A stretch of DNA of 61,486 nt, counting the filler, from Basidiobolus ranarum (taxonomy: Eukaryota), in assembly GCA_040143965.1 (NCBI GenBank). It is 9 parts of 9 records of this genome, joined end to end, with 100 filler letters (N's around TTAATTAATTAA, not from the genome) between each part and the next. Parts side by side here need not be neighbours in the genome. Positions count along the whole stretch, not along the records: positions 6,860 to 13,613 come from JASJQH010008128.1; 8 more parts are not named here. The stretch is one strand, 5' to 3'. The notes under the pieces were generated by a model that was not told the DNA's origin, ran no database searches, and saw only the letters and a list, made by a program, of their open reading frames with translations. The position numbers were made by a program, and so were the translations under genes. This document shows, one piece after another, positions 1-61,486 of the stretch (the stretch's first letter is position 1; each line of letters opens with the position of its first letter).

Positions 1-760
1 ATGCATACCACAGGAGACAACAAAAGTAACAGAAGCAAATCAGCATCTACTGCTTCAAACCTAGGCAACTGCTGAATACTCTTGTTAATACTGATATTTT
101 CTTATCCTTACTGTTTAGTGCAGCATGCAAAATTGATATGGATTGCAGTTAAATATAGCATAAATTGCTTTAGTAGTATCATGATTGCTTATGCCTTTAT
201 GAAACACTGCTAGCATAAAATCATCAGGCATATTATATTTTGCCAGTTGTTTATATGCTGATACTTTAGCGCTCAGTTCTTTCATTCATAAATGGGTACT
301 TCTTGCTTTAATTTGTTGATTCACCAATGACTGCAGTATTTTTATTTTTATTATTTTCATCATTCTTCAAATTACCTCAAGTTTCCACCCAAGCTTTGTA
401 GGCATTTTTGGTATGTTCTGCACATGTCCAATAGTCCTGTTTTGTAGCAGATCTTAAACTGAATACATCAAATTTAATAAATGCCAAGTACTTGATTTAT
501 AGCTCCACCTCAAGCCTGCATCAATTCCCAGTCTTCAAAACCCATTTATTGGAAGTGAAATGCTTTTTTTCTAGAACAAACCAATTGAATTTGGAACAGT
601 TACAAGTGATGAAGAGAATGTTTGTGAGAAAGTTAATTAGCAAAGGCAGACCAGTGTAGAACTTTATCTTGCTGTCAAATAAAGCATTAACAGGAATATA
701 TTGACTGAGTAGTAATTATTTTCAAGCTGGACATACAATACAGGAAGAGATATTGCTCTT
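1..760 (-). mobile_element. Highly decayed retroelement-like sequence (possible copia gag fragment)
   Basis: The minus strand gives broken gag-like pieces (IGHVQN/TKNAYKAW; MPDDFMLAVFHKG). The region is AT-rich and almost CpG-free, like the neighbouring TEs. Confidence 0.3.
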
Positions 761-2234
761 TGTGCCTGTGACTTGAAGTTAACAAACAAATTCTGTCAGA
801 ATATATAGAATTAACCCTACATAATTTGAATTTATGCACTAATGATTGCTCAATTTAAGATGGGAAGCTTATGCTAAGACATAGCACCAACAGTAAATCA
901 ACAAACCAGGATCACAAGTTGGTTAAGTAGCAAACTGATTTGGTAGTTAGAGTTTGGTTAACATTCCAGTTTGTCATAGGTTTTCAATGGTATATTAAAT
1001 CCTTGTAAATTTTGGTTAATTTCTTGCTGGGGTTTCAACCAATGATTCAACAAACATATGCTGTTGGCATTATGATGTTCTGGTAACTAGTCAATGTAAG
1101 CAAATTATAAAGCTTTGGGTCTAATTCTGTATAATTTCTAATGTGAATACTAACTTTTGCAATAGGTTCTAAGATCATACTGACTGTGTCATGTGACTGT
1201 GCAGTGGCTCAACTGCAATATGATAGTTTGATTAGTGATCAGTTGATAAATATTTCCCTATCTGCTCTATTAGTTTATATATATACAGATCTTTCATTGT
1301 TAAATAAGTTGAGTGGAGCTTCCATTAACATAAAGCTTTCTTAACCCCTTTAATACTTGGCTATTAAAGAGCTATAAATGTAACTCTGTTCAAAAAATGT
1401 ATTTCCTATTTTAGCATCTTTCTAAAACATAATGCAGGCCCTGCTCAGGCACAATCTGAAGCTCTTATATATAGCAGTTGTTGTGCATATAATTTTGCAA
1501 TCAACTATTCTGCATATTGTGGCAGTGAAAAAATAATGTAAACATCTTAATTTTTCTTTAGCAATCGAACAATTGTCACAATGCAATTATATCACAAATA
1601 TTGAACACTTTTGCCCTAGTACATACTATGACAAAGTTACAGTTGTTATAATCTTATGTAGCTATGAATTTGAGGAGGTAGAGTAAGCTAGTACTGTATT
1701 TGCTAATATTGCACTTAAGTATAATAAGGGAGATACTCCTGTACTTTTACTCAAGCTGATAGATCAAGTAACAATTATGACTATCTTCTCAACCCTTTTA
1801 CACAATCTCCTCAAGTTTTTACCTATTCTTTACAAGCCTCTTGGTTAAATTATTAACTTATTCAGTTGTCTTCTTTATAGTGAACTAGCATTAGGACATA
1901 TTCAACTTAATACATTTTGTGTGTCAAGTTCATAAATGCTGATCTTGTGTTGTAATTCCTCAGTAGCTAAGATGACTCAGCCAGCATGAACCTGTGTGGG
2001 GTAAGGGATACCAAAATATTTTGTCATCAGAACACTATAAGCAGAATAAGTTGGTACTATTGTTTCCATTCACAAATTCTTTTGTGATATGTATTTTCTT
2101 TCTGGCCTCAATGCTGATACCCTTGAAGGAAATCTAGCATTTGCATCTATTAAAGCAGGTAGGCCATTAAATCTACAATTGCAGAAAAAAGGTTTTGGCC
2201 AATTGGTTAAACTTGGATAATAACAAAAATGCCT

Positions 2235-2430
2235 ATCAAGCATGAGTGAGAATTTGAGGTGATTTGGGAAAGGATTGACATACTAGTTAAAATTAGTAAA
2301 AGTGATCTAATTTCTAAATCTATCAATTAAAACAATAAAGGCACATTTATTTTGGAATTGCATGCTAACTAAGCAAAATATGAAAAAGTTTACTTCCTAA
2401 TAATGAGTTACTATTCACCTGGTTTCAATA
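2235..2430 (-). repeat. Partial LTR of the copia family (U3 part)
   Basis: Aligns by eye with 37985-38182 (gaggtgattt...gtaaaagtgatctaatt...ataatgagtt...tttcaa) and with the reverse complement of 3084-3290. Confidence 0.75.
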
Positions 2431-2579
2431 TTTACACCAAACAAATTATATTAGATCTCTGTTAAACCTTGACAGGGCTCTCCTGCATCTTTCTTCTTGC
2501 AGTACCAATATTTGGTTGGTGCATTGTCTTCTTGAAGTTTGGTCACTTTCAATCTGTCCCAATGGACTAAATATTCTTT

Positions 2580-3060
2580 GGTGACTCCATGTTTATACAC
2601 TATTGGATTTGCCTGGAATGACTTTTTCTAATAACTAAGGAAGGTCCAGTCCAAAGAGGTTTAAACCTCTCTGGGTGTTATCTTTTAACAGCACAAAGAT
2701 TCCTTTGGGTAATTGGCTGTAAGTTTATAGTGTTGTCACATCAAGTCTTTATTTTTTAGGCACTTGCTTCCACTCTGGCTGCTGTAGAATTTCTCTCCAG
2801 AGTAAGCTTCTCATTTGCTGTGGTTTGGCTGTGTTCTTATTCCATAAGGTTGGTAAGTTTGTTTGCAAGGTGTTTTCTGGGATCTTTGAGTGATACCCAA
2901 ACACTGAGTAGAAAGAGAGTTTCTGAGTTGCACTATGCACTCTGAATTGGCAGGCATATAACACTTGATCAATATACTCATCCTACCTGTGCACAGAGCC
3001 ATTGGCAGTCTTGAAGAGAATCCTGCCAAACATTCCATTGAAACTCTTAGTGACTCCATG
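2580..3060 (-). mobile_element. Ty3/gypsy integrase C-terminal remnant (degenerate)
   Basis: ORF 2749-2964 reads LYACQFRVHSATQKLSFYSVFGYHSKIP, resembling the gypsy 'AYR..HSAT..PF..V.G..P' segment. Downstream 'FVLLKDN...RFKPLWTGP' resembles the GPY/F module. Confidence 0.65.
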
Positions 3061-3083
3061 AGTTCTTAGACCATAGACAGAGA

Positions 3084-3426
3084 TTTGGAAATTAAGTAAA
3101 AAGCAGCTCATTACTTAGTAGTTAGCTTGTTCATGTTTGAAATATTTAGCACTCAATTCTGCTGCTCAAAAACATGTGTTTATTGCTCCAAGCAATAGAT
3201 ATACCAATTAGATCACTCATACTCTATTTTCTCAAAACTTCTCCAAAGCATCTCATATTTTATCCCTGCTTTACAGGCATGTTTGCTATGATTTAAGAAT
3301 GTTGAATAACTTTATTGCATGGTAAGCTATAAATAAGATCTATTCCATTCAATAAATCTCAAGTGTCTGATTCACATATCTAAATCTTGTCTAAAGAACG
3401 TCCAGATCCACTAAATACTTTTATCA
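3084..3426 (+). repeat. 5' LTR of a Ty1/copia element (~343 bp)
   Basis: Colinear with the reverse complement of 37834-38182. Contains ctataaata (TATA-like) and aataaa, ends ...TTATCA and is immediately followed by a PBS and gag. Confidence 0.8.
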
Positions 3427-3440
3427 GGTTATAGGCACCA
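3427..3440 (+). promoter_or_regulatory. Degenerate primer-binding site (GGTTATAGGCACCA)
   Basis: Abuts the LTR end. The sister copy at 37822-37833 is a perfect GGTTATGAGCCC. Confidence 0.7.
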
Positions 3441-3449
3441 AGCTAGCTG

Positions 3450-4430
3450 CTTCAAGAATTTTACAGTACCGTTACCAATGTTTTTGCATCCACAGAGAAG
3501 TTTTGTGATGAAGACTTCCCCATTTGATGTTCAAGATGCAAATGGTGCTAGAAGACAAGGACTTTTAGGATTTATTAAAGGAGAAGAAATAGGGCCAAAA
3601 GCCCATAAGAAGCAGAGGAAACCACCCTCTATATGTTGTCTACATCTCAGAGACTCTACATTGAGGCATATACACTCAGCCAAAAATGTCCAAAATGCAT
3701 GGAAACACTTGAGGAGCGCTATGAGACAAACAGTCTAGCTAAAAGGCTATATCTTAGACAAGAATTATTATCAATTCAGATGAGTTCTGGTGATTATATA
3801 TATAATCATATAAATTTGATCCAAGCTATGGCAGATCAGCTCTCATCAATTGGAGCACCTCTAAATGAAGATGAAATACTCATGAGACCACTTGGAAGCC
3901 TGCCAGAAATGTTTGGGAATCTCAAAACTGCCCTAGATTTAAGATCAAAGCTATTAACAATGGAATATGTTGAAGCCAGGCTCTTGAATGGGGAAACAAA
4001 AAGATATAACTCTCAGCAAAATAATGTTGATCTGGCATTTCTTAGAGCTGCAAGATGTCAAACAAGCTTTGTTAATGGTGCCCCTAATAGGATATCAATC
4101 CTATGCAAGTATTGCAAGTAACCAAGCCATTTAATCAAACATTGCAGAAAAACAATTTTTAGCCAAAAGCTAAAATTGGGACAAGTAAGTCAAGTAAGTA
4201 CTGATATGGATCATCTATTTGTGTAAGCCAAGCAACAGCTCAATGACAAAGTTTTGTGCTCTGCAAAGCTGGATGTACTAACACAGGTCAAAATAGCATC
4301 CAATTAGCTACTGGGATCAGAACTCAAAACTCATACAAACTAGAAATCCACAAATTGCATTCTGAACATGTAAACTTGGCCAAAACTGGTTAAATAAGCT
4401 GTCAAAGATGTCACAAAAGATTGGTAAAGT
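3450..4430 (+). mobile_element. Ty1/copia gag remnant (UBN2-type region, CCHC knuckle, internally deleted)
   Basis: ORF 3633-4121 (LEERYETNSLAKRLYLRQELLSIQM...GSLPE) runs into CKYCK*PSHLIKHC, with frameshifts and stops. Homologous to 38200-39100. Confidence 0.9.
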
Positions 4431-4439
4431 AATTGAAGT

Positions 4440-5785
4440 ATGTTTTATATTGTCACAGGGGGAAGAAAATATAGGAGATCTAGCTTCTTCCCAAAATTCA
4501 TTTTCTAGAAACTTTAGAGGTTGATCTTGAGTATGTGGCAGGTCACAGAATGCTGCATCATACTGACTGTGTGATCTGGATTAAGAGCTATAGTTAGAGA
4601 TAAAATTTTGCTTTTTCACTACAAAATACAGCTCTGCATTTTATTATCTACTGAACTGTGGTAGCAGTCAGTCTGTGGGCTTTAAATCCATCAGAGTATC
4701 CAAGAAAATTCATTTACTGAACTTAGCATCTGATGCAGAGCAGTTCTGAACCAAGGTTAGGCCATAAACAATGGAATACACAATTATGAGAGGATTCACA
4801 CTTGCCCTGCCATTTTCACTTGTAGGTACTCTGATATTGTTTTGTCCTCCATAAAGGTCCTAAAGTACTTTTTAACCCCTGGCAAGATAGTGTTCAAGGG
4901 CTCAGTTAGGTTAGAAGAACTTGGGGCAAGATTCTGGGGGGATTTGATCTCTTCAGAGCTTAAAAATGGCTGTCCAAGATGTTTTGCATTAATGCAACCT
5001 GGCAAACAGATACAACTTGATGATTTTTTAATTCTGAGCCTGAAACACGCTGATTTTGATTCATTTGGGCCTATTTTTGTTTACCAGAGTGGCTGTATCT
5101 TCAATACCAGGTCTAATAACTTAATTACCAGCTCTACCCAAGGTTATGTGCTCAGAAAGCATTCTGTTGGTTTCCAATTTGCATAAGTTGAGTTTCGACT
5201 CAAATACCTGATTTGGTATTATTCTAAGATGTGATAGTGCATCCATTATTGCTAAAAACAAAATTTAGTCTTTTAGCTGTTGCTTGGCCCACTGGTAGCA
5301 TATTTTGGATATGATTAGTGATTTATTTATATTTACAAATATTGCCAAAGAAATAGCTGCATTTTGATACAAATTGGGGACAACTATGCCACTACTAACT
5401 GTATACAGCACAAAGCCATCCTCTAAGTAGCCATTCCTTGTTGGATTGGTTTTAGGCTGGAAAACCAATCTTTGTCATTTAACAAATGTTGGTAAGCTCC
5501 CGAATGAGTGTACTATATTTTGGAGTCTTTTTTAGTCATTGCTCTTAGGGCAGACATAAATAGTTGATCCTTGTCATTGCATACTTGACTTCCTTCATTC
5601 AATTTTGGCTCTCTGACAAAACTTCTTTGTCTGCAATCTCTGCATAAATGGCCTGGCTTCTTGCAATACTTGCTGATGATAGATTTCCTATTAGAGACAC
5701 AATTATTGAATCCAGCTGAAAAGCTTACCACTCCAAAAGAAGCTTGATCAACAGTAGTTTTAAAGTAAAGAAGGGAAATATACAA
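4440..5785 (-). mobile_element. Ty1/copia remnant (zinc knuckle, protease region, integrase), same family
   Basis: SKYCKKPGHLCRDCRQR knuckle (ORF 5513-5785). Integrase-like 'GC..AKH.GQPF...GVKKYFRTFMEDKT' (4796-5005). Many stops. Confidence 0.85.
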
Positions 5786-5799
5786 TGCAAGTAAGCAGA

Positions 5800-6290
5800 A
5801 AGTGGCTTTGGAAGAGGAACATTAAACTTGACATCAAGTCTAGTGCTTACTATGCTGATATCTGGTAAGAACTAAATACAGAGTAGCACATTATTGCAGG
5901 ATATCTGCTAGATAGTTCGGAGAATGTTGATATAGCTATATTAATACAATGGGGGGCTTTGATGGAGATATTGATACAAACTTATGTTGGATATGAGCTA
6001 ATCCTTAGGTATGAAGTACTCTACATAAATATTCAGGAGAATATATCAAAGAAAGTAGGGAATTCAGAGTTCAGAATTTAGCATTAAAGTGGTATATGTG
6101 CAAAACTTGAGTTACACTTTTTGCACATGTTTTGATCCGTAGTTTTCTGAGATTGTAGCCAATCATGATGAGTTATTTTACAAGATCTTAAAATTTCACT
6201 CATGAAACTGAAAAAATTGGTAAAAATCAGATCTAACAACAATTTTATGCCAGTAAGTAAGCAGTGAATTTAAAATGGCTTAAAATTATG
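5800..6290 (+). repeat. Dispersed repeat 'X' with decayed unidentified coding potential
   Basis: Reverse-complement match to about 40260-40700. Translates as ELNTE*HIIAGYLLDS...QWGALMEILIQTYVGYE...FAHVLIRS. Confidence 0.8.
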
Positions 6291-6524
6291 TAGATTTTCT
6301 TATTGTAACAATCATAAATTTCTTGTTAGGGTAAAAGTCCTATGCCTGATAAGTTTTTTCCACTTGTACCAGGTTTATGGCAAGCAACAGTTGCCAATCT
6401 ACTCTGGTAAAGGTATAAGAATACCAGCAAACACCAGGTTGCTATAATTGGATGGGACTCTTCACTCTTTGATACTCAGAGCTGTATCCTCTACTGTAAG
6501 TGCTCTGAGTGCATTTATGCATGC

Positions 6525-6759
6525 TGATAACAAAAAATCTATAACAAATTCGCTATTCTTGTCTCACACACTGCCACCAGTACTGAAATAAACACAGTTA
6601 ACAATTTATAGTTTGCTATGAAATTGGACTATTGGACACACTAAGTTCATAACTAACATGCCTGTTGAGGATGAGTGAAAATTTAAGATGATTGGGAGCA
6701 GTTTTGAGAAAATAGTGAGATTTGATAAAATTGATTTAGTTGATATTTCTACCAATTAG
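6525..6759 (-). repeat. Further copia LTR copy, truncated by the contig end
   Basis: The reverse complement gives caggcatgttagtta...catagcaaactataaat...ttatca, colinear with 3190-3426. Confidence 0.65.
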
Positions 6760-6859
6760 NNNNNNNNNNNNNNNNNNNNNNNNNNNNNNNNNNNNNNNNN
6801 NNNTTAATTAATTAANNNNNNNNNNNNNNNNNNNNNNNNNNNNNNNNNNNNNNNNNNNN
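6760..6859. other. Artificial contig-joining spacer
   Basis: N44-TTAATTAATTAA-N44 (stops in all six frames). Confidence 0.99.
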
Positions 6860-7542
6860 ATTGGTCCATGGGATATGGCGGGCTCATGAGTAATAGAACC
6901 CCAATTTCAGGGGAGCTTATAATAAAATAAAGTTTCTATATAAATTAAGCCAAAATTAATCAACTATCCATAAACATGGAGGATTAAGCCATCTTGGATA
7001 AGAATCGGCCAAGGGACCAAGCACATGTTTTCAAATCAAGGGACCAAGCAAGGGACCTTGGGACTGTATCCAATGGCGCAACAGATTCTATTATTACGAG
7101 TTCTATTGTTGATCTGAGTTGACTGATTCTCATAGACTAGCCGTCCTATTCTCATAGCCACTAGATAGCATGGATATAATATAATGACTCTTAACTCCTA
7201 CTCCCGCATTTGGTAAATGCATTTAGTCTGGGTGCATGTGAAGTTGAATTTTGCATACAACATCAAGCGCAACACCAAGCGCAGGAAGGATCAGGGTTGA
7301 TTGCGTCAATGTTGTTGATTAGAGTGGCGGATGATGCACAAATCATCAAACAACTGAATAAAATGCCAGGCAACGTGAAGAATATGATGTCATTGAATTC
7401 CATATTAAGTAAAAGCAAATCAATGGATTTTGTTTGAATGTGTAATTACATAACTTCATAATAAATAGACAAGAAAAATATACATGGTGCATAATACTGA
7501 TATGAAACAAAGAATGAAGGAAAAGTGCACTATTAGTCCAGC

Positions 7543-10425
7543 TTAGTAGTCGAGCTTGATGTCGTTTCTTTGACGTAATCTAGACTTCATTGGTGTTCTA
7601 CTATCCTGCTCAATTGATAGCACATTGTTGTTGATCTCTTGCTCGGTAACTACTTTCTTGCTTCTTAGTTTCCTAGTCTTCTTCTTGAGTTGGGTGTTGT
7701 CGCCGAAAATATCATCGTGATTGGTTGTGGTGACACTAGTGGATGGTGTCTTACGGAACAAACCCCGGGCCTTTTTGATGAAAGGACTCAACGGTGTTTT
7801 CTCATTTTGCATTCGGAGCGCTTGAACCGCCGGGCTGGCAGATGATTCTGCTTCGTCTCCATGGTAGGTCTCGATATCCGTAAACACTACCTGGACACCA
7901 CCGGTAGGTGATTTTATGATCGGCCCTTTGACAACGGTAGTATCTTCCGAAGCTGGATCCACAGACACTGCTTCGTATGAATCATAAGCTAGCTTCTTCT
8001 TTCCCCAGAGGTATTTCTTCAAGAATCCGGATTTAACCTCACTCTTACTTAAGACAGCCGTGCTAGGAGCAGTGGTATTGTTGGCCTTGGAATCAGGAGT
8101 GGTGTGCATGAACGCGTTTGGTTTGGGTTTGGTCGGTGTAACTTGAGGTGGTCGTGCCTCTTCAGTTGAGACCTTGTCCTGCTGGTGGATACTGGTGGAA
8201 GCTATCTCAAGAAGTTTGGTGTTTTTGTGCTCCAAGTAAGCTTTGTCTTTGTCAAACTCTTTCTTCAATTCTAAGTTCTCACAAACGATTTCTTTCAAAT
8301 GGTTCTCCACTTCAGTGTACTCCATTTGCAACTTGTTGAATGATGCTTGAAGTTGGGCGTATTTCTGAGAATACTCTTTGGATTGTTTGGCCAGTGCTTC
8401 TTGTACGGCATGATCAACTTCAGTAGGTATGGATTCTTCAAGATCCTGAAGTTTCTCATACAATACCATTTTTTGGGATTTCTCTGCGGCCACCAATCCA
8501 TGTGAAGCGGCCAAATCGAATTCTAATTCACGTATGTTATTTTCCTGTGCAATAAGGATGGCTTTCTGTTGGTCTAGTTCGTGACAAAGTTGGATCACCT
8601 TCTCTTCGTCGTCTTGATCATTACCAGCGGCCAAGAACTCTACATGTGTCTGATTACGACTTAAAATATCGATCTTTTTCTCGGTCTTGAATTCGTTCAT
8701 CTCATTCTCATTTGTTAACCGTGAACTGAACATGGATTCCAATCGCTTCACTCTTTCAGCAAATTCGTTGGTTAACTCTTCACGTATCTCGGCTTCCATA
8801 TTCGCGCACCGGGATTCAGCATCTAACCATTTGTCACGTATTTCATGAAGAATATCTTCGTATTTTTTGACCATATCGGCAATGTAAACATCCTCTTCTT
8901 CGGATTCATACTCTACTTCATCATCCTCTTCGGACACAAAGTCAGAGTCGAAACTTGCCCGTTTTGATGGCTTAGTGGGGGTCTCCAAATCGGATTCCAT
9001 TTCCAGTAACTTCGATATCTTAAGCTTTTGTACTGTACGCTTAACGGTAGTGATATCCATCGCAACTGCAGCAAATTTGAGCACGTGACTAGTTTCAGCG
9101 AAACTGGTTTCATAAGGGTTCACATTTACCAACATCACCGCTTTGGCTTCTCCAGTGAAGGAGCTTTGGAAGATCTCGGTCAACTTTGACTGACGAAATG
9201 GTACCACTTCCTTATGTTCCCGAGTTTGATTGTGTCTCAAACTTTCCAAACATTGACCAAGTACCATCAATGATTTATTGATGTTGTTGGCCTCCTTGAG
9301 TCTCTCACCAGTATTGTTAGTAAGTTTACTACGCTCAGCTCCAGCCAAATCCACCAGAGAAATTCTACTGACAGAGGAGTACTTTATCTTCAAATCTTCG
9401 GTCATGGCATTCTTTGGAATTCGGATCAATTTGATAGTAAATATACTGTGGCTACGACTGGATACTGCATTCAATAAAGTGGAGAAAACGGTACGATTAT
9501 TTTGACCTTGATTCAAAATTTGATATCCATCTTCTACAGAATTCACTTTTAATTCACGTAATCCAGGAATATATTTGTATCCAGTTTTACGATCCTTTTT
9601 TAAGGTTAAAAATTTCCTCTTGGAATCATTCACCAAACCTGGATCAAGAAGGTCATACACTTTTTCATTGTAAATCTCTGCATAGGAGACCCACACTGCG
9701 TATTCATATTCTGGATCACATTCGATCTTGTCAAATGATTCTTCAAGTTGTGCTTGAGCGGAAGAAAATTGGTTCGATTGAAATTCTTCACTAGATTGAC
9801 AGGATTCTATTTCACAGTATCTAGCGGGTCGGAGAGTATCGGTGCTTTGCTTTCCTTGGATACTATTCAACATCAACTCGAGTGTTCTTGGTAATAAACC
9901 AGGGTTCTCGCGTGATCCCTGAATGGTATAGGTTTTACCAGAATTGGATACACCATAGGCAAATATTAATGCGTTTTCACCATTCATCACTTGGGAGATA
10001 AGTGGACGGGCGGTTTCAAGGAAGAAATCATTCTGGGTGGTATCTTCGTTAAATACTTTGGTGAATTTAAATCTTTCTTGGATACCACATCTAGCCTTGT
10101 AGGCAGTGGAATCCGTAGGTGGAGTCATTATCACCTCATGATCATTCACTAAGTCTAGGTAGCTGGTGGGTAGACTGGTGAGTAGGTTACGGTTGGGTCC
10201 AGGTCGGATACGTAAAAAGGTCTTCACTGGCTCTCTATCGGGATCATAGTTGTTAAACTTTCTCTCTAATCTACTAAGGTAGGGTGTTTTGCCACCCACG
10301 GGAGCTCCAGGGGAGGTGACCCCTTTGAATAAGCTCTTTCTTACGTTCGCCACTGGACTCTGAATACGGAAGTTTTTGGAGACTCCTGTGTATGGAGTCA
10401 TACTGGGGCGTGGTTGTATTTCCAT
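7543..10425 (-). CDS. Kinesin-6 family motor (MKLP1/KIF23/Klp9-like), single exon, 960 aa
   Basis: Motor motifs IFAYGVSNSGKT, SSRSH, LVDLAGAER and VPFRQSKLT, an enlarged loop-6 insert typical of kinesin-6, a coiled-coil stalk, and the tail motif KGPIIKSPTGGVQVVFTDIET. Confidence 0.93.
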   Translation of the reverse strand: MEIQPRPSMTPYTGVSKNFRIQSPVANVRKSLFKGVTSPGAPVGGKTPYLSRLERKFNNYDPDREPVKTFLRIRPGPNRNLLTSLPTSYLDLVNDHEVIMTPPTDSTAYKARCGIQERFKFTKVFNEDTTQNDFFLETARPLISQVMNGENALIFAYGVSNSGKTYTIQGSRENPGLLPRTLELMLNSIQGKQSTDTLRPARYCEIESCQSSEEFQSNQFSSAQAQLEESFDKIECDPEYEYAVWVSYAEIYNEKVYDLLDPGLVNDSKRKFLTLKKDRKTGYKYIPGLRELKVNSVEDGYQILNQGQNNRTVFSTLLNAVSSRSHSIFTIKLIRIPKNAMTEDLKIKYSSVSRISLVDLAGAERSKLTNNTGERLKEANNINKSLMVLGQCLESLRHNQTREHKEVVPFRQSKLTEIFQSSFTGEAKAVMLVNVNPYETSFAETSHVLKFAAVAMDITTVKRTVQKLKISKLLEMESDLETPTKPSKRASFDSDFVSEEDDEVEYESEEEDVYIADMVKKYEDILHEIRDKWLDAESRCANMEAEIREELTNEFAERVKRLESMFSSRLTNENEMNEFKTEKKIDILSRNQTHVEFLAAGNDQDDEEKVIQLCHELDQQKAILIAQENNIRELEFDLAASHGLVAAEKSQKMVLYEKLQDLEESIPTEVDHAVQEALAKQSKEYSQKYAQLQASFNKLQMEYTEVENHLKEIVCENLELKKEFDKDKAYLEHKNTKLLEIASTSIHQQDKVSTEEARPPQVTPTKPKPNAFMHTTPDSKANNTTAPSTAVLSKSEVKSGFLKKYLWGKKKLAYDSYEAVSVDPASEDTTVVKGPIIKSPTGGVQVVFTDIETYHGDEAESSASPAVQALRMQNEKTPLSPFIKKARGLFRKTPSTSVTTTNHDDIFGDNTQLKKKTRKLRSKKVVTEQEINNNVLSIEQDSRTPMKSRLRQRNDIKLDY

Positions 10426-11379
10426 CGTGAAAAGAATGGAAAACTGATAGGAAAAGTGAAATCAATAAGGGTTAATCTACAAAAAATGAGAAAAGAGGGT
10501 GGGTAAACCCTGAGAAGGAGCAAAGGTTAGTAGGAGGTGATGGTAAACAGGTGCGGAGTGAAAAAAACTGGTACTCGTTACTATTAATATACCTACATTG
10601 TTTTCATTTCATAAAAATCCGCATCCGCCCCTACACACGATTGACCTTTACCTTGGTTGAAATGTTATTTAGTAAACAAATCAATGACCAATCAATCCTC
10701 AGTAGGAAGAGTCACTGGCTTGATTTAGAGATAATTGTATGATCTTTCCCCAATAAAATGCTTTTTAACAGATCTCCAAATTATTTGGAATCATGTTACG
10801 TGCTACTCCAACGTGATTACGATACCAGTATATGCTAAGCCCAAATCTATAAATAACGTTGAGGCTGTATAAAGAGACTTTACAGAATTGGTATTGAAAT
10901 GTTGCAGGTGCGATTGGATTAGGATCAATCTAACTTTACAATGGTCACCGTAGGAGGAGCGAATTGTCTCCTGAATTATTAGAATTAGTCCTCATCTAAT
11001 ATGCTGGAGTCGACTTGTTCCTCTACTTTCAATAGAAGATGCATGTATTTAACTTTGATAAAACGTATACAAGTAGCCTCCATTTCTAACTGTCATTGTT
11101 TTCTAATTTTTGCAAGATGGCCACGAGATATCAGTATAACTAATTCTACCAGTTACACTTATGTGTGATACTTTACAAACTGAGTAAAGGACTAAAACCA
11201 CCATATTTTGCATTCAACATGTTTTGGCAATAATTCCAAAACTAAGATATATTTATATATACTAAGAATATATTTCAAGTAAAATAACGCAAAATTAGAA
11301 ATGAATAATCGATATTCAACCATATATACAGTTTATGAATGTAAAAAAACGAAACCATAGGAAGTTGAAATATCTAGTA

Positions 11380-11930
11380 CTGAATTATTTGTTGGGCATT
11401 GTGCCTATATCAAGTACTTAGTTTCCTACATATTTCAAAGCAAAATCACAGTATATGTTTTAAATATAACTCAGGAAATTTGTACTGAAATACACTTTTA
11501 AAGCTGGTTCAGAATCACCAAAAATATCGCTCTCCATACTTGGTTTCTAAAAATATAACTTCATAGTATTCTTACTAAGAGGAATATCATTGTTGAAGTA
11601 TTTTGGGAGTTTGTTGGAAATGGTTTGGATAACTAGAAGAATTGATGGTTTTCACTTATTGATTTATTGAGTAGAAAGTTGACATTCATAATTATGTCAA
11701 GATATAAACACACAAAAATATAGAATGTATTAAAAAAAGTTTCAAAAACTTGTATGCAAAGTTTGGGGCTTCTAGCACAAGTTCTCAAAATCTATGTATC
11801 TTCCAACTTCTAAGCAAATTCCTCTTGAGAATAGTGGGTGATATCTTAGTGAAATATGATATAACTAAATACTAGGCTGTATAAGACTACATAGATACTG
11901 AGGCTATGCTAATTTCAATAATCATTAGGC
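11380..11930. repeat. AT-rich, CpG-poor dispersed repeat 'Z'
   Basis: 11595-11690 matches 34500-34590 (gttgaagtattttgggagtt...ctagaagaatt...aagttgacatt). 11815-11925 matches 34251-34360. 11380-11440 resembles 61195-61260. Confidence 0.75.
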
Positions 11931-13270
11931 AATGCAACTACAATGAGTTTGTACAACCAATTTACAGACCAATTTCAAAAACTATACCTTGGAAGATAAA
12001 TATAAACCAGACAATAATTGTAAGCAAATCATTGACTAAGTTGAGCTCCTTTGAGATTAATTTGGTTAATCTTGGAAACTCAAATCCATATTTCTAATTC
12101 TTGGATAATCAGCAGTTGTTTAAATAAAGTCCATATTATAAAATGAGTCATAATGCTTCAACTTAGTGGAATTTGTCTAAAGAACGTTAACTAGCTTAGA
12201 TTAATATAGAATATTTTTAGGGATAGATATATATAGGCACTTAGTATACTATACGTTGATGTTCTTTTGTGAGAGATAACTGTGGATATGTACTTCTAAC
12301 TCTATGAAGATATATGTGTCAGTTTCATATTGCTTGTGATTCCCATTACTATTTCCAAATCAACTTTGAATAAACATTACTTTCAAGTATTAGAGCGTGA
12401 TGATCTTTTAGCCATCATTTCATCCTATTGCCTCCTTCACTGTATCACCATGAGTACAATACTCTGGTAGTGTTTAAATCAGTGCACATGAAAATATTAG
12501 TAAGTTGTAAATTTTTAAACTATTCAACAACCCTCCAGGTGCTCATATGTCCTGAGTAGAATATGAGCATTTGTTTCGCACATTGACACATCTATTTTAG
12601 CAATAATTAATAAATGCACAAAAAAAAAATGGTTGATTTGTTTCCAAAACCCCATCATTAATCCTTTTAACTTCCAAAATCACCTGGCGAAAGCAGAATT
12701 ATCACCGTGTTTTCATTAGTAGCCAACCAAATTATTCCAAAAGAATGCAACATTCCATTTAAATATTTCATCTTTACTTGCTGCTACGAAATACTACGGA
12801 TTAGATTTTGGTGGAGATGAAAATTTTCAAGTCGATGGATTTGGTTACTTCCATACCAAGTGTATTGAATATTTATTTTTAGTTGCAATTGTTTATACTC
12901 TCCAGGATTGGAAGTCTAATGGAGTGATTTCGAAACATGGGTTCTAAGAAAGTATATCTCTTCCATATATAGAATGATAGACGAATTTGGATATCAATCT
13001 GAGTTCAAATCATATCAAATCAATATCGGATGTGGATGTAGATGTAGATGTAGATGTTCTATAATTCACTACGGAATAATTGATTGGACTATACAATACC
13101 ATTAAGTTAGATAATATATATAGCTATACAAGTGGCTTGGAAAGTGTTGAATCTGGGTAAAGTTATCTAAAAGATCGACAATCACTACCAACATATCCGC
13201 AATCCTAGGCTAGATCTTTAGATAGAAGTTCTTGCCGTCCACTTTCACGGTGGAACTCAATACATTAACT

Positions 13271-13291
13271 CCGGCCGGATCGGTATATAAA
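13271..13291 (+). promoter_or_regulatory. CGG-triplet cluster (ccggccggatcgg) plus TATA box upstream of the MFS gene
   Basis: TATATAAA at 13284-13291, about 40 bp upstream of the ATG. CGG triplets are typical of Zn2Cys6 sites (inference). Confidence 0.45.
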
Positions 13292-13331
13292 GACTAGAGA
13301 TGAACTCGATACTACTCAAATATCAGCAAAA

Positions 13332-13613
13332 ATGTCTGAAAAACAAGCTACATTACGTGATTCAGTATCTAATGACACAAATGTACCAATTGAGTGCATA
13401 AAACAGGGTGATCTGGAGCAAGCTAAATCAGTAGAGGTTTCCTCTAGTCATGTTATGCTCCCGTTTTCTCAATTAATATTAGTTTTTGTAAGTCTTGCAC
13501 TAGCCGTAGTATTGGCTGTGCTGGATCGAACTATCGTAGCTACAGCTCTACCGAAAATCGCTTCTGATTTCAGTGCATTTGATCAAATTACTTGGGTGGC
13601 TACTGCATATATG
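13332..13613 (+). CDS. MFS drug:H+ antiporter (DHA2/14-TMS type), 5' fragment cut by the contig end
   Basis: The TM1 motif LAVLDRTIVATALPKIASDF...WVATAYM is characteristic of DHA2 pumps. Confidence 0.9.
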
Positions 13614-13713
13614 NNNNNNNNNNNNNNNNNNNNNNNNNNNNNNNNNNNNNNNNNNNNTTAATTAATTAANNNNNNNNNNNNNNNNNNNNNNNNNNNNNNN
13701 NNNNNNNNNNNNN
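13614..13713. other. Artificial contig-joining spacer
   Basis: N44-TTAATTAATTAA-N44. Confidence 0.99.
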
Positions 13714-14973
13714 CTGCTTGAGCCTTAGCTAAGACTCCAATATTTGGTCCAATATTACCAATAGAGAAAGCACCAATGATAGTACCAAATAGTACAGTTA
13801 AGACATTACCAGACTCCATCTCACCTTCCTTGACTAGTCTGCCACCGTACCAGAAGGCAAGTGCGTAGGCACAAAACATGACAAACATGAATGAACCCAT
13901 ACCAGCACCAGTGACAAAGGCTTTCTTGACCCCAGCTTTATAAGCTGTGGCCAGTACATCTTCAAAGCGCTTGACCTCGCGGCCCTGACCGTTGAAGGCA
14001 ACTACAGTACGAATAGAGCTAATTGCTTGTTCAGCGAGGCCCCCAGCTTTGGCATAAGAGTCTTGCCCTGCGGAGGAGGACGCCATTGTGTACTTGGCCA
14101 TAAGAGCACCGCAGACTTCATTGAAGAAATTGATGTAAAAGGAGCTCGTGAGTTATAGTTTAAAAGATATATTAGTAAACAGGGTTTTTAATTACTTACA
14201 TCCCATGACAGGAACAGCAGTCAAGAGAACCAAGGTCATTTTCCAACCTGCTAGGAAGGCAATCACGAAGCCTGTAATGAAGGTCGAGAGTGACATAATA
14301 CACATGCCAACCTTATCGGACATGCCGTCAAAGATCAATTGAGTGTCAGAATTAAGACGCGAGTTGAGAGATTCAGACTTTTTGCCAATATCGTGCCATG
14401 CAATATCTTGGCGCATGATTGCGTGTAGATATTTCTCACGAATACGCTTGGTTTGATTCTCAGCAGACAATGTAAAAAAACACATTTGGCCATATGCGGC
14501 GAAAAGTATGATGGCACCAATGATGGTGAACTTGATGACGATCTCTCGCAAAGTAGCGACTTGATCTTTGATTGTGTCAGGATTAACAGGTCCTGTGATG
14601 CCGTTGATAACATCACCCATCAATTGGGCAACCAACGGCTGACCCACACCGCATCCAATAGCACATATGGTACCCAAACTATTGGAGAGAATATTTTTGC
14701 AGCAATTAGATTGTTATTAAGATATGTTATTTATGAGGGTACGGATACTTACATGATACAAGTGATGTCCCAAGAGCTGGCAAAGCGGTAGAGCTTGAAG
14801 TAGCTGACTTTGAGGCCTGGTTTTTTTGCATCCTTCATTTTCTTATCTTTCTTTTTGTCGTCATCAATATCATCAATACTGACGCCCAGGTCTTTTTCGT
14901 TGCTCACAGAAATGGCAACAAGATTCTCATTGTTGTGGGCGGATAAATCCTCAAATGCCTCTTCCTTGGACAT
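13714..14973 (-). CDS. ABCB1/MDR P-glycoprotein-type transporter, 5' part (TMD1); exons 14973-14753, 14678-14200, 14115-13714(cut)
   Basis: VSYFKLYRFA, RIREKYLHAIMRQDIAWHD, YAKAGGLAEQAISSIRTVVAF and ALAFWYG. Two GT-AG introns restore the frame. Confidence 0.93.
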
Positions 14974-15177
14974 ACGTGATTATTAGGTGAGTGGGAATAT
15001 GTTGATACTCAAGAAAAGCGAGGGTAGACTAAGACAGAGTACTCAATTGTGATACGAATGCAATAAAAGGATTGCTTGCTTTTATAGCAATTTTTACACT
15101 GAACTCTAATTTCAGCTCTTAACCTTAAAATGCATGGGACAAATGATAAAAGACATGTGTGATTTAAGTTTGAGAGA

Positions 15178-15328
15178 TCCGCAGTGCATGGATGTATTGT
15201 GTAATCACTTTACACTTGGCATTCATTCATTGAAGAATATATGACTATAATCATTACAAAATATCAATGTTTGCCCTAATCTTGAAAAATTACTTTGTGT
15301 GAAACATCCACATTTTCCACTTCCGCAG
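15178..15328. promoter_or_regulatory. Paired TCCGCAG motifs in the ABCB promoter
   Basis: TCCGCAG at 15178 and 15322. The same pair with the same 144-bp spacing occurs at 16724 and 16868 upstream of the pseudogene. Confidence 0.55.
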
Positions 15329-15827
15329 CGGCGGTCAAAGCGTTATCTCCGGTTGCTACTCGTGTAAGAGTTAACCACGAATCTGGTGATGTACATGTAT
15401 GTCTTTAAATATATATATATATAGTAGATTCTATTTTGTTTCATAATTAACCGATCACTTGCAGGTTCGGGTATATGTAAACATTACTGTTATATATTTA
15501 TATATATACCACAGAATTTACCTTTAATTGGTACAAGGTCTGTTGAATCAAGCACATTAATTACGCACGCACGAAGCTGCATTGGTGATATTCAAAACAT
15601 ATCTACACATTCCGATCAAAAATAGTTACACTCACGCAGACATAACGGTTGGCCAGTACATATGAAGAGTTTACATTCAGATATCATATCTAAGTTAGCA
15701 AAGTTGGGCTTGAAATTTCAAAGTTCCCCGAGATAACCCTATACACATATAAACAAAGTATTCAAATACAACAGTAAATTGAAGTAGGCAATGATATAAT
15801 CGAAGAACCGTAGTTGTTAGCTAATTC

Positions 15828-16428
15828 GATCAACTGCGTATCAGAATTAAATACGAATTGAGAGACTCTGACTTTTTGCCAATATCGTACCATGCAATAC
15901 CTTGGCGCATGATTGCGTGTAGATATTTCTCACGAATACACTAGGCCTGATTCTCAGCAGGTTATGTGAACAATAACATCTGGCCAAACACGGTGACAAA
16001 AATACGTGCACCAATGATAGCGAACTTAATTGTCATTTCGTGCAAAGCTGCGTTTTGCTCTTTAACCGTATCGGGGTTGACTCCTCCTGTGATGTCGTTG
16101 TTGGCGCTGCCCATCAATTGAGCAACCACTCACACCGCATGCAATTGCACAGACGTTACCCAATCTAGTGGAGAAAACTTTGAAAACACGATTAAGTTAT
16201 ACTTATATGATACAGGTGATATCTCAGAAGTTAGCAAGGCGATAGAGCGTGGAGGAACTGACTTTGGAACCTAGCTCTTTTGTATCCTGCTTTTTCTTAT
16301 CCTTCCTTATATCGTTAATGCTAACAGATATCACTTCTTCGTTGTTCTCGGAAATGACAACAATATCCGCGTGGTTCTGATAAGATATATCCTTGATAAA
16401 CTCCTTCTGTGGTATAATTGATTGTCAT
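15828..16428 (-). pseudogene. Truncated ABCB1 pseudogene (duplicate of exons 1-2 of the downstream gene)
   Basis: Clear nucleotide similarity to 14335-14973. TGG is changed to TGA at 16224-16226, the intron donor GT to AT at about 16206, and there is an in-frame TAG at 15941-15943. Confidence 0.9.
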
Positions 16429-18646
16429 GTCAGTTACTGATCAAATATGAGTGCCTGCAGAGAAAGAGGTCCGAGGTTAATATGAAATGAAGTATGAAGA
16501 AAAAGCGAGGAGATGAATATCGAAAATAGAACACCAAAAGATAACTACAACTAATTTTAGATGATAAAAGCAAGAACAACGAGTGTAGATCATGAAAGAA
16601 TAATGATTACAAGGAGTAAGAAAGCAAAAAATGGATTGTTTGATATGTAGTAATAGTTGGCCCACTCTTACTGTTTTTTAAGGATCAGTTGACTTAGAGT
16701 GTGATTTTCATTATACCGAGAAATCCGCAGTGCAGTGAAGAAATACAATATTGTGGTACGAAACATGGTGGGGTAAAACCACTACCATATATGAATGGTT
16801 TCAAAATTATGTCCAGTTTACGTGATGCTGATTGAATTTGGAAAATACATCTGCCCCGCTTTATGTTTCCGCAGTTAAGGCCAAATCAGTATTTTCCACT
16901 ACAATATGAATCTTTCCTACCCCAAAGTTGCAAACTTTATAGGGATTTGGAAGAAAAGCTAGCGCATTGCATATTGTCTCATGAATTGAGTGAAAGTCAT
17001 AGACACTCTGAGTATATGTGTATAGGCCTATATATGCCTGTATACATATAAACATGTAAGTATAAATAGAACATATCAATGCCTACATCCAACATAGCCC
17101 TTTAATTGGAGTGGATATATTGAATGCAACTTTACCAGATGTTACTGTGGTGTGTGTCATTGAAATGATGATAGAATATGAGTCTGTCTTGGTGAAAAAT
17201 CTAATGTTGTATGAGAAACTACTCTATCTTTAATATTACAGTTTTTGCAGCAGGCAACATGTTTCTAAACTGGAGATTGTAATTGACATCTCTCCATCTG
17301 ACATTTCACATTTAAGATCATCTCATTATTTGAAACTGTTCACATACCCTTAAGACTGATTCTGTTGGACAATGTCATACTATGACCTACTCAAATATCC
17401 CCAGTAGTAGTGTACATAAAAGCTCATCTTTCGTGATATTCAAATATAGCCCAGCATTTAATACCCCATGACTCGAGCAAATAAGGCGGGTCCATCTCAA
17501 GTCACATAGTCCCATATCAAAACCATCCACGTCCAAATTTCACTGTTTCACTGATTATTTTACTAGTGGCGCAAGTATATGATTATTCAATTGTCTAACC
17601 AATAAGAGGATTAATATTGAATGTATTGTTCATCCAGGAATCTTATTGTAGAATATTAGAGCCATACAAGTACCAGTCCTATATAATTCTGGCCGAATAT
17701 ATCAATTAAAATAGTGCCAACTACAAACTTCAACTGCAAACCTCAAATAGAACATTAATGACTAGTAGAAATCAGAAAACCAGTGTTTTTATATGTAGAT
17801 AATCAAATGGTGATTGAGTAATCCATGAAGCATGTAGCATCTCGTATGCAGCACTGCCGTGTTTCTGGACAGGATCTTACAAAATCGCCCATGAATATCT
17901 TTGATGGAAACTCAGCTTCGTTTCACATCTCCAGAAGCTGTTTCAAAGATCGTATCTTTGCTCTTTATAGTATTCGTATCACTCAATTACTGATTGGAGA
18001 AAAATGAGGTAGACCGTAAACCCACATAAGAATTTCGATTAGGTATTACCAATATATACTCTTCAGCATCTCCATGTATTGTTCTGCTTATATATTCACG
18101 CCACAGTAAACTCGCACCTATCGAGGATATTTGACTATTTTTAGTATATTACTAAATTGCCGAAGCAAACCGTTTTTCATTGGAATGCAGGTTTCATTTG
18201 ATGTTTTATAAATATCACCAGCAATGGATTTTATATTTTCTATGTTTGGGAAAATCCAAGTTGCCGGAACGACACAGATTACAAAACCTCTCCCACCAAG
18301 CGCAAGTTAATAATACTAGTCTTAGGAGATTGAAGATTATTTTTACTAACCATAAAAGGAGAAAACATGAAGCATTATCCTGACATGACTATTGTTCAAT
18401 AGTATATATCGAGAACACTGGTGTACAAGATCGCCAGTATTAGTCACAATATAACAACATAGCCTGATTCAGTTAGTGAATTGATACCATCGGAAATAAA
18501 TTTTAGTATATTTTGAGTTTATTCAAGTTTTTATTAGTATTAGCATTTAAATTATAGTAGTAATATATTTGGTGAAATATGAGAAATATTATTTTGGGCC
18601 ACTTTTTTAGCTTACCCGGCCTAAGGGGTTGTATCGACAGTATTCT

Positions 18647-20462
18647 TCATAAGTTTTGCTTTTGGCATAATTCGGCGTAGACACCACCCAATGCGACCAA
18701 CTCGTAATGCTTTCCTGACTCGACAATGTTGCCACCCTTAACTACTAGAATAAGGTCGGAATCCTGAATAGTGCTCAGACGATGAGCAATGACAATCGTT
18801 GTTCTTCCTGATCGAGCCTGATCCAGAGCTTCTTGGACCAGCTTTTCGGACTCAGAGTCTAATGCAGACGTTGCTTCATCTAGTAACAAGATTTTGGGGT
18901 TACGAATCAACGCACGTGCAATTGCAATACGTTGCTTCTGACCTCCTGATAATTGTGATCCCTTGTCACCCACCGATGTTTCATATCCATTAGGTAACGA
19001 CATGACAAAGTTGTGGATGTTGGACAATTTGGCTGCGGCCTCAACTTGTTCCTGAGTGCCTTCGCCTTCTGGTAACCCATAGAGAATGTTCTCCCGGATT
19101 GAGCAATCGAACAAAACAGGTTCTTGGCCGACAAGAGCCATATGAGACCGAATGTTGTTCAATTGAAGATCCTTGATATTATAGTTATCAATTACAGCCT
19201 TGCCCTCGATGGTATCGTACCAACGCTCCATCAATGCAATGATTGTAGATTTGCCGCATCCAGAAGGACCAACTAGGGCCACAGTTTGTGAGGGTCGAAC
19301 AGAAACATCGACATCCTTGAAGATCTGAATATCTGGTCGAGTGGGGTATGCAAAGTTCACCTTTTCAAGTCCCATAGCACCAGCCACACTGTGAATAATG
19401 ACACCATCTCTGTCGGCGTCAATAGTTGTATCCTTGTCAAATAATTCATAAATATTGATAGCAGATTGCTTTCCCTTGGCATACTTGGGCAATTCGGCAG
19501 TAATATGACCGAGAGACATTGCCATGAACACAATACCGAACATACACTTGAACATAGCATCCCAAGTAATGATACCTGCCTCGACTAAACGGTAACCGCC
19601 ATAGAAACCGATAGAATATGACCAGATGCTAACAGCCTGAGAGATAGCGAATCCGATGGATGCAAACAGGGCCTTGTTGATAGCATACTTGTGAGGCTCC
19701 TTAGTGACAGCAAAATAGCGACGTTCAAACTCATCTTCCTTGGCGAGTGATGCAACTGTGCGAATGTTAGCAATGGCCTCACCAGCAACCTGCCCTGACT
19801 TTTCATAAGCTTTACGAGTCTTCTCACCAAAGCCAGTCAAAGCGGCTATTTCGAGATATTGGGCAAGACCAATGATAGGAACAGCAAGTAAAATAATAAG
19901 AGTCATCTGCCAAGTAGCAGCAAACGCGAATCCGAGACCACATGCAATTGTTGCCAATGATGATACAGTAGTCAGCACAACCTGTGAAACCATATCATAC
20001 ATCTGCTGTGCGTCGGTGGCGAGACGTGAGGCAAGTGCACCGGTACTGTTTTCAGGTTTGTCGAAGAATCCCATCTCTTGAGACATAATAGCACGATAAG
20101 AAATGGATCGCATACGCCGTGTCATACGCTCACCAACAATCATGAATGTAGCCATACCACCACAGAACCCGATGAAACCAATAATTGCCAAACCAAAAAA
20201 GTAAAGGGAATATGTGCGGATATTGCCGGTAAAATCATAATCAGGGTCTTGAGATTTATAAAGAGCGGTGAGAGCCTGGGCAAAGACTTGAGAGAAAGAG
20301 GGGAAAAGAGCACCTTGAATAATAGCAAAGAAACAACCAATAAGGCAGATGAAGTAGTCGGGACGCATGTAGAGGAGTGTGCGACCAATTGGTGCTTGTT
20401 GCATCTGGAGCTTTCGAGCTGCTTCCTTCTAGCGACGAGCCTCGGGCATTTCTTCACCTTCA
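18647..20462 (-). CDS. ABCB1/MDR transporter, 3' part (linker-TMD2-NBD2), cut by the contig end; in-frame TAG at 20431-20429
   Basis: Walker A GPSGCGKST, signature LSGGQKQRIAIARA, Walker B ILLLDEATSALD and H-loop IAHRLSTI. Confidence 0.93.
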
Positions 20463-20562
20463 NNNNNNNNNNNNNNNNNNNNNNNNNNNNNNNNNNNNNN
20501 NNNNNNTTAATTAATTAANNNNNNNNNNNNNNNNNNNNNNNNNNNNNNNNNNNNNNNNNNNN
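20463..20562. other. Artificial contig-joining spacer
   Basis: N44-TTAATTAATTAA-N44. Confidence 0.99.
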
Positions 20563-21671
20563 GTGGTCGAATCAAGTCTTTGGTAAGTATATCCCTCGAC
20601 GCCCCATATCCTCTTCAAAGCACAGATATTCGATGAACATCTTGCCTGCCCGAACCCTTACCTCTCCTACGTCTGATATGTTGAAATCTCCGGGAAGAAA
20701 TTGCCATTCTTCGATGTAGGAATCTCAATCTTCTGTATAGATCCAAGTCTACCCTTGTTGGCTAAATACGCCCAGAAAAAGATCCTACAAATAAAGACTA
20801 ACTGACTTTACTGTTGAGGAAAGGATGGGCAGCCTTCATGTCAAGCAGAGTAAGATTTTGGGGTCGAGTCCACCGCCATCATCCCCTACCATTTTTGAAA
20901 TGGTAGTTCCCCAGTACGGGATTTGCACTCCAAGTCCTGTGTAACGCTTGGCCAGAATGGTGTCATTCCGGCGTGCAGAATAGGAATGATACCCATTCAT
21001 CATAGCCATGTCAGCCTCAGTATTGGATGTCAATTTTACCTTCCTTCGGCAATAAATATCAATGTTTCAAATAATGTGCCCTCGGCTTTTTTGTTTTCCA
21101 TTAGTGCAGATTTATGCGACCCATTGGGCCTTGTAATCCCGATCATTCTCGACCACTATTGCCTTTTGAAAAAACTTTTATCCAATGGATTGATTTCTCT
21201 ATCTCTTATTAGTCAAGTTATATAGTATTGAGTAAATTATCTAGTAAATTAGTGATTTGGGTATCCATCAAATCCCTCTAATGTAACTGATCATCTAAAA
21301 GTTATACAATGCAAGATGTTCGATGTCCAATTTGTCTAGCTGTCAATCACTCTTCCCCAAAAAACCAGTTCACTGTGACCAGTTGTTCAACTTCGTACTC
21401 AACATTTCCGGGCTCAGGATCGGTTTCCCGACCCACTTCCACCTTTTTCTTAAGCTTGCTTCTGTTGCCAGTTCTTACCTTTTCTCTCAACTTTCCACCT
21501 TCATTTCATTTATTGTTTCTTGTGGTTACATAGCTGAGAGCAGCTTAGTCCTTTTGTTCCTTATATCCCGAGCGACATATCATTCTGACAAACGTGTTGG
21601 GAGCCACTATTTCAGGATTACCTCTCAATTACTACTCTTATAATAACTACGCCTCCATTGTCTCAGCTGTC

Positions 21672-22924
21672 ATGACTCTATCCGAAGATCACGCTGAGAT
21701 AAATACCTCACATGATTCCCTAAACTTCGATACTTCCAACTTCAAACAACCTACTTTCTGGAGCCATGAGGAAACCAAACTACTTATTATTCTACGTCAA
21801 GAAAGAAATGCGTTGTTTCTATCAATGAAGCGGCCGAGAAAGCTCTGGGCCGAAATCGCTGCCGTTTTACAGACTAGAGGCTTCGATAAATCAAGTGAAC
21901 AATGTCATCAGAAATGGAAAAATATGTTGCGATCTTTTAGGGTAAGTATATTCCATTAAATATAATTCAAGGTTCATCTCACTTTTCAGAATGCTAAGTT
22001 AAAGTCAATAATAGGAAGTAGATGAGTACAATAGCAAAGTAATTCCTGCCGAAAAGAAAAAATGCTCTTTTTATGATGAAATCTCCGACTTTTATAACAA
22101 AACTCGTTTTGATTCTCCTAAACCTTCTGACGCCGATGATCGAGTTTCCCCAGAGTATGTAAAGAGGATGTTTGATTCTTTATTTGAATGAATCATTAAA
22201 CCTATTTGTCTATTTCATTTGAACTCTAACAGTAGTGAGGGTAAAGTAGATATATCTGACACTCCACTTTCAAGGTAGTCATTTAAACAATATCATAATG
22301 ATTTTTCGTTTAAACTCATGGACTTTATTTAGCCACTCGGACTTCCAGAATCATTCGCTTAGTGTCCCAGTATTTGACACAACATCATCACCATCCAATA
22401 TAAGTATAGGATCCTCAATATCTATCTCAAACTCACACAATCACCCCAAAGCTGCTAGCAATGGCACAGCACGACCTAAACGCTCATCAGATGGTATTCT
22501 CACACCACTCCATAGTAAAGCTATGCGGATCCAACAGGAGGATTTCGACGCTTCAATTCCTCAAGAGAAGTTGTTGAATGAATTTCGTCTACTCACTGAC
22601 CACCACAATTCTCTAAACACGGCGTATCACAGTCCACTCCCGCAAAAATTCAACTCAGGATCTCACACCTCAAACGGTGCGAGTGAGCTAAACGAAGACA
22701 TGGTCAACTCCGGATCCAAAGAAGATATGGAAAGATTTTTCAATTTTTACCGTGAACAAAGCCTCCGAATGAACACGGGTGCTGAAAAAGCGAGAGAAAA
22801 TTTTCGGTACACTTTGGAGGTAATAGAGAACCTAGCCAAAGACTTTGCTGAAAAGGAACACCAATATGCAGATCGTCAAGCCAGAATGTTTGAAAAATTC
22901 GTGGAGGCTTTGAGGAAAGATTGA
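21672..22924 (+). CDS. Trihelix/Myb-SANT-like (GT-1/MSANTD-type) DNA-binding protein with C-terminal coiled coil; 4 exons (21672-21941, 22015-~22154, ~22232-22274, ~22333-22924)
   Basis: WSHEETKLLI...KLWAEIAAVL...GFDKSSEQCHQKWKNM...CSFYDEI matches the Myb_DNA-bind_4 pattern. GT-AG introns. Confidence 0.85.
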
Positions 22925-24569
22925 TTTCTTTGATTGTCAATTTGAGTACTTTGATAGTTTCTGGATTTTCCCTCCACCAGCACCACCTTAGAAAGATCCC
23001 CACTTTAAATGAAATTTAGAAAAGAGTGATGGCATCTATTCACTCTAAGCACTTTTACAACAACCATAATTCCATGGATTTATCAGAGCAAGTTTTGGCT
23101 TCGTACCATTTGCTTCAAAGGAAATTCATTCTCAGCATTTCTTTCCATCCCCCTTCCACATAAACCCCTTATTTATTTGTACATAAGTAAAATACAAGTG
23201 TTTTTATTGGTGTCTAATGGAAATTGAATTTTACCATCATCTGAACAGTTTACCACACCTTTAACAATCTAATTGGACAAGATCACACTTTCAACCAGCT
23301 TCGCAGCTACTTTACCATTGCCCGTAATTCTGCTGTCAATACATCCACAATTTTACTCTTAATTAGACATTGTTATGAGATCCGGTACAAATTGGATGCA
23401 CCAGAGTCTCAGGCTAATAACCAAGTCATAACAGATATATCATCACTCTAATAGCCACTAATCCCATCCATTAGAATATCTGTGTAGAAATGGAATTGCT
23501 ATTGCTAAATAATGGTGCCCAGTCCCTTGACCATACTTGGCCTGTACTCATCCAGGATGATCTATTCATATAGCTATTTGTGAATTACCATGGGTGGCCG
23601 AAGAGTCGGTCTATCCATCAAACCGTGGCATCTTTTGAAATGCTTTGGATACCCCTCTCTCGCAGTCCAAGCACCCCTCAAGCCAAGTGTAATATTTCTA
23701 CTCCAGAGCCCCTAGCTGTAGTCCAACAAGCTTAATAGGCAAAATACACAATTTAACAAGTAGGAATTGTGATATAGGAGCGCATTGAAGGATCTAGGCA
23801 ATCTATGGATGAGAGTTGACAGTTCAATACCGTCTTTCAATATGCCTTTGGCTATGCATATTCATGGCCTCCTGTTTGGCTCCTGCAGCCTCATGCCTCG
23901 AGTGTCCCTTGTCCCATACTCAATATTAAATTCAACAAACTTGGATGATCAGCGACTACGATGTTTCATCTACTCTCCCACAAGGCCTAATATGAATAAA
24001 TGGTGCGGAGATGGAAATTCAATAATGATGCTTATATATATATTATGGGCCAGGTTGATATCTCCAGCATTAACCAAAATAATATAATGCAAGTAGGGCC
24101 GGAAATGCCACATTTGAAAGATGCTGACTACGGATGATATCAGAAGGTAACACACATTCTTATTTGGTCAATATTCGGTATTTGTTTGGAAAAAGTTTTA
24201 CAAAACTGAGTCAACTATCCATGAAATGCAACTGTGCCAAAATTTATGACTAATCGCAAACGAGTCCCCCTTTTTTCATATTGATCTGTTAAATGAAAAC
24301 TCAATTTCTTCTTACCACTATTCTTTTTTTCTCTACTGATTTTATTAAGGTTTGTTGATATCATGGATTTTTACATTAGCATATATACTCCGGTTGTGCA
24401 GTGGGTAGACCGCTTTGGTGTTTGTATCTCATCGTCTCTTGCAGTCTCTACTAGACTCCAAGTTAGCAAAATACGCGTAGAGACTATATACAAACTACAT
24501 AACAACTTTATCATTTAATACTTATAAATATACTCACCTCTCTCCAAGAAATAATCTCTCTGAGGTGCG

Positions 24570-25863
24570 ATGGTTGTCAATTCCTTGGTGAAATTTGGGT
24601 TTTCTTATTCTAATGAAATCCCTACCTTCCTTATGCTGATAACAGTAACTAGTGTATTGGTTTGCATTGGACTGGTGATAAAGGTGGATATATTCTAACT
24701 ATGACTGATTTATTTATCACCATTTCCTAAAGTTATTTTTATAGCTATCAAAAGTGAACTCTAATGTTTTAAGGCGAGTCACTTGGTCCTTCTCACCCAC
24801 CACTTCCAAACCAATATTGCCTAGTACTCTTAGTACCCTACGTGAAACGGGGCTACCGACCTTATGCACGAATCAAATGCCACTCGAGAATAGTCTAAGT
24901 AATATTTCAGAGAAGCGGCTCGACTACAAAGTTAGTGACGCAAAAGTAGCGATAGATAAAACTTTGGGTCTTTCCGAGGTGAAAAAAATTGGCGAAACGG
25001 CCAATATTTCACCTCGCAAGACTTCTCTGACTCAGGCTGTGCCTTCTAATGAAATTAAATCTAAAAAAGATAAACCCCAACATGTGGAGCTTTCGAAACT
25101 AACCGACTCATCAGCAACTAATTCCCAGGAGCTAAACAGTATATCAACTGAAGAATCACACCCCGAGGGTACAAGTGCTAAATCTAAATCGTCACTTGAT
25201 ACAGAAATGGATCACAACTCTCATCGGATAGTGGATACTTCAATAGTAAGTCCTGCGGATGATAAAGATTTCATCGCTATTGAAAAAAGACGGCGCCGAA
25301 AGAACAAGAAAGTCAAAAACCTAGCCAACGGTTCACCACAAACCATCACACAATCCGATAACAAGGTTGAGATTCCTAAACATTCAAAACAAATTCGTCG
25401 TCGCCAGAAAACATCTTCTGCCGAATCGTCTCCACATCAAAGCCCTACATCCTCTCCAAAAGTGGCTAAATTAATATCCTTCAAACAATCCCCAGACAAT
25501 ACCGCCAGTTGTCAATCGCGGGCACCACCAGCAATCCCGGCTAATAACGTAAACGCTTCAATGGTGACAAACACCAGACGACCACATTCAGTTAACCCAC
25601 CGCCCCGAGCCACCTTTATCAATATGGGTTATGACTTTCAACAATGGTATTCCCCATTCGCTTCTGGCTTCCATGTCGATGTTTCCGACCGCCGGCTTGA
25701 CCAAAGGGAGTCTTTGCCAATTTCAAGTAACCGACCCAACCCAAATTTCTCTGTCGCTAAGCAAGCTTCTCAGTTGCCACAGAGAAATAACTTTAGGAGC
25801 GACTCGTATTCCAGATATATTCCTCAAGGACAGCAATTTTCTTTATTTGAGAGAGGGTTCTGA
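24570..25863 (+). CDS. Hypothetical protein: N-terminal transmembrane helix, long S/T/K/P-rich disordered tail; exons 24570-24683, 24745-25863
   Basis: A 369-aa ORF plus an in-frame upstream exon encoding FLMLITVTSVLVCIGLVIK. Contains a basic cluster KRRRRKNKK. Confidence 0.65.
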
Positions 25864-26813
25864 AGAAGTTTTACAATTGTTTAGTTTTTTTTTGAACGCC
25901 AAATTCCAACTAAAGTCACTAGCGATAGTTTCGTCTCTTATCAAGAAAGTTATCAAATATCCAAGCCAGACAAGGTGATTGTAGATATTTAGCGCTTTGT
26001 ATATTCTTTTAACCAACTGATATGACACACAAATAAGAATTTCAAGTTCAATCTTCAGCGAAAAACTTCACAATACTGTTAACAATGTAGTAATTTTCAA
26101 GGGATTAATTCACTTGCACATATTGCCAAAATCCTATTTTGGCCATTGTGAGTGGGAAACCAGCGGGTAAATTTGGAAGATAAAAAATGGAAGTGCAAAA
26201 AGTAAGTTTCGCCAAAAACTAGTCCCAATGTAGTAGCATTCTCGCATATAAATTAATTCCCTTTTAAAAGAGGGGCTGTATCCTAATATTGGACCAAGAT
26301 CAGATATACCGTGATCCTCTAGGATTTTTGTCGTCACCAAGCACCCCAAAATCACAGCCATAGTATTGGGAAGAACTAACCATAAAACCCAAGGGACAGA
26401 CCAAAATTAATGACTATGCAGGTTGGGGATGCAGGAGATTCACAAATTCCCAGGTGCTACCATGAATCTCATGACCAGATGAACTGAATACCAAAAAGAC
26501 GAAACTAATCCAAGGAGGGAGAGCAATCTTCCAGTAGTAAATTTCACTTCTAAGTCACCAAGTAGTTAAATCAGACAATGAAGTAGAATTGATTCATCTA
26601 CATTGAGAAGATGGACCAATTACGTGAGTAGATTGGAATATTGATTGATTGATTGTTGTGAGATCTTGGAATATACCGACTTGATCATTTATTAATGAAA
26701 AAAATGAAAAAAACAACCCCGGTTGGCAATGGGTGATCCGATTCCCTTAATTGAAACTGAATTTTAGTTTGACTCCTTCTCTTGCGTCTTTGGTATCCAC
26801 AAATCCGTTCAAC

Positions 26814-27306
26814 ATGGTACGTTAAAGAAATATGTGGATGAAATTTATCCATCCATCAACATAGTCCCCTCTTACTTTCTCATCCATGAATTATATAAAT
26901 CTCTATGCTTCACTATCATCCAATGAATCCATACGTTGGTGTATAAATCTCCATTTCATATTATATTAACCAGTATTCTCTCTTAATTAGTCCAAGAAAG
27001 CCGGAAAAGTTCAAAAAACCCAAGAACCTATCTCCCTTGGTCCTCAAGTTCGTGAGGGTGAGCTCGTCTTCGGTGTTGCTCACATCTTCGCTTCCTTCAA
27101 CGATACCTTCGTCCACGTTACTGATTTAACTGGTCGTGAAACTATGGTTCGTGTCACTGGTGGTATGAAGGTCAAGGCTGATCGTGATGAATCTTCTCCT
27201 TATGCTGCTATGTTGGCTGCCCAAGATGTTGCTGTTCGTTGCAAGGAACTCGGTATCACCGCTCTTCACATTAAGATTCGTGCTACCGGTGGCAACGGTC
27301 CTAAGA
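26814..27306 (+). CDS. RPS14: 40S ribosomal protein S14 (uS11); ATG-only first exon, intron 26817-26990, cut by the contig end
   Basis: [21 protein letters not shown]...[28 protein letters not shown]. Strong codon bias and a pyrimidine-rich leader. Confidence 0.97.
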
Positions 27307-27406
27307 NNNNNNNNNNNNNNNNNNNNNNNNNNNNNNNNNNNNNNNNNNNNTTAATTAATTAANNNNNNNNNNNNNNNNNNNNNNNNNNNNNNNNNNNNNN
27401 NNNNNN
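27307..27406. other. Artificial contig-joining spacer
   Basis: N44-TTAATTAATTAA-N44. Confidence 0.99.
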
Positions 27407-28133
27407 AACCCGGCCTTTGTTCTTCGACTTGTGATTTCCTGAATTCAAATTTTCATCGCTAGATTCAGAGCCTTCTGGATCAGAACCAAAGTCATTTTGT
27501 TCTATGAGAGGGGCTATTTCAGTGGGGGAGGTAAGTTCTGCTGCCTCAAGAGTGGCAGTAGCCCCTGATTTAGCTTTGTATTCCTCCAATTCTCTCAGAT
27601 ATCTTTCATTGTCGCGTATATGTCTGGTCAAATAGACCTTTATCAAAAACTATAAGTCAAAGAAGTTGGAATGAAATATGGCAATATAAAATTCACCCAC
27701 CGATTTGTCTTCTTCGTTTAGACTTTTCCAAGCAACCCCTAGCTCTCGGGAAACTTGTTGACTAGTGTATTTAGGAAATTTATCCCGAATTTTATCCCTG
27801 GCATCATTACAAAACAAAATGTATGGAGTGAATGGCTTCTTAGGAGCATTGGGATCTTTGATCGCCTTCTTTGTAAACAGTCCACCTTCATGTTCGACTA
27901 CCTTTTTGTATATCTCGGAGATTCTTGTCATACTAAGAGCTAATGATGAATAGTGTTCACTCAACTAGAAAGAAAAGGGGTCGAATGTTAATAAATTATC
28001 GCAATAATTTGAAATCATGGATGTTCAATAATTGGTGCTAAAATTAGGAATAAGGGTTTACCAGTGCTGCATCTGCTACACTAAGCTGGGCAAGTATATT
28101 TGCTCCGGGTGTAGTCTTTTTCGGCCTTGTCAT
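27407..28133 (-). CDS. HMGB/Nhp6-Hmo1-type HMG-box protein; exons 28133-28062, 27964-27701, 27637-27407(cut)
   Basis: KDPNAPKKPFTPYILFCND.R...VSRELGVAWKSLNEEDK|VY...ERYLRELEEY, followed by an acidic/basic tail. Confidence 0.9.
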
Positions 28134-31100
28134 CGAAAGAAATGGTTTGACTGATTGGGTGTTTACTCTACAGGTACTACTCAGTACTGTATGTGAAATA
28201 GAACGAATATAGGACTTTTACCGCAATTAAAAAATTAAACAAAGTGAACCAAACAAGGATGAAGGGTTATGGGATAAAAGAAAGAAGGAAAGAGAAATCC
28301 AACAACACTCCGCAAGCTGTTGGTAAGCCTTTATGTGCTTGACAATTGATGGGGGGATCGCGAGAAGGGGTAGGCAGTGAGTTTGCTGAGGGTTACGCCA
28401 TTATTAAATCGATTGGCTGGAAAGCATAGATAAGGGAGTCGGGCAGTAGACATGGTAAGGTAAGGAGGATATATTGTACTAGGATAGGACTCAGGGCCTA
28501 AACCTCAAACCTATGTCCCAGAATACACTCCTGGCTATCAATTGTGCTAAAGTCTGGGGGGGGGAGTTGTAGGGTGTAAGTATCCCGGACCACTACGATA
28601 TGATAAAAAAGAATCAAATGATAGATGCCAAGATAAAGTAATCATTTCGAAGTTGGTGTATATGAGCGAGTGGGTCAGTTGACAAAGTTGGGGGGTATCG
28701 GGTGGTTTGATTCTACCTATAATCATAACATCATAGTATTAGAGTACGCTTCATTCTTTGAATTATGTGATGCATAAACAGGTTGTTAGTATTCCCAGCC
28801 CACTCTAATCTGGATTTCTTGAAAACCAAACTTGTCGCAATTCGTTGTGGTGTGGAGAGTAACATGGTGGTAAGGCCAAATAAAGAGCACTATATCATGC
28901 ATATATAATTATTTCAAGTTTAGGCGGTGGATTACAGGTTAACAACTATCTAATTTTTATACCTCTCATCAAACAAAAAATACAGTGAAACCGAATGTTG
29001 GAACTCGCATCTGGTAAAATAAGGCCCAGGGGCGTCCAAATAAAGAGTGTGATAGACTTTCAAACGATGAAAAAATACCTGTTTAATATTTAAAGTTAGT
29101 TTAAAGTGTAAATTTAGAGTTCTTTCTGTTGGTGGTGTTTATGCAGAACATTATGATTGAACCATAGGGTGCAGAGCTCAAGTACTTATCTAATTAGACT
29201 TCAAACCTTTGCTAAATCTGATCCAGGTTTGTCAGAAGGCAGATTGTTAAATAACAACATCATATCGCAATTGGTTTATAAATAGAACGTTCATCAGTCA
29301 ATTTTCCTATTAATTGACTATTCTCGAAGGTAAAGTGTAAATACCACTTTGGCGATCTTCTGAGATCTAGCAGACCTTAGTTCAAAAACCTTTAGATACA
29401 TTTGAAGCCTCTCTACTAGTCACTCTTACCATAATAATATCTTAAGCAAGCTACTGGTACAGCCTATTGATTCCATACGGTATTTACTCAAAAGATGAGT
29501 AAAGTTGAGGATTAATATCATCCTGAGTGTCTATCTCAAGGTTGAAGGTTTCTTGCTGATCGAACAGAGTTTCCTGAACATGTCCAAAAGAAGAAGTTTC
29601 CACCAGTGATACAGCCTTTATTGTGATACTACGTATATGTAAGTTTATACATTGAAGCATGTGGTAATGCTTACCCTCTATCTCCAAGCTTATTGTTCAT
29701 AAACCAATATAACTAGTAAAATCTCAGTATATTGAGCCAAGCCTCAGGAGTTATAGTGATATCTACAATTTCATCGGCCTAGGTTTGGCAGGCTAATACG
29801 AGTACTAACAACATTGACATGTAAATCTTTGGATAGTCCAATAAAGTACAATCGAACCCAATATCTAAATTTTTCGCAATGATTGTGCCAATGTTCTTAA
29901 ATGTGAGATTTACCTAGCAACGTTCCTGACTTCAGTTCCGATCTTTAAACTACAGTTATTAGTTTGAATCATGACCTTATAAATGAGGATATTAAAGCAT
30001 ATATCTGTGACATATTCTTGAACTATACATTACCTAGTATGCTATTGATAAACTTGATTGAAACTAATAACTTCTGTACCTAATTGAGGCGCATCAGCCT
30101 ATATAGAAGAATGATGCGGGTATGTGATATGTGGTTACGCAATGGGACCGAAAGTATCAAGACGTGCCTCGGTAGTAAATACGAATTAAGAGGAGCAAAT
30201 GGTTTATAAGAAATAAGTAGTGCAAATCTTGCGGCTAAAAGAATTGCAAATTATCAACCAGGTTTTGATGGATAGAGATTCCTCAATCTAAGCCACAAAA
30301 TAATTTCAGTTGAATCCCAACAATAATATGAAGTTAAATGTTATAGGTAATGTCTAGTAGCTACTGATATAACCAGCCCAAGATTGAGTAGTTAAGCTAT
30401 TCCATAATTTGCTCCATTAAGGCCTGGCTACAAAAGAACTATCACATCTATTTACATCAAGATCGGTGGACGTTGAGATGACTACACATTTTCCCTCTTC
30501 AGAGCATCGAAACCATTCTCTTTGTAGGTATGGTAGGTGTCAAACGATAAAGCTGTAGTAAGGCGAAGAAAGGAATACGAGGGAGTTGATGTATGTATAA
30601 ACTGATAATTGAAGTTGTAGTAATACTGGCCTCTACTCCAGGTTTCGAAATGAGATGTAACAAACGTCATCGTGAGCTATTTATTTGGTGAGTATATTTG
30701 CATAGCTTTGTGCAAGCTCATTGGAATGTTCGTGGGAGTTACTGAGTTTGTGCATGGTGCAATGTGGGCTTATTAGTTTTGTCAATTTGCCGAGGAATTG
30801 GGAGGCAGGGTGAGCGACGTACTATTTCAACTATCCTTTTTATTGAATCAATCTTGCATCCGATCCTTGAGTCCCGGGCCCATTCATGAATATAGCCATA
30901 TGACACGTGTCGTGATCATCATATCATTCTGAAACCAGTGACTGTGAACATCTATCAGCACACCTCCTGATATACGGTTGAATTTCGATCGAATTCTATT
31001 CAATTAGATTATTTTTGTGGTAATTAAGTGGAAGCTATTTTGACAATCTCTTAAGGTATCTTAATTTCTGAAGTATTTATCTCACTTACTGCCTTCACCA

Positions 31101-31222
31101 CAAACAACACCTTGTGATCAGTCACTTCCATTAGGTTCACTACCTCTCAATTACTCTATTTCATCTCTAAAGTTTCGAAATCCCTTAAAAGCATCAGAAA
31201 CTCCTTACTTTAAACGTTTAAT

Positions 31223-31760
31223 ATGTGTAGCTTGAGCACATCCTCCATCAGTAATAGTACAAACCCTGACACAACAGTACTAAATTTACCTAAATCCGTC
31301 ACTCGCAAAGAAAGTGGACTTTATGTCAACTCACATTTAACAGAATACTCCTCCGGTCAAACATCAGGTTTTTATTCTCTTTTTATCTCTTTATCCTCAA
31401 GTACTTGGAAAACTAACACTCCTTTTAGCTCAACAAGAACGATCAAGAGAAACTACATTTGAATCTATGACTAATATAAAGCCAGCACCCATCGATACCA
31501 AAGCTTCTGATACCATCAATTCACCAACACGGTATACACATGTACTTATACTTTATAATGCAAGTACCATGTCTGACTTTTTATTTACTTGTAGACCAGT
31601 AGAAACAATTGAGTATCCAACCCTCGATTTATCTTCTCCAAGTAATGAATACGTTAGCGACGAAAAATTAGCTTCGGATTCTGAATTATCTTTCTTACTA
31701 ACGGAGATGAGAATGAATCCCCCAGAATATAGTCAAACCTATATGCCATATATAGCTTAA
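31223..31760 (+). CDS. Small hypothetical S/T-rich protein with C-terminal PPxY motif; exons 31223-31367, 31429-31531, 31595-31760
   Basis: Two GT-AG introns of about 60 nt join ORFs 31223 and 31467 in frame. Ends NPPEYSQTYMPYIA. Confidence 0.55.
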
Positions 31761-32137
31761 GTTGTAAAGAAACCATAAACTTTCTATTATATTGAGTAGA
31801 ACAAAAGGACTGTATTATTTACCTTCATTCTCTATTTGAATTTCAATTCTTATATGGCAGTTTCTTCATTGTTTACATTGAGCTGTTCAATGAGCATCGT
31901 TCACCTTTCCTTTATAGATAAATATCAGTTGCATTCGGTTTGCTTCACATGTTACCTTTTAAACGAAACCAAATTTATTTCCCCCCTCCTTCTCCACCTC
32001 CCCTTTCATCATACTCGTTCGCTGAAATGATACTATATTGAGATATTATTGGCTTTTCTCACAAATCAATATATTTCAAGAATTCATTGAAATTATGAAA
32101 AATTCCTTTATTTAATAAAATCCAATTTGAAGCTACT

Positions 32138-34020
32138 CTACCACATAAATCTCTGTAATTCGTCCACATTATCCCAAGTGAACGGCCGATACAAGAACAT
32201 GTAGAGCGTAAAAAGGTTAATGGAAAGGTAAACGAAGAACTCCCATGATAATCTGAGATTTGATTCATACTCAGATGAAGAATGAATTCTAATCATCAAA
32301 AATGGCAGAATGAAATACCTAAACTCCAACAATGGAGAGGGTACAAGCACCAACAGAATCGTAATCATGTATAATAAGCACCAGTAGACTGGTAACCCTC
32401 GAACAATCTCACACAGTAGTCTACCGGCTATCACATAAATCGGTGATAGTAGGTACTTCACTAAACTATGAAGTTTGTAGATTTTCTTCCAAACGTAAAA
32501 GCTGTAGTGTCTATTATCGCTGAGTAAAAATGGATGCTCGAATCTACGAATAAAGTGTTATGATACGGGAAATTCAGATATCCTTATACAAGCTCAAGAC
32601 AAGTCTTACGTGAATTTGTAAATAAGAATATTCATGCAGCCTAAAAGTACAGCGAGTTGAGAGAGGGCTTTGAAACTAGACAGAGGAAATGAGGCTCAGT
32701 GATGTTGCTAGGAAGTATAATGTGCATTGCTATACAAACCTTATTGAACTAACATAGCTGTGTATGATTCCAATATTGTTGGAGGTGACAAGGTATGGAG
32801 CGAGGAATGCAGATGTAAAGGAGATGAAGTAGAAGATTTGTGGAAAGTGCAAGCCAGCAATGTGGTTTGATTTGTCGCCTAATAAAATATACTTAATAAG
32901 ACAACAATGATTAAATATATATGATAATCTGCCAACCTAGTACGATTCCACCATTCCATTTAAGAAAGCCAACGAAAAGAATAACGTTGATACAATATGG
33001 AAGCGCCACTAAAAAAACTCTCTTCCAATTGTTTAGGATCTCCCGAACGGTTTGGTCAATCAATTGGACTAGTTGGCCTGAGTAGTTTTGGTCATGAATT
33101 TTAAAATAATGAACTCCATTCTACAATGTAATGAAACTGAAAGCCTTACCAACATGTTTTAATTGCGATAGTCGGAGTCCTATAGCAGAACCTTTCTTAC
33201 GGTTTTCAGAAATCTCCAACAACTCGGTAAATACTGCATTACCAAGTATAAAACAGTTCCATATTACATTTGTTTGACGGAACCAAATAGATACAAAAGA
33301 ACACTAGATGATGGTACCTTAAATAAGCATATTCGCAATCTAGAATAATGCTATTTAATAATAGATATTCATACCAGAGCAGCTATGTAGTTTCGCTTCT
33401 TCAAAGACAACAGGTAGCTGAGCAACACAAAGAAAGTTGAACCAGTATCAGTGTAATATAGGAAGTTGTAGAAGAATCCTACTGGAAAGAAGCTTATGAT
33501 AAGAGCCGTAACAGTGTTTTTCGTAGCAGACTGTTGAGGACGGAGGTGATGAAGGAGACCGAAGAGAACCAAATACACCCCCAAGCCAAGGAGACTGTTC
33601 GTGGCTCGAAGAAAACTGGTAGAGCAACTGATTTTTAACCCAATATTATTTAAATAGTTCAGTGCACTAAATAAAATGTTGGAAAGCAAATAGCTGAACA
33701 AAGAAAAAAGCGGTTACTTAATTTTCAAGGACGATGAGATGTGAATTCCAAGAACAATCTCTTACAGTCCAGGAGGTGTTGTGATCATCGGATCCCAAAT
33801 CAGATATTGACCTTTGCAGTATAACTGGGCTTGAGGGACATGGAAAATCTCATCCTTTAATAGAAACAGTCAATATACCGAGGAATAGAAGAGTAGAAAA
33901 TGTTTAATTTACCATGTAGGATCTAGGAACTATATTGTTGACTAATTGTAATAAGTACCCGTAGATGAGCACGAGTCCAGCAAGAATGGCCAGTGTTAAT
34001 GACATGGCCGTAGTAGCCAT
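32138..34020 (-). CDS. ALG10: Alpha-1,2-glucosyltransferase Alg10/Die2, multi-exon
   Basis: [15 protein letters not shown]....[57 protein letters not shown] and C-terminal QRFMW. Confidence 0.95.
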
Positions 34021-34150
34021 TTTCGAATAGGCTTCTATAAAAGAGCGTTCCCAGTCAAACTGTAGGAATACCTATGCTTTCATAGGTGAGTGTAAATTAT
34101 GGTAATGTTGAGGCTAAAAGGCCAGTATGGGATTTGTGTGTTGAGCTATT

Positions 34151-34250
34151 NNNNNNNNNNNNNNNNNNNNNNNNNNNNNNNNNNNNNNNNNNNNTTAATT
34201 AATTAANNNNNNNNNNNNNNNNNNNNNNNNNNNNNNNNNNNNNNNNNNNN
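34151..34250. other. Artificial contig-joining spacer
   Basis: N44-TTAATTAATTAA-N44. Confidence 0.99.
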
Positions 34251-34590
34251 TAAGTAAATTCCGATTGAGAATAATTGATAATATCTTAGTGAATTATAAG
34301 ATAACTAAGTACTAAGCTATATATGACTATATAGGTGTTTAGGCAATGCTAATTTCAACAATTTCTTCTATCCTTTTCAATATTTCTGATATTTGTCAAG
34401 TATATCCAAAATATATATGACAATTTACTACGCAAAACAAGATATATGAGTAGTTAGGTGCTTAATTCTAATATTTCAACACATCATTAGTACTCGGAGA
34501 GTGTTGAAGTATTTTGGGAGTTGTTGGAGGTGATCTGGAAAGCTAGAAGAATTGGATGTTTTCATTTATTGAGTACAAGTTGACATTTAT
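34251..34590. repeat. Second copy of repeat 'Z' (modules in swapped order)
   Basis: Matches 11815-11925 and then 11595-11690. Confidence 0.75.
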
Positions 34591-34922
34591 ACTTTTGCTG
34601 CTCAATCAACTAGCAATCTGGCATGACAAGCTTTGATATTATTCTTATAAAAAATTGCTGCAATCTAAATAGAGGATCAACCTCATTACTGATGCAATCT
34701 TTCACCGAGACTGTACCTGGATGATTTGGCAGGATTAAAGGCATTATATGTATATATGTAGTAAGTGTTCTGATAAAGAAAAACATCACATATTTATTCT
34801 AGTTATAGTAAGACAACCTAGCAATATACATCAATAACAGTTGTCAGATTTTGAGATGCGTCAAAGTGGGAAAATGAGAGTAGGGAGTGGAAGAGTCCAT
34901 ATACAATACTCATTGAGCTTTC

Positions 34923-37184
34923 CTATTCATAGGAGGGTGGCTCATGGGAATATCCTCTAGCAATACCGGATCTACCCTCTTCAGCGAGCTCGACCTTACT
35001 TTCACCAAGATTTTGCTCCAGACCACGGAATGATCGAGTACTCAAGTATTCACCGGCTGCACTACCCATTAGTGTGGAGATTTGATTGTTTTGATTACGT
35101 AGAGTCAGATCCTTGACAGCGTTGGTGATGGTTTCGTTATCCACTTTAAAAGAAAGGAGTTAGTGAATACTACTTCACCCATATTCTATTTAGTAAACAA
35201 ACCGTCTTTTCCAAATTTGCGAGATTTTTTGAATTGCCCGGTCACAAGAGAGTAATGGGGCTCATCATCACTTTCATCGGGATTCTCTAGCTTTAAATGA
35301 AGATATTGTGAATGACTGTGATTAAACATTGATTTTCCTGCCATGAACTTACTACTTCCTCCTCATCTCCATCTGGGAACATTTTAAGTGTTAGTAGGCT
35401 TCAGTGTGAGAGTAATAAACATGTGAGAAGCAAACCTTGGATCAATTCTTGAAATTCAGTCACATATTCTCCAGTCCATTCTTTATTCCTGCTCGAATGG
35501 TAAGTATCAGGAAGTTGGTTATATAAAATGGGTAGAGCTTACTTTGATAAGGCAATTTCAAGCTCAAATGGAGTGACAACGGGTCTGTAGAATTCCTAAA
35601 TATAAGGGTTAGTATGGGTAAGCAATCTTCAATGGTCAGAGTGATGAATTCAGTTACTTTAGAATCAATCAAAGAATTTTCGGGACAAGCCACCAAAACG
35701 TAAATATCAATCTCCATAAAGTTCGCCATCTTAGCTACATTCAACTTTCCCATTACGAATGTATACTGTTTCTTTCCAGCTTTTTTTATCAGTTTCTTCA
35801 GGTGCTCGATCATACTCATATAGGAAGCTAAATACATTGACGTAAGAAATTTAGCATTCTTGGGTAAGAATCAACGAGACTATACTAACAGACGCCAAGG
35901 GTTCCAACAACAATTCCTATAACGTCGGCATCTTTTGCTTTTTGTACCAAAAAGTATCTACATCAGAAGACACTTTAGTGGAGAACATGCGAGCAAATAA
36001 CAAGTAAAACCGATCTACCTCTTCATCAATGATCTGTTAACCTGGGCACTTTCTTGCCGAGTTTCTTTGGTTTCAGGGTTATAGCTATATACCTGATACG
36101 TGTTAGCAAGGGTGCTAAAGTAGAGCCGTTGAGTTGCCTAAAAACTTACTGTGCACTTATTTTTGGTCATCAAAATGTTGGTTAAAGTTAAACTCTCTCC
36201 ACCGATAAAGAAGAGGGTGTAATCATTGATATCTTTTCCTTCGGGAATATTGTAATTACGACCATTCTCTTCGGTACCCCTGATACACATAGAAGTCATC
36301 AGTACATCAAATGATTTCTACCATTCCAAAAGAAACTTACTCAATGGACTCTAATCGCACAGTCGAAGTGATGATATTTTCGTAACCTTTCTCACTAACC
36401 TTCGTAGCAAACTCCTCTAAATCGTTTGTAAGTTGAGTGCAAGAGTATCTATACATTGGCAATTAACTAGGCTTACCAATACAGTATGCATATGGCACAT
36501 CATATACAAGTAGAATTGGTTGTTTGCGATCTTGCTGAAACAGTTCATCAAATTTCTCAACGCCGTCAACAATGTCTACGGGGAGTTTTCCAAACACATA
36601 CAAGACTGGCATACGAGCGGTACTGTTGTCGTTCAAAGAAGTTATTTTTAAGAAAAGTGGAGAAAACCTCCATCAAAAAAAATTATCAAAAGATAGTTAC
36701 GGGCTGAGACATGATCTGCCATAGTGAATTATCATATCAGCTTCGATATGTTGAGCGGCTACTTCATCTACACAACAGCTATGGTTCACTTCATGTTATT
36801 ATCTTATCTCATGGTCGACTGAACTAAACTGGTATATACCTTCCGTAAGAAGTGTCAGCAAGAATAAAGATATTCTGGTTGGTACGTTTTCTGAGAGCAG
36901 AAGCAACATCAGCAGAGTCTGATAATAATTCATCGGAGAATTGAAGTGCAACCTAGCAAGCAAGTTTATTAGCAATCATTTGCTTTGGAACTCTCGGACA
37001 AACATGTGCTTACTCTCTGATAGCCACCATTAATAATGGCGTTCACACAGCGCTGAATCTCATAAACTTCATCAAGCTCTTCCCGACCGGAAACTAATGA
37101 TTTACTACTAACTTCAAGTGTACGTTCAATTACTGAACTACCATCGTCAGCGAACGTAGCTGGTCCTGATAAAGTGTTTGACAT
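34923..37184 (-). CDS. DPH2: Diphthamide biosynthesis protein 2, about 12-13 exons
   Basis: [29 protein letters not shown]...[33 protein letters not shown], and C-terminal RSFRGLE...[11 protein letters not shown] typical of Dph2. Confidence 0.95.
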
Positions 37185-37517
37185 ATTATCCTTTCACGAA
37201 GTAACCGCTTCAACGCTAGCGACACTATGTTCTAATTATAGTATTGAATTTCTTTTTTTTAATATCGTGATCAAAAAGATTTATAATTGGCTGTATATCG
37301 AGAATCATCGTCAAGAAGAAAATAAACCTGATTAGAAATCAAAAATTCCCTGGAGAATGGTTGACTCTGGGAGTACATTTATATACAGCCTAATGCGGAA
37401 TCTGTATATTTGGATTATTTAGTCTACATTTAAACATCTGACATAAGTAGAGAAAGGGTGAAGTTGAGACATCACTTGCGCATCAACCTCTCGATTTTGT
37501 TAACGCTCATATAGTCC

Positions 37518-37833
37518 CTCAAGGGTTTCCCAAGCATTTTGGATGTTTTTGGGTGACTTTTTGTGCCTCAATTGAGAATCTCAGAGATGTGGACAAAGTG
37601 TAGCAAGTGCTTTCATCTGCTTCTTGTGAAAGGCAAGGACAGTCTCTGGTGCTCCCTTTGGCTCTATATCTTCTCCTGTAAAAAATCGAACAAGGGTTCT
37701 TGTCTTCTATACCATTTGAATCCTGAGCTTCCATAGGTGAAGATCTTCACCATCAAATTTATGTATGGATTCAAAAATGTTAGTAATAGTACTGGTAGAC
37801 ATTCCTTTAACAGCTAGCTTGGGGCTCATAACC
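37518..37833 (-). mobile_element. Copia 5' fragment: PBS (GGTTATGAGCCC, 37833-37822) and gag N-terminus
   Basis: The minus strand reads ESIHKFDGEDLHLWKLRIQMV, the copia gag N-terminal motif. Colinear with 3427-3715. Confidence 0.85.
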
Positions 37834-38182
37834 TTAAACTAGTGTTTAGGGGACTTGGAAGTATTTGGACAAGATTTGGATTTGTAAATAAGACACTTAT
37901 GTTTAATTGAATGGAATATGTTCTATTTATAGCTCACTATGATATAAAACTGTTGTATGTGCTCAGATGGTAACTAACATGCATGCTAAGCAAGGGTGAA
38001 AACCTGAGGTGATTTGTAGATGTATTAAGAAATAGTGAAAGTTGGTAAAAGTGATCTAATTGATATTTCTATCAATCAGAGCAGTAAAAACACATTTTAA
38101 ATGGCAGAATTGAGTGCTAAATATTCAGAATATGAATAAACTAGCTATGCCATAATGAGTTGCTATTTATCTAATTTCAACA
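37834..38182 (-). repeat. Copia LTR (~349 bp), 5' end TGTTGAA
   Basis: The reverse complement starts TGTTGAA at 38182, is colinear with 3084-3426 and is followed directly by the PBS. Confidence 0.85.
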
Positions 38183-38199
38183 AAAGGAAATACATTCTG

Positions 38200-40150
38200 A
38201 TGTCTATGGCTAAGCATATAAATCAGATAAAAGCTATGGCAGAGTAGCTCTCATCCATTGCAGAACCTCTAAATGAAAATGAATGAGTCCTGACACTACT
38301 TGGGAGCCCACAAGACAAGTTTTGGAGCCTTGTGATTGGCCAAAAATCAAGATCAGAGCCACTAGCATTGGAATATGTTTGTGCCGGACTTTTGGAGAAG
38401 GGATTAAGGAGACCAAATTCTCAGCAAAATAATGCAGATCAGGCATTTTTTGGGACTGTAAAGCATCCAACAGGCTTCAATAATGGTGCCACTAATAGGA
38501 AATCAATTGTCTGCAAGTATTGCAAGAAACCAGCCCATTTAATCAAAGATTGCAGAAAAAGGATTTTTGCCAAAAAGCAAAAATCAGAACAAGCAACTTA
38601 AGTAAGCACTGATAACCATCATCTATTTGTATCTGCCTAAATAATAACCATTAAGGAGGACTCAGAAATCTGGTACCTTGTTTCAGAAGCTTCCCAGCAT
38701 ATTTCAACTCAGAAATATTGGTTTTCCAGCTTTGAACCATTTCAACAAAGGAAAGTCTACTTGGGAGATGGCTATGCACTTGATGCAGTTGCTATGGGCA
38801 CAGTTGTGCTTAACCTAGAGCAAAATTCAGTTACACCATCTGCAAATTTGGATGATGAACTCTATGTACCAAATATAGCCAAAAATCTGTTCTCAGCAGA
38901 CCAAGCAACAGCTGAAGGACAAAGTAACATGTTTAGTAAAGCTGGATGCTCTATCATAGATGAGAATAATGCTGAATTCACTACTGGGATCAAAATGAAA
39001 TACTTATACAACCTTGAGATTAACAAACTGCCTTTTTAGCATGCAAACTTGGCTAAAACCACATAATATGCTGTCCAATGTGGCGTAGAAGATTTGACCA
39101 TATTGGGGAACAAAACCTGACCCAAAAGATCCAAACTTAGCTTGTTTCACGCTTGGAAATTTAAAATAACACTATATTGGATCTGTGTGAAGGTTGCATA
39201 TATAGAAAACATCACAGACAGCTATTTTGAAGCTATGGAGTTATCAAATCCTCTCAGAATTTTGTCTTGATCAATTCTGACTTATGTGGGGCCATTAACA
39301 ATGTCTCACTAAGTGGCAAAAGAAACTTTACAACCCTTATTGATGCCAAAACAAGATATACTTTGGTAACTGTTCTCAAATCAAAATCTGAAGGCTGAAC
39401 TGCACTCAAGCACTACAAGGCAATGGTGGAGAAAGTATCTGCACAAAATTATGTACACTCAGGATTAATAGTAGTGAAGAATGCTGCCCTAAGGAGTTTG
39501 CTAGTTTGTGTTCTTAGCATGGAATTAAGCTAGAGACTACCATACCTTATACTCCACAGCAAAACAGAATTGCATAACATGCTAATAAGACCATAGTGGG
39601 GATGGCAAGATCAGTGGTACATAATCAAAAGTTAGAATACTTTCATTGGGCCAAATCTGTCTCCACTGTAGTTGCATCAGAAACAAATGCCCAATAAGTT
39701 TGCTACAAAATCTACTCCATTTAAAGCCCTATATGGATTGAAACCAAGTGCATATCATCTCATGATCTTTGGTTGCACAGTACATTGTCTAATTCCAGCT
39801 CAAAAATGCTTTCAATTGGAACTCAAAAGCAGCAAATGTATATTGCTTGCTAACCACAATGGGTGTAAGGCCTACAGACTGTTAAATACCAAAAATCTGT
39901 AGTCAAGCAAGTGCAGAGATGTGATTTTTGATGAAAAAGCAAGTTTTTACTCTCAGATCATAGTTTTTGATCCAGAAATCACAATCAGCACAATTCAGGA
40001 AGTGACTTATAAAATTCCAGCTCTCTCTGAACCTAATTCAATCAAAATTCCAGCCCCCATTACATCAGTGGATGATTCCGGACCTTGAAGATCATCAAGA
40101 AGGAGGAAACAGCCAGGGAACTGGTGGAACACTTCCAATGATGATATCTA
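38200..40150 (+). mobile_element. Ty1/copia internal remnant: gag knuckle, protease, GAG-pre-integrase, integrase (no RT seen)
   Basis: CKYCKKPAHLIKDC; WYLVSEASQH; VYLGDG...LYVPNIAKNLFS; NSDLCG; TIPYTPQQN; TPFKALYGLKP...IFGC; KAYRLLN. Many stops. Confidence 0.93.
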
Positions 40151-40259
40151 TGATTAAGCAGCAATCCATCAGAACCCACATACTTAAGTTTAAGCTTTGG
40201 AGTGTCCCCTAATAGAAATTTGAGGATTATTTTGTGGGAAAACCATCACAATTATAATC

Positions 40260-40810
40260 CATCTTAGATTGACCATTTACTTACCATTATAAAATTGTCA
40301 AGTTAGATTTGATTTTAATTAATTTTTTCAGTTAAAGGAGTGAAATTTCAAGATCTTGCAAAATAGTTGCCCATGATTGGCAACAGTTTCAGAGAGCTAT
40401 GGATCAACACATGGGCAAAAAACATAACTTAAATTTCACCCATTTACCACTTGAATGCCTATTTGTCACTGTGAAATGTATAGTTTCTGTATATATTCTC
40501 CTGAAAATTCTGATGGAGTTTTTCATATGCAACATTTTACTCATATCCAACACAAGTACGTATCAATATCTCCATCAAAGCCCACCATTTTATTAAAATT
40601 GCTGAATCAACATTCTTCTAGCTATCTGGCAGATACCCTACAATATTGTGCCACTCTGTATTAAGTTCTTCCCTGATATCTGCATTGTCCATACTAGACT
40701 GAATGACATCAGTGATCTGAAAAACCTGAAGCCCTGTACTTTTGCACACAATTGGCAATTGCTGAATTAGATATATATTGTTCAAATATGGCTTACATAT
40801 CATTAATTCT
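40260..40810 (-). repeat. Second copy of repeat 'X' (decayed ORF antisense to the adjacent copia)
   Basis: The minus strand reads DIREELNTEWHNIVGYLPDS*KNVDSAILIKWWALMEILIRTCVGYE...FAHVLIHSSLKLLPIMGNYFARS and matches 5800-6290. Confidence 0.8.
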
Positions 40811-40992
40811 CTGTCTTAGAGTTTTGATGAAATTATCCAAATATATCATCAATCCAATACCAAAATACCCACCATAAAACTGATGTTACTACCAACATAT
40901 TTGATGGATATCACTACCAGAATCTGAAAAGTGAAGGTTTCTTTGAGAACACATGTGATTATGCATTTGCATTGGCCTTGGATGGTTTCCCA

Positions 40993-41092
40993 NNNNNNNN
41001 NNNNNNNNNNNNNNNNNNNNNNNNNNNNNNNNNNNNTTAATTAATTAANNNNNNNNNNNNNNNNNNNNNNNNNNNNNNNNNNNNNNNNNNNN
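40993..41092. other. Artificial contig-joining spacer
   Basis: N44-TTAATTAATTAA-N44. Confidence 0.99.
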
Positions 41093-41099
41093 CACAGGA

Positions 41100-41362
41100 C
41101 ACTATGAACGACTCGGATCCATTTTTTCAAGACGAATCAAGATGCGTAGGAGGATTAGCCATATCAACTAATATGGATCTTATTGACAGCCTAATAAATT
41201 GTATACTAACCACATCCATTTGTAACCGAAACCATCAATATTGCTGAAATGGACGATTCCCCAAAAGACTGGTATGATATGGGCAACTTCAGGATGCTTG
41301 GTGGCATAATAAAAGATGCAGCAAACATCAAATATCCGACCATTTCTATATCCATCATTCAA
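41100..41362 (-). pseudogene. Possible decayed HNH-endonuclease (HNH_2/Crinkler-type) gene fragment
   Basis: DVCCIF......PEVAHIIP resembles the HNH_2 'C.....eaAHIiP' motif. The frame is broken downstream. Confidence 0.4.
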
Positions 41363-42685
41363 TGAAGTGGGGGATCGCCCAAAGCAGAAGTATCACTGAA
41401 TTCTATTCGATAGAAGATTCAGTTGAATATCGACAATTTTGTCACCAACAACGCTTTATTCAACATGCGTTGGAATTCTAGAAGAGTGGAATGCATGAGA
41501 AAACTAGACGAATTCAAGTCATCAGGATATCGTATCGACCATCAACGTAACACCAGTCATTGCTGACCACTCTCGACCCTCCGATCGTCTTTTATTTACT
41601 TTCCCATAACCTGTCGCTGCCCCATTATGGAGCAAGCCCTCGGTGCAACCAAGATATTTATCTTGCTTCATGCAAAGGTGTGTCGCTGGATTCAGATTTA
41701 CTGATTTCTCACGTCAGCGATCTTTTGGTGCATTCTTACTGATTGCTTGTACCACCGTCAGTCACCACAAGTGTAAACCCTATAGCCATATGGGATGTCG
41801 TATCTACGTGTTTAATTCTAACAAACAAAATAATGATGTACTGTAACATGAACTGTGTTGTCGAAGACACACAATTCCTTTGTTATCGTTACGAATTTCC
41901 CTTGTTTGTGTACTCCCTTCGTGGGACGAGCTGGAATTCGCTGTCTGTTCTCCGTGCCGTGGAGGTTGATGCTACGGCGTAAGGACGCTAACCTCAAGTG
42001 CATGTCTGCTTCTCGTATGAACCATTGAGCCGGGAAGTAGCGCTTTCCGACGGGCGCTGAAATCAATTCTCCGATTCCATATGTTGTTTACTGTCCGCTT
42101 TCCAAAAGAGAGCCAGTCCACTAATTAAGAGAGGAAGGATGCATCGAGGGTTGTTGGGTGATACAAGCAGTAAACAACCAGTTGGTAGCTGTGAGGATCT
42201 CAATAGTGGCTTCATCTGCATTTCATTTACTGCTGCATGTTCTTGGTGAAAGCGGTCAATACTTAATGTCACACGTAAGATCTAGTTTGTCTCCCATACG
42301 AAAATTATGAGACTTGGTGGGTTTCAGATCTCACGTGCTAGGAAGAGTGTTCACTCATTTTGGCGCCAAATCTCCACCACTGATCCCAGGTGGAGCTGAA
42401 GAAATTGTGGCAAAGTGATTTTGGAAATCCAGTACGATCAATGGGTAATCCAGGTATATTGATTAGTCAACTAGCATAGGTTTATGTGCATTGATTCAAA
42501 TTGACTATTTCGCCAAGATCGTTGGGAGCTCTGGAAAATCAAGGATTAGTTCGGGTTATATACATGAATGGTTTATGCAACATGATGTTGGATTCCCTAA
42601 CTCTGTTGAGGTACCTCTTGCCAATTTCAACAGTCACATTGGAATTCTCTATCCTTTATACCATTTGGAACCTATTGATAAGAAC

Positions 42686-43353
42686 ATGTCCGCTTTATCG
42701 TTGACAACTGACGAGGTATGTCCCCCAATATTCTCATCCCACTCAGAGAATTGATATTTTTCGCTCGAAATAGGACTATCCTCCAAAAGAGAGAAAATCT
42801 TCTCTCTTTGAAAGTGATGGTAACAGATCCTTTATTTATTCCTTCTTAAATATTGAAAATAACCTCGTTTTATCTAGTCGAAGACTCAGCATGTATCAAG
42901 AGCGCCAATCTATCTTTTCCCATTTTCTCTGCAGAATTTACCGGATACCATCAGAGTAACCTTCGTTTGATCTGGAGATTCAAACTTCAATTACTCTCTT
43001 TACTCATCTCTATTTAAGATCTAGAGCTGGAATATAAGCGAGCAAAGCGACGTAACCAAGAACAAGCAGAGGAGATCGAAGAGTTACGTAGACGGACAAA
43101 ATTATCCCAAAGTCAAATTGAAGCGGCAAAACAGGAGTTCAAGCAAACACAAAGTCGTAACTCGGAGTTGCTAAACTACATAGACCAAGTAAAAGCGGGA
43201 CTTATGCCGGTACTTTTGCGTATTGAACAGAAACTAGGAGAGACAAAAGAAGTACCTGTTGATGAGCAGTGTTCACCTGAAGAATTTGTGAGGTATACCA
43301 GAGAACTTAGCGCTAAAGTAGCTAAGAAAAAGATGAAGATAGAACCGAAGTAA
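42686..43353 (+). CDS. Small coiled-coil protein resembling the HMG20A/B (BRAF35) C-terminal domain; exons 42686-42715, 42774-42819, 42878-42955, 43019-43353
   Basis: Three GT-AG introns give a continuous frame of about 162 aa: ...FPIFSAEFTGYHQNLELEYKRAKRRNQEQAEEIEELRRR... Confidence 0.7.
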
Positions 43354-44482
43354 TTGCCATGAGTCACCCTTTTCCTTAAAGTGACAATTACCAGTTCATT
43401 TATTTAAAAAGAGTAGATAAGTGCTAACAACAGAGTACTACTAGGCAGTACATATGAATTATCCCAGAGCTAACGACAATTATGTTAGACTTGTTAATAA
43501 CCTTTTAGGTCCTTTTTCTATTTATTGTCTAATTATTGGATTATTAGCTTAACTGCACACATCTATAGTCAATTATCTTTTGTTAGTGATAACATACATG
43601 TAGGTTCTTATATGCTCAACTACAATTAAACAATTCTGATAACCTTTTTTCCTGGGTTAGCATCAACATTAAACTGGTAAAGCACTAAGACTATCTGCTT
43701 AGGAATTCTTTGAGTCCAAGTTAGGCCAAGCCTAGGTGCCTATCCAGTCCTCTTTATAGTATCCTTACCAAAAACTACACCTCAGATATAACTATGATCT
43801 AAATTCCTTAGGACATCATTACTCCTCAAACCTACACTATGACTCTATATTTTGTACACTATATTCTTTGAGACGTTATTGGCAGTTTATACAACACGCC
43901 ATTATCCACCTTTTTACAAACTACTGAGGAAATCTGATACATCGACAGACAAGGTTGCTTTTGTCTACGCCAAGTGAAGACCACCGGCTTGACCAAAACC
44001 TTTTGCGTACGAATGTTCCTGATTTAGTTCTTCCATAGGTTGACGATTCGAAGAGAACTCACCCGAAATCCAATAACATAATTCTACGGATGAGTGCTTG
44101 ATCCGAATGATTAAGCTATGGACTACAATATTAGTGTTCTACAAAGGACTGGAGGATTATCCAACTCTAAGCATAAATCTTATATATAACGTCATCCAAT
44201 ACAATATGACTAGATATGCCAAGTAACCCAACCATATTGAATCAGAACCAAATCGATTGTTTATGGTATGACGTTATGTTGCGTATACCTCGAATCACTG
44301 CGATTTAACTTTTACAAGTGATATCGTAAAACATCTCTTTGGAAATATTTGGTGGTCAATTTAGTAGTGCTTTGAAACTTATATATGGTTATGGATGAGG
44401 GAAGGGATAAGCGTTTCTGTACATATTATAATTGAAGAGGGAGGGGGGTTGCTTGAGAACTAAGCGCTCAAACTGAACAACT

Positions 44483-45376
44483 CTACGTATGACGAACACT
44501 ACCTACATTTAAATCTTGGAAGTACACATGTTGTAAAGCATCCTTGGCTGAAATCCTCAAATGTGGTTGGTACTGAAGCATTCTAGAGAGTAGATCAATT
44601 CCGTAAGGATCAATCATGGGCAGAATTTGGCTCAGATTCTGAGGTGAATAGAACGGAAAGTTATTTCGATATGCCGGGAACTGACTAACAGTTGGCCAAG
44701 AGTGTTCCGAGGGGGTACCCAAAGCTCTGAATATCTTTAGTAATTGATCATCATTGGTTGTTCCTGGGAAAAGTGGTCTTCCAGTGCACATTTCTGCCAT
44801 GATACATCCGGCAGACCAAATATCAATGGTGGTAGTATAATTGCGTGAGCCTAAGAGTACATCCGGAGCTCGATACCAGAGTGTCACTACTTCGTTAGAG
44901 AAAGTGTTCACTGGAATACCGAAAGCCCTTGCTAAACCGAAATCCCCAAGCTTCAGTTCACAACGGGAGTTAATAAGAAGGTTCTGGGGTTTAAGATCTC
45001 TGTGAAGTACTCGATTTTCATGACAGAAAGCAATACCTCGAAGAAACTTAAACATGAACGACTTAATGGTGAGCGGTTCTAAAACTCCATTATTTCCATG
45101 AGTATCCATGTATTTTTTCAAGTCTTGCTCCATGCATTCGAACACAAGCATTAGCTTATTCTCAGTGTGAACAACGTCGTGGAGTCGAACGATGTTGGGA
45201 TGTTTAAGTTCTTTCATTAAAGAAATCTCCCGAATCGCAGTAGAAGGAGCTCCTTCCTCTGCGTCAAGATGAATTTCTTTCAAAGCAACCGTCTCACCAT
45301 TAGCTCGATTTTTACCTTTATAAACTGTGGCATAAGTTCCCTCTCCGAGTTTTTCAAGACGATGATATCTATCCAT
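44483..45376 (-). CDS. PHO85: Cyclin-dependent kinase Pho85 (CDK5-like), intronless
   Basis: [34 protein letters not shown] and [30 protein letters not shown]. Confidence 0.95.
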
Positions 45377-47831
45377 TTATTAAGGAAGACGGCTCCAAGA
45401 TAAAATGTGAAAACGAAGTCTAACTTTTAATAGTTTGCTTTTTACTGATGGCACGAAGAGAAAAGCACCAGTTCAGTTAAGAGTCAGCTGTGGTGGTGAT
45501 GAGTTTGTCAAACCCCTATGGAGTCACATCTCCATCTCTAGAGAATAACCAACCAACTGATACATTACATATAGTGTAACAATTTAAAATAATGTACATA
45601 TTTGGCGGGAAACTTGCATTGGCTTAGTAGCCCTAGATCAAACTAGTTTTTCTGAGACTTTCAGTAGTAATGCTGGTAATATACATATCCATATGCTTTA
45701 ATCTGGGAACGCCATCATTGAACATTCAGCCAAGATCGGTTCTGACTGCCAGCTTTTACACGATACTTCATCTTCATTGAAATAAGTGTAGTGTTCTACT
45801 TGTAGCTAGCCCAAGCATCTTCTACCACAATGCACTTCTACTCCAAAAAAGTGTGCTCTAGCTGGCTGTCTCGCATATGATAAAGATACGGGCCAATCAA
45901 CGACTCTGTTAATCCAATAAAGCCGCCAAAGATTGAAGCTTCATGAAAGTCTGCGGAGACAAACTCCAGCTCTATAATTCTAAGATTTTACGTGCCATAT
46001 TAGAACTCAGTTAATAATAGCAAAGTTAGAGGGCTCGGATTTCACTAATTAACGGCTCCAAGTAAAACTTAATTTAATGTGAACTGGACAATAGATTCCG
46101 AGATTGTTACTATTTTTAGATTTCAACTGGTAAACGCTGGTTTTCATATTATTTATGATGCGTGGAGTGATTAACTAGCACAGAGAAGGATACCTACTCT
46201 CTTTGATAGAGAAATGAAATTCAGGAAAGGGCTTGTTATCTTTTCGACTGGTTTCTTAGTCTGAAGCATTGTTTGTTCTGTGTTGAACGGTTCACTATGA
46301 TAAAAAAGGATTATGTTTGTCATTCATTAGCTTGATTGTATTACATTACTAAATTTGGTACACATTTCCCTTTCCAGGACTATTCGTAGATGCCCATAAC
46401 AATCTAAAGCATAATAAAAATAATCAATTAGAATACATATCTACTTGGAAGCATAAATAAGGACCTAACTATAGACCTAAACAAGCAGCTAGATAAATAA
46501 TGCGAAAAAATACTGGTGCCTTATTTGGTTCATAGTGGTAGTAAGGTTCTTGTAGATTCAATTCATTCCTTTTTAGGCCCACTTCAATATTGAGCCATAG
46601 GTGTGTTGAAGTTGATGGTGGCAAGTTGTGAAGGATCCGTGACCGTCGCATTCTTAAAAGAGATACGTGTTACTCCAGATCGACTACGAATCCGCACGTA
46701 TTATGCACCTGGCCAAGGTTTGTAAAGAGAGTACGGCAGCTATTGTATAAAACAGGTGTTAATCATAGTCACTAATATAGTTTGCCATTTAAATCGTGCT
46801 TGCAGGAATCGAGAGTATTTGGAAGGATAAATATGGATACATCGTATTGCTACTCTTGGGGTGCCTTTCTATCAAGGTTATATTGGTAATAGATTGCAGT
46901 ATGCATACCATATTGATCAGAAGGGCCCTGGTTATGTTGCAGGAATCTGTTCTCTATTAAGTAGACATAGCGCTTTCCATATTGAAACAAGGATACTGTT
47001 AGCATCGGCGATTCTCAACTATTAAAATTCTTGTCTGGAAGTTGGACTATGACGTACGAAATCCACTTCATTTTAACCAGGGTAATGCTCTCTACTAGAT
47101 TTGAATTGACCAACAGGAGGGCCTCTTAGAGTTCAAAACCAATGATACCAAGCAGAAATACTATATCCTTAACATGAGGCACTCTTTCTCATGCTTAGAA
47201 ATGTTGTTGAGTTTAGTGCATGTATGAAAGATGCTACATAAGAGTCTCCGTACTAGTTGAGAAATATAATATGGATGTCAACAATAGTCGCGAGAAGCTT
47301 AATCGGGAAATATTTCGGAATGGTAATCCACAAACACAGAAGTAAAGACTTGCTTTCACCTCACGAAGCTGAGTGCTAAACGTTCAAGCTATCATTCGTG
47401 CATCAATGCCTTTCGTAAATCGGATTCCTCGGCCCGCCATGAATCCAGTGATACACTTCGTCTGTTCTAGAGGAATCTTGCAGTAAAGTATTGATCTTAT
47501 TGTATTAAGAAATACATCAATAGATTGCGAGTTCTTAAATCCGATGTTGTTGGATTCTGTGCTGAAATCCGACTTCAATGGTTACACATTTCAATCTCCG
47601 ATTGTTGCACGAGGCGTACCATAGACATATAGGATTGCTTTGGATTTCTAATATCAGCATTCTTGGCCTATTTTACATTCGTGCTTCATCCAAGAACATC
47701 TCAGCGTTTGCCATTGTCTAGAACGCGTGTTGAGATAAGCAATTGACTATCATGTAATTTGGCAAAGTTTTACTGTGGCCATGCCATATCTCATTCCAAA
47801 TCAGCATCAGCTGGAACGCACTGCCAAATCG

Positions 47832-47931
47832 NNNNNNNNNNNNNNNNNNNNNNNNNNNNNNNNNNNNNNNNNNNNTTAATTAATTAANNNNNNNNNNNNN
47901 NNNNNNNNNNNNNNNNNNNNNNNNNNNNNNN
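47832..47931. other. Artificial contig-joining spacer
   Basis: N44-TTAATTAATTAA-N44. Confidence 0.99.
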
Positions 47932-48416
47932 ACTTCAATATTATATTTACCCAGATCGCAGATAGAGCGTATCTTGCCTTTACTGTTGCACTTAATCTGC
48001 GTGAAGTTGCGGATATCATCGTAAGAAAAAAAAAGAGGGTAAAGGAATTGGGAAGTGGCAAAGCCTCCATAGACTCCATTGGTCATGTTTAAATCCTCAC
48101 TAGCTCGCCAGAAAAGCTGAAACAGGTCTTTCAAGTGGTCTGCGGTCAGCTTGTCGATTCGTAGAGACAACTCGATCATAAACAATAACTGAGTTCGAAT
48201 GGGACCAAGTCAACAGATCATCTATGTGACATTGGGCCAAACACGACGTGGTGTTGTTCGTATGAATTGTCGAGTGGCACCGAGCCAATTCAAATCGAAG
48301 GAAAAGAGATGTTGGTTGAGCTGCTGCCCGGCTACGGTGCACTTGAATTTCACTTTTGGTTGCACGGAGGGAACTATAGGTACCGCATCATCCCGGGCAT
48401 CTGATACATTGCTCAT
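47932..48416 (-). pseudogene. Unidentified interrupted reading frame
   Basis: ORFs 48416-48222 and 48185-contig end are in the same frame, separated by two stops (VWPNVT*MIC*LGPIRTQLLFMIEL). Confidence 0.3.
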
Positions 48417-51400
48417 ACATTTTACACTCTACGCAGCGCTCCAATGTGCGATGTTACTCGAAATATATCAGGTTATTGAATAAGGCGCCCTCATTCTGAT
48501 TGATCCGAGCCTAACATTCTAATTGAGACCACCACATTTGTCGAGGTACCTTTCAGGTAACTAAAAATGGTGAAAAAGTTTAAAAAACCCCATGTCAACC
48601 CCAAAATAATGGATTGAAAATTGAGATGACCAATCAGCATGACATCTCTAACGGAACTGTACCTTGCTCCCAAGAGCAGATGCCATTCAATCTCTAAAGC
48701 CTACCTTTGTTCCAAGAGTGTATCAGTGCTATTTTGTTCTGGCGGGCGGATAGGCCCAAATGCATAGTCTTCTGGCAAGTGAGTTTAGTAGCTCGACTTG
48801 AGAATATTTACCTTTGAGATACATCCACTCGAATAGTATGTTGTGCTCTGCACAACGGGTTTATTGTTAGAGACATCTCATAATGATTGTGATAATCCAA
48901 GGACTTGACATTGAAGCAGCAAATCGGAGAAATCCAAGGATCGAAAAATCGCATCCAGAAGGATATATGGTGATAATATTTATGCGGAGTATGCTCAGGC
49001 TTCCTTATGGAAAGAACTATCCGAACTCCACTGCATGTACACATCGAAAATGCTCTTGGCTTCAAGTCTCACTCAAACTAAGGGTAGGCTGGCCTCAGAT
49101 GAAACGCCTTCATTACACTGGTAAAAAATGCTGGTGGCACGCTAGAGTCGAGAGATGCTTCCAGGCACGAACAAATACTACATGACAAATTTGTGCACCG
49201 TGACATTCCATTACCGAAGTCAGGTGACAATCTGGTCTCCTCCTTAGAGTCAGAAAGATAAAGTAAATCTTTCGAACAAATATATTCAAACTAGTTAGTG
49301 TATCACTTATGTTATCCAAAAGGGCGGTTAGTGTCCACAAAAGTTGATATCATCTACTTTGCGGACGAACGCGCACTTAAAGCATAATAAAGACTATATG
49401 CTATGTTTCAACTGGAGATTTATTTGGTCTCTTGTGATACGCAAAGTCCAAAACAGTAAGAGGCAATATTCGACCAAGAAATAGGCCGCAGCATTGTCGA
49501 ATGGAGGACCTCTTATCCAGCGGGCATACCGCAGCCTCTAGTGAAACATTCTTTATGAGGAAATTAGTCATTAATATTTCCAATAGTTGCTCGATATCCT
49601 AAGATCCAGTTTAGGACCCTGTCTAAGTTGCCATTGATAATTCATTGCTGATGGCGCCCGGAACATGCTAGCAAAGATCGTATAATCTTCACTTGCATCC
49701 TCATTAGGAATGAGAATATGGATACTAATATCTTTCTGAATCTGCAGAGCTAGCAAATAGCCAAGCGCTATCTATTTTATTGGAGCTGCCTTTGTCCCAG
49801 AGTCTTAGTACGTCATTGCAGCTAATTCTGTACTGAACTATTTCTGATACCTCGAAAATGACTCATCCTGTCAATGATACATATCGGTAGTTTCTGTATG
49901 GGATCGAGTTTTCCCCTTCAGAGCAATGTATATATCCAACTGTATGATCCTATTCAATGGTAAGGAATTGGCAGGAACAATAGGATCTCGTCGGAGATCA
50001 CTAAATAAAGTTCAGCGTTGCCATCGTCCAATCTAATCAGAGGTGATTTGGCGATTCTCATAATTGGGCTCCAGGTGATTGTTTTGAACATAGTATTGCC
50101 ACATGTGCCAATGGTTATTAAGCATATCTAGATTTCCTTTCCTCCGAGGTGCCCACATCGGTTACAATTCCACTCCCTCTACGCCGCTGACATATTTTAG
50201 AAGGTAATGTCGAGATGACCAGCGGCTCTAACTATACTTTCTTCTACATACAACTCTTTACACTATGTAATCACACCAACCGATCGTAGGCTTATGTGAC
50301 TCTAGGCCTGCCGTTGAGGCGGCATAAGCTATGATACGTGTGAATGACTCTTTCTAAATATTGCTGGGAGGTTTCATGGTAGTAGTAGTGGAGAACCAAG
50401 AGTAAATGCTCTGTTGTGATCTTAGAGGTATCACAGCTCAACTCAAGATGCACGGACACACCCTTCTTTTGGCTTCGTACTATCCTACAAGTAACTGATA
50501 TTGGTATCATAGCTGCACGTATCGTATCGTCAATCTCATAAGAATACTGGCACGGTCGAGGCCATCTGCTGTAGTATTCAAATCCCGATTTGAATGATAG
50601 TGAAGTAACTGTTAATCATGCCTCTCTGTACACACCATAGACCATCTAAGAACTAAATCTTGGCCATTCTGCGACTTGTTCAAGAAAAGAATCCTCAACA
50701 CAATTTAAGAGCACTTGCTATTTGTTGTGACGTATTGATTAGAATTAGAGTTTAAATGTAATTAAGTAATTACCGGAAATGAAGAAATTCCTTTTATTTG
50801 AAATCACAGATACCCAATGGATAGCGGGTGATTCAGAAAGGTGGAGATAAAATAGTCTTGATTACAACGACTCTCATCCACTTTCACCAATCATTGGTGC
50901 TATGAAGTGTTCCCCACAATTATTCTCATCGAGGCAGATTGTATTCGTCGAAGTGCCAGCTGGAATATTAACTACATATTACATCTAATTCAGGTAATTA
51001 ATGGATGATCGATTCTTTTGATATTTGAAATTGGCTTGATACTTGCTCTGGAGATTCATAGTACTGAACACAGCATGAGGTAGGTTAATATATGGCCGTA
51101 AATTCCCAATTTAAACCGACAATTGTATTCTTTTCGGCTTGGTAGTTTTTGTGAGCAGATGAAATTTTATTCGAAAGTGGGCAATGAGCTTTGCTCATTC
51201 ATGATAAGGAACCGCAACATTAGCATTATTCAGCTTCGTATCTAATCATTAACTTTCTTGGCCCTTTAAGTTAGACCCTTTTTTTGTTGGTGCATATCAA
51301 ACCGATATTCACTTTATTAAAGCTACATATTACAACCATATCTTGTTGACTTTCGAGGTAATATATGCTACTGAAGACGTTCCGCATCTAGATATTATGA

Positions 51401-51725
51401 ATAGAGGTGGCTATATCATAAATCAAACGGATAAGCATATGGTAGTGTTGACTTGGGTTTTAGTTAGCGCCACTACAATTCACACTAACATCGATACTTC
51501 GAAAATATGGACGATTGAAATATGTTGGAGAAAATTTGAAATGTCGATGTTACTCTCATAGCTTGACAGCGATTAAATCTCCTTTATTAATCGATGAAAG
51601 ATGAGAAGCGGGAATTTTTATGTAATGAAGTATGACAAATATCAGATGTTTGTTGAGTACATTGAATAATAATCCAGTGAAGATTTATATACAGGCAACG
51701 TTGGTTATCTTCTTTACGATGTTAT

Positions 51726-52560
51726 TCATTTGTTCTCAGAAGGTTGATACAAGTTCTTCATGGCCTCCATGACCATGGCATTGCAAAGCTTGGCGTAAGG
51801 GTTTTCCCTAACTGCAGCATCACGAGCAACAGTATTACCATAGTGTGCACCCTTTTCGAAATCAAGTCTAGCACCTTCCTGATCACCGTTTGATTTCTTG
51901 ACGATAGCACGTTGCGTGTATGCCTAGAGATACAGTGTTACTGTTATACTAACATAATATCAAAGATTTACGACAGAGCACTTACTTGTTTCAATACTGA
52001 GACGTCACCGTTAGCTGTTTCAATCGCTTTCTCCAAATCTTCCAATGCACCTGCAGTGTCCTCATTTAGTCTTCTGGCTTGGGCTCTAAAAGGGAAAATT
52101 TAAGTAAAGTACGACTACAAAATAATAGGGGAAAGAAAATACCTATTATTATAGGCAGACGAGTATTGAGGACATTCGTCAATAATTTCTGAAAGTTTCT
52201 TGATAGCTTCAACCAGATTTCCATTCTCTGCAATTTTAACTGCCTCTACTTCTGAGGCCTTGAGTTTAGCCAGTAAATCGGCGGGGATTTCATCTGCACA
52301 AAAGAAAAACCTCAATAACTGCATTGTTTAGAAAGATAATAAATTAATGAGTAGTATACCAGTATATGAAGTTCCCTTGGAAGAATCACCGGATTCAGGG
52401 GAAAACGGAACACCCTCTGACAAAAAATACTTTAGCTATTTGTTTATAATTTCAACGTGTATATTTCAAATACAATACCAGGGTTAAAGACACGGTCGAG
52501 AACTTGTCTATCATGCTCACTGATACTGTCAATATCGCGCAAAGAGGGTGTTTTTATCAT
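51726..52560 (-). CDS. TPR protein, TTC36-like; 5 exons
   Basis: SEHDRQVLDRVFNP, EVEAVKIAENG...PQYSSAYNNR|AQ, QAYTQRA and C-terminal ENPYAKLCNAMV are hallmark TTC36 motifs. Confidence 0.88.
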
Positions 52561-54659
52561 TGTAGTGTATAGAAAGAGAAGAGAATAGTTGAGTACTACA
52601 TCAATAATCCGGGGGAGTTTATAGCTGTATTTCTCTTCTCACAAGTCGCTGATCCATTGGTTATGTTTGAGAATGTATGCTGACTCCTTCGATTTTTTAC
52701 CCACGCTGCTGTTTTAATTCAGTCACAAGATCAATTGTATTTAGGGTATATCCCCCAAGTAAGAAATATTTTCACACATAAGCTTGGAACTTAAAAATCA
52801 AATAAATATTAGATGAATGTTAAAATTTGGAGTAAGAAAATGACAAAACATAGACTGTAATGACATTAGTACTCTTGGATGGCGCTTTGAAGCAATATTT
52901 ACGGTATAGGACAGTCATTAGAGCATGAAAAATCCATGTCAATCAATACCAAACTGAAAGATTCACAGTTACTTTAGGTGATTTAATGATCAAAGATTTC
53001 TCTAGAGACACTATGCCCGGCTTTGATTAATAGCAAGTCTCAAGTTGAAGAAATTAATGTGAAGAATAGTTGATATCAAGTAGTGCAACCCTAGTTTTCA
53101 TAATAGATTATATCATAAGCAGTCATTTCAACTGTATGTTACAATTCAGAAATGTTCTTATAAAACAATAAGTTAACCTGTGAAATATTCAGCTGACAAT
53201 GGCTTAATTAAGGAACAAGCAGACAAAATAAAAATATATCACTTAGGGAGAGTGATGTTAGGCCTGTATATCTTTCTATCTAAGGAAGCATCCAAATAAC
53301 AAGTTGCTTTTTGATAATCATCCAAGCATTTCTGACCCTTCTAATGTATTCAGCAGACAAAGATTAGTGTTTATGGGGCTATGGAGATTGTGTAAAGTTA
53401 AGCTAAAACTTAATATGCTTTATCAAGTAGCTATGGACTAATACAAATAGCAGCATCATCGTACATGTAGCTCCTATAACCGAAGAATCCTGCTTTAGGG
53501 TTCAAAAGTGCCGGAAAGCTCATACTGTATCAAACTATTTAGCCGCCAAAGCAACAATTCAAGAGCTTGAGGGATACTGAAGTCGCTTGTCGAGATCCGG
53601 TTATTCTCTTTTGATCTCGAGTATTATATATAACTTCATTAAAGCCGGGATGATATCGTGATACTATCTTGTGACATGTACAAGCTGCAAAATTGAGTTT
53701 TATCCATTCAAGTGGATTTGACCCCAACGATCATACAAAATCGACGATATAATTGTCAATCAAATCTGAAACATGTCGAGATCGAGTATATGGAGTATCA
53801 GCTGATCATTGACAGATACGCTTGATTTTGTCAGTTCTAGTGGCTCTCATGGAAAAGCAGCATCATCTTACCAGTGTGGTGTAGAATGTGGATTATGTGA
53901 CTCTTCTGACAAGTACAAGGTTGCAAGGGTCTCAAGTTACTTATTTTTATATGGACTCGGTCTCACATTGTCGCCGCATTGGCTTGCTATTTAGTGACTG
54001 ATGAGGAGTTCTGAGACCTTGAAGTTTGCGACACTCAAGTATCCACACCCGGTATTGATCTATTTGGGGCAAGCATATGTTAGGGAGTAAATACACCCAT
54101 ATCTGGACAGGCTCTCCTAATTAACGGACACCTAATGAAGAGTGAAAGCCTGCTTCAGCAGGAGATTTTATCAGCTGCACTCTAGTAAAAGTAGCCTTGA
54201 GCGTGTCTCTATTATTTGTATTGCTTGTATCTGATTTCTAGACTAGGAACTTCACATTTTTCTCACTAACTTTCCACTACTATGTCACTTTGAACCGTTC
54301 TCCAGAGCCCTGAATGTGTGTTTGTTGACAAAATGCACCCACTGTATGTTACATAGGAACTGGCATGAACTTCATTGGTGACACGAGAATGTGATTCGTC
54401 CCAAGTATGTACTTCTACCTGTTTTGGAGGCTCAATCAGTTATTTAAATCAGCCAATGGGGATCCAGAAGCCTCTCAAACAAAGCAATGTGCAGTATCAG
54501 TTCGTTGCAGAGCACAGACATGAGCATTGAGATGCATAGGGATTCAGTGATGACCATGCTGATGGAAGTGATGAGAATGGCACAAGTAGTGGGGGGAGAT
54601 GATGACAAAGGAGCTAGTTGTGGACTAAATAGTTTGCATACCGGACTTAGCCGGTCATC

Positions 54660-54759
54660 NNNNNNNNNNNNNNNNNNNNNNNNNNNNNNNNNNNNNNNNN
54701 NNNTTAATTAATTAANNNNNNNNNNNNNNNNNNNNNNNNNNNNNNNNNNNNNNNNNNNN
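54660..54759. other. Artificial contig-joining spacer
   Basis: N44-TTAATTAATTAA-N44. Confidence 0.99.
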
Positions 54760-56840
54760 TAATGAGAGTAATCGCTAAGATCATTCCCAAGAATGAAGTT
54801 TCTTCCATTGCCCTCAACTATATTGCTACTATGTGCGCTGGTCTTGTCAATCGTCGTTGCTTCGAAGTTGTTGAGTGGGATATGTGTATTGTACCCTATC
54901 TTTCTCCTTATATTCTTCAACAAAATGCCGACACTGTCTGTGCTGGTATTTTGAAATACTACGTCGATTGGGATGAGAAGCGTGCTAAGGACGCCGCCGC
55001 TGCTGCTGAAGATGAGGAAGGTGAAGAGCTTTGTGACTGCGAGTTCTCCCTTGCTTATGGTGGTATGATTTTATTGAACAACACTAGACTCAAGTTACGT
55101 CGTGGACAGCGTTATGGACTTTGTGGACCTAACGGTGTTGGTAAATCTACACTGATGAGATCTATAGCCGAAGGAAAACTTAACGGTTTCCCATCTGCTG
55201 ATGAGCTCAAGACTGTTTTCGTCGAACATAACTTACAAGCTGAAGAGGCCGAACTTGGTGTTCGTGAATTCATCGCCAAGGATGAAGGTCTTACAAATGT
55301 AACCGTGGAGGAGATCAGAGAGATGCTCTCCAGTGTTGGTTTTACTGAGGAGATGCAACTCATGGCTGTGTCTTCCCTTTCTGGTGGTTGGAAAATGAAA
55401 TTGGAGTTGGCCCGTGCTATGTTGATGCAAGCCGATATCTTACTCCTTGATGAACCTACCAATCACTTGGATGTTACCAATGTCGCTTGGTTAGAGAATT
55501 ATCTCAATAGCCTCACCAACGTAACCAGTATTCTTGTTTCTCACGACTCAGGCTTCTTGGATAATGTTTGTACCAACATTATTCATTATGAAAGCCGCAA
55601 GTTAAAGATTTACAAGGGTAATCTCTCTCAGTTTGTTATCCAAGTCCCTGAAGCCAAATCCTATTACGAACTTGCCAGTGCTACTCATAAATTCAAGTTA
55701 CCCACTCCTGGTATTTTGGATGGTGTAAAATCAAAGGGTAAGGCCATCTTAAAGATGACCAACATTGGTTTCACCTATCCTGGAGCTAGCAAGCAGGCTC
55801 TTCATGATATCTCCGTTCAATGTTCTTTGAACTCTCGTGTTGCCGTTCTCGGTCCTAATGGTGCTGGTAAGTCCACTATGATCAAGGTACTCACTGGAGA
55901 AATTGTTCCCGATTGCGGTGAAATCAAGAAGCATCCTAATCTTCGTGTAGCCTATGTTGCTCAGCACGCCTTCCACCACATTGAAGAACACCTCGATAAA
56001 ACTCCTAATGAATATATTCGCTGGCGTTATCAGAGTGGTGAAGATCGCGAGTCTTTGAGTAAGGCTAGTAACCAGATCACCGAAGAGGAACAGAAGCAGA
56101 TGGATACCGTCGTTGTTTGGGATAATGAGAAGCTCAAGGTTGAAGGGCTATATGGACGTCGTAAGGCCGGCCGTTCTTCTGAATATGAAGTTCAATGGAT
56201 TGGCAAGAGCCATGAAGACAATGCTTGGGTCCCACGTGAAGATTTAGAGAAGTGGGGATTCAAGAAGATGTTGGATGCTTACGATGCCAAGGAAGCCGCC
56301 CTTGCTGGTGCTTGGACTAGACAATTGACTGCTAAGGAAGTAGAGAAGCATCTTGGTGATCTTGGATTAGATGCCGAATTTGCTACTCACAATCGTATTC
56401 GTGGTTTATCTGGTGGTCAAAAGGTCAAGGTTGTAATTGCCGCTGCTATGTGGCTCAACCCTCACTTATTAGTTCTTGACGAACCTACGAATTACTTGGA
56501 TCGTGATTCTCTTGGTGCTCTTGCTGAGGCCATCAAGGAATACGAGGGAGGTGTAGTTATGATTTCCCATCACACTGAATTCACCTCCAGCTTGTGTTCC
56601 GAGACCTGGAAGGTGGATGCCGGTACCGTCGAACTTGAAGGTAACGACTACTCCGCCAATGCTGGTGAGAAGATCCAAGGACGTGACGAAGCAGCAACCA
56701 AGATTGATGCTTTCGGTAACGTCTCCAAGGTTGTTTCCAAGAAGAAGCTTACACGTAAGGAACTCAAGCAAAAGCAAAAATGGAGAGCCCAGAGAATTGC
56801 TAATGGTGAGGAAGTAAGCAGTGATGAAGACGATATCTAA
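54760..56840 (+). CDS. YEF3: Translation elongation factor eEF3 (ABCF, tandem NBDs with chromodomain insert), N-terminal HEAT region cut off
   Basis: CEFSLAYGG..LL, GPNGVGKST, LSGGWKMKL, AYVAQHAFHHIE, LSGGQKVKVV and a basic/acidic C-tail. Strong codon bias favours eEF3 over New1. Confidence 0.9.
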
Positions 56841-57276
56841 ATTTACCGTCTTGTCTCTTCTCTTTCAGTCGCTTTTCAAAGAACCCTTTTTACTCCCTGT
56901 TATATTTCCATTATCAACGTTCATACAATTATTGCTGTCATATTAGAAAGAAATTCATAATCTATTCCACAAATAAGTTATTCAAAGCAATCACATGATA
57001 AAATAAATCGTAGATTATAATCCCAGCCAAGTCCCCTTCAGTATTAGTGATAAGTTCATATTTTTGTCGTGACTAGAGATGTGTCATGACAACACTATTC
57101 TAGAATTATTCAGCAATAATAATTAAACCCGCCAATAGAGCTGGAAGAAACTCCATAATTTAATTTGATCTAGACTGACTATAGCTTAAGCTAGAAAGTC
57201 GGTTAAATGGTTGGTTTATTTCCTGACGAATCAATAGGGTGGACTAAATTGGTATACTCAATGAAGAAAATGCACA

Positions 57277-58320
57277 TCATTGGGTTAGCTGATCTAATTT
57301 AATTTTTTCGAGTAGGGCCTCGATTTGAGGTGCTTTGACCGCGGCCTCAGTAGTGCTGTTGGGATCAAAGTAAGGTCTTTCACCAAGCACAGTTACGCGC
57401 TCACCGTATCTACTATAAGGATAGTAATCGGGGGTTGCGTTGTGTTGTGTACTACGATTATCCCAGATAGCCACGGAATTGGGAGTCCAAGACCAACGTA
57501 CTTGAGCTTCGTGGCTACGTTGAAGATGGTTGAACAAAAAGTCCAGGATCACATCTGATTCTATAGGAGTGAGCTCCTTAATGGCTTTGGTGAAGATAGC
57601 ATTAACAAATAGCCCTTTCTGATTTGTCAATGGATTGGTTCGAACTAATGGGTGCTCAGTATTAGTTGGAATCTCTCTTGTCAGTGGCTTACCGGAAAGC
57701 TCGGCAAGTTTGACAAACACTTCACCACTGTGAATCCCGGTCAATCCATCCAAAAACTTCTGGAACTCAGGGCTTAGTTTATCATAGAGAGCATAGGAAT
57801 TTGACCACAGCGTATCTCCACCCGTTGCAGGGACTTGTTTTAATTGAAGGATGGAGAAAGATGCTGGATGTTCTTCAAATGAGATATCGGTGTGCCAGTA
57901 TCCTTTACGATAAATATTATCCACGTACGGAATGGATTTTCCCGCTCCAGATGGAATCACAATTTCTGGATATGAATCTGGGGCAGAGATAAATGGATGA
58001 ATATGAAGTTCACCAAGTCTTCGGCCAAACTTAAGCTCATCTTCTTGAGTAAACTCTTGATTCCTAAAGAAAACCACCCCTCTCTCGGCGATTAAAGCCA
58101 GGAGATCCTCAAGTTGAGCATCTGTCAAGTTGGACAACTGCAGGCCTTCGAGCTCAGTACCAATGGATGGGGTGAGGTCAGTACGTTTAGTTGCTACATC
58201 CAACAGATTCTTGCGCTCTGGATGAGCATTAAAGCCTTGTATATACTTAGAGTTACGATAACTATCAAGAGAGTTAGCGGAGGCTTCTGTTACTGAGGTT
58301 GCTTGATTGGGGACAGTCAT
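57277..58320 (-). CDS. Fe(II)/2-oxoglutarate sulfonate dioxygenase (TauD/Jlp1 family), intronless
   Basis: DLTPSIGTEL, ERGVVFFRNQ, WHTDISFE (HxD), GGDTLWS, EHPLVRT and AIWDNRSTQH. Likely ATG at 58320. Confidence 0.93.
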   Translation of the reverse strand: MTVPNQATSVTEASANSLDSYRNSKYIQGFNAHPERKNLLDVATKRTDLTPSIGTELEGLQLSNLTDAQLEDLLALIAERGVVFFRNQEFTQEDELKFGRRLGELHIHPFISAPDSYPEIVIPSGAGKSIPYVDNIYRKGYWHTDISFEEHPASFSILQLKQVPATGGDTLWSNSYALYDKLSPEFQKFLDGLTGIHSGEVFVKLAELSGKPLTREIPTNTEHPLVRTNPLTNQKGLFVNAIFTKAIKELTPIESDVILDFLFNHLQRSHEAQVRWSWTPNSVAIWDNRSTQHNATPDYYPYSRYGERVTVLGERPYFDPNSTTEAAVKAPQIEALLEKIKLDQLTQ

Positions 58321-60149
58321 GTTTGAGAGTAGATGAGTAGAGGAATACGTGATAAGTGAAGATACCTTGAACTGAATCAATATATACTATGTTGTAGGGA
58401 AGCTACGACCAGTGTCGCCATCGCTTGCAAAGCTTTCATAATTCTGTTTCATGGTCACATCATACTCTGCCTCGGATGACACTATGTCTGAAGGTGGGCT
58501 TTGGGCTTCAATTTAACTAGTAGTTACCCATTTTGTGAGTGCGCGATCTGCTAACTAGTTAGTACAGACACTGTGAATGGGATTAAGTTGACTAGTTGTG
58601 TGATTAAAACACCTAGTTTGGGGAAATCTACGGACTCTAGATATTAGGTGATCATCGAGGGAAATGGCATTATTTGTTTATTTAATTGATGGGATGGAAA
58701 GAATTATATGTAACTGGTAAGTACAGGATTGAAAAAGCAGGTTGGTTTCTGTGTGTAACAAGTTAATTGAATCTCATCAATGTTTGATTGAATTGTTGTC
58801 AATATTATCTAAGCGTTCAGTCCATCCGTCACAATAGCCAATAATTAGCAAATGGCCATATCTAACGTATACTAATATGATGGTGCGTTCGATTCTGTTA
58901 TAACCTTGGGAATCATCAACGAATATATGCTTCACAGACCATAAAAACAGAGATGGCTAGTTCATCCTTACGAGGCAGGGCACATTACATGTATTCTCTG
59001 TGTTGTGTGAAGATCTGAAAGTGATCTATGAGCTCTCCCGTCATTCATTTGAGATCGCTACAATAATTAGCCAACTGATTGAAAGCATACTATCAGTGTA
59101 TTTGGCAATTTATTTGCATCTGCTTTTACTAAGCAACATACTTATCTAAGATGTGATCGACTTCTCTATCTCTAATCAGACAAATACCTATCTTGGTCAC
59201 ATTGGACTTGTTGCCCTCTATAGTGCCAGATTCTATGGCTGTATATAGAACATTGGATCAAGTATTCTGAAAACCATGCGGCACAATTTGCCACTATCCA
59301 GCACCCTCCAACACAATCAATTTCAATCATTCGATTACTCTATTACATTGAGCCAAGGTCCGATAACCTCTGGCCTGATGGAACAAGTCTATTGTTACAC
59401 TTCACCTGATGTTATTGGAAATGGTATTATCTTCATTTCCCTCTCTTAGCATTTCCAACAGACACAGGCCATATCTGGTTTGTTGACAAGTAACTAATTA
59501 GATAGCAATCAGATGGTGGTGCTTGCTTACCATATATTACTTGGTCATTATCTTTGTGGATGCGCCTACCACCTCCAATAGGCGCTTAGAATACCACCTG
59601 ATGGAATTTCTTTGGATATTCATTCTATTCCCCAATTTACAAGAATGCATTGCCTTCCTAGGTGGTAGAGTCACGTGATATTTGCCTCAGCCACTTCCAA
59701 GATGACGTTAGAGATGCATGCGCATTCGCCTCTATACTTTCCAACGTTTTCTGATTTCAAATATTGTGAGCGATGTGGAATTTCCCTAGTCTTATTATCT
59801 GCTGTACACTCTGATCTTGCAGCGAGAAGCAGATCACATACACAGCACCCAACCGTTGAACAGCCCCAGATCAAAGGGAGGGAGATATTTGATTGTGTAG
59901 TTACAGCACTCCGATTGTAGTTCGTGCCTGAATCAGTGCTGATTGGAAATTCCGATGCTATCTTGCTTGGAAGTGTTAATGGATGCAATGGAGAACATGC
60001 ATTCCGTAATAGAATGTGAACTAGTGTTTTGTATCGTACATTGGATGATTTCTAAGAAATCCATCTAAACTGACGCACCTTTGGCATCCTTTCTTCATAG
60101 CAGTCCAATCATATTATTATCAATCTTGTAGTTGTTTGTATAGTCATTT

Positions 60150-61486
60150 CTTAGGTTGAGAACGTCTATTGATATAACTGAGTCCAGATATCTCATATTT
60201 AGCATACTTACTAATTTATCAACTATGTGCGTAGTTTGTAACTCATTTTATTTGCACTATCATTGAAACAAGTGGGGCAAGAAAAAAAAATAGAATCTTA
60301 CTGCCAATGCATTTTGCTTCACATAATCTATTAAAATTTATTCCTACTCCAGAATTGAAGGTATTTGTAAATAGTTGTAAATGTGAATTTCTTTAAATCC
60401 TTGCCACTGAAATATACTATACCAGAGTGAGTTCAATTAGATTATGAATAGTAAAGCATAGTAACTTACTAACATGTAAACAATTAGTCTTTTATCTAAA
60501 AACCTGTTGAATAACCACTTCAAAATTAAATCCATTCACTAGTGTACCATTTTCAAAAAATGCCTCATGTATTGGAAAATATTGTAATTTGGATTTTTTC
60601 TATTGGACAGAATCTCAATATTTATGTCTCATACTTAGCATACCGTATTTGGAATTCCCAAATATTTCATGCATCCAGTAGCACATACCTGGATATATGT
60701 AACGTGCCCCAAACTCCTTAAGCATTGGCTTTAAACATTCTTATTATCCTATTACTACCAAATCATGAGAAGCACCAAGGGATAATTGCTATGGCTCTTT
60801 GAAGCTTATTGGTTAGTGTGTTAAGTTCAAATGGAGCCACTTGAAGTACCTATGCTTGCTTCTTCATATAAGGTGCTGGAGGATCTTGACATAATGGGGG
60901 TAGACTTTATATATTAGAGGCAACTTTTGATAGTGTTTTCAGTTACTTTATTCTTAAGAAAATATGGTCACTTATATCAAGAAGTAAATCAATTGCTTGA
61001 GATATTCAGAAGTTTATATAATAAGATATAATAGATAAGTGGGGGTAATAAGATATGCTTGTTATATAAATATGTATAAATTCCTATCTAGAATCTAGGG
61101 GCTATTGGTATGTTGCTTTCTGTTTCTGATATATGTATCATGACAAGAGTGAACTAAGATGTTCAATAAAGTTTAATTTTCCAACACTGTCCCTTAATTC
61201 TTACTCAGCATTGTGCTTATATTCAATAATGCCTAGGCCTGCTATTAACTTTCAAAGCTTGAAGTTTTGAGTGGTTTTGTTAGTGAATTGGCTGTTGAAG
61301 TTTATTGTCTTTATCATATATGTTATCCCTATCTTTATACACCTAACTATTTCATATATCACATATTAGTTAGTTAACATTATTTAGTCAAATATCACTT
61401 AGCTACAAATCGGAACATATATTTTATATATATGTGAATTATGTGAGAATTAGCAATTACATATTGGAAATTTCAAACTCGTCCAA
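60150..61486. repeat. AT-rich CpG-poor repeat-derived region, partly related to repeat 'Z'
   Basis: 61195-61260 resembles 11380-11440. 60355-60430 weakly resembles the reverse complement of 12455-12540. Confidence 0.4.

Follow-up and report, generated by a model that had tools for sequence, protein, structure and literature searches.

The minus strand of the window (the whole stretch of Basidiobolus ranarum DNA that was analysed, 61,486 nucleotides) carries the gene of an ordinary kinesin-6, a spindle-midzone motor. The tail of this protein probably keeps a diverged and shortened version of the KIF23-type Arf6-binding domain, ancestral to fungi and animals, which may act as an Arf tether. The parts of the gene and of its product, P0001, are the following.

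7543..10425, minus strand: complete single-exon kinesin-6 gene, 960 codons and stop (open frame and translation)
10225..10425, minus strand: N-terminal extension, residues 1-67, in which T10, S23, S38, and T47 are S/T-P sites
9052..10224, minus strand: kinesin motor domain, about residues 68-458, containing some 55 residues more than the Pfam profile accounts for
8191..8868, minus strand: stalk, about residues 520-745, presumed coiled coil from its E/K/L/Q-rich sequence
7855..8046, minus strand: conserved tail block, residues 794-857, probably a diverged counterpart of the C-terminal two thirds of the KIF23 Arf6-binding domain (six-tail alignment A1, PF16540 matches, combined alignment with KIF23-type tails)
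7861..7944, minus strand: core hairpin motif, residues 828-855, matching PF16540 positions 73-100 and 3vhx_B residues 79-111
7546..7854, minus strand: C-terminal basic, S/T-P-rich tail, residues 858-960 (from its sequence)

By ORF analysis, the minus strand is a single open frame over 7543-10461, and the coding part of P0001 runs over 7546-10425, giving 960 aa from the first ATG, with the stop codon at 7543-7545. The nearest proteins were kinesins of Basidiobolus meristosporus, with 85% and 77% identity, which points to a Basidiobolus origin of P0001; with these as its nearest named relatives, the gene is the fungal kinesin-6 that a sequence-only reading had proposed. Identity to the fungal kinesin-6 of Mucoromycota, Glomeromycota and Basidiomycota was 35-53% over the aligned motor part.

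The Kinesin motor family (Pfam PF00225) matched residues 110-458 against profile positions 34-327 with an E of 2.9e-92. This domain may have the large loop 6 insertion of kinesin-6, with 349 residues over 294 profile positions and PDB alignments that were split in two around residues 195-245. Among PDB motors the best match was KIF20A (253-255 bits), the next was chain 5x3e (216 bits), which we take to be ZEN-4, and other kinesin classes gave at most 179 bits. P0001 is a kinesin-6: the motor domain is present and the nearest characterised motors are members of this subfamily. Three environmental KIF23-type proteins gave 208-228 bits, and by score the motor is closer to KIF20A than to these; it is no closer to KIF23 than to KIF20A. 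KIF20A/MKLP2, besides being the best PDB match, is likewise a kinesin-6, and one with an insert in its motor. However, KIF20 is described in the Glotzer 2024 preprint as having a long C-terminal coiled coil and as being without an Arf6-binding domain, whereas P0001 has the tail block. The combination found in P0001 resembles that of a kinesin-6 of Corallochytrium limacisporum, P002745, whose motor clusters with Kif20 and for which an Arf6-binding domain is predicted with low confidence, according to the legend of Supplementary Figure 1 of the same preprint. This likeness is drawn from the description of P002745 and not from its sequence, and P002745 belongs to a holozoan while P0001 belongs to a fungus.

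No Pfam family matched the stalk (about residues 520-745). The peptide KKKLAY...FTDIETY, quoted in the sequence-only reading as an Arf6-binding domain of MKLP1/KIF23 type, was recovered letter for letter at residues 809-854 of P0001 (window 7864-8001, minus strand, inside 7855-8015). When the 213-aa tail was compared with Pfam, the sole family to match was MKLP1_Arf_bdg (PF16540), with an E of 3.1e-6 and 27.5 bits. The cut-off of this family is 28.2 bits, and P0001 stays below it with the 213-aa tail as well as with 97 aa (23.9 bits) or the whole protein (18.7 bits). Its match covers 28 of the 107 profile positions, 73-100 only. Scanned singly, five of the six fungal tails of A1 had PF16540 as their top Pfam match (E of 4.1e-5, 1.7e-4, 8e-4, 1.6e-3, and 0.065), and the Dimargaris tail had no Pfam match. 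The bits for the five relatives of P0001 were 21.9, none, 19.8, 18.8, and 13.6, so that no fungal tail reaches the cut-off. Two Dispira tails span profile positions 40-105; across the fungal tails only the C-terminal 28-65 of the 107 positions are present, and in the combined alignment nothing in them corresponds to the N-terminal third of the animal domain.

The KIF23 chain 3vhx_B was both the best phmmer match and the sole match of the A1 profile among 177,635 PDB sequences, with an E of 0.12 each. The core motif shares 14 of 33 residues with this chain and 16 of 27 with the tail of one environmental KIF23-type protein (L007), and each of the 11 aligned tails, fungal and KIF23-type, retains the G, GG, V, and F. 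Word-based searches with the tail alone returned the query itself as the only match, and the ESM Atlas, queried with residues 780-880, gave no usable feature match and structure neighbours with TM below 0.5 in all cases.

The fold of PDB 3VHX is a dimeric beta sheet. Modeling of residues 750-880 with AF2 from the single sequence placed strands at the core motif with low confidence (pLDDT 50.5), and the model obtained from the six-sequence alignment had a pLDDT of 55.3 and a pTM of 0.13; neither is fit for fold assignment. With the poor tail model, Foldseek located 3vhx_H at rank 1 of 350,542 chains (E 0.026, probability 0.98, TM 0.23-0.33), with 41% identity over 44 columns, and since both models are poor this match rests largely on sequence.

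KIF23-type tails were taken from a metagenome collection searched with a degenerate DNA pattern for GGxxVxFTDIET, a pattern that has 1 match in the window and 0 in 100 shuffles. Nine stretches were found: five were KIF23-type by Pfam (PF16540 with 84-130 bits), one (L001) was KIF23-like by translation alone, and three look unrelated. The alignment of A1 with the five Pfam-verified tails by hhalign had a probability of 88.9% and an E of 2.4e-6, and an HMM of the same five tails, run against 121 fungal sequences, ranked P0001 (2.6e-7), P0121 (8.3e-6), P0064, P0071, and P0073 as the top five and P0113 seventh, after one spurious N-terminal match; these scores are biased upwards in the 12 motif residues because the tails had been fetched with the pattern of the window motif.

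The position of the block is also that of KIF23. By phmmer, residues 54-857 of P0001 aligned with residues 17-858 of the environmental protein L004 in one continuous stretch, and the core lies at residues 828-855 of 960 in P0001 and within 816-895 in KIF23-type proteins of 912-978 aa. As in KIF23/MKLP1 (ZEN-4, Pavarotti), the domain is found at the C-terminal end of the stalk in a kinesin-6 of about equal length, and both carry the core G-x-[IV]-x(5)-GG-x-x-V-x-F-T-D-I-E-T. The best-conserved segment of PF16540, which is also that of the five KIF23-type tails, is the part retained in fungi. On the other hand, with the N-terminal third of the domain P0001 is without the W-L-x-H-K-P block conserved in the five KIF23-type tails and without their serine-rich, basic block. 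The latter, presumably the Aurora B/14-3-3 site of MKLP1, was seen just upstream of the core in 4 of these 5 tails and in 0 of the 6 fungal ones. In its upstream part P0001 has a fungus-specific block, K-S-x-F-[LI]-K-K-x-L-x-G-K-K-x-L.

It could be argued that a short beta hairpin has come to look like that of KIF23 by chance or convergence, with no homology, considering that all Pfam matches are below the cut-off, that the PDB E-values are 0.12 and 0.026, and that the stretch of P0001 aligned with statistical support is only about 30 residues long (28-31). We regard this as improbable. The E of 3.1e-6 was obtained against all Pfam with no competing family, five of six tails match PF16540 on their own, and the Dispira alignments run over profile positions 40-105. 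Moreover, P0001 and the KIF23-type proteins belong to one kinesin subfamily, match in length, and have the block in the corresponding place, and the DNA pattern is specific, with five of its nine metagenome matches confirmed by Pfam and a sixth KIF23-like by translation. The tail is most likely homologous to the Arf6-binding domain of KIF23/MKLP1, diverged and N-terminally shortened. The domain assignment of the sequence-only reading thus holds in part: PF16540 leads in five of the six fungal tails, 3VHX came first in three PDB searches, and the hhalign probability is high, but the scores remain below the cut-off and the N-terminal third is missing.

The block of about 65 residues is also found in a B. 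ranarum fragment (P0121) and in four kinesin-6 proteins of Dimargaritales, whose tails were found by phmmer, so that the tail family occurs in two fungal phyla. Of 120 fungal kinesin-6 proteins, 5 have the block. In the other 115, Basidiomycota included, the block was detected in none, with a best E of 0.26 for the fungal profile and 0.39 for the KIF23-type profile; two of them, entries of B. meristosporus, are truncated models and stop short of the tail. The sample is one without chytrids, Blastocladiomycota, Kickxellales, Entomophthorales, and Ascomycota (S. pombe Klp9 included). Within it, the domain is not widespread in Dikarya kinesin-6, as far as these are represented by Basidiomycota, and the novelty claimed by the sequence-only reading survives to that extent, Ascomycota being outside the sample. 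In a search of the literature, InterPro/Pfam taxon tables being outside its scope, no report of the domain in fungi was found. Two further proteins, P0122 and P0123, came up as candidate tail relatives in a phmmer search of 1.84 billion representatives (5 matches with E ≤0.001), and they were judged false, being tandem-repeat proteins. When metagenome contigs were scanned with the alignment of fungal tails, there were 589 pattern stretches and 0 confirmed relatives.

The patchy distribution in fungi (5/120), the life of Basidiobolus in animal guts, and a Basidiobolus motif that is nearer to the animal motif than the Dimargaritales motif is, might be taken as signs that horizontal transfer brought in the tail, or the gene as a whole, from an animal or another holozoan. 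This origin seems highly improbable to us. In the kinesin-6 phylogeny, which was built for the motor, all 38 fungal rows lie on one side of a 100* branch and the KIF23-type rows on the other, with Basidiobolus inside fungal kinesin-6, where it groups with Syncephalis and Dimargaritales. Since this tree follows fungal phylogeny, a recent gene transfer from an animal is unlikely. In addition, the tail is present in Dimargaritales, mycoparasites of another phylum, and both fungal groups have in common an upstream half of the block that is peculiar to fungi. By the same motor tree, the fungal kinesin-6 of Klp9 type (Mucoromycota, Glomeromycota, Basidiomycota) are orthologous to P0001, but P0001 has the tail block and the other 115 proteins are without it, S. 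pombe Klp9 being outside this comparison.

A different matter is whether a homologous tail would still bind Arf. The binding may have been lost, or never have been there, and the block would then be a remnant hairpin put to another use: it might dimerise the tail, bind microtubules or importin, or serve some other partner. Of the domain only the C-terminal part is left, the AF2 models have low confidence, and the core motif drifts within the genus (FNDIAT in the B. ranarum fragment) and in Dimargaritales (FSDL, FSEL, or FADL). Directly after the block comes the basic tail, with an overall identity of 74% to the fragment P0121; in this tail the lysine/arginine cluster KKKTRKLRSKK at residues 914-924 is a possible nuclear localisation signal, as judged from its composition. 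We consider this reading rather unlikely, taking into account that what the fungal tails retain is the segment best conserved in PF16540 and in the five KIF23-type tails, and that Arf6, a likely partner, was already present in the ancestor of eukaryotes (PMC8358228). Alignment A1 also has 21 columns that are invariant across two fungal phyla, which argues for selection on the block. MKLP1 is listed as interacting with Arf1, Arf3, Arf4, Arf5, Arf6, and Arl1 (Table 1 of PMC6724607).

At the other end of the protein, four S/T-P sites were counted in the first 50 residues, where 0.33 would be expected from composition, in line with the several TP/SP sites pointed out from the sequence at the outset. 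The two B. meristosporus relatives, P0002 and P0003, both share three of the four (S23, S38, and T47); the full S/T-P-x-K/R form is found in none of the four. The phmmer alignment of P0001 with the environmental KIF23 L006 begins at residue 46 of the query and residue 22 of the target, which puts the K-T-P of both proteins in register, so that P0001 shares an N-terminal K-T-P with KIF23-type proteins.

The resemblance of P0001 to KIF23 at either end, in the K-T-P and in the tail block, together with the coupling of mitosis to division in Basidiobolus (Robinow 1963), would be compatible with an animal-like centralspindlin module in this fungus, that is, the kinesin-6 with a Cyk4-type RacGAP, Ect2, and Arf6. 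Judged from the literature such a module is unlikely, and with all the evidence considered we hold it to be very improbable. According to the Glotzer 2024 preprint, Cyk4 proper is metazoan, Ect2 is found in Metazoa and choanoflagellates and not beyond, neither was found in more distant Holozoa, and the KIF23 of filastereans and teretosporeans is not predicted to bind their own C1:RhoGAP proteins. The serine-rich basic block with which the animal domain starts is absent in P0001. The window has nine other long ORFs, and among these none of the components was seen, neither a Cyk4-type protein (N-terminal coiled coil, with C1 next to RhoGAP) nor an Ect2 with BRCT-DH-PH. Nothing in the analysed data indicates a Cyk4/Ect2 centralspindlin complex.

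Returning to a retained Arf-binding tail as the preferred explanation, the block at residues 794-857 would most likely have been part of kinesin-6 already before fungi and animals diverged, and have been inherited vertically. It would have been retained in Basidiobolus and Dimargaritales, and the remaining fungal lineages of the sample would have lost it or changed it so far that it is no longer recognised. In the cell, the dimeric motor would gather at the anaphase midzone, and the two tail hairpins may bind a GTP-bound, membrane-anchored Arf of Arf6 type by beta-sheet extension. The Arf-bound tail could then connect the microtubule bundle of the midzone with the plasma membrane where the septum will form. 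The cells of B. ranarum are uninucleate and their division invariably follows mitosis, as described by Robinow (1963). More tentatively, and with doubts clearly greater than for the tail itself, it is possible that Basidiobolus, and perhaps Dimargaritales, still use an Arf-binding tail that predates the split of fungi and animals as a midzone-membrane tether through Arf6-GTP, placing or stabilising the septum between daughter nuclei, which would be an animal-like, spindle-directed cytokinesis without Cyk4/Ect2.

In the Glotzer 2024 preprint, KIF23 orthologues with the Arf6-binding tail are traced back to Teretosporea and Filasterea, that is, to unicellular Holozoa only, and the gain of the tail is considered a step towards animal cytokinesis. 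If the tail is recognisable in the kinesin-6 of two fungal phyla, its origin would be at least as old as the ancestor that fungi and animals share. Were it ancestral, repeated loss in most fungi would be implied, and the link between kinesin and Arf would have arisen before Cyk4 and Ect2 and without depending on them. Considering that its cells are very large and uninucleate, and that they divide after each mitosis (Robinow 1963), Basidiobolus would be a practical organism in which to probe the role of the tail before centralspindlin. Our results suggest that kinesin-6 had its Arf-binding tail before animals arose and that most fungi have lost it.

A single long open frame was located on the minus strand of the window (7543-10461), and its translation gave the protein studied here, P0001. 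This frame and the other features of the stretch are the following:

7546-10425, minus strand: P0001, 960 residues from the first ATG
13661-14713, minus strand: ABC transporter piece with transmembrane regions (13.7-14.7 kb)
18650-20428, minus strand: ABC transporter piece with transmembrane and ATPase half (18.6-20.4 kb)
22250-22921, plus strand: long ORF of 224 aa, no Pfam family at E <=0.001
24745-25860, plus strand: long ORF of 372 aa, no Pfam family at E <=0.001
44486-45376, minus strand: complete protein kinase domain, E 3.5e-73
54708-56837, plus strand: ORF of 710 aa with two ABC ATPase domains, a 4HB domain and a chromodomain inside the second ATPase
57280-58386, minus strand: TauD/TfdA-family dioxygenase, E 5.8e-62

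The two ABC transporter pieces possibly represent exons from a single MDR-type gene or from two. The architecture of the 710-aa ORF, ABC domains with a chromodomain, is that of fungal translation elongation factor 3 and would agree with a fungal origin. A copia-type LTR retrotransposon gag domain (PF14223, E 2.3e-18) was encoded by an ORF at 3612-4121 (plus strand), a transposon or its remnant some 3.4 kb beyond the 3' end of the kinesin gene. A run of N at about 6850-6900, read as X in the translations of both strands and lying about 650 bases past the kinesin stop codon, is probably an assembly gap.

In the Pfam scan of P0001, residues 110-458 matched the kinesin motor (E 2.9e-92) and residues 828-855, far more weakly, MKLP1_Arf_bdg (PF16540). 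Among the structures in the PDB, the motor was closest to KIF20A constructs (253-255 bits) and then to chain 5x3e (216 bits), which outscored all the other kinesin classes, and P0001 is therefore, by its motor sequence, a kinesin-6; by score it was nearer to KIF20A than to KIF23-type proteins (208-228 bits). In a collection of 5.8 billion proteins, the closest relatives were two partial kinesins of Basidiobolus meristosporus (85% and 77% identity), and next came kinesin-6 proteins of Mucoromycota, Glomeromycota, rust fungi and other basidiomycetes, with 35-53% identity over the aligned part. The public models of the B. meristosporus proteins (P0002, 586 aa, and P0003, 592 aa) are marked partial and end soon after the motor, which hides whether this species has the tail. 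N-terminal CDK sites like those of MKLP1 had been proposed: four S/T-P sites were observed in residues 1-50 against 0.33 expected. Two relatives conserve three of these sites; all four lack the full Cdk form.

The tail peptide of the sequence-only reading, attributed there to an animal MKLP1/KIF23-type Arf6-binding domain, was found exactly at residues 809-854 (window 7864-8001, minus strand). When the 213-residue tail was scanned alone, PF16540 was the sole Pfam family matched (E 3.1e-6), but its 27.5 bits lie below the curated cut-off of 28.2 bits and only profile positions 73-100 of 107 are covered. Among 177,635 PDB sequences, the best for the tail by phmmer was KIF23 chain 3vhx_B of the Arf6-MKLP1 complex (E 0.12, 14/33 identical). 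The resemblance to the animal tail thus held, but since the tail stays below the score cut-off and is not full-length, we treat it as a variant of the PF16540 domain and not as a member of the family.

A DNA pattern for GGxxVxFTDIET occurred once in the window and in 0/100 shuffles. It also matched nine stretches of a metagenome collection, five of them in ORFs with a genuine MKLP1_Arf_bdg domain (84-130 bits by Pfam), three of these full-length with kinesin motors; another stretch, L001, looked KIF23-like in translation across an apparent intron, and the remaining three were seemingly unrelated. The AF2 models of the tail were poor, with pLDDT of 50.5 from the single sequence and 55.3 with an alignment of six fungal tails (A1). 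Using the former in Foldseek, 3vhx_H was first among 350,542 chains (E 0.026, probability 0.98, 41% identity over 44 columns), a match which, given the poor model, mostly repeats the sequence similarity.

Residues 750-880 of P0001 were used as phmmer query against the other 119 fungal kinesin-6 among its closest proteins, and four relatives of the tail were obtained, each at about 41-42 bits and all from Dimargaritales (Dimargaris, Tieghemiomyces and two Dispira species). An exhaustive search of 1.84 billion representatives had one genuine addition, a 294-residue B. ranarum fragment (P0121, 74% identity). Its record names it a separate hypothetical protein, yet it corresponds to the last third of a kinesin-6, from the end of the stalk through the tail block to the basic tail, with FNDIAT in place of FTDIET in the core motif. 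Two tandem-repeat proteins, P0122 (703 aa) and P0123 (1780 aa), were rejected, as they reached E <=1e-4 only through the sum of many weak repeat matches.

In A1 there were 21 invariant columns across the block of about 65 residues. Scanned singly, five of the six tails had PF16540 as top Pfam match (E 4.1e-5, 1.7e-4, 8e-4, 1.6e-3 and 0.065), that of Dimargaris had no Pfam match, and none reached the cut-off. The two Dispira tails matched profile positions 40-105, so the similarity extends beyond the final hairpin. Against the PDB, the A1 profile matched 3vhx_B solely (E 0.12).

By comparison with five environmental KIF23-type tails from the metagenome (alignment A2), the A1 profile gave a profile-profile probability of 88.9% (E 2.4e-6, 31 columns), and 16/27 residues were identical between the window tail and that of metagenome stretch L007 (BLASTP). 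The pattern used to fetch these sequences was derived from the motif of the window tail, which raises A2-based scores artificially over those 12 residues, a bias from which the Pfam results are free. Against 121 fungal sequences, the A2 profile placed the Basidiobolus proteins at the top (2.6e-7 and 8.3e-6), then three Dimargaritales tails (0.048-0.24), the fourth being seventh, below one spurious N-terminal match. The Basidiobolus and Dimargaritales matches all coincided in position, and none of the remaining fungal kinesin-6 proteins approached them. In the combined alignment, the fungal tails share with the KIF23-type ones the hairpin core, an upstream tyrosine and aspartate and a lysine pair, whereas they lack the N-terminal third of the animal domain entirely, with both its basic serine-rich block and its W-L-x-H-K-P block.

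The A1 profile detected the block in 5/120 fungal kinesin-6, P0001 and the four Dimargaritales proteins; the best E among the other 115 was 0.26, the two B. meristosporus models being uninformative as they end before the tail. The tail block is thus common to Basidiobolus and Dimargaritales and absent in the other fungi of this sample, which was without chytrids, Blastocladiomycota, Kickxellales, Entomophthorales and Ascomycota. The kinesin-6 phylogeny that had been called for was built on 418 motor-domain columns with FastTree (120 rows) and with IQ-TREE "quick" (41 rows without KIF20 sequences: 38 of the 120, picked to span the groups, and three KIF23-type proteins). Both trees follow fungal phylogeny, with Basidiobolus inside fungal kinesin-6 and clustered with Dimargaritales and Syncephalis (support 95 with FastTree and 83 with IQ-TREE), and in the IQ-TREE tree a 100* branch separated 38/38 fungal rows from the KIF23-type rows. 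Therefore, the motor sequences give no sign of a recent arrival of the gene from an animal.

According to Glotzer (2024 bioRxiv, 10.1101/2024.08.16.607330), whose methods put the primary focus on holozoan datasets, the ARF6-binding domain is unique to Kif23 family members, with orthologues in choanoflagellates, Filasterea and Teretosporea; Ect2 was found no further than choanoflagellates and Cyk4 proper is treated as metazoan. By a figure legend there, a Corallochytrium kinesin-6 combines, like P0001, a motor nearer to KIF20 with a tail domain, in its case an Arf6-binding domain predicted with low confidence. Our literature search for the PF16540 domain in fungi found no report among the papers covered. 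Judged by the literature, the broader proposal that the fungus keeps a centralspindlin module is unlikely. PMC8358228 infers that Arf6 was already present in the ancestor of eukaryotes, and Table 1 of a review lists Arf1, Arf3, Arf4, Arf5, Arf6 and Arl1 as MKLP1 interactors (PMC6724607).

The closest counterpart in Pfam and the PDB of the tail block of the Basidiobolus kinesin-6 is the C-terminal part of the Arf6-binding domain of KIF23, to which the block is very probably homologous. We infer vertical inheritance, most simply explained by an ancestral tail that two lineages retained and the others lost. We suggest, tentatively, that the block could bind membrane-bound Arf-GTP, and would in this way connect the midzone with the site of septation.
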